From Flaccisagitta enflata (lineage: Eukaryota): a stretch of DNA of 64,000 nt. Positions 1 through 64,000 of this stretch are shown here, piece by piece; position 1 is the stretch's first letter, and each line of letters begins with the position of its first letter. The notes under the pieces were generated by a model that made no database searches, was not told the DNA's origin, and saw only the letters and a list, made by a program, of their open reading frames with translations. Both the position numbers and the translations under genes were made by a program. The stretch lies in assembly GCA_965153355.1 (NCBI GenBank), contig OZ231126.1:17856001-17920000 (forward strand), in the 5' to 3' direction.

Positions 1-553
1 ACCCCCTTTATCACCACCTCGGGCACCCCTACAACGACCCAACCCCCAAAATCACCATCACATGGCGAGATTGGGATATACCAGAGGAAAGTTTAACCTA
101 AAAAATACAAAATCACCCCAAATACCCCCTTTATCACCAACTCGGGCACCCCTACAACGACCCAACCCCCAAAATCACCATCACATAGCGAGATTGGGAT
201 ATACCAGAGGAAAGTTTAACCTAAAAAATACAAAATCACCCCAAATACCCCCTTTATCACCACCTCGGGCACCCCTACAACGACCCAACCCCCAAAATCA
301 CCATCACATAGCGAGATTGGGATATACCAGAGGAAAGTTTAACCTAAAAAATACAAAATCACCCCAAATACCCCCTTTATCACCACCTCGGGCACCCCTA
401 CAACGACCCAAACCCCAAAATCACCATCACATAGCGAGATTGGGATATACCAGAGGAAAGTTTAACCTAAAAAATACAAAATCACCCCAAATACCCCCTT
501 TATCACCACCTCGGGCACCCCTACAACGACCCAACCCCCAAAATCACCATTAT
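1..553. repeat. Tandem satellite, 123-bp unit, about 4.5 near-identical copies (runs off window start)
   Basis: Unit acccccttta...atcaccccaaat restarts at 1, 124, 247, 370 and 493. The 41-aa periodicity of ORF 62..664 reflects this. Confidence 0.95.
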
Positions 554-1388
554 AAAGGCGTTATAAAGGCATTCTTGCCTATCAGGCGTAAAACTTGTTG
601 TCACACGAGAGATTTTGTAGTTATTGCTATATTGGCAACAAGGAAGCTTCACTATAAGGCATGAATTTGCCAAGTATCTTAAAATGCGCTCTAGAGAAGA
701 TTCACTCTACAACTTACGGTTCCATGAAAGATTTTGTAGTTATTTCTTTATTGGCCACAAGGCAGCTTCAATGGCATCTGAGATAATGAACCCCACTCTT
801 TTAATTGCTTTATTTACTTTTTGTTATTTCCCATCCTGGATCTGGAATACTTAAAATACTTGCCTGAATGGGAATTCTAAAAATATTCCAGTTGAACATT
901 TTTTTTCTCTTTTCAGCCTACGGCGTGACAATATTTTCTTAATCAGAATGAAGAAAAAAAAAACGATTTTGAAAGAAAAAATATAATGCTGGTAGAATTA
1001 AGATAATATGAGCTTCTCCTACGCAACGAGTGTTCTGAGGATTCTCCTATGTGCCATATGGCATGATTTTGATCAGTTCCTTGACATGCGCTTTAGTGGA
1101 GTTCAATTGTATTGTGTTTGTGTGTGTTTCGATTTCTACTAGAAATTTTCTAGTGTGATGTGATATATAACGAGCAACTGTCCTTGACATTTTATTGTCA
1201 AGGCCAATCAAGACATTGTTGATTAATCGTATCATTGCCGGCCTTGAATGTTCTGCAATTAAATGCCATTTTGAAATTTTCCCCAAAGAAGTTGTTAATT
1301 GGCGGTTGCGATGCCCTCTAGAGCGCGCGCGCACCCGCTAATAAGGCAATTATTAATCAGGTAATCATTTCTGTAATGGCAATGTAAG

Positions 1389-4342
1389 CAGGCCTGATTC
1401 TAAAGTGAGCCCGCTCTCTATTTTGCTTTCGGGCTATCATGTTTTGCTGGATGTGAGCCCAAGAGGCTCTTTCAAAGTAGGCTATATATATGATCTTTTA
1501 TTCGTGTTTAACATAGTAAGCACAGATCGTACGAGGCACATCAAAAAACTAAAACTACTACAGAGGTAAATCAGTTACGAGATAGGAATGAAAGTGCAGG
1601 GTTGCCAATTTGAGGCAGTCGATTTTCAAAAGTGCGTTTTCTCTTTGCAAATAGGTCCGTGACAGAAAGATAGCCAAAAGACTCTCTGAGCGTTTTTATG
1701 CTTTCCCATCTTTGATAAGAAAATATTCTTCGAATAGCGTCATTGACTGCAACGTGGAGTGAATGCATGTCTTTGTAGGGAAACGTGATTACATCAGAGG
1801 CATATGTAATAATTGGAATACATACACTGTAAAGTAACTTCATTTGTACCGTTTCGCTCGGGCCATGTAAAACATTTAGGATCGAATTTGTACTCCTATA
1901 GAAAGAACTACGTGATTTTGCCGGAGAGCAAGTAAAGTTGGTGCCAGATCTTAAATAAACACCCAGATATTTCCATTCTGAGACAAATTCTAGTGGAGCA
2001 CCATTAAGAGTGATTGGTGCGCATGAGAAAGACTGAAAATGTTTACCGAAATACATCAATTTGGTTTTTCTTTCATTGTATAAAATACACCATGAAAACG
2101 CGTATTCTTCACAAATGTCGAGTAATTTTTGCATTGCTTGTCTGCTGGGAGCCAACAGGCAAACATCGTCCGCATATAAAATACATGCAATGAAATAATT
2201 CAAAATCTGACATCCCATGCCAGACTTTTGTAATCAACTCGTCCATGTACACTGCCCAAAATCTGGCGCTAATTACACCACCTTGTCTTACACCAGATAT
2301 TACTGAAAATGCTTCACTAATCGAGTCATGCCATTTGCAAACACTTGTAAGATTAGAGTACCAGTAATACAAAATTCGTATCCAGCACAGATGAAATCCG
2401 CGCTTCATCAACTTTAAGAACAAGCCGCTATGACTCACTCTGTCAAAACCTTTCGTACAATCAAGGAAAGATGCGTATATATGCGAGCCATGATCGGTAA
2501 AGTAGTCAATACGTCTAACAGAATATATAGCATGACTAGTCGAATGGTGCTTTTTATAGCCAAATTGTAAATCGTCAGAAGAGAGCAAATCACCTGTTTT
2601 CAAAAGAACAGCATGTTCAAATAGAAAGGAAAAAACATGGCTGAGAGTTATCCCTCTGTAATTTTCTACAGATGATGCATCCCCTTCTGGGTCTTTAATG
2701 ATAGGTGAAATAACGCCTCGCAAAAATTCAGAAGGAACGTATCCATGTTGAATCAAGGAATTGAATAGTAAATGAAGGTGAACTACAAGTTGAGGTGAAC
2801 CGTACAAAATGTGTTCTGGTTTAATGAAGGAGCCTGAGGCTTTACCAGCTTTAACCTTGGACATGACCTGGATCATATCGTCCCATGATAAGTAATTTTT
2901 AGAAATATCGTCAGATGCATAGTCATTTATGTAAGCAGAGTAAGCCGTGGAAAAATCGCGAGTAAGCTGTCTGGCGCGATCTGAATTGGCATCATCATAG
3001 ATTTTTTTGAAGCCTGCGGCAAATTCGTTGGCGATGTCAGTATTGTCAGTCTTGCCATTAATTCTTGCCGAACTAATGTCGGTTTTGCCGTGTATGTTTT
3101 GCCACTTCTTCCAAAAACATCTATGATCGCCATCAATAAGATTCTCATGAATTCTATCACTAAGATTCTGGTCAAACAGCTTTTTCGCTTTTTTTATAGC
3201 GCATTTGTAACGAAAATGTGATTGCTTTTTCAAATCAAAAATTAAGCCCGACGGCGGTCGACCTGAATCACGCCACAATATAAATGCATCATGCGATGCC
3301 CTTTTAAGCTCGGATAGTTCTTCATTCCAGTAATCTTTCGAGATTCCTGGCCGTGAACGCGGAATACATTTGTCTGCATCACTAATAGCTGATACAATGT
3401 CGGTAAAATACTTCTCTATGGCAAATATGTGTTCGTTGCTGTCGCAACAAAAATTACCGTGAAGAAGATCGTGAAAGGGAATATTGATATTACGCAAATT
3501 ATGTTCCATCAAATCACAATATTGCAGTCTTACTTCTTCTTTTAGATATATATCGTGCTCACAAGTTGCATACATGCTAAATGTCTATGGGACCTTTTTG
3601 TGATTCAAAATGTAATCATTTTCGCATAAGTATGAACAGATAACGGCGCTAGATACAAGAATTATTCCAAAATAAGTTTTTACTCGCGGATCGGTTATTC
3701 TGTTAGAGGAATTGACCGTCAATTGTCTCGTCTGTCAGTTGTGTTCTGATTAAGTAAAACGGTGTAAAAACGTGCATTACCTTGCGTCACTTTCCCTTCA
3801 TGAATGACAAACCGCACGCCATTCCAGTTTGCGATATGCTTAGATGCCGTCCTTCCAGAAATTTGGATGGACAGATCTTGTGGCGTTCTTAGCGCATGAT
3901 GATGTTGACGTAAGTGACGACCCGATCCTCGGGTCGCCTCATATGTTGAGTTACGTTACGGCAACCTTTTTCTTATCACGAGTTTTTAAAGACACCTAAA
4001 TATATCGTGGATTCTTTTATACAATGGTTCTACAACATAAAATCCACTAGCTCAAGTCAGATAAAAGGCCGTTTATTGCGGAAAAAAAAGTTGAAAACTG
4101 ACAATAGTACTTGGTTTATTCCACCAAATAGATTTTGATGATGGCAAACTGGTCTCGATCAGTAATCTTTAGGAGAAGTCTTTATCTTTCGCTCAAATAA
4201 AATGTTTCCCTTAGTTACTTCAATATGCAAATTAGGGTTTTATTACATTCTTTATCTGGCTCACTGTTTCGGTCGGGCTCAATCAAATTGTGAGAAGTGA
4301 GCCAGGAAGGTTCACTCAAAGAAATAGCTAAAGCCAGGCCTG
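1389..4342. mobile_element. Non-autonomous hAT-type DNA transposon hosting a LINE insertion
   Basis: Termini CAGGCCTG...CAGGCCTG; 8-bp flanks aatgtaag (1381-1388) and aatataag (4343-4350) with one mismatch; subterminal GTGAGCC/GGCTCAC motifs at both ends. Confidence 0.65.
1484..3575 (-). pseudogene. 5'-truncated L2/CR1-group (Daphne/Crack-like) LINE ORF2 fragment, reverse transcriptase, frameshifted
   Basis: ORFs 2109..3575 and 1571..2218 carry NYRGITL, QFGY, FLDCTKGFDRV, GVRQGG, YADD and KYLGV; frameshift near 2220; AATAAA and short (TA)n tail on the minus strand near 1484-1502. Clearly related to ORF2 at 50360-53137. Confidence 0.92.
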
Positions 4343-5129
4343 AATATAAGGCAGCATTATTTTAAGGCATCATTTGGCTCAGTCCCTTGTCATGCGGCCT
4401 AGTGATGTCCAACTGTAGATGTCCACTATCATCCGACTGTATTCTTATTTTTGCGTTCATCCAATTTCATCTCTGTCCCTTTTATAGTTTAAATCCTTTC
4501 GGCCCTTCTCACTCCAAAGCCTCAACCTACGTTTTCCACCTACCGCATCCCTGACGCCATTTTTGTCCCAGCAGCCTATTAGTTTCGTCATCTCCCTTCA
4601 GCCCTTCCACCTTCCTCCTTTCCACCATCAACCCTTCACCACATTCCCTATCCCTGACAACCATCTAAGTCCCAGTAGCCCTTCTTTCACGCGACTTCAC
4701 GTTGCTGTTTTGGTTGGTCCGTCACGTGTTTAAATTGTGAGCGGCCCAACCATCTGCAACTGGGGTGCCGTGTATCCGACCGGATTCGTTGTATCCCTTC
4801 AGCCCCTCCACCATCAGCTCTTAACCGCCTTCCCCATCAACGATAATATTTTTGGCCCAGAATTTTGTCATCTACCTTCAGCTCTTCCACCTTCAGCCCT
4901 GCACCACTTTCCCCATCCTTAACCTCATTCGATCCACCACCGGATTTTCGATCCACCGAAGTTAATTTGCTTTTACTATATACCTTTCGCAAGGGAAGAA
5001 AAAAAGGATAAAAAAAAAGTGAAAATAGAAAGACAGAAACGATTTTTCGTGATTTTTGTTTACGTTATATAGGGTTACAGGGAACAAATGAGAATTTGGG
5101 CGACATCTTACGCACAACCAATTTTGTGG

Positions 5130-5336
5130 TTTAGTCGCGTGCTACGCGACTCTACACCTCGCTATGTCGGTCGGTCAGTCGGTTAATCCGTTGGTCGGTT
5201 GGTCCCCTTTTTACTTTTTCGTCGTTTTTGAGCTTTCTGAGACTACTGCTCCTGACCAAATGCTGTGGTGACCTTCTCCAGCACTGCTCCTGCCCACCCG
5301 CACGCGACTGGGGTTGCCGTGTATCCGGCCTTGTTT
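5130..5336 (+). mobile_element. Helentron-associated non-autonomous element (HINE/DINE-1-like), family A
   Basis: T-run + AGTCGCGTGC subTIR + ACGCGACT partial IR, (GGTC)n microsatellite, 3' subTIR GCACGCGACT, GCCGTGTATCCGGC hairpin, TTGTTT end, no TSD. Confidence 0.8.
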
Positions 5337-5439
5337 ATCGTGATGTGAGATGGTTACCGTAACAATGTACATTACTACAAAATTTGTTAGTACTGAACAG
5401 CCATGCACTCTGAGCCTTCGGCTTATTTTGGTGGTACTA

Positions 5440-6055
5440 CTACCTAGGAAAAAAGTCTTCGTTCACTTGATGAGGATGTTCATTGAATGAATAAATATCA
5501 AGTAGTTTTGGGTTTTCTCTCTTTCTATACTTTATCTGATGTCCCGCCTGGGTTATGACTGCTTCTATTTGGCTTAGAGACTGTTTTCTGAGTTCTAAAA
5601 CAAATTATGCCAAGACATGTCACTGCAGATTTTAGCGCATTTTCTTTTTCAGCCATTCAGTTGACATCATTTATTCTTCCTGTTCCAGAGGCTTAGTTTT
5701 AGGCAAAACGTTTTGAACTGTAGTGAAATCGGGACTTAATGGGACACTCATATGTTGAATGATATAAAAATCCTTATTGATATAGTTTATCTACTAAAAC
5801 AATGTTATGACTTCCATGCTGACAAATGCGCTTTCCAAACCAGATTCACCTCTGAATTTCCTGCATTTTCAAAAAAGGGTAGTCATCTTCAAATAGCTCT
5901 CATTTCTAAACGCTTTGAGCCAGAGGAATGGGATTGGTCCCAAATGATAGATCTTTCGCAGTAGTTTCTGAATCTCACCAATTTTTCCTACTTATCATTT
6001 CTAGAAGTTTATTTATTATTTCTTTAAGGTGAACGAAGACTTATTTCCTAGGTAG
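5440..6055. mobile_element. Tc1/mariner-type MITE
   Basis: About 27-bp TIR CTACCTAGGAAA(A/T)AAGTCTTCGTTCAC, flanked by TA on both sides. Confidence 0.85.
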
Positions 6056-6456
6056 TACTACAAAGAATTGATAATCATCAAAAAATAAAGCAATGTCTCG
6101 TTTTCATCACGTTTCGCGATTAGTGCTTCAGTACTTAGAATTTTAGCGTCGGACTTCCAACTGTGGTTTCGCGTATTTTCCTAACGATTTCTCCGGAGAA
6201 TTAATGGTAAGAAGGAAATATGCTGTAGAAAGAAGAAATGAGGAGATTGCAAGATTCAAGATTTCAGAAATGGGGATGAGGTGGAGGGGGGGGGGAAGAT
6301 GAGGGTAAAGAAGGTGCAAATGCGCCCTGAAACCCTGAAACCCTAAATGCCTCCGCGGGTTCAAAAGTACAACTGGAAATGATTACAAAAACACTAAATT
6401 CTGATAAATGCTTCCAAGCTGGAAATTAGGGGATTTTCCTTGACGGAATGAAAGAG

Positions 6457-6501
<45 letters not shown>

Positions 6502-7007
6502 ACACACACACACACACACACACACAACCAGATAGACAGACAGACAGTCAGAGTCACAGACCGCAGAAAATATGATAATCAGACACATAGACTAGTGAAC
6601 GCACAGACAGGCAAACAAGTACGTAAAAAAAACAAATAGACTGATAGGATAACAGAAAGCCAGACAGACAATCGAAAAAACTGGATAAACTGAGTAAATA
6701 AGTTGGTCGAGGGATCATAAAAAAGACACTTACATTACCAAAAAAACTCTTTTTGATGAGGACCGACGGACATTATTACGTAACAGAAGCAGGGCAGTTT
6801 CTTCGATCTTGGATTTTAGTGAGGCAACTATTGATTATCGCCATCAAGCAGAATTGAGGTTAACGAGGCTTCGGAAAAGTGGTGCATCTTCATTTGTCAG
6901 CGCGAAGAGGTCATCAAATCGTCAACATCACCGCTTTCATAATTAATCCCTCATTCCGAAGCTCATCGACCAGAACGTGAACGACGTCGACGACGACGAC
7001 GAGAAAA

Positions 7008-7300
7008 GGGGGGGGGGTTAGCTCAGGGGTAGAATACTCGCCCTCAGCCCACTGGGTGGCGAGTTCGAGCCTCGCAAACGAAAGTTGAAAGGCTCAACCT
7101 AGCAATGAGGTTCGAGGATGGGTTTCCTGGTGAATACCAGTGTAAATAGCTAGCTAGCGGGAAGGGTAGGCCGTAGGACGTCACGATGATATGATAATTG
7201 GGAATCTGACACCAAAAAGACCCGATGGCGCCGCCCAAGTGGTGGGTTGATCACAAACAGCGCTCAAATCGCCCGGTGATTCCCCCGGTTAACAACAACG
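7008..7300 (+). mobile_element. tRNA-derived SINE
   Basis: Pol III A-box-like TAGCTCAGGGG (7019) and B-box-like GAGTTCGAGCC (7061) at tRNA spacing, about 230-bp body, (AAC)n 3' tail. Confidence 0.7.
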
Positions 7301-7305
7301 GCGAG

Positions 7306-7452
<147 letters not shown>

Positions 7453-7721
7453 CTGGCGACGCTGCAGCAGCTATCAGTTTCCACTTTCCAGGCTAATGCG
7501 GGATTTCTCCATTTTTCAGGGATTCTTTCGTCATAATTCAGGAGAATAGAAAAATGAAAAATAAATATTCTGGCTGATGCTTTTAGCTTTGAGTTCGTGA
7601 TGAAATGAGGTAGAATTTCTGAATTCCAACATGATTCGAAAATTGAGTCAAAACCGTCTTCAAATTAACCCTAAAAATTCACTCTCCTTATCCATCTGGG
7701 TTATCCATAATGATGTGAGAT

Positions 7722-7724
7722 AAG

Positions 7725-7794
<70 letters not shown>

Positions 7795-7920
7795 TAAGAA
7801 AGAAAGAAAGAAAAAAAGAAAGAAAGAAAGAAAGAAAGAAAGGAAGGAAGAAAGAAAGTCAAAAAGAAAGAAAGACAGAAAGAAAGAAAGAAAGAAAGAA
7901 AGAAAAAAAGAAAGAAAGAA

Positions 7921-8011
<91 letters not shown>

Positions 8012-8045
8012 AAAAAAGAAAGAAAAAAAGAAAGAAAAAGAAACA
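7722..8045. repeat. Compound (GAAA)n/(GACA)n microsatellite
   Basis: Direct reading. Confidence 0.95.
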
Positions 8046-8448
8046 TAAAAAAAAACTGAAAAACAGAATGGGAAAATCCATCAACATTCTTTTATCTGTT
8101 TCCGTTTCTCGTTAAGTCAGGAATTCTCATGTTCGTCAATCGTCGATGGCCACTCATTGACGGGTGAATCTGTCGCCTCTTATATTTTCAGTCGCGTGCT
8201 ACCTGACTCTACAACTCACTTTGTCCGCCCAGCTGTCCGTCCCTCCGTCCCTCCGTCCGTCTCTCGTTTGTCGCAATGTCCTCTTTTAGTCTTTTTCTTG
8301 AACAATTCTTGAGATTCTAACAGTCATTATGAATGGGCAATAGGTACCCATAAATTTATGGAAAAAAAAGTGACCATAAATTTATGGCAGAAAAACGCTG
8401 TTTTTTATGATTTTCTTTGGAATCATAAAACATGATATGTTTTTTGGA

Positions 8449-8713
<265 letters not shown>

Positions 8714-9175
8714 AAAAGTCGTTTTACCGCTCTCTACCGGTCTCCATCACACGGTAGTTTTGAATCTGAATCATCGTTGATGTCGGTTCGTCAATTATTA
8801 TGTATTAATCATTCCAGGCCATTGGTTCATTTTTATCGCTCATGGCTTAGTTTACCACTCCCTCCCTTACAGCTCCTTGGTGAAGTTGAGCTTCACTAGA
8901 GCGCATGCCAAGGGATTGGACGAAACTATGCCTTATACTGAAGCTGCCTTATTGCCAACAAAGAAATAACGGCAAAATCTCTCAAGAGACAGTGAGTCAA
9001 ATACCTTTTAAGCGGGCGTGCCTTATTAGCGGGTGCGTTCTAGCGGTGCTCCACTGTAATTGTATGTCCCCCGTCCCCCGTTTCCTCCTTTTCCATTTAA
9101 TGCCAATGATTCTTTTCCTCTTCACCATCATTTCCTTGTCAAATCCTTTAGGAATACTGATTGCTGCTCTGAAAC

Positions 9176-9510
<335 letters not shown>

Positions 9511-9519
9511 TGCGTGTGT

Positions 9520-9729
<210 letters not shown>

Positions 9730-9866
9730 TTAAACAGTCGGTCGTATTACCGCTCTCTACCGATCTCCATCACATGGTAGTTTTGAATCTGAATCATTGT
9801 TAATGCCGGTTAGTTAATCAATCGTTCCAGCTCCAGGCCATTGGATTTCAGTAAATCGCGGCATAA

Positions 9867-10088
9867 TTTTTCGTCGCGGACACGGGACTCTACACCTCGC
9901 CGTGTCAGTCCGTCCGTCAGTCCGTCTGTCCATCCGTTCGTCCGTCCGTCCGTCCGTCCGTCCGTCCATCCGTCTGTCCGTCCGTCCGTCCGTCATAATT
10001 CTAAATTGCGAGCAGTTTTTTTCAATATTGCCCCTGCCCAAGCAGCCCAACCATCCGCGACTGTCCTGCCGTGTATTCGACCTTGTTT
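9867..10088 (+). mobile_element. HINE/DINE-1-like element, family A
   Basis: GTCGCGGA subTIR, (GTCC)n, TCCGCGACT, gccgtgtatt..ccttgttt end. Confidence 0.75.
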
Positions 10089-10651
10089 CCCTCACTTTTT
10101 TTGCGTAGTTATTAATTCATGCCGTTTTTATCGAGAGACGAATTCATCAGAGGCATCACTGCAATTTGTCTCGTTCGGTATAAAAAAGAATGGCTAACGG
10201 AGGATTTCATGAAAAAAAAACCGGACAAAAATGGTGTTCTGATCCCCAAGTTGGCCTGGATAGTGGATACGCTGCAGTGATGAGATTCATGGGTGGAAAA
10301 ATTTTAACGCCGAGTTGCTGACAGTCAAGATGTTTTTTACGTCGACTTAATTAAAGTCACTACCGCTTGGTCCGTCCAACAGGATGTTGACCGGTCTTTC
10401 AGCTCAGCGCACATCTGCGATCAACTATGCCAACGATCAACATTGTAATTAGACTAATTAGATCGCTTGTGGCAAACACATGTCAATGTCTACTTAGAAA
10501 AAAAGCACCTGAACGCCTCTTGGCACACCAGCAACATCTATCTTTAACGCGCGTAGGCGTGGGGGCGTAGTTAGTGACAAAAAAGACAGATGGATAGACA
10601 CACACTCACATGTTAGGGGAAGGATAATGTTCAGATATTTATCATTACCAG

Positions 10652-12744
<2,093 letters not shown>

Positions 12745-13753
12745 GGCAGAGAGTAAGATGGAAACAAAGAAACAAAGAGATATCGGAAGGAAAAAGCAGA
12801 GGATACTAACTGGCTTGCATCAGGATAGAAGTAAATTTCCCATGAGGCAGAGAAAAACATGAAGAATAAACAAGTTCATCAGAACGCCAGCGTTAAATCA
12901 ACGTCAGAACAATCAACGCGAGGTTCCAATAACGTCACAGACAGATGGGGACAGCCGACAGGGGCGGAAATGCGCCTGTTTACTCGATGGTTACGTATGA
13001 ACCAATGCTTGTATACTCGATGGTTATGTACCAACGGACCAAGTAACTGACGGACGGACAAAGCTAGTCCGCGACTTGAACTAAACAAAAAAGAAAAAAA
13101 GATACTTTGAAAAACCTTTTAAGCCACGGAAACGCGACTCTACACGTTGCTGTGTCGATCCCTCTGCCCGATGATCTGTAACATTTCTGAATTCTGAGTT
13201 CTGAGCGCTTTTTGCATTACTGCCCTTACCCAACTGTCCGCGACTGAGGTGCCGTGTATCTGGCCTTGTTCACTTTTAATGGACTTTTACGAACTTAACA
13301 ATGAAAAAAATGTGCAATAAGGGTTATTTAGTTACAATAGGTCGGATGGGTGGATGGATGAACAGACCGAGGGACAGACAGAGTTGCGTATCACCCGACG
13401 GAAAAAATGGTGGAAGTCTCTTGAATACTCTTGAGTAAACGAAGATTGGCAAGTCAAAGTCGCGCAGACTGCAGCTGCGGAGGCATGATTGGAATTTCTA
13501 AGCGCAAAGGGAGTCCATCGGTGTATGGGAGAAGTATGACAACCGCTTCAATCACAGTAGCTTATCACCTTACCTTGTATTTGGAAAGTGTTCTTAGTCA
13601 ACACCGTACACTAGGCTGCAAAAAAGTTTTGATTATTTTACCTGCTAGCATTAGCAAGGTAAAATTGCATCTTTTTTAGTAGATTCATATGCATTTATGA
13701 TATATTTTGCTGTAAAGCATTCTGAAAAGTTATTTCAAATTTGTTGTTGTTGT

Positions 13754-13964
13754 TTTTTTTCAGTCGCGTGCTACGCGACTCTATACCCCGCTTTGTCCGT
13801 CCGTTGGTTGGTCGGTTGGTCAGTCAGTTAGTCCCCTTTTTACTTTTTTGGCGTTTTTGAGCGTCTTGAGCTTAGTGCTTCTGCCAAATGCCCCAGTGAC
13901 CTTTTCTATCACTGCCCCTGCCCACCCGCACGCGACTAGGGTAACCGTGTATCCAGCCTTGTTT
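13754..13964 (+). mobile_element. HINE/DINE-1-like element, family A
   Basis: Same architecture as 5130-5336; a further degraded copy lies at 13118-13270. Confidence 0.8.
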
Positions 13965-15450
13965 CATGGAAAATGTGATCTTAAAGTGGACAGATTTTCC
14001 CGGTCTTCAACCGGGATTTCAGCTGAAGTCCTCAAATCCCTTATCATGCACCGATGACGGAGTCTATGAAAGCGTCAGACCGCGACCGGGGAAAGTTCAT
14101 GAAATGTCATGAACATCGCCAACGACATGTTGAAAAATGATTGTAAACAATGCAATGATGTAGATACCGGGTGGACATAAAAAAGGTAGCTCTGTACCAG
14201 ATAAAATAAAAACTGTATCCTATTGCTTATTATGTGAATATTTGAATTAGTAATTCTCTGAATTTATAAAAAATACTTAGAATATATAAATTTAAATTAT
14301 GTATGATAAACCAAAATAACTTTTTCTGAGCATTATTGCCTGTTTATAACCAAAAGTAATAATTGATTAATATTAGTGTTTTTGGTGTGCATTAGGTTTT
14401 TTTTTAAGAAGTCTTGGTTTCTATACTTCCCTAAGACACACTTTGACTTGACTATCTTCATTCTAAAGTAAATTTTGTTAAAATCATTGATTTTAAGTCA
14501 AATTTAAGTAAAATTCTTTAAGTGGTCCGTAATTCAATTCAGTTTTTTAAAAATAAAATGAAAAATATTGTTTCTCATAATAAATGTTCATAATAGAACA
14601 TGTTAGCGACAATTATATCTAGGTAGCTAAAAAAAAAATTTTTACTTAGGAGAAATTTTAAAGGTGTTATCAAAAAAATAAAAAAGCTACCTCTTTAAAG
14701 ACCACCCGTTATCAAGTATCAACAGCGGGCACGCGACCACAGCCTGCCGTCTTATTTCGCTTAAGTCTGTGACACTTTTGCCATTTCTCTTTGAACAAAG
14801 TGATGCGCGATTTTGAAAAATATTCATCTCTAGCACAATTGATACAGGAAAAATTCCACAGCCGAAAAGCGCTAAAGATGGCGTTTCTGAAAATGGTGCA
14901 ACGTAAAGCGATGAGGGGACGCATCTTAAAAAATAACGTCGAAAATATGTTTCATAACGGTGATGCCACTAAAAAATAGGCACGATGCGAGGCTCTTTTT
15001 TTTTTAATTTTTCTTAGGAAATAGATACAACAAAACAGAGACAGAAAGAAGGAGGTCGAGATGACGAAAACCCCGAAAAAAAATGTTTCAAGTCAAATTT
15101 GGCAGAAGAGCGGATTTTAAAGGGAAGGAAACGAAACTGCGAAAACCGGTCTTCGCTGCCACGCTCACTCAATTCCATTTACCTTTAATCGACTTCATCT
15201 CTGTACTGAGATTCTCTCTCTCCCTGTCTCTGTTATTAGGTACGACAAAGCACCTCTATAACTGGCTCTGTCCGTTGTTCTGTCTGTAACGCATTCGTCC
15301 GACGATCCACACGTCGCACCTTATTGGCCTACTTGGCCTTGTTCGAAATTTCTTTTTGTCTTCATCAGCCCGTTTGTCTGGATATGCCGGTCGGTCCGTC
15401 CCTGTTTTTGTCAGTTGATTTATTTGTCTCATTGTACATGTTATTTTTAC

Positions 15451-15509
<59 letters not shown>

Positions 15510-15512
<3 letters not shown>

Positions 15513-15896
15513 GGTGGTGTAGCAATACTCGTACGAAATGACTTTTCTCTGAATACGGCGATTCATAAATCCGATCGTGGCATCGAAATCATTTGGGTTA
15601 GTGTCCGACGTAAAGGAAAACCACCTTTCATGATTGGCACTTACTATGGAAGACAAGAACAAATAAAGAAAAACGAAATCGAGCAAGAAATGCAACTTTT
15701 AACAGAAGAAATTGAAGACATGAAAAATGAAGGAGAAATCCTCATTGCCATGGATGGCAATGCAAAGTTAGGACTTCTTGGCGAGGAAATCAGTCGCAAC
15801 GGACATGCTCTAAAACGAACTTTTGACGTTACTGACCTATTCATACTAAATCAAAGCGAAAAATGCAAAGGCAAAGTAACACGACGAAATACGCAA
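15510..15896 (+). pseudogene. LINE ORF segment 1 (APE endonuclease, partial)
   Basis: GGGVAILVRN...AMDGNAKLG...KGKVTRRNTQ; cut by the hAT insertion. Confidence 0.88.
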
Positions 15897-16445
15897 TAGG
15901 GCGGTCACCTTGGGGGTCATTTGAGGTCAAATTTCAGAGCTCTTCCGCCAACTAACCAGGCACTCTATGTGGAATTTAAAAAGGAATTGAGGCAAGCGGA
16001 GGTCGGTATCTTTACAAAAAACCCGCACGGTAACGTTTGCCCCAGTACAAAACAGTGGTGACGCTTTTTTTTTTCTTCATTTGGATACAGGAATCACTTC
16101 TAGAGCTCTTATCTTCCGAACGAATTGTCTTACAACTTCCATCATGGTCCCATTTTGAAGATATCAAATAGATCTTTAAAATGGGCCCAATCTTGGATCT
16201 GTAGGTCAATTCGTTTAGAAGTTACACTATTTAAATGTTCATGCTAACATTTGATATGCATAAAACCGCTATTTCTGTTGTCTCTCCTCATGCCTATCAC
16301 CTCTTATGGCTTCCCACATTCTTCCATTCTATTGAACGTTCATTCATTCATTCATTCATACATTCATTCATTCATTCAAACGCAGAACACATTTTTTATT
16401 ACATTCAAATGAACTCATGTGAAATGCCAAACAACCTCCATCATG

Positions 16446-16609
16446 AACAAGGCCGTATACACTCCCCCTCAGTTGCGGACGGGTACGCAGGAGCGGTATG
16501 GCAAAAAACGCTCTCATTATGTTTTGGTTACCGACGAACCGACGGACCGACGGACCGACCAACCAACCAACCGACGCAGCAAGGTCTAGAGTCGCGGGTC
16601 CGCGACTAA
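16446..16609 (-). mobile_element. HINE/DINE-1-like element, family A
   Basis: aacaaggccgtatac ... (GACC)n ... gagtcgcgggtccgcgactaa, the reverse orientation of family A. Confidence 0.72.
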
Positions 16610-17301
16610 CAATACAAAATTATGCAATCAATACTGTAATACAAAATTTCATTCAAAATCTGATTTTTGTTCAAGCTTAGGTCGTTTTTGGCGGTTTTTA
16701 GGTGCGCCATAGCACCTCTATAACTAGCTCTGTCTGTCAGTTGGTTGGTTGGTTGGTCGGTCGGTTGGTTGGTCACGCTCAAGTTGAAATTCTCAAAAAG
16801 AAGCAAAAATCACTGGAAATGATTCAGAAATATGAAGTGATGATTTTTCGGTGACCCATAGCACCTCTATAAGAGGTTCTGTCTGTCCGTCCGTTCGTCC
16901 GTCCGTCCGTTCGTCCATCCATCCGTCACGCTCGAATGAAAAATCGCTAAAAATGTTTAAGATCAAATAATCTATTGAAAGCTCATTTTGTTCATCATTG
17001 ATGATACTCGTCATTTCATCCACTATAGCAATCAGCTATGGACCCCTATGGTTAGGTCTGATAGAGCTGGGATAGGTCTGATAGAGCTGGTGATAGGTCG
17101 GGTAGGTCTAATAGAGCCGGGGATAGGTCTGATAGAGCTTGGGATAGGTCTGATAGGGCGGTGAATCTATATACTTTTGTAGGGCTTCATCTGAGATCTT
17201 TCGTAAAATTGGCAGTGACGTAACCAATTCGGTTTCCCAATTGATCATGGAATCAAAAGTCGAAGCTTCATAAACTGGCTTTGGAACTTGGAAGTTCCTG
17301 A

Positions 17302-17368
<67 letters not shown>

Positions 17369-17761
17369 TCCTTCTTTCTTTCTTTTGTTCTTTCATTCTT
17401 TCTTTCTTTCTTTCCCCACTTGCTCGACCAAAATGGATATCCATTCTCTGTCAGAATCGGCCGGAATCTGATTTTTTGGGTCCTTCAGCTCTTTGATTTT
17501 TTCCCCGAGTTTTGACTTCCACGAATCCGACGTGGCGCCAACGTAGATGCGTATAAAATGAAACAGGAACAATTCCATGATGTGCGGAATGCACACAAAC
17601 TTGAGAGATCAGAGAGAAAGGAATTAGAGAAAGAGATAAATAAAAGAGAGGCCGACAGTGACAGACGAAGATAGACAGAAATAGAGATAGACAGAAACAG
17701 ACAAAGATGGACAGAAACAGACAGAATCAGTACAACATACAATCTTTGTTTTGTCCACTGA

Positions 17762-18020
17762 GAGGGTGTTTCTGTCACAGACAATCGCGTTTTGAACAGG
17801 CCTTTTGGTTGCTCGCTACAATCGTTCGCCCGCACTGCTCGATCCACTCTCTTGCTCCGCAGCGCTCTGCTTCGCTACACTCGCTCGCTCTGTTCACAGG
17901 CTCGCTCACTCACTTGGCTCACTCCCTTGTGGGAAAGTGGAAATTCTTGAATATGTGTTCATGCTCTAAACGCGTTCAATGGTATCAAACGCGTTTTTCA
18001 TCTTCACTAGAAACACGCCC
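17762..18020. mobile_element. Probable PIF/Harbinger-type MITE
   Basis: Termini gagggtgtttct / agaaacacgccc (2 mismatches in 12); 3-bp flank TGA on both sides. Confidence 0.55.
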
Positions 18021-18075
18021 TGACTGTCATAGGATGAACGGGTCAAATGTGTTTTTTTTCTGAGAAAAGTATTTA

Positions 18076-18406
18076 CCGTATTTTTTCTAATTAGCGCCCC
18101 GGGCGCTTTTGAAATTAGAAAATGACATTGCCATTTTACCCTCAAATTAGCGCCCCCTTTTAACTTGAAAATATGTAGTCATCCAATGGTTTTCCCAGTG
18201 AATGCTTCTTAAAATTTCAGAATTTCAAGAAAAAGTAAAATAAAGGGATATTTTTGACCTGTTTCCCATGTAAGCACTGAAAAAAGATAAATCCCTTTAT
18301 GCACAACAATCATTTGCCTCCTAATCTTCTAACAAATCACTGATCTGAAGAGTAAAAAGAGGGGGGGCGTTAATTGGAGGGGGGGCGATAAAGGGAAAAA
18401 ATACGG
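18076..18406. mobile_element. pogo/Tigger-type MITE
   Basis: TIR CCGTATTTTTTC / GAAAAAATACGG, TA flanks, internal TAATTAGCGCCCC motifs. Confidence 0.75.
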
Positions 18407-18661
18407 TACTTTAAAAGCAATTTGCTTCTAAACGAATAGACCTGCAGATGTCAGATTGGTCCCATTTTTAAGATCAGTCCAAAATCTTTAAAATAAGACC
18501 AATCTGAGGTTAGTCGGTCAATTCGTTTAAAAGATATGAGCTCTAGAAGTTACGTTATCCTAAAAATGGAGAGATAAACTACAAGCACCGTTTTGTTCAT
18601 GACCAAAGTGTTGCCGTGCGGGTTTGTTTTTGAAATATCGACCTCCGCTTGTCTGACTTCC

Positions 18662-19212
18662 TTTTTGGGCAGCGGCCCCAAAGGGCCGATGTCCTGTAGA
18701 ACACAGGGGGGAATTTCCATACGTCCGTCCGTCCGTCCGTCCTTCCGTCCGTCCCCCCCCCCCATGGCCTCAAATCCGCTCTCCCAGCCCTCAAATTTGC
18801 CCTCCCAGCCCTCTATTCAGCCCTCCAGGCCTCAAATCAGCTTTCCAGGCTTCAAATCAGCCCCCCCACCTCAAATCTGTCCTCCAGACCTCAAATCTGC
18901 CTTCCAGACCTTCAATTAGCCCTCCAAGCATAAAATCAGCCCTCCATGGCTTAAATTTGCCCTCCAAAACTCAAATCGGCTCGCCAAGCCTTGATTCTGC
19001 CCTCCAGCCTTCAAATATGCCTTCAGCGGTCTAAATCAGTCATCTAAGGCCTGAAGTATGCCCCATCAGGACGTATGGAAATTCCCCCCTGTGTTCTACA
19101 GGACATCGGCCCTTTGGGGCCGCTGCCCTGCTCTCACTCCACTTTTTCACTGGATCACTCCCAGCAGGGCATCGGGTACCGCTGACCATGTGCGATCCTT
19201 GGATGACTAGTT
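18662..19212 (+). mobile_element. Helentron-like non-autonomous element, family B (asymmetric 60-bp IR, central tandem repeats)
   Basis: IR 18667-18726 vs 19069-19128; (GTCC)n; about 21-bp cctcaaatc repeats; 84-bp 3' extension ending in TT; sits in a T-run with no TSD. Confidence 0.7.
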
Positions 19213-19301
19213 AAATGATACATAGAAGATGTGGTTAGTTGGCGGAAGCGTTCTGAAATTTGACCTCAAATGACCCCCAAGGTAACCGCCCTAATACGCA
19301 A

Positions 19302-20078
19302 GATGCCCGCGAATACTCAGCCATTGACTTTGTCGTCTGTACAGAAACAGCAGAGAAATGGATAAAAGATGTCTGTATTGATGAAGCCGAATTATTCAAA
19401 TTAAAAGGAAAAATACCAACGGACCACAACACTATTTTAATGAACCTATCCATTCCTAACATCGAAAAGTTCAAAAAGGAAAAACAAGTTGTTTGGAATA
19501 TTGGCGCTCCTGAGGAAAAATGGTCAGAATATAGGAAAGAATTGGTGGAAAGACAACCGAAAACATCAGCCATAATGCAAAATTGTAACATAGATATCGA
19601 ACAAAAATATGCTAAAATGATAAAAGAGATTGACACTGCAGCAAGAAACACAATTGGCAAAACCACAATTAAAACAAACATCAGAATAAAACAATCCAAC
19701 GAAGCAAAAGAAATAAATAAATCAAAGAGAGATCTAAGACACAAGATTCAAAAAGAAAAAAATGCAGCGATAAGGGCTGACCTCATACATAGCCACAAAG
19801 AGTTACAAGACCGAGCAAAACGATTACAAATTATAGAAAAAACCAATGAAATTGAAAAGAAGCTGGAAAAAGTGATTAATGACAAAACAAACCGAGCATT
19901 ATGGCAACTCAAAAAGGCTGTTACAAGAAATCCCACTGCTGAATCGATGGTTGTGAAAAACTCAAGAGGTGAGAGACAATTTAATCCGGAAGACATAAAA
20001 GAAGCTACAGCCAGTTACTATGAAACACTTTATAAAATGAAAAAATTCCCGCCACATCCATACCATGAAGAAGTTTAT
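19302..20078 (+). pseudogene. LINE ORF segment 2 (endonuclease C-terminus and linker)
   Basis: DAREYSAIDFVVC...PTDHNTI...HPYHEEVY, in frame with segment 1 once the hAT element and one TSD are removed. Confidence 0.88.
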
Positions 20079-20840
20079 AGAGTATGAGTAGAGTAGAGTA
20101 TAGACCCTTTAGGCAGACTTTGGTCCGCATGGCAAGGGCTTCAGTACTTGATATCCGATATATGCACTTCGGCAGACTTCGCTTTTTTTTGTTTCCAGTT
20201 TCATCCAGCACGAGTATCCAAGAATGTATGCCGTTGTGCATGCATTTAGTTTTTTGATTCCGTCTCCTTCCATCCATCGTATGCATTCTTGAAACTATTC
20301 ACAGATGTTTTTTCTCTGACACTTTCTGGAATCTTATTCCAGATCCTAGCGGCGCGAACGTTGTAGGAGTTTTTTCTCACTTCGAGCCGTGCCTTTTCTT
20401 CCCGCAAAACATTACTTTTCCTTCTTTCTCCATCTTCCGTTATTTCCGTATTTCTTCGCGTTGGTCGTTGGTTTTCCTCCTCAAATTCGAACCATTTTTC
20501 TTTCTCCACCCGGTTGAAACCTTTAATTGTTTTAAAGGCCTCGATAGCATCGCCCCTCTCTCTTCTTTCCGTCAATGTCGTTAAGCCAACATCCTTCAAT
20601 TTTTCCTCGTAAGTGGTTCCACGGACATCACACAATTGCTTTATCAACCTTTCCTGCACTTTTTCCATTATTTTTTTATCGTTTTCGGTCCACGGATTCC
20701 ATGCTGCCACGGCAAATTCTAGCTTGGGTCTGATAAAGCACTTGTAAATGGGAATCAGCTGTGACTTTTTCCGGTAATGGAAGGCGCGAAGCATTTGTCC
20801 AAGCGCAAAGTTAGCGTTTTTTGCTGCAACTGAACACTGC
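20079..20840 (-). mobile_element. 5'-truncated CR1-clade LINE (ORF2 C-terminus, 3' UTR, (CTCTA)n tail)
   Basis: QCSVAAKNAN, IRPKLEFAVAAWNP, EKVQER, RRERGDAIEAFK, WNKIPE, VNSFKNAYD are CR1 C-terminal motifs; TTAT flanks both ends. Confidence 0.9.
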
Positions 20841-20844
20841 TTAT

Positions 20845-22812
20845 CAGAAAATGAACCTGTACTCCAACAATCGGGACCATGAGAATACAATTTATAACAG
20901 ACAACCGACTATAGAAGAAATTACTGAAATTATTATGAGCAAGAAAAATGGGAAATCAACGCCAGATTTTAAAAATGAGATGCTTACAAAAGGCGGCGAA
21001 CCAATGATCCGATTCCTTGAACCCTTTATACGAGAAACGTGGGATAAAGAAACCACTGTTAGCATTTTTAATAGGGGATTTGTTACTAGTCTTCACAAGG
21101 GGAAAGGGGACAAAGAAGATTTGCATAATTACAGGGGAATCACCACATCATCTTCCATTGGAACAATATTCGATGCTCTCATAGACAACAGAATCGAGTA
21201 TGCAGTTCCATTCACCCAAGCTCAAGGTGGAGGCCAACGCGGTGCATCTACATTCGATCATCTGTTTCTCACTCGCGCAATGATTGACATAGCAATAAAA
21301 CAAAAACGACCAACTTTCCTAACATTCTATGATGTGTCAAAGGCATATGACAATGTGAATAACCAGGACATGTTGACAATCATGTGGGATAAGGGACTAA
21401 GAGGGAAATCGTGGAGAATCCTTAAGAACCTAAATGAAAATTTAACAGCAATAATGAAAACCAGATTTGGACCAACAAGGGAAATTAACATGGAAATTGG
21501 GGGGAAACAGGGCTCAAGACTTACTGGAAGAATGTTTTCTAAGTTAATGGATACACTTGCGGAGGAGTTACAAAACTCAGGGGAAGGATTTAAGCTAAAC
21601 GACGAATTAATAATAGCAGTTCTCCTATGGGTCGATGACGTCATATCATGCGTTGACGGCGAAAATGAACAGGAGGAAATTCTTGAAAAGATCCAAGAGT
21701 TTGCTCTCAAACATCGGTTAGTATGGGGCCAATCAAAATGCAAAGTGATTCGCATCGGGAAACATGCAGACGGACCAAGAGATTGGAAATTAGGCGATAT
21801 AACAATAGAAGAAACGACAACGTACAAATATCTAGGCGACATAATAAGCAACGATGGAAAAAACGCTAAAAATCTTGAAGCCCGAAAAAATAAAGTACAA
21901 ATGACCACCGCTTTGATAAATAGCATTGCAGAAAGTGATGTACTAAGAAGAATAGAGACTAGCACTTTAATTGAATTACACGAGAAAAAGAATGTCTCAG
22001 GACTTATGGCCAATGCAGAATCATGGAGCTTAAATCGAGGTGAAACGACAGAACTAGAACGGATTGAGGTACAAGCACTAAAGTATATGTTCGACTTACC
22101 GATACACACACCCACACCAGCAATCATATTTACCCATGGCGCTATGTATACCAAACAGAGAATAGACAAAAAACGATTAATGTATTTACACCGCATATTA
22201 AACCTACACAACGACCGGTGGATTCAAAGGACCTTCTACATTTTACAACAACTGAACATTGGATGGAGTAAAAGTATTAGCGAAGCACTGATAGAATATA
22301 ACCTACCCACAGACCTTACCACTATCAAAAACACAAGCAGAAGACAATGGAAAAAAATAATAATAGAGAAAACTGAGATCAAGAACGCGAGCAGACTTCA
22401 CGAGGAATGCCACAAAAAGGAAAACAATATACTTGTACCGAAAACAAAAACTTCACACATCATCCCGTACCTCACAATAGCTGACTTAAAAAGAAAACCT
22501 CAGGATGACATTATTCAATGTACCAAATACGAGACAAAATCCATAATCATCGCTCGTTTTGGCATGTTAGAGTGTGGCAAAAACTTCAAAGGAAAGATGC
22601 CCGAAATATGCAGCACATGTAATGTAGTAGATGACGAAAACCATAGGCTAAATTTTTGCAGTAAATTCAGAGAAATAAATTTGTACGACAGTGTAGAGAA
22701 AGAAGATTTTACAAAGATATATTCCCATGATGTAAATGTGCTGCGCGATATTTTACCAAAGATACAGAAAGTCTGGAATACTAAAACCGCACGTGGTACA
22801 ATGATGACCTAG
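20845..22812 (+). pseudogene. LINE ORF segment 3 (reverse transcriptase and CCHC knuckle), uninterrupted
   Basis: ORF 20821..22812 with RT motifs including LLWVDD. Confidence 0.92.
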
Positions 22813-22829
22813 TCCCAAATTTCTCTTTC

Positions 22830-22942
<113 letters not shown>

Positions 22943-23585
22943 TTTTATACAATTTTTCGTTTTTTTCTTCCACCATATGTGGGATCTGGTAGATGACCGA
23001 TTTGTAGATTAGCATATTTATTGACCAAGTAGATTACTGGATTATTTGTAACGCTCAAAAACATTTATGTTTATATGTTGAATTGCGCATTATTGAGCAG
23101 TAAAATCAATCAATCAATCAATCTCTCACTTTCGCAGTCATGTTCGTTGAAAGGGGTCAGGACAACCAAGTATCAAGCATTTACACTCTTTTGCGTTGAA
23201 TTCTCCCCTTCAGGACATTCAAGGAGAATAAGTGAGAGTGAGCGTCGAGTGTTGTTATCAATTCTAGTTTTATAGGGCTATATAGGGAAAGTACCGTTAT
23301 ATGGAAACTACGGCGGTCGCACCGACGACCAGAGAGACGTATTATTTTCAACAGTCACGGACTCACGTGTATTACGTATGAAAGTTGAAACAACATTGCC
23401 CTTGGAAATGGAGGCCAGAATTCTCCAATTTACAAAGGATGAAAACCTTGCAAGCTTTCAGTTGTGTTTACTCCGGATTGCACACAACTATCCTTTACAA
23501 TTAACAAAAGTCAGAGTGCCGCAATTAGCCAAAACTGGCTTTTCCCTGGCAAGAGCTTGTTTCCTTTGCTCAAATGCTGTAAAAT

Positions 23586-23771
23586 GAGTCGTCGCGCGAC
23601 ATTCAAATCGATCGGGAACCATCGTTAGGGTGACAATAAAGTTTCCAAAGACACCCATAGCAGAGATAAAATTTGATTAATAGAATCATTGGTTCCAATG
23701 CTAAATCAATGCAAACTTCATTCTCATTCTAACCATGGTTCCCGATCGAATTGAAAGTCGCGCTAGGGCTC
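23586..23771. mobile_element. Short MITE with about 45-bp TIRs (GAG...CTC termini)
   Basis: gcgcgacattcaaatcgatcgggaaccatcgttag vs ctaaccatggttcccgatcgaattgaaagtcgcgc; no TSD resolved. Confidence 0.7.
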
Positions 23772-24401
23772 GTTATAAAGGACTTCTGCAAAGGAAACAG
23801 ATGATCGCCCGGAAAAAGCCAGTTTTGACCGTTGTCGGCACTCTGACCAAAAATCACAATTTAAGAACCACTTCCAAAGCGAAAGGAGTTCATCGAGGAA
23901 AGGTTCTGAAGAGTTACGAAGCCCGTGAATTGGAGAGACTTCATTCATAATGAAATGAATGAGCAAATGATAAATGAAGGGATGAACGAATGGATTAACT
24001 ATTGAACGGAAGCTATCTTTAAATGAACGAATTCCAAAATGTGCAAATGAATGAATGACTGCATGATACTGCATAGGAACACCACCTGGCATTGTGAACT
24101 GACATTGTGAACTTCTTAAATTTGCTCAAAGCGCAATGCGGCCATTCATACTTAGATTGCCACACAAATCGAATATATAATCGGAACAACCACGAGTTAG
24201 AACAAAACCAAACTAGGGAGACGAGGAAGATGAAGAAGAGAAGGGGGAGAGTGGAAACAGACAGCTTGAGGCTGTAGTCGAAAACTTGCCTAATATCCAA
24301 TCTACACTCTACAGGCACGTTCCATCCCAAGGATTTAAACTTCATCTTCCCCTAGGCGCAAAAGCCACCAGCCTCAAGGCAGAATGTTCCTTGAAAGTTG
24401 T

Positions 24402-26148
<1,747 letters not shown>

Positions 26149-27744
26149 TTTGTCTTGGTGTCAGAGCGGAGGCGAGGATCACCCTTGATAATCAAATGCA
26201 CCCACACAATTCTTAAGAAAGTTACTTCTTTGTGCGCTTGACGTGAAGACTGTCTAGCACAAACTTTGTGGCAATGAGTAAGAAATCAGAGAGTCTCTTT
26301 ATTCAATTCTCTTTCTCTTACTCCAGTCATTCATGATTATCTACAATATCTATATATGTCTGGATGGACTAACAAATCTTATCTGTTAGAGGCGAAATTC
26401 TGTTATAGCCAATATAGGAGATAAAGTTGAAGGGACTATGAATTTGCATACCTTATATGCGAAATTCCATAAGTAACGGGTCCGTTAGAGTGCAATTTAA
26501 CTACTGTAAATTTAACAATCTATAATGGAACTGATGCCCATCAGAAACAGTTGAACCATGAAACAACGGATGTCAAGGGACCAACCAATTTTATCTGTTA
26601 TAGGTGGAGTTCTCTTTTTGCCACTTTATAAGCTAAAAAAAAAAAGAAAGAAATAAAATGACAGGTGGGTTCTGTTACTCTTGTAGCCAGTATTACTACG
26701 CCAGAAAAAAAAAATGCACCCTTTTGTTGATTATTTTCATTTTCAGGCTAATATGGTCTGTTTTAAATTCGTTATCATCATTCACGCTGTTCGCGTGTGC
26801 CGTTTACTCTGTATAGGACTATCCATTCACGCTGTTCGCGTGTGCCGTTTACTCTGTATAGGACTATCTGTGCTTTAATGTTAATGTACTTTTATAACCC
26901 AATAAGCTGTGGTGGTTCAGGTGTACTGTTGCTCTGTATTTTTCATGAAAATACATGATTCTCTCTCTGTGTAAGTTTTTTTGAAGATTTTCAAATTCTC
27001 TTTCATTCTGGACCAATCCAAGGTCTGTATCTCAAAACGTTTAGAAGTTACAGCTTATCAAAGTCAACCTCTTTTTAAAAAAAAAAATGCTCTTTTTTCA
27101 ATAGGATTGTAAAACAATGGTTTTACTCTTTCTTATGCCATTCCTTAACGAAAAATAGCTAGAAATGACAGACTGGAGCCAAGTAAAAGTTCAAATTCAT
27201 TCTAATGGTCTAAGATTTTGGTCGATTATCTTTTAATTCAATATAACTATTAACCATTTAAAAATGCGGCTTTTTTGATGATTCGCGTAGTACAGGGTGT
27301 GTCTGCACTAACAACGACAAACACTCAAAAAGTTTTAATAAGGAGTTTCATCATTCAGACAAATGGCCCAACGGAGAGACGTGGACACAGAGACTGATAG
27401 AAGCTCATGCTCGCTCTAAAAGCGATATGGTTTATGACTTAAATAGAAAGCGTCGACCTTTATCTTCTAGTATAAGTATTCCTAAGACGATCGTTTTTCG
27501 ATTTTCCAATGACTTCCTTTGTTTTCCCTTCTTTCCCTGGGTTACCATGAAAAATTGCGATTTTTTCCTCTCTGGGTTTCAAAATGTCAAAGGTCATCGG
27601 ATAAATCGGATTTCTTTTCCTTTCTTCTTTTTCTTTTTCATTTCCTCATCATCGAAAGTAAACAGGGAGAAAAAATCTTAAAACAGAAAAAAGGCGCCAT
27701 GAAAACCTTCCGAAAATTATTCGACATTTGGTTTTTTGAGTGAG

Positions 27745-27904
<160 letters not shown>

Positions 27905-27960
27905 GCAATAACAGAAAGAAAGGAAGAATGAAAAGCAAGAAGAATACTCAAGAAAACTAA

Positions 27961-28136
27961 TTTTTAGTCGCGGACACGCGACTCTACACCTTGCCGTGTC
28001 GGTCGGTAGGTCGGTAGGTCCGTCGGTCCGTCCGTCGGTCCATCCGTCCGTCACATTTTTGATTTCCGAGCGGTTTTCGCGTTACTGCTCCTGCCCAACC
28101 GTCCGCGACTGGATTGCCGTCTATCCGGCCTTGTTT
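27961..28136 (+). mobile_element. HINE/DINE-1-like element, family A
   Basis: tttttagtcgcggacacgcgact ... gtccgcgact ... ccggccttgttt. Confidence 0.8.
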
Positions 28137-29757
28137 CTTTCCGATCCCCGTGCCTACTCCTCTCACTCTTTACTCTACCTTACACGCGGTGTGAGTCACG
28201 TTTGTCGGCCTTTTAGTCTTACCGGTGTTCTCCATCTCGTTTCCACGTTGATTAGATAACAAAAGCCAAAAAGAACAAAAAAGAACAGAAAAGAAAAAAA
28301 AAGAAAAAAAAAAAGAAAAAAAAATCCAGAAAAGTCGCGTTCGGGCTGAGTTTTAGGCTAGTCCTAGGTATGGGTTAGGCCCTATCAACAAAGGCAAGAG
28401 ATATCTAATACATACGTCCTGCCTTGAGAATCTTAAGTTGAGCTGTTCTAGGCTGCACTTTGAAAGGTACAATGAGAGTTACGATGGCACTTTTTAGGTT
28501 TTTATTCTTTAGTATTTTAACGTGCGTCAAAACACGACAATAAGAAGCTCTGGTCTTTGGTCGGTTAGTCGGTTGGTTGGTTGGTTGGTTGGTTGGTTGG
28601 TCTGTCGTATTCGTTCGACGATCCACACGGAGCACACGTACTTGGTCTTCTTGGCCTTGTTATTTAGTGTTTAGTTTTTGTGATCTTACAAACAGTTTTG
28701 ATATTAGTATTACCATATGACATGTGCAACAATTCATCCTACACAAAACTCATACAATTAATCAAAAGGAAACAGAAATTGAAAAAAATATGTATCAGTA
28801 CAGGTATTAGTATTTGAATTACTTTTAGCATTAGACGATCGGACTTAAGGATGAACATGGTTGAAGCTTATGAAACCTCACGAGAAATATTGATTTGCTT
28901 GATTAGGCTTTCCTTTTGCTGCCTTTTGCTGATGCTATCAAATTAGTCTTTTAATGCTTTACGCAACGATTCCCACCCACGGGATTTTTTTTATATTTCA
29001 TTTCAGATGAATTTCCTGGCATACGTAATCATTAAGTCTCCTAATGAATTAAATTGTGTGTTTGAGGTTCAAACGAAATACAAATAATCATCATCATAAA
29101 AGTTCACAACTAGCGACTATCACACCGAAGACTAAATGTGGATAGAAATGATTTTAGTGGCTATGGTTGTAAAATGTCACCGACAGATGGAAGGATGGTT
29201 GGACGGACAGAGCCTTCCATGGAGGTGGTCTTACGGAAGGGCGGACCATCTGGTTGTATAGCGATAAAATCATATAAGGTGCCATCATTACGGTCTTTTT
29301 TCCATTTTCCATGGCCCACGTACCTCAATAAAGCTAGTATCTTTTGAATCCGCTTGTAACGAATATGCGAATCATTTCTTTTTGTTTTATCTCTTAGCAA
29401 TAACAGAAATCCGCCAATAATGGAAACAATTTATCGGTACCTTGACATCCGTTATTGCGGGGTTTAACCATCTTCTATCGAGGGCGCCACCCAAGATGTC
29501 TTTGCACTCTTCACTATCTTATCTCCAATTATCCAATTCATCTATGTCTGTAACGAATCTTCATCTATGTACAAATCAGTAATTAAAACTAACCACAAGT
29601 CAATTCAAACGTTTAGCGTAATAGAGGGACATGTAGAGCATTTGGTACTCCCACAACTTGAATTTCGATTGAGCCGCATTAGCGACCAAATTTGCGTGCT
29701 TTGAAAATTGGATTAGTATCGATTAGGTTTGTAAATCTTGTAGGATACAGGGCTTTT

Positions 29758-30855
29758 CTTTTTTTGGGGCAGCGGTCCCAAAGGAAAAAAGGTGCTGTAG
29801 AAATCTGTCTGTCCATCAATACATCTGTCTGTCTGTACGTCCATCCTTACATCCATTTGTCCACCTTGCCTTTCCTCAGGGCTTCGTTTCCGTCAGGTCC
29901 TTTTCACATTTTCATTTTTTTGTTGATTTTTCATGTTATTCGATGGAAATTCTGGACTCTTTTTTTTTTTGTCAATTCTCCATGTTATTTAATGAAAATT
30001 TTGCATTTTTTTGCCAACTTTCCATATTACCCAATGGTTTTGGGGCAGCGGCCCCGAAGGGGACGATGTCCTGTAGAACACAGGGGACTTTCGTTCGTTC
30101 GTCCGTCCGTCCGTTCGTTCGTTCGTCCCCCCCCCCCCCTCATCGGGCCCCTCAGGCCTCAAATCTGACCTCTCAGGCCTCAAATCTGACCTCTCAGGCC
30201 TCAAATCTGACCTCTAAGCCCTCAAATTTGACCTCTCAGGTCTCAAATCTGACCTCTCAGGCCTCAAATCCAGCCTCTCAGGTCTCAAACCTGGCCTCTC
30301 AGACCTCAAATCCAAATTCTCAGGGCCAGCTATCTCAAGCTTCCGATTGACATTCTCAGGCCTTACATAAGCCTTCTTAGACCTCAGATAAGGCTCTTGA
30401 AGGCCTTCAGTCAGCATCTCATCCACTTCTTGAGGCAGGAAAAGCAAAATTCCCCCTGTGTTCTACAGGACATCGTCCCCTTCGGGGCCGCTGCCCTGCT
30501 TCCCCTCACTCCAATTCACAATCACTCAAAGCAGGGCAACGGGTATCGCTGACCACATTTTGCCCTTGGGCGACCTGTTTATTTTGTTTTGTTTTGTTTG
30601 TTTTTTTTTTTTTTTTTTGCATTTTTTAATTTTTGGTCAATGTTTCATGGCATTCAATGAATTTTGGCATCTCATGCAGATTGATGGATGAACGGACGGA
30701 CGGATGGATGGATGGACCAATTAACGGATGGATGGACAGATTCCCCCTGTGTTCTACAAGACTTCATCCCCTTTGGGGACACTGCCCTTCTCCCCCTCCA
30801 CTTTAATCACAGAGCACGGGTTCCGCTGACCATTTTCTGCTTTTAGGCTGCTGTT
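29758..30855 (+). mobile_element. Family B Helentron-like element (old copy) containing a younger family B copy at 30038-30579
   Basis: Outer head ttttggggcagcggtcccaaagg and tail ccccctgtgttctacaag...ccgctgacca; inner copy has an intact IR and a 21-bp tcaggcctcaaatctgacctc array. Confidence 0.7.
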
Positions 30856-30997
30856 CTTTTCCTTTTTTCTCTCTCTTTTTCTCTACTTCTACTTTTTCTT
30901 CTTCTTCTTCTTCTTCTTCTTCTTCTTCTTCTTCTTCTTCTTCTTCTTCTTCTTCTTCTTCTCATTTTCATCTCAATCTCTTCGTGTAAGTCTCAGC

Positions 30998-31058
<61 letters not shown>

Positions 31059-31436
31059 TGAGAGTTGTAAATCCCATAAATAGCTCGGAAGCCATGATTT
31101 TATCACCATGGCCATGGAGATATATCACTTGCGGACAGTTGATTGATTTACCGAAGCAGTAGTAATTAGTATAGACTGAGAAGAATAGAGAAGACCTGGT
31201 GATTAATTGCAAATCAGAACTTTAAATCTTCTCTATTTTTTTTTATTATTATCATTTTATTATATACTTTTTTATTAATTTAAAGTTTAGTTTAATAGAC
31301 GAGCAGATTAACGGTCCAACGGAAGACGGACCGACTGATAAAGGACTTGAGTTGTCAAGTTTGCTCGTTTGGATATTTTTAGTACTTCCATTTATCTACG
31401 TAAAAGGCAGACAGACACACGGACAGAAAGACTCAA

Positions 31437-31549
<113 letters not shown>

Positions 31550-31587
31550 GAAAGACATACATGAATGAAGCGACAGACAGACTGAAT

Positions 31588-31633
<46 letters not shown>

Positions 31634-31666
31634 AGGACAGACGAACAGACAGGAGGACATAAAAAC

Positions 31667-31728
<62 letters not shown>

Positions 31729-31940
31729 TGACAGGTATAGTTGTGTCAAATGGAACGTCCATTGCGGATTGTTTGATGGCATCAATAGGTTAATGGGAGG
31801 CTGGCAGGCAAACGAGAAAAGGCTCGATAAAAAGGAAAATTAGCTGTGATGTATGATCATATCACATTTAGACATTGTACATGAAAATTATAGCATTAAA
31901 TGAAAATAATAACATTAAAGATGCTTCCCTATTTTTTTTC

Positions 31941-32340
31941 TTTTTAGTTGCGGACACGCAACTCTATAAGAGGCTTTGTCCGTCCGTCGGTTGGTCGGTC
32001 GGTCGGTTGGTCGGTTGGTTGGTTGGTTGGTCGGTCCGTAGAGGTGATCGAGTCGAAAAGTGGGAAAATGCGTATTTCTGCCCCTGCCCACCCGTCCGCA
32101 ACTGGTGGCCGTGTATCCGGCCTTGTTTTTTAATAGACGGAAACGTGCTTCTTATGAAAGCAAATCGAAAGTATAATATCAAATGGTAGAAAAAACAAGG
32201 CCGGATACACGGAAATTCAGTCGCGGATGGTTGGGCAGGAGCAGAAATGCGAAAACCGCTCGGGATTCAAAAATGTGACGGACGGACCTACCGACCGACC
32301 GACACGGCAAGGTGTAGAGTCGCGTGTCCGCGACTAAAAA
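31941..32340. mobile_element. Two family A HINEs tail-to-tail (31941-32131 +, 32190-32340 -)
   Basis: Both show subTIRs, a (GGTC)n core and the ccgtgtatccggccttgtt end. Confidence 0.8.
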
Positions 32341-32919
32341 CTTAATGCAACCAATTTCTTCTCTGCTCACCAAGGATTCTATATGAGAATTATGTATTCT
32401 TAATCGCTTCGTGATCGGTCCGTCGATCAGATCTTCGTTCTCACATTTTTTGTCCAGTTAAGTTTTTGTCTTTACCCATCCGACGGTCTGTCCATCAGTC
32501 AATATGTTTCGGTTCTTCATCTCTTATACTGCCCCTGCCCATCGATACGCAACTCTTTAGGCGGGTTTCATTTTCACAAAAGCAATGAAAATCCCTTGTT
32601 ATCGGTAATGTTCTCCAACAGAAAGGGAAAAGCTTTGTAATAAACGTTAAGACCAAATGGTATATCGAGCCATTTAACGCTAAGCCCATTGGCGAGGAGC
32701 ATTTAAAATTCCAATCGTTAAGTCGGAGATAACGGAGGAAAAAAAATGCTGCAAAGCGCTGGATCATTATTGGATATTTACCAGTAATGGCGGCTGTCGC
32801 CGTGAGGAAAAAAGTCGTAAGCGTTGTTCACTTTTCACCAAGCATTTGTCTTCAGTCACTGCAACTTTTTTATTTGTTAGATCAAATTGAGAGCAATTGT
32901 ATGTATTGGTTGCACTGAA

Positions 32920-33340
32920 AATCAGAGAAAAATAGGACTGAGCCAAATGAGCTAGATGAGCTAAGATATTCAAAATCACTCAACTAGACAACCAGCTATG
33001 CTTACTGACATGCTTTCTTGTATTTGCATGCTTAAATCATAATTTATTCATCTGTTTTAAAATCAGAAAAAAAAGCAAGCTAAATGAGCTAAATGAGCTT
33101 AATGAGCTAGAATATTCAAAAACACCTTCACAGATGAGCAACTCTGCTCACTGACATGCTTTCTTGTATTTGCATGTGCAAACATGTATCAAAAAATTTA
33201 TTCATTTATCGCATTATAAACCAGAAAAACAGACTGAGCTGAATGAGCTAAATGAGCTAAGATGCTCAAAAACACCCTCACAGATGAGCAGATATGCTCA
33301 TGAACATGTTTTCTTGTATTTGCATGCTCAAACAAACATA
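32920..33340. repeat. Degenerate tandem repeat, about 150-bp period, 3 copies
   Basis: aatgagcta...ctgacatgctttcttgtatttgcatg recurs near 33005, 33151 and 33300. Confidence 0.75.
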
Positions 33341-33653
33341 AATACACTCCTTTTTTGATCCTACTCAAAATCATAAAAAATCGGAAAAAATTCAATTCGC
33401 AATTTTCATAAATAAATCTTTAAAAATTCATAGCGCAAAAAATATTTGTCGTAGAGCATTCTGCTTGGCGCCAAATGAAAGAGAATTATCAAATTTACTT
33501 ACCCTATCAATTTCGTCCGAGGGTACAATCGGTCGGTGGAGACCCTCAACTTCCGCATAAGAAAATGAAAACCCTGTTTCTCTCAAATATGTCAAAAAGT
33601 CGAAGACTGACTTCGACTTTTTTCCCGATTAATGTGAATACGTGAGCGAGTGA

Positions 33654-34570
33654 TGTTAGAAATGTATGTCCGTCCGTTTGTTAAGTATGTGTGCTTTTGT
33701 TTCTTTTGCGTGCTTTTGGCTTTTCTTCTTTCTCTATCATTCAATGCCGGTGTCTTTTGTTTCTCGCCATTTTTTATATTGAACGCTAGATGGGTAACCA
33801 TATGGTTGCGCCTTGTATTTTGTGCCATTTGTTTTTATTACGTAGGCATACATACGTAACTCGTCTTTCGTATCATCCAATTTTTGGATTGATTGATTTT
33901 ATTTATTTGCGGCATTGCTTCCTAAAGTGATTGATTGATTTTTCGTGATTGATTGAATGTGCCCTTGGAGTTTGCTAATTTCAATAATCTCTCATCTTTT
34001 TATTGCAGATGAACTTATGAACGGACAATTAACGTTAATTTGACTTCGACAGACTGTGGGTTGAAACCAACGAAAGTGGGCCTAAAAGTAAGTTTTATAG
34101 ACGCGTCTTTGCTTTTATTAACGTTGTTTTTATCTTGTCTTCCGGTCTGTTATTTTTGTCTTTTGCCCTTTTGCATTTTTATCGCCGGATTTTAGTATGG
34201 TTTTTATCGCTTGCCCGATCAGCTGACTATGGGGATGATATGGATGAATCTAATGGGATAGGCCGGGGCAGGGGCAGGTATTATCAGGTGGCATGGGCTC
34301 TGAAGAAGATGAACATGTTGTCATGTGCTGTTTCTGTCCTTTATTGTGTCCTGTCTCGATTTCATGTTATCTTTTGCGTTTGCTGATCAAAATTAACGCC
34401 CACTTTCCCTTTCATTTTTCCCCCCTCTCTTCAGTTGTTGAAATTTTTATGGAATAAACGAGACGATCGCCTTCCTATTTTCCAATCGGCCAACTTTCTT
34501 TCACCACAAGTCGTCAGTCAGATAGACGCTCATAGACAGTGCCAGTTGAAACTCGTGGGCGTAACTTATA
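33654..34570 (+). repeat. 5' LTR (917 bp, TG...TA)
   Basis: Matches 41491-42406 except 2 substitutions and a 1-bp indel seen by eye; AATAAA at 34453-34458. Confidence 0.95.
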
Positions 34571-34633
34571 TTTCAACAATTTAAAAACGACGCGATTCTT
34601 TCCATCTTCGACCTCCGAAAGCGAAATTGGACA

Positions 34634-35263
34634 ATGGCAGCCGCGCGTAGCGACGACACCGTCTCGACTGCTTCAACGTCATCTCGTGTATCTCACTTCG
34701 GTTTGAATCAGTGTCCGAGGTCGAATCGTTTGCGCGCAATGAGGAACGACATCACTGCGGAAATGGAAGGATGCCGGCGCCTTTTCGACGCCGTCGCCAC
34801 TTGCACCGAAGGGACGAACGACTTCGATGACGCCGCCTGCGAATCAGATGGCGCTCGGCACGGCCTTCGGGATATGGTGTACGACTTTATATCATACGCA
34901 AGGCAGATGGCGCTCGACTCGATGCCCGGCGACCCTCTTCGATTCGCGGCGTCCACTCTGCGTCGAATTCGGCGTGAATGGGACTCCATGCGTTTCTTCG
35001 ATCGTGAAAACTATCCAGAGGGTTTTCCTTCCAACGCCGACATAGTCAACGCAGTGAATACGACATCGGGAATCGTAAAAGACCCGTCAATGAATTCTCA
35101 TGGAACAGTCTCCCAACTGACACTCACGCCGCCCGTGACAATGTTAATGGCGCTCCAACTCCAAGGATGCGAACGTCGTCGCCAAACCCCGACGGATCCG
35201 AATACTTGCCACTTCCGGTCCCTCGACATGGTGCGCAATCTCCAACTGGCGGTCAATTCTTAA
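34634..35263 (+). CDS. Gag N-terminal ORF (209 aa), overlapping the main Gag ORF in the -1 frame
   Basis: First ATG (ACAATGG, good context) 64 nt after the LTR; the downstream frame is open from 35008. Confidence 0.6.
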   Translation: MAAARSDDTVSTASTSSRVSHFGLNQCPRSNRLRAMRNDITAEMEGCRRLFDAVATCTEGTNDFDDAACESDGARHGLRDMVYDFISYARQMALDSMPGDPLRFAASTLRRIRREWDSMRFFDRENYPEGFPSNADIVNAVNTTSGIVKDPSMNSHGTVSQLTLTPPVTMLMALQLQGCERRRQTPTDPNTCHFRSLDMVRNLQLAVNS

Positions 35264-38200
35264 ATCTGCCGCCGATCCAAAGAGGAGATGCCGTCAATCA
35301 GTGGGTCTCAGATCTGGTCTCGGAAATCGAACCTGCGCGTGCGTCTCCGATGGAGCAAGCTGACGACATGCTTGCGGATCTCGACGACGCCGATGCTCTC
35401 GCAAGAGGTCGTGGGGTGATCCACGGATTAACGCCGCAGGAGAGGGCGAGGCGACGCTTTGTCAACAGGAGTGCGGAGAGAGACAGATGGGGTAGACAGC
35501 TGGAGGAGGAAATGCGACAAGGCCGTCGGCTAATAGACGATATGCAGCAGCAACAACGGGAGGAGGAGCAGCGACAGCAACAGGAGCAACAGCAGCAGCA
35601 TCAATTGCAGATGCAGCAGCAACAACTCCAACAGCAACGTCAACTCCACCGACCACAGGAGCAGCAGCAAACGATGGCTCAACGGCAGCAGCAAGAGCTG
35701 TTGCAGCAGCAGCAGTTGCAACAACTCCAACAATTTCTTCAGCAAGATCAACATCAGATCCTGCAGCCGGCGCCACAACATGTGGATCAACAACAGCAAC
35801 AAAACGATCAACAGCAGCAACAACAGCAGCAGCAACAACAGCACCAACAAGATTTGCTGCTTCAGCAACAACAGCAACAACAACAAGAGCTGCAACAATG
35901 TCAACCGGCAACGCAGCCGCAAGAACAACAACAACAGCGGCAAAATGATGCAGAAAAACGTATGCAACAGCAACTGCAGCAACAACAGCAACCTTCCGCC
36001 GCAATCCCAGCGGTGGTAGTGGATCCTCCAGCGTCAAATGACCATCTTGTCGAAAGCATGAATGTTAGTGAGGAGACAGAAGAAGCGAGACAGCAACGCC
36101 TTGCAGAACAACGACTGCGCATGATGGCTGAAGGTGAAGGTGGTGGTGCAGCAACAGCCCCAAAGGCGCCGATCGCGGTGCCATTGGGATTCCAACAGCG
36201 AAGCTCATCACAAGAAGACAAAGAGTTATACGACAGAATGTGTAACTTTCGCCAGCAGCAGCAGCGAGATGAAGATAGAAGGGCAGGAGTATTCAACAAT
36301 GCGGCAGAGATGCAACGAAGGCATTGGAATAGCCTGAACGACGGCGGCATTGGTGGAGCTTTAGAGCAGCGAGATGTGAAGCTTAGACAACTGTCTGAGC
36401 TGGACAAGCAGCAGCCGCAGCATCCGTCAAAGGACCGTCGATCTATTTTCAATTTGAACTTACAGCAACGTCATGTGCAGCCAGTGGAAACGTCCGTTAA
36501 GCAGCCGATGCAGCAGCAGCAACAGGTGGAGCAGCAGCAGCAGCAAGGACAGCGACAGCATCAACTGCAGCAGCAGAATGAGCAGCAACAGCATCCTGAC
36601 CAGCAGCAGCAGCTTCAACATCAACAGTGGCAGCAGCAACGGTTTCAACAACAGCAACAGCATCAGTATCAGCATCATCAAACTCCAGCAGCAACGATTC
36701 TCCCTACCGCACCGGAAGTGATCTTCGAGAAGCAGATTGGTTCTGCTAGAAGGGAGACTGGACTTCCCCGTCAAGAGGAAAAGGTCTTCAATACAGCCGG
36801 AAGCGGAGGTGATGCAACGGAGGCGATGCGCAGGAGGCAGAGGCAGGAGGCCGCTGACGCGAAGTTGGCACAGCAGCTGCAGGATAAGGAGAGAAGAAAA
36901 GTCGCTCCAAAGAAGACAATGAGTGGATTGCAGCCGAAGGCGCCAAAAGTAGCGCAAGCGCCTCTAGCAACGCCTCAAGCGGAAGTCATCCAGCAGAATC
37001 AACGTTTGCAGCAAGAAGTGGATAGTTTGAGGATGCAGATTCAGCAGAGAGACTTTGACCTTGCCGCAGCGAGAGAAGAAGAAAAACAACGAAAAGAAGA
37101 ACAACAACAGCGACAGTACGTCCGCCAAGATTTTGATGCTCCCCGATTCCATCGAGATGATCGTCAACAACAAATGAATCAGCAAGAAGAGGTTGGGTGG
37201 AGTGTGAAAACTACCAAAAAGAGATCTCCGGTCAAAGTCGGGGGTCAATACGCCCTTACCCAACAAAACCCAGCGTATCATCAGGTGGAGCTTCATCAAG
37301 TAGCTCGTCAACCGGAAGTTCATGTACAGATGCCCAACAATCCGGCTCTGGACATGTTCTTGGAGAGGGCGGCGTACAACGATTATATGCGAGCAAGGGA
37401 GGTCGGCCTCAAAGCATTGGAGAGAGCAAGACCTGAGAAGCCTCTGCAGGAGCTTTCATCCACCGATTTTATGATGTGGAAGAGGAAGTTCAAAGATGCT
37501 GAAAAGCATGAAGGCTTGACGCAAATGGACATCTTATTGGAATTGCCTAAGTGGTTTGCTGGTCCGGCAAAGGAGATCATTGAAACTGCGACGATTGATG
37601 CAACTGAAGCGACAGCAAGAGGAGAGGTTGACGACGCCTTCGCAAAAATGGACATCGTCTTTATGGCAAGGCGCTGCAACATTGCGGCGCTGTTCAACGA
37701 AATCGTCGCGGAGGCGAAGATCCAGTCGGCCGACCATGCAAGGCATTTCAATTTGTCTGCAAGGTTGCAAAAAGCAAAGAAGATTGCGAGGACCTGTGGA
37801 GAGGTGCAACAGTGCTATCGTGACGAGCTGCTGCAGGAGATCCTCAATAAGAGGGTCCCTCATCTTGCAGATAAATTCTGGGAAAAGCAACATGAAGCAG
37901 CCCAAAATGGTCAGTTATTTTCATTCGATAACTTGGTTCATATGATTGAGACATGGGCGGTGATTCAGCGCAACAAAGGAGCAAGCTGCAAAACAGCATC
38001 AGTGGCAGCAGTCGCAACGACAGAAAAAGAGGCGCCATCATCATATGAGGATGCCTTGACCAATGGCAAGCAAAAAGTGCAGTCGACGGACCGCTGCAAC
38101 GTCTGCAGTGGAATGCATCAAACGGAAGAGTGTCATCAGTTGTTAGAGTTGGAAGTGGACGCGAGAGTTCAGAAGATCATGTCTCGACGTCTTTGCTTCC

Positions 38201-38469
38201 ACTGCCTCGCGCCAGGACACAACGCCAAAGGGTGCGCGAACAGACCAACTTGCCAGATCTGCAAGAAGCGGCACGCGACTATTCTCCACGGGCGCACCTA
38301 CAAGAAAGAAGAAAAGGAAGAGAAGAAAGGAGAAAATAAGCAGGGAAATAAAGTACCGCTGGCTCCCTTCAAAAAGTCAGAGGATGCGGCTGCAGTAGCA
38401 CCAACGGCCCCGTCGACGACGGAGGCAGCCGATCCAACGGAAGTAATCTCTCCTAACGCCACGGCATGA
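35167..38469 (+). CDS. gag: BEL/Pao Gag with extensive polyglutamine-rich N-terminal half
   Basis: 1100-aa open frame; CNVCSGMHQTEEC, CFHCLAPGHNAKGC and CQICKKRHATILH knuckles; capsid-like region near FMMWKRKF. Confidence 0.9.
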   Translation: MRTSSPNPDGSEYLPLPVPRHGAQSPTGGQFLNLPPIQRGDAVNQWVSDLVSEIEPARASPMEQADDMLADLDDADALARGRGVIHGLTPQERARRRFVNRSAERDRWGRQLEEEMRQGRRLIDDMQQQQREEEQRQQQEQQQQHQLQMQQQQLQQQRQLHRPQEQQQTMAQRQQQELLQQQQLQQLQQFLQQDQHQILQPAPQHVDQQQQQNDQQQQQQQQQQQHQQDLLLQQQQQQQQELQQCQPATQPQEQQQQRQNDAEKRMQQQLQQQQQPSAAIPAVVVDPPASNDHLVESMNVSEETEEARQQRLAEQRLRMMAEGEGGGAATAPKAPIAVPLGFQQRSSSQEDKELYDRMCNFRQQQQRDEDRRAGVFNNAAEMQRRHWNSLNDGGIGGALEQRDVKLRQLSELDKQQPQHPSKDRRSIFNLNLQQRHVQPVETSVKQPMQQQQQVEQQQQQGQRQHQLQQQNEQQQHPDQQQQLQHQQWQQQRFQQQQQHQYQHHQTPAATILPTAPEVIFEKQIGSARRETGLPRQEEKVFNTAGSGGDATEAMRRRQRQEAADAKLAQQLQDKERRKVAPKKTMSGLQPKAPKVAQAPLATPQAEVIQQNQRLQQEVDSLRMQIQQRDFDLAAAREEEKQRKEEQQQRQYVRQDFDAPRFHRDDRQQQMNQQEEVGWSVKTTKKRSPVKVGGQYALTQQNPAYHQVELHQVARQPEVHVQMPNNPALDMFLERAAYNDYMRAREVGLKALERARPEKPLQELSSTDFMMWKRKFKDAEKHEGLTQMDILLELPKWFAGPAKEIIETATIDATEATARGEVDDAFAKMDIVFMARRCNIAALFNEIVAEAKIQSADHARHFNLSARLQKAKKIARTCGEVQQCYRDELLQEILNKRVPHLADKFWEKQHEAAQNGQLFSFDNLVHMIETWAVIQRNKGASCKTASVAAVATTEKEAPSSYEDALTNGKQKVQSTDRCNVCSGMHQTEECHQLLELEVDARVQKIMSRRLCFHCLAPGHNAKGCANRPTCQICKKRHATILHGRTYKKEEKEEKKGENKQGNKVPLAPFKKSEDAAAVAPTAPSTTEAADPTEVISPNATA

Positions 38470-40402
38470 CTGGCGGCGGGCAACGTCGCGGTCCGTCTCT
38501 TCATTCGACGGCGTTGTCCGTCCGATTGTTCCAGTGACTATTATAAACAATTCTTCGGGCGCGAGAGGACTATATGCTATGATCGACTCAGGCGCTGATC
38601 GCGACGTAATCAGTATCAGTGTTATTCGCAGTCTTATGATTCCAACAAAAACAGTGCAAATGACGGTGATTACTGTGGGAAGTCATGTTGTTGAGGATCG
38701 TTTCATCGCATCGTTCACCATGCAATCGGTCGACGAGGAATATGTCGTCGACATCAACGACGCGTTGGTGGGTGATTTGTTAACGAGTGAACGCGATATT
38801 CCTCCTTTTCTCCGCGACCTATCCGACCAGCCTCACATCGGAGAAATAAAGTTTCCAGAAGCAGAAGGCGGTGTGATGATGATCATCGGAGCGGCGCATG
38901 CGGACGCCGCCGTCGCTCAAGAAATCCGCCGGGGGCCTTCAGGATCCTTGACTTGCTTCAGATGCTTGTTCGGTTGGACTGTGTGTGGAAAAACGGGGAA
39001 GAGGGGGCGAGATTTTGCGTCGATCAACGCCATCGCAACGGATGATCGCATCCTCAACGACAGCATCGATCGCATCCTCGACAATCGCGTCTTCAACAGC
39101 AACATTGACCGCATCTTCTACCATGACTTTGCATCACCAATCGTCTCGCAAGAGGAGATGGGCGATTCCCTTGAAAACATCAGAGCGTGCAAAATGTTAG
39201 AGGAAAAGACATACTTTTGCCCAATTGCAGCAAAGAATCCTCTTCCTAAACCGGAAGTTACGCAAGACGTCTTGGAGGAGGCGCGCAAACAGCTCGTCAA
39301 GTCAATGCAGCGGCAACATTATTCCGACGTTTTCGAACAATTGGAGTTGGGAAAAACCTTTAAGCCAGGAAGCCGTCGTGACTTTATCATCAAGAATAAG
39401 GAGGTGCTAAAGTTGAACCCTTTCGTCGATGACGACGGCATCCTTCGCGTCGGCAGCCGATTGGAGAATGCCGACATCGCACATGACGCTAAATTTCCCT
39501 TCATCCTTCCGCCAAAAAACGAGAATGTGAAATCATTAATTCGCCATTATCATCATAATGATTTTCACGCGGGTGCAAAGCATACATTGTGCCAATTACG
39601 CCAATTTGTGTGGATTACAGAAGGTCTTCAGGCTGTCAAGAACGTCGTCAACACGTGCTTTAGATGCCAGAAGAACTTTAAAAAGAACGCGAATCAGCGA
39701 ATGGCTAATCTTCCATCAAATCGCATCAATCCTGCACCTGTTCTTACAGAGACCGGATTGGGTACGTCAGCCGATGCGATGGTAAATGCAATCATCCGCT
39801 TTGCAGTAAGGCGCCCAGGAATCAACCGATTCACTTTAGACTGTAGAATTAATCTAATCATCGGTCTCGTCAAGCGCCATTTTGCTTCCATCTCTATTGG
39901 CGCCATCCTTCACGTCGATGCCTTCAACACTGCTGTCGTCGATGTTGAAGGAATTCTCAACTGTCGTCCTCTGACAGCGCTCAGTGATGATTCAAATGAT
40001 TATGAGACCCTCACACCGAATCATGTCCTCAATCCATCAACATCCGGCAATGCCTCTCTGGATCTGGCGCAACAAGGCGTCAACTCTGATGCCGACTCAG
40101 CGAAGATTCAATGGAGGCGTGCGCAATCGTGTGTGGATGCGTCTTGGAAATCGTGGAGGGTCGAATATTTGTCGCTTCTTCACGCGCGAAGCAAATGGTC
40201 GAGATCCGAGAGAGACTTTGCGGTCGACAACATGGTCGTCGTCATGGGCGAAACGCTGCCTCGTCACAATTGGAGTTTAGGACGCGTCATGGGTGTCGAG
40301 GGATCATCAGCCCATGTCCGGAGGGCTTTTTCTCGACGCCAAGATGAAAAGATCGCGACGAAAGACCGCATAAAGCTTCTGCGGCTGGGATTGGATTCAT
40401 AA
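38447..40402 (+). CDS. pol: Internally deleted Pol: aspartic protease fused in frame to connection, HHCC zinc finger and a catalytically deleted integrase
   Basis: VRPIVPV, MIDSGAD, LFGWTVCG, LNPFVDDDGILRVGSRL, KFPFILP, HHNDFHAG...CFRC, ILNCRPLT, LTPNH, EYLSLL, PRHNWSLGRV; no YVDD or RNase H motifs. Frame open stop-to-stop from 38447. Confidence 0.88.
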   Translation, partial: SLLTPRHDWRRATSRSVSSFDGVVRPIVPVTIINNSSGARGLYAMIDSGADRDVISISVIRSLMIPTKTVQMTVITVGSHVVEDRFIASFTMQSVDEEYVVDINDALVGDLLTSERDIPPFLRDLSDQPHIGEIKFPEAEGGVMMIIGAAHADAAVAQEIRRGPSGSLTCFRCLFGWTVCGKTGKRGRDFASINAIATDDRILNDSIDRILDNRVFNSNIDRIFYHDFASPIVSQEEMGDSLENIRACKMLEEKTYFCPIAAKNPLPKPEVTQDVLEEARKQLVKSMQRQHYSDVFEQLELGKTFKPGSRRDFIIKNKEVLKLNPFVDDDGILRVGSRLENADIAHDAKFPFILPPKNENVKSLIRHYHHNDFHAGAKHTLCQLRQFVWITEGLQAVKNVVNTCFRCQKNFKKNANQRMANLPSNRINPAPVLTETGLGTSADAMVNAIIRFAVRRPGINRFTLDCRINLIIGLVKRHFASISIGAILHVDAFNTAVVDVEGILNCRPLTALSDDSNDYETLTPNHVLNPSTSGNASLDLAQQGVNSDADSAKIQWRRAQSCVDASWKSWRVEYLSLLHARSKWSRSERDFAVDNMVVVMGETLPRHNWSLGRVMGVEGSSAHVRRAFSRRQDEKIATKDRIKLLRLGLDS

Positions 40403-41475
40403 AAAACGCTAAGTTTTGAGAGAGAGAGAAAAAGGCGCATGGGCCTGTCCATTAGTAACTATAGATATGAGTGATTGAAACTCTGATTTGTTATATTTAC
40501 AGAGAGTTGTTATTATTCATATTTGGTTCTGATTATCCATGCTTTCATCTGTCCTCTTGTCAATTATGTTATCCATTTCCATTAACACATCAAAAACACT
40601 GATTCATTCGCTCTGTCTACATGTACATATGATTGTGCCAAAATCCGTTCTTATCATTATCAGTTCGCGTTAACGAACATTTCAAAGCTTCCGCTGACGA
40701 CGTTGTTCCATCTGCGAAGTCAGTCTACATCTTGAAGTCGCTCGTCGGAGTCAAGATGTCCCGTCAGCATCCGGCTCCACCTGCGCCTTTCGATGCGGTC
40801 GCCGTTGACGACATCATTCATCGCCTTTCGCCCACGAGTCGACGAGATGTTGGAACCCGGAATGACCCGCTCGTCTCTGTAATGGAGAAGGCGCAGGTGA
40901 TGTGGTCGTTCCATGATGCTTGCTAATTTTTTCTTTTACTTGACAGATTCGTTTTTATATATAGTTAGTAATTTATTTAATTTTGTCTTGTTGTGTTTGG
41001 TTCTTTGGAACATGTACATTTGTTGTGTTTGTTTTAGACATGGTCTTTTTAGTCATTATTACGAATACTTTCGTATGACATGTTTTAGTAGTATGCCCCT
41101 ACTCATTATTTTCCACTCTCAAGTCAAATCCCAGGCTTGGAGTGCTCCAAGGCCCGTTCCCCTTTCCCCCCCCCCTTCCCCTTAACTTTTTCAGAACGGG
41201 TGCCTCAACCTCCTCGTCGCCGCCTCGTCTCTATCCGCGTCATCGTGATCGTTGAAAATTTGCTGATGGTGGATCCTTTCCGGACGGGAATCATCTTTCG
41301 TGCAGTCGTCGATCTGTTGATAGTTAGGGTGGGGATGTAAGAGGCGGTGGACGGGGGGGGAGGGGCGGGGGCTGTATCTATGTAAATTTTTTTTTAAGGA
41401 AGGTAGTATCGGTTTTTTAGTAGGGTTTCCCCGACTGGAAACTAGATGTCAGATTTTTGAAATTCGTGAAATTCC

Positions 41476-41490
41476 AAAAATGGGGCAGAA
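41476..41490 (+). promoter_or_regulatory. Putative polypurine tract
   Basis: aaaaatggggcagaa immediately precedes the 3' LTR. Confidence 0.6.
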
Positions 41491-42406
41491 TGTTAGAAAT
41501 GTATGTCCGTCCGTTTATTAAGTATGTGTGCTTTTGTTTCTTTTGCGTGCTTTTGGCTTTTCTTCTTTCTCTATCATTCAATGCCGGTGTCTTTTGTTTC
41601 TCGCCATTTTTTATATTGAACGCTAGATGGGTAACCATATGGTTGCGCCTTGTATTTTGTGCCATTTGTTTTTATTACGTAGGCATACATACGTAACTCG
41701 TCTTTCGTATCATCCAATTTTTGGATTGATTGATTTTATTTATTTGCGGCATTGCTTCCTAAAGTGATTGATTGATTTTTCGTGATTGATTGAATGTGCC
41801 CTTGGAGTTTGCTAATTTCAATAATCTCTCATCTTTTTATTGCAGATGAACTTATGAACGGACAATTAACGTTAATTTGACTTCGACAGACTGTGGGTTG
41901 AAACCAACGAAAGTGGGCCTAAAAGTAAGTTTTATAGACGCGTCTTTGCTTTTATTAACGTTGTTTTTATCTTGTCTTCCGGTCTGTTATTTTTGTCTTT
42001 TGCCCTTTTGCATTTTTATCGCCGGATTTTAGTATGGTTTTTATCGCTTGCCCGATCAGCTTACTATGGGGATGATATGGATGAATCTAATGGGATAGGC
42101 CGGGGCAGGGGCAGGTATTATCAGGTGGCATGGGCTCTGAAGAAGATGAACATGTTGTCATGTGCTGTTTCTGTCCTTTATTGTGTCCTGTCTCGATTTC
42201 ATGTTATCTTTTGCGTTTGCTGATCAAAATTAACGCCCACTTTCCCTTTCATTTTTCCCCCTCTCTTCAGTTGTTGAAATTTTTATGGAATAAACGAGAC
42301 GATCGCCTTCCTATTTTCCAATCGGCCAACTTTCTTTCACCACAAGTCGTCAGTCAGATAGACGCTCATAGACAGTGCCAGTTGAAACTCGTGGGCGTAA
42401 CTTATA
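41491..42406 (+). repeat. 3' LTR (916 bp, TG...TA)
   Basis: Direct repeat of 33654-34570, followed by TSD AGTGA. Confidence 0.95.
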
Positions 42407-44475
42407 AGTGAAGTTACCAACACGACGGCGATCCGGGCGAGGACCGATAGATTCTTTTTCTACGGGGTTGTCAGATAGAATTAGAACTAAGTAGTGCTTT
42501 CAGCGATACTTACTATGGCAACAAAAGAGAGAACAACCACCATTCATGAAAAGAACCGCCGCTCAAAAAAGATCTTTAAAACACACTCTACTAAGTTCCG
42601 TCGCCTGAAAGCTTCGCTAGTGAACGGAATTTGTTGAGTTAGAATTAGTTTATTTTTTTTTAAGATGAAGACGCTCAGACCAAGGAGCAAATATGCGATG
42701 CTGTTATTAAGATGACATCAAAGGATGGATTCATCATTAATATTCCACATTAGGAGCTTTGCTTTGGAATCTGTGGACTAGTACTGAATAGCTTTCTAAC
42801 AAAAAAAATGTTTCATGTGATTACGGCCAAAGTAATCATGTGATCGCCATACAACTCACCTAGGATTAGTCCAGGGGTTGGATGGTTATTCATGCAAAAT
42901 CTCAGAAAATTTCATACAACACTTTTTTGGCCACGCTAATTTGAAATTTTTGGATAGGTAGGCTGGTTCGGCTGGTTGCAATATCTGAAATTTCTTGAAT
43001 CTTGACATATTAGTAAACAAGGTCAAATAATGTTACCATACAAAAAATCAAGTCAATCCATCAATCCGTTCAAAAGATATGAGCTTTCAAAGTTTGGGTA
43101 AAAAAAGTCACGACGATTTCCGCCACTTAGAGAAAAAAAGTCACAAACATGTTTTGTTCTCAGACTTAGCGTATTTCACGCTTGAGCGCTCATAAAATCA
43201 TGAACTACCTTTCGTCTTTTGATCACTACACCTGAAATATTAGGAGTATTTGAAAAGTAAGAACAACCGAGGAAAGCTTAAACGCTAGGCTATCTAATGA
43301 TGTAAAATTTGATAGTATTATTTTTAAAAATATAGCAACACGGTTACTCCTTCAGACCGGCCACCTTAAAAGTTGAATTGGTAAATCCCTCTAGACAGGC
43401 GAAGACGAGCGAAGGTTTAGATCTAGATATGTCAAAAGATTGTATCGGTTGCAACGGAGATCGGTAAGCGGGGAAGTCAGGGTAATAACTTTTGTTTCAT
43501 TTACCTAACAACCAGGAGGCCGCCCTTAGAAACGTACCCACAATTCTCTCATGCCTTGTCTCAAACTTTGCTTAGAGGAAAGGGCTTTAAAGTATTAACT
43601 ACGTGGGGGGAGGGGGAGCTTAGCCTGAGACGCTCATCTGTCTCATGGTTTTACCAGCGTGTGTCTCCGGGACCCACACTGAGTGTCGGCAATGTTGTTG
43701 CTTTGCCCCAAGAACTAAACAAAACACTCTCGGTCCATCTTTTTAATCGCGCAACTGCATACGCTTCTGTGTCAGTCGTTGGCTCATTTTGGTCTCGTAT
43801 GTACGTGCGACTTTACAATCCGCTTTGTCGGTCCAGCCGTCTGTCTGTACGTCAAATTGTTTAACTACATGCGGCCATTATACTTGCCAAACTTGTCCGG
43901 GTGGTGTCAGAGGAACACGAATTTGTAAAATCATAAAACGGATTAATTTTTCTCGAAAACTAAGTGCATGTAATATTTTGTTGCCAAGATAACTGTGTAT
44001 ATTTTTTTTCTTTTCTTTAAATTTGGCAATTTATCACGATTATTCTGTTACAATCAGAAAAGTTTAGCTTGTTGTGGGGAGGAAAAAATGAATGCAACTT
44101 AACAATGAAATTCGCCGCAGAAATTTTGACGGTTAGAAAACATGGAGGGAAAGAGTCCCGCTTCCGTTATCAACATAAGTCATATGAGTCTGACTGGACC
44201 ATTTACTTCACCTAAATCGGGGAGGGAAAATGTTTTGAGTTATCCATCAAAACATCATAGAGAGCAACGAGAAGAAAGAAAAAGGGGCAACACGAATAAA
44301 GAAACAGGCCAAAACGTTTGGAGAGTTAAGTGTGCTGTTAAACTGGTAACCAAATATGGGGTGGGGAGGAGAAGGAGTCTCCGGGAAGGAAGTAACCAAG
44401 TTTTGAATAAATCATAACAATATGACAAAAGTTAAACACTCGGGCAAATGAACAATATTGACTGTGAGGCTAACC

Positions 44476-44574
<99 letters not shown>

Positions 44575-46399
44575 AAAATAAATATGTTCTTTTAATTCGT
44601 CATCAAATAAGAGACAGAGACATACAGATCAGCGTACATCTATAAACTACCAGGTATGAACGAGAAAAGAAAAAAAAATGAATCACAGGTGAAAAAAGAA
44701 TAGCGGAGCTAACATAACAAATAAATGAAAAAAGCGTTAGTCATTGTTGTTCAGCAATGAGGTTGCGAGCTATTTGTGCAATAATCGGGTTTTGATGGCG
44801 ACAAATGGATGAATCAAATCTAGTAGTAGGGAAGTATGATGAAAATTTTTTTCTCATCAAACTCCCCATTATGGGTATCAATCGATGCAGAATTGTAAGG
44901 GCTTTCATTTGATACCCCACAACACCTGTTATATTTCATTTTGCAAGATATTTCACATGAAAGAGTGATGGCCATAATCTAGATAAATCTGTCACTTGCC
45001 TCATCCTTGATGTCATTCATGTTTTCTGCATAAAAAGGGGTCTTTTTTGTCCTAAACTAATAAAAGAATCATTTTCACACTCACAGAGGCTGTATTTTGT
45101 TATTTTATACTAAAATGATGTCAAAATCAACCACAGGGCAATGGAAATGATGTATGCCAAATAGCATTGAATTTTAAGTATTTGCATAATCAAATTCTAT
45201 CGTTTTTGCAATTAGGCAAATTTAAAAGAAAAATTTGTGCGATGAAATGAAAACATGACTGATGCAGTGTGTTGCAAAGGGGGTGTAGTGAGTGTCATTA
45301 CCCTTTAGCTGGCTATTGTGACATGATTCATCGTTTTGTTTTGAACATGTGATCATAAGTTAGCATTTGCTAGTTGTGTAGCCTAGAAGAATGTCAATAA
45401 CACGTTTAGTCATCATAATCCCACTATCCATTTTGAATAGAGCTTTAGAGGGGGCTTGGGGGGTGCCTAAACTGCCTCTACGTTTGGCACCTCCCTATCT
45501 CTTATTTTATGCAAGTGTGTAGGATAAATGACTTTATTGTCCTGGTGGCATTTGATTTGATTTGAAGGAATATCTTTTTGTCAGTTGCAGGCGTGTATAA
45601 TGTTGAGAATTTCCCCCCCCCCCCCCCGTGGGGGGAATAAAATCAAATGGTTTGGAGATGGGGAAGAAAATCAAAAGCTTAAAAAAAAGAAAAAACAATT
45701 TTTTGAAGATTTACCATTTTTACCAAAAGGTAAAATGTAATTACAACAACACAATTTAGCACTATGAAAACCTAATATAGGTTTTACAAGTAATTCAAAT
45801 CGCGCTTGAAATTATTTTCGGAACGAAATGACGGAAAATTGCGGCTTATTGAGTGTGTGGAAAGGCCCGAAAAATTGATCAAAACTGTAAAATGATCCAA
45901 AATAAAATATGCGTCCGGAAGATCTTTTTATGCTCTTTCAGATGGTGCGCTTTTCAAGACTTTTCGATGTCGGGAAGTATCATTTTTAATTCAATCTTTT
46001 TCTTTTCCGTGTCACGCCTTCCAGTCAAGTCTACCCGTTTTCTTGCACCGCGCACCCGACGGCCCCAAACGAGAGCTTTCTCAAACAATTTTCAGAATTT
46101 TTTTTTTATTTGTCAGAGTTTGTCAGGAATCGATTTTGTAAACCCAAACTAACGGGTATTGTGATCTTTTTCATCCCCATTCTTCAGCCGTATTTTTTGT
46201 TTTCTTTCGACGCAACCAAATCATCTAACACAGTCTAACGGAATTGTCTCGGTTGCAAGTTACAAATTATTATCACTTTAGGACATCGCAGGAGAGAGAG
46301 AGCGAGAGCGAGAGCGAGAGCGAAAGCGAGAGCGAGAGCGAGAGAGAGAGAGACGCATTACAGTGACAAGGAAAATTGCTTCTTAAAAAATAGCTTTAC

Positions 46400-46465
<66 letters not shown>

Positions 46466-46765
46466 ACACGACAGGATATTCGCGATGGTTGGGTAGGGGC
46501 AGTTACGTAAAAATCGCTCAAAATTCAAGGTCGGGTGCACGGCACCCCAGTCGCGGATGGTTAGGCAGGGGCAGTATTGCAAAACCGATCAGAGAACACG
46601 GCAAGGTGTAGAGTCACATATCCGCGACTAAAAATGTTAGGGACGGACAGACCTAATGACACGGCAAAATTTAGGGTTGCGTGTCCGCGACTATGACAGG
46701 AAAGATAGAGAAATTTTTTCAGATAGAACTTATACGAGTTGTAATTTTCATTTTTACAAGTTGTA

Positions 46766-46932
46766 ATTTTTAGTCGCGTGCTACGCAACCCTACACCCCG
46801 CTTTGTCGGTCCGTTGGTCCATCCGTCATACTTCACTTTTTTTTTTGTGGTCTTTGGCCTCACTGCTCATGCCTAAATGGTGAAGTGACCTCAAATACGG
46901 CCCCTGCCCACCCGCACGCGACTGGCCTTGTT
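46766..46932 (+). mobile_element. HINE/DINE-1-like element, family A
   Basis: tttttagtcgcgtgctacgc ... cccacccgcacgcgactggccttgtt; minus-strand fragments at 46455-46693. Confidence 0.75.
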
Positions 46933-47175
46933 ACTAGACCAAAAATAGTTGAGTTTGAAATAAACCTGGAATTTGTATTTGTGGTAATTGATTTACTTTG
47001 AGGAATGTGAAAAACAAGGCCAAGTAGGCCAACGATGCGTCCTCTTTGAATGAAGGTCTTTTATGAATGAATGTTTTTTTTATGAATGAATGTCATTTGT
47101 GAATGAATGAATGATTGAATGAATGAATTACTTGATGAATGTTTCTTTTACTGGGGTAGAACCACTTTTCTGTTG

Positions 47176-47540
47176 AAACAAGGCCAACACCTATAAGTCG
47201 CGTGCGAGACTTACAGACAAAGAATGACTTAGAATGACTTAGAATGACTTTCAATGACTTAGAATGACCTAAAATGACCAAAATTGACTTAAAATGACTA
47301 AAAAACCAAAAAACCAAAAATAACTTAAAATAACTTTAAATGACTTAAAATGACTTAAAATGACTTAGACTGACTCAAAATGACTTAGAATAACAATAAA
47401 TGACTTAGAATTACTTAAAATAACCTAAGAGTTGACGTTATAGTACAAAAAAGTAAAGTGTGACGGACGGACGGACGGACGGACCAACGGACGGACGGAC
47501 CGACGGACGGACGGACCGACAAAGCGGGTTGTAGAGTCGC
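47176..47540 (-). mobile_element. HINE with 10-bp central tandem repeats (AGAATGACTT)n
   Basis: aacaaggccaacacctataagtcgcgtgc end, repeat array 47221-47425, (GGAC)n, gcgggttgtagagtcgc. Confidence 0.78.
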
Positions 47541-48541
47541 ACCCCCACGCGACTGACCTTGTTACTAGACCAAAAATAGTTGAGTTTGAAATAAACTTGG
47601 AATTTGTATTTGTGGTAATTGATTTACTTTGAGGAATGTGAAAAAAAAGTGCACGGGGTTCGCAATATCGGGTGGGCAGGGGCATCCTAAGCCTTACCCC
47701 ACCCTCACTTCCAAGCCTCCTGCTATGCGCACACACACACAAAAAAAACACACAAATACCAATAGATTTAGGAACGCCTACGATAGATGGAGGAACTCTG
47801 AACCCCTGACAGCGGACAATGAAGTGAAAGTCGAGAAGACGGAAACACGTGACTTGACGACATAACAACATCTCCGCCATGTCGGCATAAGACGGAAAGC
47901 AATTGATGGCAACACCTAGTGTTTCACCCTATTTTTTAAACTATAGTTGAATAATAGTAATGCTAAAAATACTTTCATAAAATAAATTATCTCCAGAAAT
48001 ATTCTGTGTGTATGTCTTTGTTATATGCTGACCTCAAAAGAACCTTGAAATTGGCAATTCACAAAAGAATAGCAAAGAAAATAAGGGTTCTTAGTGAAAT
48101 TTTGCTTACATTTCTTTTCTTTTTACTGCTGTTAAAATTATAATACTCTCAAATGCAGAGAAATTTTGCATTTTCAAAAACATAGCCCCCTCTATAATCA
48201 ATTTTGGAAGGGGGCTCCTATCTTCATTTTTGTGTTTTTTTGTTTTCTATGCAAAGTTATAATTTTAACAAGCCTCCTATCAGTGAACAAAAAATGAAAT
48301 TTGAATATTTTCTAGTGAATACATTTAGTTATTGATAGCTCTACTTGCTGTTTTCTCCTTTTTGAATGCAAATTTTGTAAAAAAGTATCCATTTAGATTT
48401 ACTCCAATGATTTTTTTCATGTTATTCTTTGTTTTTATTCTCACAGAATTTTCTATTTTAACCCCTGTTGACACACTAAATCTTGCCGTCGGATGCTCGC
48501 TGTCATAAGCCAACCTACAAGATCTTATCGCTAAACCGCAC

Positions 48542-48618
<77 letters not shown>

Positions 48619-50359
48619 ACAACTGCATCATCATAAAAGCGCATATTTTACGTTTTGAACTCGTGCGTAACGGACTAACGGACTAATGGACCAACCGACC
48701 GACCGACCGACCAACAGACCAATGGACCAACGGATGGACAAAGCCTTTTATAGAGTTGCATGTCCGCAACTAAAGAGAGGGGGTGTCTGTTGGCATTTAC
48801 TAGTCAAAATTTTAAGGGTACAGCGGTTCATTGACATTGGTGGTAGACAGTTGCAGTTGACCAAATTTTGGAAGTGTTGGCAAGCTGTTGCAGCATCCAT
48901 GGGCCCCCGCTGACACGGGATGCTGTGCCGATGACCAGGTAGTTCATACAGGATGTTTGGTTAAAGATATCTATCAATTTTGATGGTCCTTGGATGTCAT
49001 AAAATCAAGCTCTGGTTGTTGCTATCTTATGACACGTTGATATGATCCTAGGTGGCATCTGAAGACGTGTCAATATAGCAATTTTGCATACTCATCTCAT
49101 GAATATCTTCAAAACAAGACCAATCCCAGGTCTGTAGCTCAATTCGTTTAGAAGTTATAGCGAAAACAAAACAACCTGTCAAAACGGCAGAGACTAGGGC
49201 AAGACCATCTGCATTCATTTTAGTATATCTGTTCAACAAATTGAGCTAGCAGCCTCCGGTTGGGCTTGAATTGAAGCATTTTTACATGGCTTTGAGCCAA
49301 ACAAAAAAAAATGACCATATAATCTGATCCAAGGTGGCTCAAAATAAAAAATAAGATGAAAAAGAGACTGCAAAAACTGCTCGGAATACTGCACCTAGTT
49401 TTCATTCATGCTAAACAGTTAGAAATTGATTTTTTTGCCAAAAAATGTCTAAAACCTTTGTTTTTACACCCTTCAGCAGCTATATGATGGGAAAACAAGG
49501 ACGCCCGAGAGTTTTTAAGATCCTGAAAATAACACTTTCCATACCTACCTAATATTTAGTGTTTAATAGCTTTGAGATTTTGTAACGCTACGCAACGCGG
49601 GGAAGAAAATCAAATGCAGGGGGGGGGGTATAAAATCAAATGCCACTTGATTTTATACACACCCCTGGTCAGTTGCTATGCAATATTAGGTCAATTGATT
49701 TGTTTGTTGGTTGGTTGGTTTGTTAATAAGTTGGTCACTCCATCAAGAGGCTGCTACAGCTTTTGGGCCCTCCACACTTCATATATGTGTATTCTTCGTG
49801 TCTGTACCTTGAACGTCTGAGATAATATTGAGAATTCCTAAAATAAGCCTTGGACAACACTAGGACAAGTATAGGACAACTAGAGGTCAACCCTAGGACA
49901 TTTTAGGTTAAGATTGAGATTTCAGTGTGACAGGTATAGGACAACCTGCACACAGCTTTAATACAAACCTATACAAATCTATAACAATTCTTGGACATCA
50001 AAATACAAATTTATTATCTAAATAGGCCAACTTTGTGGAACTACAGAGTTATTCAGGATTAATTGAAAATTTTTCTGAAGATAGCTTTGCAATCAGCATT
50101 GTCATATTGTTCAATCCCCAAGAGTACAGCCGAGTACAGGCACTTTTGTTCGCGTAATTAAAGTTTCTATCATGGTATTCTTAATCCCGAATTAATGAAG
50201 ATTTTCAATGCAACAAAAAAAGGTCAATCTTGTTATTTTGGGTCTTATGATGCTGAACCAACTTAGTATAATCACTATTTAAGCATTTATAGCAATAAGA
50301 TTCAAAAATATAAGCACATTAAGAATTTCAGTCAACTTTTTTCCATAATGCTTCATCCC

Positions 50360-53137
50360 TTAAACAGCTGAGCAAACGTTCCTAAATCTAGTTTTTGCTC
50401 GCTGAAAGATTTCAATTAAAGATTTGTAACCAAAAGAAGTCCTTAAGACTCTTACACTCTCCCATCTGTTATAGCCGAAGATAAGACGTAGCGCATCATT
50501 AACTGCAGTGCAGCAGTCTTGCATCTGTCGCGAAGGGAACTCTTTCACTTCACTTGCATAAGAGAGAATGGGAGTACAGCAGGTAAACAGCAAGTGTATC
50601 AAAATCTCTTCACTCGGTTGCCTCACTGCTCTCAAGATCGAATTCGACGCACGATAGAACTTTGACAAGTCGTTTGCAGAGGAGAAGGCAAAGCCTTTGT
50701 TGTTTACAATGGTAGTGCCGAGATAAATTATGCATTGCACATATTCAACTTTGTTGCCATTAAGCAGAATTGGTGCGAGCTTTGTGTGATCAACATTGGA
50801 CTTGGAAAAGACGACAATCTTAGATTTGATGGCATTGAAGGTTAGTCCGTGCTCTTTGCAATAACTTGCACATAATTGGATCAGTCTGTTAAGAGCATAT
50901 CTTGTGGGTGCAAGAAGACACAGGTCATCCGCGAACAAAATCATTGCAAGAAATAATTTGTACATGTAACATCCGACATTTGTTTTACGAAGTATCGCAC
51001 ATAGGTCATCAATGTAACACCCAAAATAGTCTGGCGAGTAGATGCCGCCTTGTTTGATTCCAAGCGCATTTGCCCATTTGACGTTGCAACTCATATTGAG
51101 ATACCAATAAATTAAGCACATCAGAATGCAGAGTGGAATGCCTCTAGCAATTAGTTTGGAGAACAGACCAAAGTGGGAAATTCGGTCGAAGGCTTTGGTA
51201 CAATCCAAAAATGCTACATACACATCAGAGCCTCTTTCATTAAAATGATTGACTGTGGTTTTCAAGGAGAACAAAGCGTGATTTGTGCTTGTTTTTCGCT
51301 TGAATCCAAACTGGAGATTGTCGGTTTCGAGTAGATGCGAGGTTTTTTTCTGAATTGCAAACTCAAAGAGCTTGGCTGGGAGACAACTTAAGGTTATGCC
51401 TCGATAGTTGGCCGGATCAGACAGATCGCCTTGCGAATTTTTGACGATTGGTGTAATTGTACCTTTTAGAAAGTCCGTTGGAACATACCCGTGTTGAATG
51501 AGTCCATTAAAAAGTAAGTGGAAATGACAAATAAGAGTGGGACTTCCATACAAAACATGTTCTGGCTTGCAAGTACCCGATGCGGATTTGCCAAGTTGGA
51601 TTTTGGCGACTATGTCCACCATGTCAGACCATGATAGAAGGTATGGCATTATATTGTCATTTATGTGACGAGAGAAGTAATGATTGTACTGCTCCTCAAA
51701 CTTGGTTTTTAAAGAGATGTGTTCATTTGTATCATGATTGCTATAGACTGATTCAAAGTAGTCAGCAAACGTGTCTGCAATGCCTTTGGGGTCGGTGACA
51801 CCGTTGATACGCGTAGCAGCACTGTCACCTGAATTATTCACATTTTTCCACGCTTTCCAAAAGGATTTACCATCTTTATTCAATAGGTCGTTGTACATGG
51901 CATCGCTAAATTCCTTTTGAGCAACTTTTTTCTTTTTGCGTAATTCTGATTTATAACGGTAGTGACATTTTTTTCTACATTCAAATTCCGGCCCTGACCT
52001 TGGGCAGCCGATACTCTTCCAATGGTTATTACAATCTATTGAATTGGATTTTAGTTCAGCTAGACTTTCATCCCAGAACGAACGTTCATAATTTGGATCG
52101 GTTTTAGGAAGTATTGATTCTGCCTTAACAACCGCATTCATTATATCGCAATAATATCTTTCAAGTGCAACTTTGTGAGAATCGTCAGTGCAACACTGAT
52201 TACCATGAAGTATTGAGTGGTATGGAATATTGATAGATGCCAAGTTCTTTTCCATTTCTGTTTGAAAAAACGATGTATCAGTATCACTTAGTTTTTTCCA
52301 ATTGACATACAGTGGTTGCCTTGTTTTTTTATGAATGAATTCTGAGACTGTAACATCGATGTCTAACTCTACAGGACAGTGGTCAGATAGATTGTTACCA
52401 CTCATTGATATTCGAACGTTACTGATGATGTCTTCCAGTTCATTACTTATGAGTATGCCATCAATCAATGTGTAAGAACTCGTTTTGACGTCGTATCGTG
52501 TGAATGACGATTTGTAATCAAAATTACTAATTTTATCGTAGCAAGTGAACAGATTGTGTCTGGCCATCAGATCCCTGATCAGACGAGAGTATGGATTTCT
52601 GGCATCGCTGATGTTGCAGTTGAAGTCAGCGAGTATCATTATCTTACATTCTCGGTTTTGATCAATAACATTGTCAATGAACCCTATGACGTCACGATAG
52701 AGAGCAAGATAAGATTCCATGTCACGCGTATTGAAATATGGAAAGTAAGCATTAATCATCAACAAATGGAAAGAATCTGTCTTTAGTCGCATCACTGTGA
52801 CTCTTTCATGAGAATAATTAAGGAGAGGCTCAATACATTTTGAAAAATTTTTGTTATACAGAAATCCTGTTCCTCCATAGGGTCTCCCTTTTAATATCTG
52901 AGTTTCACATGATTTCTTCATCGCCGACGTACCAAAGCCGTCAAAATCAGAATGAAGACTTCTCAATTGATTAACCCCAATTTGTTTTTTATAGGGTGGT
53001 TTAAGCCAGTGTTCTTGTATGGCTCGTATGGAATATGGAGATTCATCACATTGTAAACGCAAGAAATCTTTGTTACGCGTAAAGCCATTGACATTTTGTG
53101 TACTTATGGTAATCTTCATTTGTTTAGACTGATCCAT
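50360..53137 (-). CDS. LINE ORF2: APE endonuclease and reverse transcriptase (925 aa; small in-frame deletion before GIKQGG)
   Basis: TQNVNG, IQEHWL, GRPYGG, LADFN, LIDGIL, NLSDH; NYRGITL, QFGF, FLDCTKAFD, GIKQGG, FADD, YLG. Confidence 0.93.
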   Translation of the reverse strand: MDQSKQMKITISTQNVNGFTRNKDFLRLQCDESPYSIRAIQEHWLKPPYKKQIGVNQLRSLHSDFDGFGTSAMKKSCETQILKGRPYGGTGFLYNKNFSKCIEPLLNYSHERVTVMRLKTDSFHLLMINAYFPYFNTRDMESYLALYRDVIGFIDNVIDQNRECKIMILADFNCNISDARNPYSRLIRDLMARHNLFTCYDKISNFDYKSSFTRYDVKTSSYTLIDGILISNELEDIISNVRISMSGNNLSDHCPVELDIDVTVSEFIHKKTRQPLYVNWKKLSDTDTSFFQTEMEKNLASINIPYHSILHGNQCCTDDSHKVALERYYCDIMNAVVKAESILPKTDPNYERSFWDESLAELKSNSIDCNNHWKSIGCPRSGPEFECRKKCHYRYKSELRKKKKVAQKEFSDAMYNDLLNKDGKSFWKAWKNVNNSGDSAATRINGVTDPKGIADTFADYFESVYSNHDTNEHISLKTKFEEQYNHYFSRHINDNIMPYLLSWSDMVDIVAKIQLGKSASGTCKPEHVLYGSPTLICHFHLLFNGLIQHGYVPTDFLKGTITPIVKNSQGDLSDPANYRGITLSCLPAKLFEFAIQKKTSHLLETDNLQFGFKRKTSTNHALFSLKTTVNHFNERGSDVYVAFLDCTKAFDRISHFGLFSKLIARGIPLCILMCLIYWYLNMSCNVKWANALGIKQGGIYSPDYFGCYIDDLCAILRKTNVGCYMYKLFLAMILFADDLCLLAPTRYALNRLIQLCASYCKEHGLTFNAIKSKIVVFSKSNVDHTKLAPILLNGNKVEYVQCIIYLGTTIVNNKGFAFSSANDLSKFYRASNSILRAVRQPSEEILIHLLFTCCTPILSYASEVKEFPSRQMQDCCTAVNDALRLIFGYNRWESVRVLRTSFGYKSLIEIFQRAKTRFRNVCSAV

Positions 53138-53658
53138 TTTCGTTGTTTAGGGATATGGTCACACCATCATTATTCTTTTTCTGGTAGAAATATCTGATCA
53201 CGACACCCTCAGGTATTTCAAAATCGTCACTTTTAACACGTTCCATGTCTTTCTTACGAATACACATCTTGAAACTCTTAAATTTGTTGTGTTGTGTGTG
53301 TAGTTGCTCCAGACTGACAACATTAACTTGTTGGTCTTCGAAATTGAATTTTACTTGTTCAGCGGTAGTGTCGACACTAAAGTAGCCGAGATAGAGGTCC
53401 GTGGTCAGATCAGCCCCACGCCATGACCTTAAACCCGCGGAGACTTTTTTCCCGATTACAATATTCTGCGATCGGCGATTTGGCCGAGATGTAGAATGAC
53501 CGCGGCCTGTTGATTGCGAATCCGAGCGATTGTTTTTTCGGTGATGAATTTGGTTGTTTTTGCGACCATCCCAGTCACCACGATTATTCTGTCTTTGACC
53601 AGCTCGATTAGCTGAAGAGTCGAATGATGAGCCGACTGAGGAGCGAACACCGGTAATC

Positions 53659-53729
<71 letters not shown>

Positions 53730-54355
53730 GAAATTGATGTTGTTGGAGACGGACAACGCCGCCTCTGTTCCCGCCGTCGCCGTTCGCTGTGCCGGAGTAG
53801 ACTCTTCTATTGTTGTCGCCGTTGCAATAAGAGACGACGCAGTAGACGCCGGTATAAGCAACGGATTTGAGGGCGATAACAACCATGGTAAAAGACTGGA
53901 CTGTTTTGACGCAATTGGCCGAGTAGTTGGCGCCAACGATGCTGTCATGATTGGCGCTGAAGAGGCCACGATAGTCGCATATTGAGCAAAGTGCCATGTA
54001 GTTGCGAGTTGGAAATGGAGCCATCATTGGCCTGAGGAAAGTTATTGTATTCGATAGCAACGCAAACAGGTTGCCATTCTCCACTGGCATCTCGAGCCTT
54101 CATTTCGGTAAGAATGTCATTAAGATCTTTGACTTTTTTATCACCTGTGCGACTTTTTTTGGGTGCTTTATCTATCGCCGAGAAGAAAACTTCTTTTTGT
54201 TGCCACACATAATCTTCGTCGTGGTAAAACTTATCGCAGTTTTGCACAATTTCGTCGTGTGGGATAGATTGCAGCTTATTTTGCATGTAAAATAACATGT
54301 CCGATATGAGAATTTTGTCAATTTCTTTAATGTACTTGTGTTTTGGTAAAGCCAT
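53124..54355 (-). pseudogene. LINE ORF1, frameshifted near 53950-53970, with an (AAC)n poly-Asn tract and an RRM-like C-terminal domain
   Basis: MALPK...MQNKLQSIPHDEIVQNCDKFY...DLNDIL...CVA..NFP is typical of CR1/L2-group ORF1; C-terminus DLYLGYFSVDTT...FKSFKMCI...PEGVVIRYF. Confidence 0.8.
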
Positions 54356-54749
54356 GGTCGAGAAACTCCGGTAACCGGCCCATGGGCCTAGAGATGCTAT
54401 GAATTTCGGTGACCACCGCTGATAATCCGTCGTTGATCGAGGGAGAAGAAAAGTCGCCAAAAATATCAGAAAAATAATCCGTGGAGAGGAGATGTCTTAC
54501 TCTGTCTGTCTGTCCGTCTTTCTTCCTTCATCCATCTAAAAGTACAGCTAGGTCACTTTCGTCCTCCGAGACAAGATGACTTTCATTAGCATGAAAACAA
54601 CATAAGTTTATTTATTTACACATGAAATATAGATAGAAAAATTTGCGGATTTATTGAATGACAGACAGATCTAGGCTAAGAGACAGAGAGCATGATATAA
54701 GAGGCCTTTATTTGACGAAGTCCTAAACGCATGTTCACATGAATTCAGT

Positions 54750-54872
54750 TAGTGACGGAGGAAAACCGCCCGCCCGATGGACATATGGAGGAAGATATGG
54801 AGGTGGTGGGACTGGATCATGTGCCAGGAGAAGACGACGTGTGCAGGATCGCGCGGGAAAGATGGTGGATGA
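54750..54872 (+). mobile_element. Possible degraded RTE-type LINE 3' remnant
   Basis: Translates as RPP..MEEDMEVVGL...RERWW, resembling an RTE ORF C-terminus; short and degenerate. Confidence 0.3.
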
Positions 54873-55196
54873 ATAGAATGGGAACATTTCAGGAGGAAAA
54901 CAAGAAAAGATGAAGAGGGACATACCATGTGTTTTTTTAAAGAAACACATTTGAGAGGGTAACCCATGCATATAGAGGGGAAGGTTTTTTCTTTTAAGAA
55001 AAAAAAAGCGTTTAGATTGATTGTGTACGGGAAAAACCTGGACATAGTCATTTCATCTCGTAATTTTCAAAAAAAATTGGCATCTGGAAGTCTCAAAAAG
55101 GTGAAATCTAAAAAGTTTTTGGGATATGAGGGGCTGTGACGCACAATTTGAAATGATTTCTCAATGCTTAAAAAAATGTTCATATCTTTACTCAGG

Positions 55197-55768
55197 TTTT
55201 TAGATGCGTCCTCGCATCTCTATAAGAGAGTATGTCCGTCGGTCCGTCGGTCCGTCGGTCCGTCGGTCCGTCCGTTACGCCTCCTTGAAAATCGCAATTT
55301 TCGGCAATTTAAAGCCGGGAGGATGTCACGCATCAAGTCAAACAGTCGTTAGGATGTTTTGAGAGCCTCGTATGATACTGTCTTTTCATCTATCTGTCCA
55401 TCCATGTCGAGCGCCAAAGTCAATACACGCAGAGATACAGTCTGGACGCATCGTTGCCTGATCGGGCTTGTTCCCTGACGAAGGCCATTTGGTCGAAATA
55501 TATCGGGAGAATTATTCATGTAATAAAATGTCCCTCAAAGTCGCTTTCGAATTTTCCCGAAAACAAGGCCGGATACAAGGCTACCGAAGTCGCGTGCGAT
55601 GGGCGGGGCAGTGATAAAACATGCTAACTTAAGCATTTGGGCAGGAGCAGTAATGCAAAAGACGTCCGATAACCCCAAAAATGCTAAAAAAGCAAACGGT
55701 GACCGACCATCCAACCGACCAACCGACCGACATAGCGGGTTGTAGAGTCGCGAGCACGCGACTAAAAA
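55197..55768. mobile_element. Two HINEs tail-to-tail (55197-55472 + with GATGCGTCC subTIR variant; 55559-55768 -)
   Basis: T-run, subTIR, (GTCC/GGTC)n, 3' subTIR, hairpin and TTGTT in each. Confidence 0.78.
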
Positions 55769-56060
55769 TTCATAAAGAAGGCGGTGCTGTGAATTGGTAT
55801 GAATGATTGAACACAGATTTCGGCAAAAATTATATCTCAACGGCCAAATGGAATATTTGATGAGATGCCAAGAAACAGGAGAGATTCCCAGCCAAAGGAT
55901 CTGGTCGTAGACAAGACCATTGGCACGGAGAGATAGCCAAACTTCGAATTGGAATGAAAAAAAGGAGGAACCTAGTACATTAAGACAGATATATTTATCG
56001 TTGTGGAAAGGAAGTGCGAAGTTATTGACCATGTAAACACCCCGCTCTTTACAGTTTCAG

Positions 56061-56105
<45 letters not shown>

Positions 56106-56361
56106 TAAAATGCACGAAAGAAAGAAAAAAATAAGAAATTAATGGACGAAATTGGAAGGCCCGGCCAACATAAAATGAATGTTGGTGACTTGATTGACGG
56201 TTAACGTAAAGACATCGACTTTACTGAAGAAACATGTAAGACTGTAAAAAGCCTTCTAGCTTCCACAATACCGGGTACAAGCCCTCTATTTCTCTTTTGA
56301 GTTTCTGAAAAAGAAAGAATGAAAAAAAGAAAGGAAAGAGAAAGAAAGAAAGAAAGAAAAA

Positions 56362-56437
<76 letters not shown>

Positions 56438-56506
56438 AAAAAAAAAAGAAAGAAAGACAGAAATAAGGAAAGAAAGAAAGAAGGAAAGAAAGAGAGAAAG
56501 AAAGAC

Positions 56507-56718
56507 ACAAGGCCGGATACACGGCTACCCTAGTCGCGTGCGGGTGGGCAAGGGCAGTGATGAAATTGACCGACTAAACGGTTGGGCAGAAGCAGTAACC
56601 CCCAAAACGCCCGCAAACGCCGAAAAAAGTTAAGCGTGACGGACGGACGGGCGGACGTACGGACTGACCGACAGACGGACAGAGCGGGTTGTAGAGTCGC
56701 GTGCACGCGACTAAAAAA
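56507..56718 (-). mobile_element. HINE/DINE-1-like element, family A
   Basis: acaaggccggatacacggc...agtcgcgtgc ... gagtcgcgtgcacgcgactaaaaa. Confidence 0.82.
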
Positions 56719-57009
56719 GAAGGAAAGCACAAAATGAATTTTACAAAGTAAGAAATGGAAAGTGAGTGGAAAGTTTGGCACCTGTAGAATCAGGGGAGTG
56801 CTACGTCAGAATATGCCAAGAGTCAAAGAGAGAGAGAGAGAGAGAGAGCGGTAATAACGAATATTCCAAAGAACATTCGGGATTTTGCAATTTTGTGATG
56901 AAAATTCTGGTATATACCTATCAGGGCAATCACTCATGCAAACTAAACGAGCCTGCATGCATTCATAACTATATTTTAGCATTACTGGACGACATGTAAT
57001 CAAATTTCC

Positions 57010-57222
<213 letters not shown>

Positions 57223-58338
57223 GACAAAAGCTCGTTTTTTTCAACAAGCGAGAAAAGGGTCAGTGTCAATTCGAAACAGAAAAGGGCCATACTTTGCCTG
57301 CTTTACAGAAAAGCGCACATTTTTTGTTCTTTTTGCTATCGACAGATGAAATAGATGAGCGATATTCAATCTAACTTGCAAGGATACACATTACACAGGC
57401 CTACAGCGGACCACATCATGCCCGTAAGCGTCCTGGTCTATTTAGATTCTTTATGTATTGCCCACGGGAAATCCGTCCATGGGAAAACTCTCGATAAGCT
57501 CGTTTAACCATCTATTTGGGTTTCTTTCCTTCTCCACATGTGCAGCGAATCGTTATCTCAGATTTCGGCATCGGTCAGAACCCTTGATTGGCCTCGCAGC
57601 CACCGACGTCGATCGCATAAACAAACCCCTTCTCATTTCACGATTCTTGGTTCGCCGACTTTCACTAAGCGATGTTTTAAATAGTAAGTAGTACCACATG
57701 ACGAACTATCATTTTTGTTTATTTCCAGTTAGAGTAGAACGCATGCGGCTCTCTCTCATCCAGCTCTTCGGTCTTTACGTCATACAGTACTTCTTTTAGT
57801 ATGGTAGAGTGGGACCAAAACTGGGATAACTGGGGAAATCAAAAGTCAAATAACATTAATCTTGTTTTATTCACTTTTTAGATGATGCTTACTAAGTTCC
57901 CCGCGTTTCATGTTAAAAAGATGGCACGAAATCAATGTAAGACAAGCAGATCCATCAATTTTGTCGCGTGTTACGAAAGTCATCGATTTCTTGTCAGGTT
58001 CAAAGTTCCTAAACGCCCACTCAGGAGGTCTATCTGCAAGAACTCAAGAACCTTCTACAGCAAATGGGGACAAGGCAACAAAAAAGAAAAAAAACTTATG
58101 TCAACCCACGCCATGCCTCGTAGAGTGTGGTTCATATATGCGCCAACGTACCCATACATATATATATATATTAGGCTCTGGTCGATCAGTTGGTGTGTCT
58201 CTCAGTCTGTCAGTCCGCCTGTCAATCGGTCACACTGGAGCTGATACGAATCTCACCGATAGGTCTTTTAATTTCATTCCTCTACACGGTGCAAACACTG
58301 CCTTGAACGGATACAATGACCCAAAACGGTTTGTCGAC

Positions 58339-58535
58339 TTTTTAGTCGCGTGCAGGCGACTCTACAACCTGCTTTGTCCGTCGGTCGGTCGGTTGGTTGG
58401 TCGGTTGGTGGGTCATGTTACTTTTTTTATGATTTTATTTTTTTGACCCCACTGCTCCTGCCTTAATGGTCTCAAATACGGCCCCTCCCCACCCGCACGC
58501 GACTTCGGTAGCCGTGTATCCGGCCTTGTTTTTTT
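58339..58535 (+). mobile_element. HINE/DINE-1-like element, family A
   Basis: tttttagtcgcgtgc ... gcacgcgact ... gccgtgtatccggccttgttt; a degraded copy also lies at 62420-62560. Confidence 0.8.
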
Positions 58536-59165
58536 CTCAACGGCAACTGGCAATTTCGGCCCATCCTTAATCAATTATGATCCCTTGTTCCGCGGCTCGG
58601 CGACCCTATTAGTTTAGGCTTAGAATTCTTTAAGTGGAGATAATGAATGCCTAAAGGCTTTTTACAAAATTTCCCCCATCTTAATGAAACGAGTCGCCAG
58701 TCATCGATCCGGCTGTAGATACCCAGTTGAGATGAAACCACTCGAAGTTCGAAATTCATCTCGAATGATTACCGTTAAAATGTCCGCTTAGTAATGCGAA
58801 CCTAACCGAAGATTGATCAAGAGTACCAATTAGAATCCGCACTTGAATCCAAAACCAAGTCAAGGAATTTCATGTAAGGACTCAGAAAAGTGAAGCACCG
58901 CTGTTCTTGAAAATCCCTTTAGTCTCAGATGCGTGACTCTATACGCTGCTGGGTTGGTCCATCTGTCCATATATGGTTAAAGCGCGCGTATGATAGGCCG
59001 ACGCGGCAGGCCGACAGCAGGCGTTCTTATTGTCTCGATAGTAAAGATTGTCGAAAAATCGCGAAATGAATTATTGAAAAAGAAAAGTGTCTCTTATAAT
59101 CTTTTATTTATTTGGCATGTGAGACGCCATTTGGCGATGGCAATTCGGGAGGCAAAGGCGCCATA

Positions 59166-59708
59166 CAGGGTGATTTTTTTCAAGTGGGGGAAAGTATTAA
59201 GACACCAAATTTTTATTATACAATTTGAAGATAAACCAAAGTTAGTTTATACTTGCAAACTATTTGACATTTGATATTCAAGAAAGAAAAAATATTTTTG
59301 ACCAGTTTTGAATTCAATTTAGCATAGTTGACCATTTTCAATCCATTATTTTTTCACAATAGTGAATTTTTGAATTATGCACAAAAAAACTTATTTTGGT
59401 CAAAAAGTTGAATGTCAGTTTACTTTTATCACTAATTTAGATATTTTAACTCTGGTTTTTATTTAAAACAGTTTTTTACTAAAATTTTGTAATTTCAGCT
59501 TCATCCATATAAGCAATTTCATAAAAAACATTAATTTTCTTGAAATTTTGGGTTTGATATTAACAAAATTTGCCAAAAATATTTTTTCTTTCTTGAAAAG
59601 TAAATGTCAAGTAGTTTGCAACAATAAACTAATTTTGGTTCATCCTGAAAGGTCATAATTAAAATTTGATGCCTTAATACTTTTCCCTACTTGAAAAAAA
59701 TCACCGTG
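59166..59708. mobile_element. Tc1/mariner-type MITE with about 140-bp TIRs
   Basis: TA|CAGGGTGATTTTTTTCAAGT ... ACTTGAAAAAAATCACCGTG|TA; arms align to about 59305 and 59570. Confidence 0.88.
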
Positions 59709-59710
59709 TA

Positions 59711-60215
59711 AGCAACAGCTTTGAGCTATCTAGATCAACGTCAGCAAAACGCCCTCTGATCCCCACTGAGACACCATCTAGATACCATCAATGCGCCATA
59801 AACAACAGCTTTGAGCCATCTAGATTGACGTCACCAAGACACAATCTGCTTGCTACTGAGACGCCATTTAGATACCATCAATACGCCAATGTAACTCCAT
59901 CTGTATGCTATCAAGACACCCTCGAGACGCTTCAGAGACGCCTTCTAGATACCATCAATACGCCACCAATACCCCAATGAAACTCCATCTGTATGCGATC
60001 AAGACACCCTCGAGACACTCTGGAGATGCCATCTAGATACCATTAATACGCCACCAATACGCCAATGTAACTCCATCTGTATGCCATCAAGACACCCTCG
60101 AGACGCTTTGGAGACGCCATCTAGATACCATCAATACGCCACCAATACGCCAATGAAACTCCATCTATATGCCATCAAGACGCCCTCCAGATGCTACGGA
60201 GACATCATCTAGACA
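59711..60215. repeat. Minisatellite, about 89-bp period
   Basis: tagataccatcaatacgcc...aactccatctgtatgc.atcaagacaccctcgagac recurs 4-5 times. Confidence 0.85.
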
Positions 60216-60257
60216 CACGAAGAAAGATGCGTTTTGTCCTAATTGAATATTCATATC

Positions 60258-61583
60258 AACAAGGCCAACACCTATAAGTCGCGTGCAGGACAAAAATAAC
60301 TGAACTGATCTGACTCCTTATTGATCTTTTTTTTCGAAAATCAGATTTAAACCAGATCCAAACCAGAACCAAACCAGTCCCAAACCAGACTCAAACCAGA
60401 CTAAAACCAGACTCAAACCAGACTCAAACCAGACTCAAACCAGACTCAAACCAGACTCAAACCAGACTCAAACCAGACTCAAACCAGACCGAAACCAGCA
60501 GAATTAAACCAGCCGACTTAAACCAGCCGACTTAAACCAGCCGACTTAAACCCGCAGACTTAAACCAGCAGACTTAAACCAGCAGACTTAAACCAGCAGA
60601 TTTAAACCAGCAGACTTAAACCAGCATACCTTAACCAGCAGACCTAAATGACCAAAAATGACCAAAAATGACCAAAAATGACCAAAATGACAAAAAATGA
60701 CAAAAAATGACAAAAAATGACCAAAATCACCAAAATGACCAAAAATGACCAAAAATGACCAAAAATGACCACAGATGATCAAAAATGACCAAAAATGACC
60801 AAAAATGACCACAGATGATCAAAAATGACCAAAAATGACCAATATGGCCAAAATCGACCAAAATGACCAAAAATGACCAAAGATGATCAAAAATAACCAA
60901 AAATGACCAAAAATGACCAAAAATGACCAGAAATGACCAAAAATGACCAAAATCGACCAAAGTAGACCAAAATTGACCAAAAATGACCAAAAATGACCAA
61001 AAGTGACTCAAAATGACCAAAAATGACCAAAAATTACCAAAATGACCAAAATGACCAAAATGACCAAAAATGACGAAAATGACCAAAAATGACTAAAAGT
61101 GACCAAAAATGACCAAAAATGACCACAGATGATCAAAAAATGACCAAAAATGGCCAAAATTGACCAAAAATGACCAAAAATGACCAAAATGGCCAAAATG
61201 ACCAAAATGACCAAAATGACCAAAATGACCGAAAATGACCACAGATGATCAAAAACGACCAAAAATGACCAAAAATGACCAAAAATGACCAAAAATGACC
61301 AAAAATAATCAAAAATGACCAAAAATGACCAAAAATGACCAAAAATGACCAAAATCACCAAAATGACCAAAAAGACCAAAATGACCAAGAATGACCAAAA
61401 ATAACCAAAGATGACTAAAAGCAACCAATTATTCCCAAAAACAACAAAAAAATGACTCAAAATCACTCCAGACAACCCAAAAAGACGAAAAAAAGCAAAG
61501 TGTTACCGACCGACGGACCGACGGACGGACGGACGGACCGACCGACGGAGCGGGTTGTAGAGTCGCGTGCACGCGACTAAAAA
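60258..61583 (-). mobile_element. HINE carrying about 1.1 kb of internal satellite arrays
   Basis: Same ends as 47176-47540; arrays (AAACCAGACTC)n, (AAACCAGCAGACTT)n and (AAAAATGACC)n. Confidence 0.82.
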
Positions 61584-61651
61584 GCAGCCAGGAGAAAATA
61601 ACAACGCCGATGACGATGTCTTTTTTCACCTATCATTCAAGTCAAACAAAG

Positions 61652-61741
<90 letters not shown>

Positions 61742-62563
61742 AAGAGACAGACAGTCAGAAAAGAGAGGAACAGAGAGATGAATTTTTGATGTTTACGAAA
61801 AAAAAAAAAAAAAAAAACCCACAAAAACAAAAAAACAAAAACAAAAAAAAAAAAAAAAGACAGAGAAGAAAACAAAGAGTGCGATAGGGGGTCAAAAAGC
61901 ACAAGCAAGCGGGAAACGGAAAATGAACGAAGGTGAAAAAAGTATTATATTGATGGGAAGAGATGCGTAAGGTGAGCTCTGGATGTTGAAGCTGTATCGA
62001 GGTTTATTCTTATACATGTGCGGGTTTGTGCTTAATGCATCATATGAATGTTGAACAATATTACTACTTAACAACATCTAAAATAAGGACAAGAGCCTTT
62101 GGAGCTCTAACTGGTGTTCAATATTACATTACGCAAAGATCGTGTTCCCCACCTTTAGGCCTATATCCAATTCCAACTGGCAGCAAGACTGGTTTCATAT
62201 TCGCGTTATCACAATCAAATAGTAATTTCTTGGAACAGCGGCTTTTTGTCATTGTTGCGCGCTGAAAAGCCGAGTGAGATCTATCAAGAGTGAGAAACTA
62301 ATTCTGGATCCAACTCTAGCCTAATAATTCGTCTTATGCCTCATCGCCTCTCCAGACAGACTAGGCTCCGGGGCTTCTTTGTTGCTTATGAGGAAGCAGC
62401 CACAAAGAGATGGAGTAATGTTTTTATTCGCGTGCACGCGACTGTATAACCCGCTGTGTCCGCAACATAAGTGTGTTGGTCGGTCGGTCGGTCACACATT
62501 GCCTTTTTTGGCCCAAATGCTTGGTCGGCCTAATTACCCGCACGCGACTTGGGCCTCGTTCAC

Positions 62564-62661
62564 ATAATATAATAAAATATAATATAATATAATATAATAT
62601 GATATGATATAATATAATATAATATAACATGATATAATATAATATAATATAATATAATATA
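62564..62661. repeat. (ATAAT)n pentanucleotide microsatellite
   Basis: Direct reading. Confidence 0.92.
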
Positions 62662-63489
62662 TAGCAACCAACACAGACCCCTGAGAGTCCAAAAAATGGT
62701 TGCTATTAGTTTTATTTCACGCCCTTTTGTCTTTTTGCCCCCGTATCTTACCCAACTCATATCATTGCTTCATAATGCAAAATAGCCTTAGATTAGGTCC
62801 TCAACCCAGTAAAACATCAGATGAGGAACCAATTCGTATAGCAGCAGTCATTGTTATTATGAGTATGTGGACTAAGCAATGGGTACCGCGAAGCATCGAT
62901 CTCTTATTTATCTCTTTATCTCTGTCTCCTTCCGTCTCCAAAGATATCTCCATCACGAATCCCATCACTTCACTTCACCACCTCTTTTCTTCCGCTTTTC
63001 TTCCCTCCAAGAGATCATTATCTCGCCATCGACAAATCTTTTTTAGTAATAAAAAAAAAGAAACGCTAAAATAACATGTGTTACTCAAAGAACCACCAAG
63101 ATTTTTTTTTTTTCATTCTTTTTTTTTTTTCGTTTTCCAGCTTTTATCGAAAATCAGGCATTGAAAGATATAAGGAAATGAAAAAAACAAGGATGATTGG
63201 GCCAACGGAGCGTCGGGTTTGAATTATAACTCTAGTTTTAACCCTGGTTTTAAATTAAGTTAATGATTAATCAAACTGACAAATAAATGAATGCGTGAAG
63301 GAATGTAAGGATGAATGTGTGAATAGTACTAAATGGTCGCAAAAGCTCTGGATGGTCCTCGGTACCCGACGTCCTTTAGTTAGTGTACGTGGGAATGAGA
63401 TGGTGAGAGGAGCAAATGACCCTTGCTTTGGAAGAATCATGGGCAATTATCGGGCGCGTAGGGTTGGGATAAAGACCTTTGGGCCACAA

Positions 63490-63740
63490 TCCTTCGATTT
63501 GGACCTCGCGGCAGAGATTTGGGCCTTAAGCCTATCAATCAGGCCTTGAGACTGAGATTTGGACCTTGTGGCTGAGATTTGGGCCTTAAGACTGGAATGT
63601 GTACCTCGATGCATATATGGGCCTCAAGGCTGAAGTTTAGGCCTTAGGTCTTGAATATGGGCCTCGAGACAGAGATTTGTGCTTAGAGGAAAAGATTGAG
63701 GCCTCAAAGAGATTTGGGCCTTGAGGCTAAGATTTTCGCC
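63490..63740 (-). repeat. Degenerate about 21-bp tandem repeat (gagatttgggccttgaggct)
   Basis: Resembles the reverse complement of the cctcaaatc arrays inside family B elements. Confidence 0.55.
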
Positions 63741-64000
63741 CCAGGGCTGGGATCAGATTTTCGGTTCCAAGCAGGAATAGACTATTTTACATAAACAGCT
63801 GATTACATCTTTACTTCAAACTGAATGGAAGCTAAACCCCCGAAGCCAGTGCTATGAAATAAACAGTGCATGAATAAATAGAAGAGTAAGTGCCTTTTAC
63901 AAACTACACAAAAACAAATAAGCATTTCTAACAAGGCTGGTTCCACGGCAATCTCAGTTGTAGACAGTCAGCAGACAAAACACAATAGGTATATATATCA

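Follow-up and report, generated by a model that had tools for sequence, protein, structure and literature searches.

Described priming systems

Priming of minus-strand synthesis by the element's own RNA is established for Tf1, and Tj1 and the Tf1/sushi group have been proposed to use it too (available sections of PMC4600332 and PMC5445492). This agrees with the preliminary description of the present locus, which named Tf1 and related Ty3/gypsy elements as the known cases. Tf1, Tf2, Tj1 and the Tf1/sushi group have no tRNA primer-binding site (PBS); instead, a site adjoining the LTR complements an LTR stretch where the mRNA presumably begins (PMC4600332, PMC5445492). Neumann et al. 2019 predicted self-priming in the plant elements Tcn1 (Ty3/gypsy) and TAR/Houba/Osr-1 (Ty1/copia), by the rule that at least 10 bp of the 5′ LTR complement a region starting 0–5 bp after the LTR (available part of PMC6317226).

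BEL/Pao elements are described differently. The Belpaoviridae ICTV profile, in its accessible text, gives priming by a host tRNA (Arg or Gly) via an 18-nt PBS and calls the replication poorly understood (PMC8742986), and tRNA sites were reported for the BEL/Pao elements Achilles (PMC4580426) and Saci2-like (PMC12471100) in the portions of those papers at hand. The main text of a BEL/Pao survey (PMC3118150) mentions no PBS, tRNA or self-priming. A literature search that covered few subscription papers and no supplements found claims of self-priming for Ty3/gypsy and Ty1/copia, and none for BEL/Pao; an older report, e.g. in early papers on BEL-like elements, may exist. The search thus agrees with the preliminary description that BEL/Pao self-priming is unreported, but the phenomenon had already been extended beyond Ty3/gypsy by the prediction for TAR in Ty1/copia (available part of PMC6317226).

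The element studied here occupies positions 33654–42406 of the window, by which we mean the whole 64-kb stretch of DNA analysed. The boundaries were set by LTR–LTR alignment and the target duplication, and the element and all its features lie on the + strand. Similarly to the Tf1 group, it shows no tRNA PBS and has a site next to the LTR that complements an LTR stretch where the RNA would begin. It differs from that group in its BEL/Pao Pol (Pao peptidase domain, DUF5641), in one G:U pair at position 2 of the duplex and in lacking its own reverse transcriptase (RT), and its RNA start, RNase H cut and accessory U5-IR-like structure are, compared with the Tf1 group, putative features. The signature is purely computational, as are the predictions for Tcn1 and TAR, from which the element is set apart by its animal host and its superfamily (PMC6317226).

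Structure and classification of the element

The 5′ LTR (917 nt, 33654–34570, TGTTAG...CTTATA) was delimited by alignment with the 3′ LTR and by repeat families D5/D7. The 3′ LTR (916 nt, 41491–42406) is directly adjoined by the polypurine tract AAAAATGGGGCAGAA at 41476–41490. A perfect 5-bp target-site duplication, AGTGA, flanks the two LTRs at 33649–33653 and 42407–42411, so the anatomy of an LTR retrotransposon is complete. Both LTRs begin TGTTAG and end CTTATA, and three substitutions and one indel separate them (4 of 917 positions, 99.6% identity). As the LTRs are nearly identical and the duplication is intact, the copy is young and a working primer site is expected. No second copy and no solo LTR of the element was found in the 64-kb window. 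The LTR of this copy ends in ...GTAACTTATA, a TA end that deviates from the usual CA. In a contig of X17 (record 15), a variant LTR of the family ends at the place of window position 34564 in ...GTAATTACA (TTACA) and gives way to unrelated flank, so the usual CA is also represented in the family.

Window gag is spread over two overlapping frames. The N-terminal ORF (209 aa, 34634–35263) is matched at 34649–34831 by gag residues 16–76 of the distant relative L001, described below. The ORF in the second frame (1100 aa, 35167–38469) is Q-rich, with C-terminal Cys/His knuckles, and L001 gag residues 512–830 match it at 37387–38301. Most of this second ORF consists of long Q-rich low-complexity stretches, only the last ~300 aa align with L001 gag, and a Pfam search of the 1100 aa gave no match.

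The pol remnant (622 aa, 38534–40402) contains a protease (DSGA), Integrase_H2C2 (4e-9), a truncated integrase core and DUF5641 (7e-16), the E values being those of the domain search, and lacks RT and RNase H. Its best longer Pol relative, P0003 (1312 aa), showed Peptidase_A17 (PF05380, 5e-29), rve, a weak RVT_1 and DUF5641. Identity to P0003 was 92% over residues 1–223 and 72% over residues 840–1312, with two gaps in the integrase core within the second segment; residues 224–839, which hold RT and RNase H, are missing from the window copy. Between 40403 and the 3′ LTR this copy has no ORF of at least 100 aa.

The Pol domains (Peptidase_A17, integrase and DUF5641 in the family), together with relatives that have a Pao peptidase domain (all 40 longer relatives among the matches listed, by precomputed Pfam lists), place the element in BEL/Pao. 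A Pol of Ty3/gypsy type, as in the Tf1/sushi group, was not found, all named domains and relatives being BEL/Pao. The assignment made in the preliminary description is thus borne out by DUF5641 and by 72–92% identity to a Pol with the Pao peptidase; that description was silent on the missing RT/RNase H, the incomplete integrase core and the two-frame gag. The element agrees with canonical BEL/Pao (Belpaoviridae, Semotivirus) in LTR length (0.2–1.2 kb), gag-pol layout and polypurine tract, as well as in the Pao peptidase domain and DUF5641 of the family's full-length Pol, and it departs from them in having neither the 18-nt tRNA PBS nor RT/RNase H (PMC8742986, accessible text). As the PBS is a replication trait and not a phylogenetic criterion, membership by Pol stands without it. 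Since it has no RT/RNase H, the window copy is non-autonomous and must be copied in trans; its recent insertion nevertheless requires that its cis sites were functional for the enzymes of a helper. The copy at 33654–42406 is therefore a recently transposed, non-autonomous BEL/Pao LTR retrotransposon.

Complementary arms at the 5′ LTR junction

The LTR word TTGTTGAAAT (34435–34444) and the junction word ATTTCAACAA (34570–34579) are exact reverse complements over 10 nt. Pairing grows to 12 nt with A34433:T34581 and G34434:T34580, the latter being the single G:U, giving a left arm, the candidate self-primer AGTTGTTGAAAT, at 34433–34444 and a right arm ATTTCAACAATT at 34570–34581 in the PBS position. 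By LTR alignment the right arm has one base inside the LTR, which ends at 34570, followed by 9–11 internal nucleotides, so that 34571–34581 make up a site of 11 nt immediately next to the LTR end. The Tf1 primer is likewise 11 nt long. Measured against the rule of at least 10 bp, the locus qualifies by a small margin: the perfect match is 10 bp with the final LTR base included and 9 bp within the internal sequence, and acceptance of one G:U brings the latter to 11 bp.

The left arm opens at the A of TCAGTT (34431–34436), which we take to be Inr-like and whose A34433 is the proposed RNA start, and closes 9 nt ahead of the polyadenylation signal AATAAA (34453–34458). By inspection, the first 30 internal bases after the 5′ LTR contain no TGG; a primer site for a tRNA 3′-CCA end is therefore absent. 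The 10-nt arm word occurs in the window in both arms, in the 3′ LTR copy of the left arm (42271–42280) and at one unrelated site (53725), and nowhere else. All of this confirms the layout given in the preliminary description: the exact 10-nt complement, its extension to 12 nt with one G:U from A34433, the left arm just upstream of AATAAA, the lack of a TGG-type PBS and a duplex abutting the LTR end, which the alignment refines to an overlap of one LTR base.

The complement is short and AT-rich, and its chance level depends on position. A perfect complement of at least 10 nt that joins a zone of six start positions at the LTR end to any part of the LTR arose in a fraction of 0.022 of 20,000 Markov shuffles, and the same placed test on real sequence (the element interior and both window flanks) gave 0.010–0.016 of zones. 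An unplaced 10-nt inverted pair within the 981 nt before gag was common (P = 0.29), so position alone makes the match notable. As the match was chosen by eye from a large scan, a coincidence at the 1–2% level is a real possibility, and the window complement by itself is evidence of modest, limited weight.

The arm duplex is weak (−8.5 to −10.5 kcal/mol). The unconstrained MFE structure of the window 5′ region omits it, and that fold has no greater stability than shuffled sequence (z = 0.23). With the duplex enforced, the 5′ RNA lies 1.4 kcal/mol above its MFE, and in this folding model the duplex is thus weak yet accessible.

A distant relative with a longer inverted pair

A scan of metagenome contigs gave seven loci with a Pol 36–46% identical to P0003, of which only L001 reaches upstream of gag. 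Its Pol is 42% identical, with a Pao peptidase domain (E = 1e-29), and gag (2277–4967) is followed by pol (5001–9050) and then a third ORF. The 2277 nt before gag were searched for the longest inverted pair within a 600-nt span, resulting in a perfect 16-nt pair of CCGTTTGGAGTTGTTC (1149–1164) with GAACAACTCCAAACGG (1636–1651). In 3000 shuffles a pair of 16 nt never arose (P < 0.001), and one of 15 nt arose three times. The duplex showed a dG of −26.2 kcal/mol.

The order of features is similar to that of the window: a left arm, an AATAAA (1220–1225) 56 nt further on, followed by a GT-rich stretch, and a right arm upstream of gag. A 7-nt core, AGTTGTT opposite AACAAC(T), is common to the arms of both elements, the base pairs on either side of it being different, and only 2.3% of 16-nt windows of the L001 5′ region share any 7-mer with the window arm. 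The edges of the complement are abrupt in both elements. AGTTGTT-type words recur at seven sites in the L001 upstream region, and the exact words that the two 5′ regions have in common, up to 11 nt long, were at chance level.

The L001 right arm stands 625 nt before the gag ATG, compared with 52 nt in the window. If the LTR of L001 ran from TGTTAGC (458) to ACA (1638–1640), as likeness of motif alone suggests, its right arm would also extend 11 nt past the LTR. No repeat pair that could represent a second LTR was found in L001, L002 or L004, the three loci tested; the placement of the L001 right arm against the LTR end is therefore presumptive. A TATA-like word, TATATAGG, lies just 3′ of the left arm and, if functional, would put this arm in U3.

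Several further features of L001 were noted. A nested complement of 12–13 nt (1231–1243 with 1536–1548) lies inside the 16-nt pair. We rejected it as a TGG-type PBS because its left arm falls on the likely poly(A) site and leaves no R. A word TTATGCAA(C/T) is repeated four-fold between the arms (1400–1520), and a splice-donor-like GTGAGT directly follows the right arm. The fold of the whole region showed no unusual stability (z = −0.24), and a MITE reading of the arms was discarded since there is neither a flanking duplication nor an extended foldback. Positions 1–265 were considered as the C-terminus of ORF3 in a circularly permuted assembly, and this was dropped because they have no significant similarity to the ORF3 of L002.

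A third long ORF follows pol in the relatives L001 (9034–10560, 509+ aa), L002 (2513–4807, 764 aa) and L006 (from about 2551). It may be env-like or accessory; the third ORFs of L001 and L002 gave no Pfam match and no mutual similarity. L004 begins inside gag, L002 and L004 overlap as one family, and their ends showed no common repeat. The L002 contig ends at TCAGTTGACGT (5121–5135), about 150 nt past a G-rich PPT-like run, and this Inr-like end word resembles the TCAGTTGTTG of the window. A viral contig collection gave nothing by DNA word, P0002 or alignment A2, and a prokaryote genome contig collection gave nothing by alignment A2 or DNA word.

Proposed priming and its alternatives

Based on the sequence features, the best explanation is that minus-strand synthesis is primed in a Tf1-like manner by the element's own RNA and not by a tRNA, a reading to which we give about even chances. 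Transcription would start at or near A34433, and the first 10–12 nt of the RNA would fold back onto the site abutting the 5′ LTR (34570/71–34581). RNase H of a helper element's RT would then cut the RNA where the duplex ends on its 3′ side, at about nt 11/12, and the freed 3′ OH would be extended through U5 and R to give strong-stop DNA. Following the first strand transfer, plus-strand synthesis across the primer that was kept would restore the PBS. A PBS recopied from the primer in each cycle could account for the perfect, sharp-edged complements of the window element and L001.

Self-priming is favoured because a young copy has no TGG-type PBS and carries its complement exactly at the junction of LTR and internal sequence. 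It is also favoured by the partner arm, which runs from TCAGTT to 9 nt before AATAAA, where R should begin, and by the low forcing cost of the duplex. The perfect 16-nt pair of L001, with the same topology and the common core, strengthens the reading. Of the self-priming proposal in the preliminary description, the BEL/Pao identity, the lack of a PBS for a tRNA 3′ end and the complement at the LTR junction are facts of the locus, and self-priming itself stands as the best reading, with L001 as added support.

The complementarity may instead be a coincidence in AT-rich sequence, with a tRNA half, an internal tRNA fragment (copia-type) or another small host RNA as the real primer. We consider this somewhat unlikely. 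Half-tRNA priming is documented for Ty1/copia lineages (available part of PMC6317226), and known BEL/Pao elements are described as tRNA-primed in the accessible parts of PMC8742986, PMC4580426 and PMC12471100. The large scan behind the match, the frequency of unplaced 10-nt pairs and an MFE structure that leaves the duplex unused agree with coincidence, but it leaves unexplained both the partner arm at TCAGTT just before AATAAA and the L001 pair with the same core. The site TTTCAACAATTTAAAAAC is, moreover, very AU-rich for a segment of a cytosolic tRNA, and this counts against coincidence with another primer. The window contains no tRNA gene, tRNA and Rfam scans of its 64 kb having given no match.

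It is improbable that the pairing, although real and under selection, has another role, namely as a structure of U5/leader type for initiation, packaging, dimerisation or 5′–3′ contact of the genomic RNA, while something else is the primer. Retroviral U5-IR and U5-leader stems are established (available part of PMC5445492). The two nested long-range helices of L001 (16 nt and 12–13 nt) resemble a structured 5′ region, and its right arm is far from gag and abuts an LTR only by inference. Against such a role, the window right arm lies exactly where a primer must anneal, no other primer site is visible, and the whole-region folds (z = 0.23 for the window, −0.24 for L001) are not unusually stable. 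Last, the copy may be a dead relic whose PBS was mutated away, leaving the post-LTR sequence uninformative. Gag and pol of this copy are indeed defective, but we regard this as very improbable: LTRs of 99.6% identity and a perfect target duplication mean that an 18-nt site should have gained hardly any mutation, if any, after insertion. Furthermore, internal deletions older than the insertion would imply copying in trans, for which the cis sites have to be intact.

Self-priming of the window element would bring a known mechanism to a third LTR-retrotransposon superfamily. A broader claim is that a marine-animal BEL/Pao lineage (Pol 42–92% identical) swapped tRNA priming for Tf1-like self-priming via an 11-nt site abutting the LTR, and this we put forward tentatively, as a possibility that falls short of even chances. 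If it is true, self-priming arose independently in all three superfamilies, and tRNA priming was abandoned more than once in evolution. An RT-less derivative could then multiply in trans to very high copy number. Such elements would be missed by annotation pipelines that rely on a PBS and by defences that use 3′-tRNA fragments, and the lineage would provide a second, unrelated RT/RNase H for studying cleavage of an RNA–RNA duplex.

Family abundance and neighbouring sequence

The element family is highly repeated and diverse. In one DNA run (X1, organism A), 31,263 contig pieces matched 33400–35160 at 85% likeness or more, a stretch whose 5′ flank part holds another repeat. Of the raw RNA run X24, 0 reads matched there, too few to place an RNA start. 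Of the element words sampled, about half were also present in many marine metagenome runs. Full-length family contigs of 8–11 kb, coding for the cluster members P0046, P0048, P0051, P0054 and P0055, exist in public assemblies, and P0058 belongs to a sister cluster. Among the 40 variant rows listed of 166, none fell in either arm, and common variants were seen near the right arm at 34565, 34592 and 34602. A metatranscriptome contig of X9 (record 22), which runs from U5 through the PBS position into the first part of gag, has its first base at exactly 34444, although contig ends are not RNA ends; this position is the base after the cut-off point of an 11-nt primer.

The sequence just 5′ of the element (33400–33650) is part of another repeat, in which the same DNA run shows numerous joints and loose ends. 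Its summed contig depth there was 2.4–5.3 million, compared with about 1 million for the LTR. Further upstream, at 25000–26200, 30114–30344 and 31392–31750, microsatellites and minisatellites are dense, with periods of 8–12 nt, a 21-nt unit repeated eight times, and (CA)n and (GACA)n runs.
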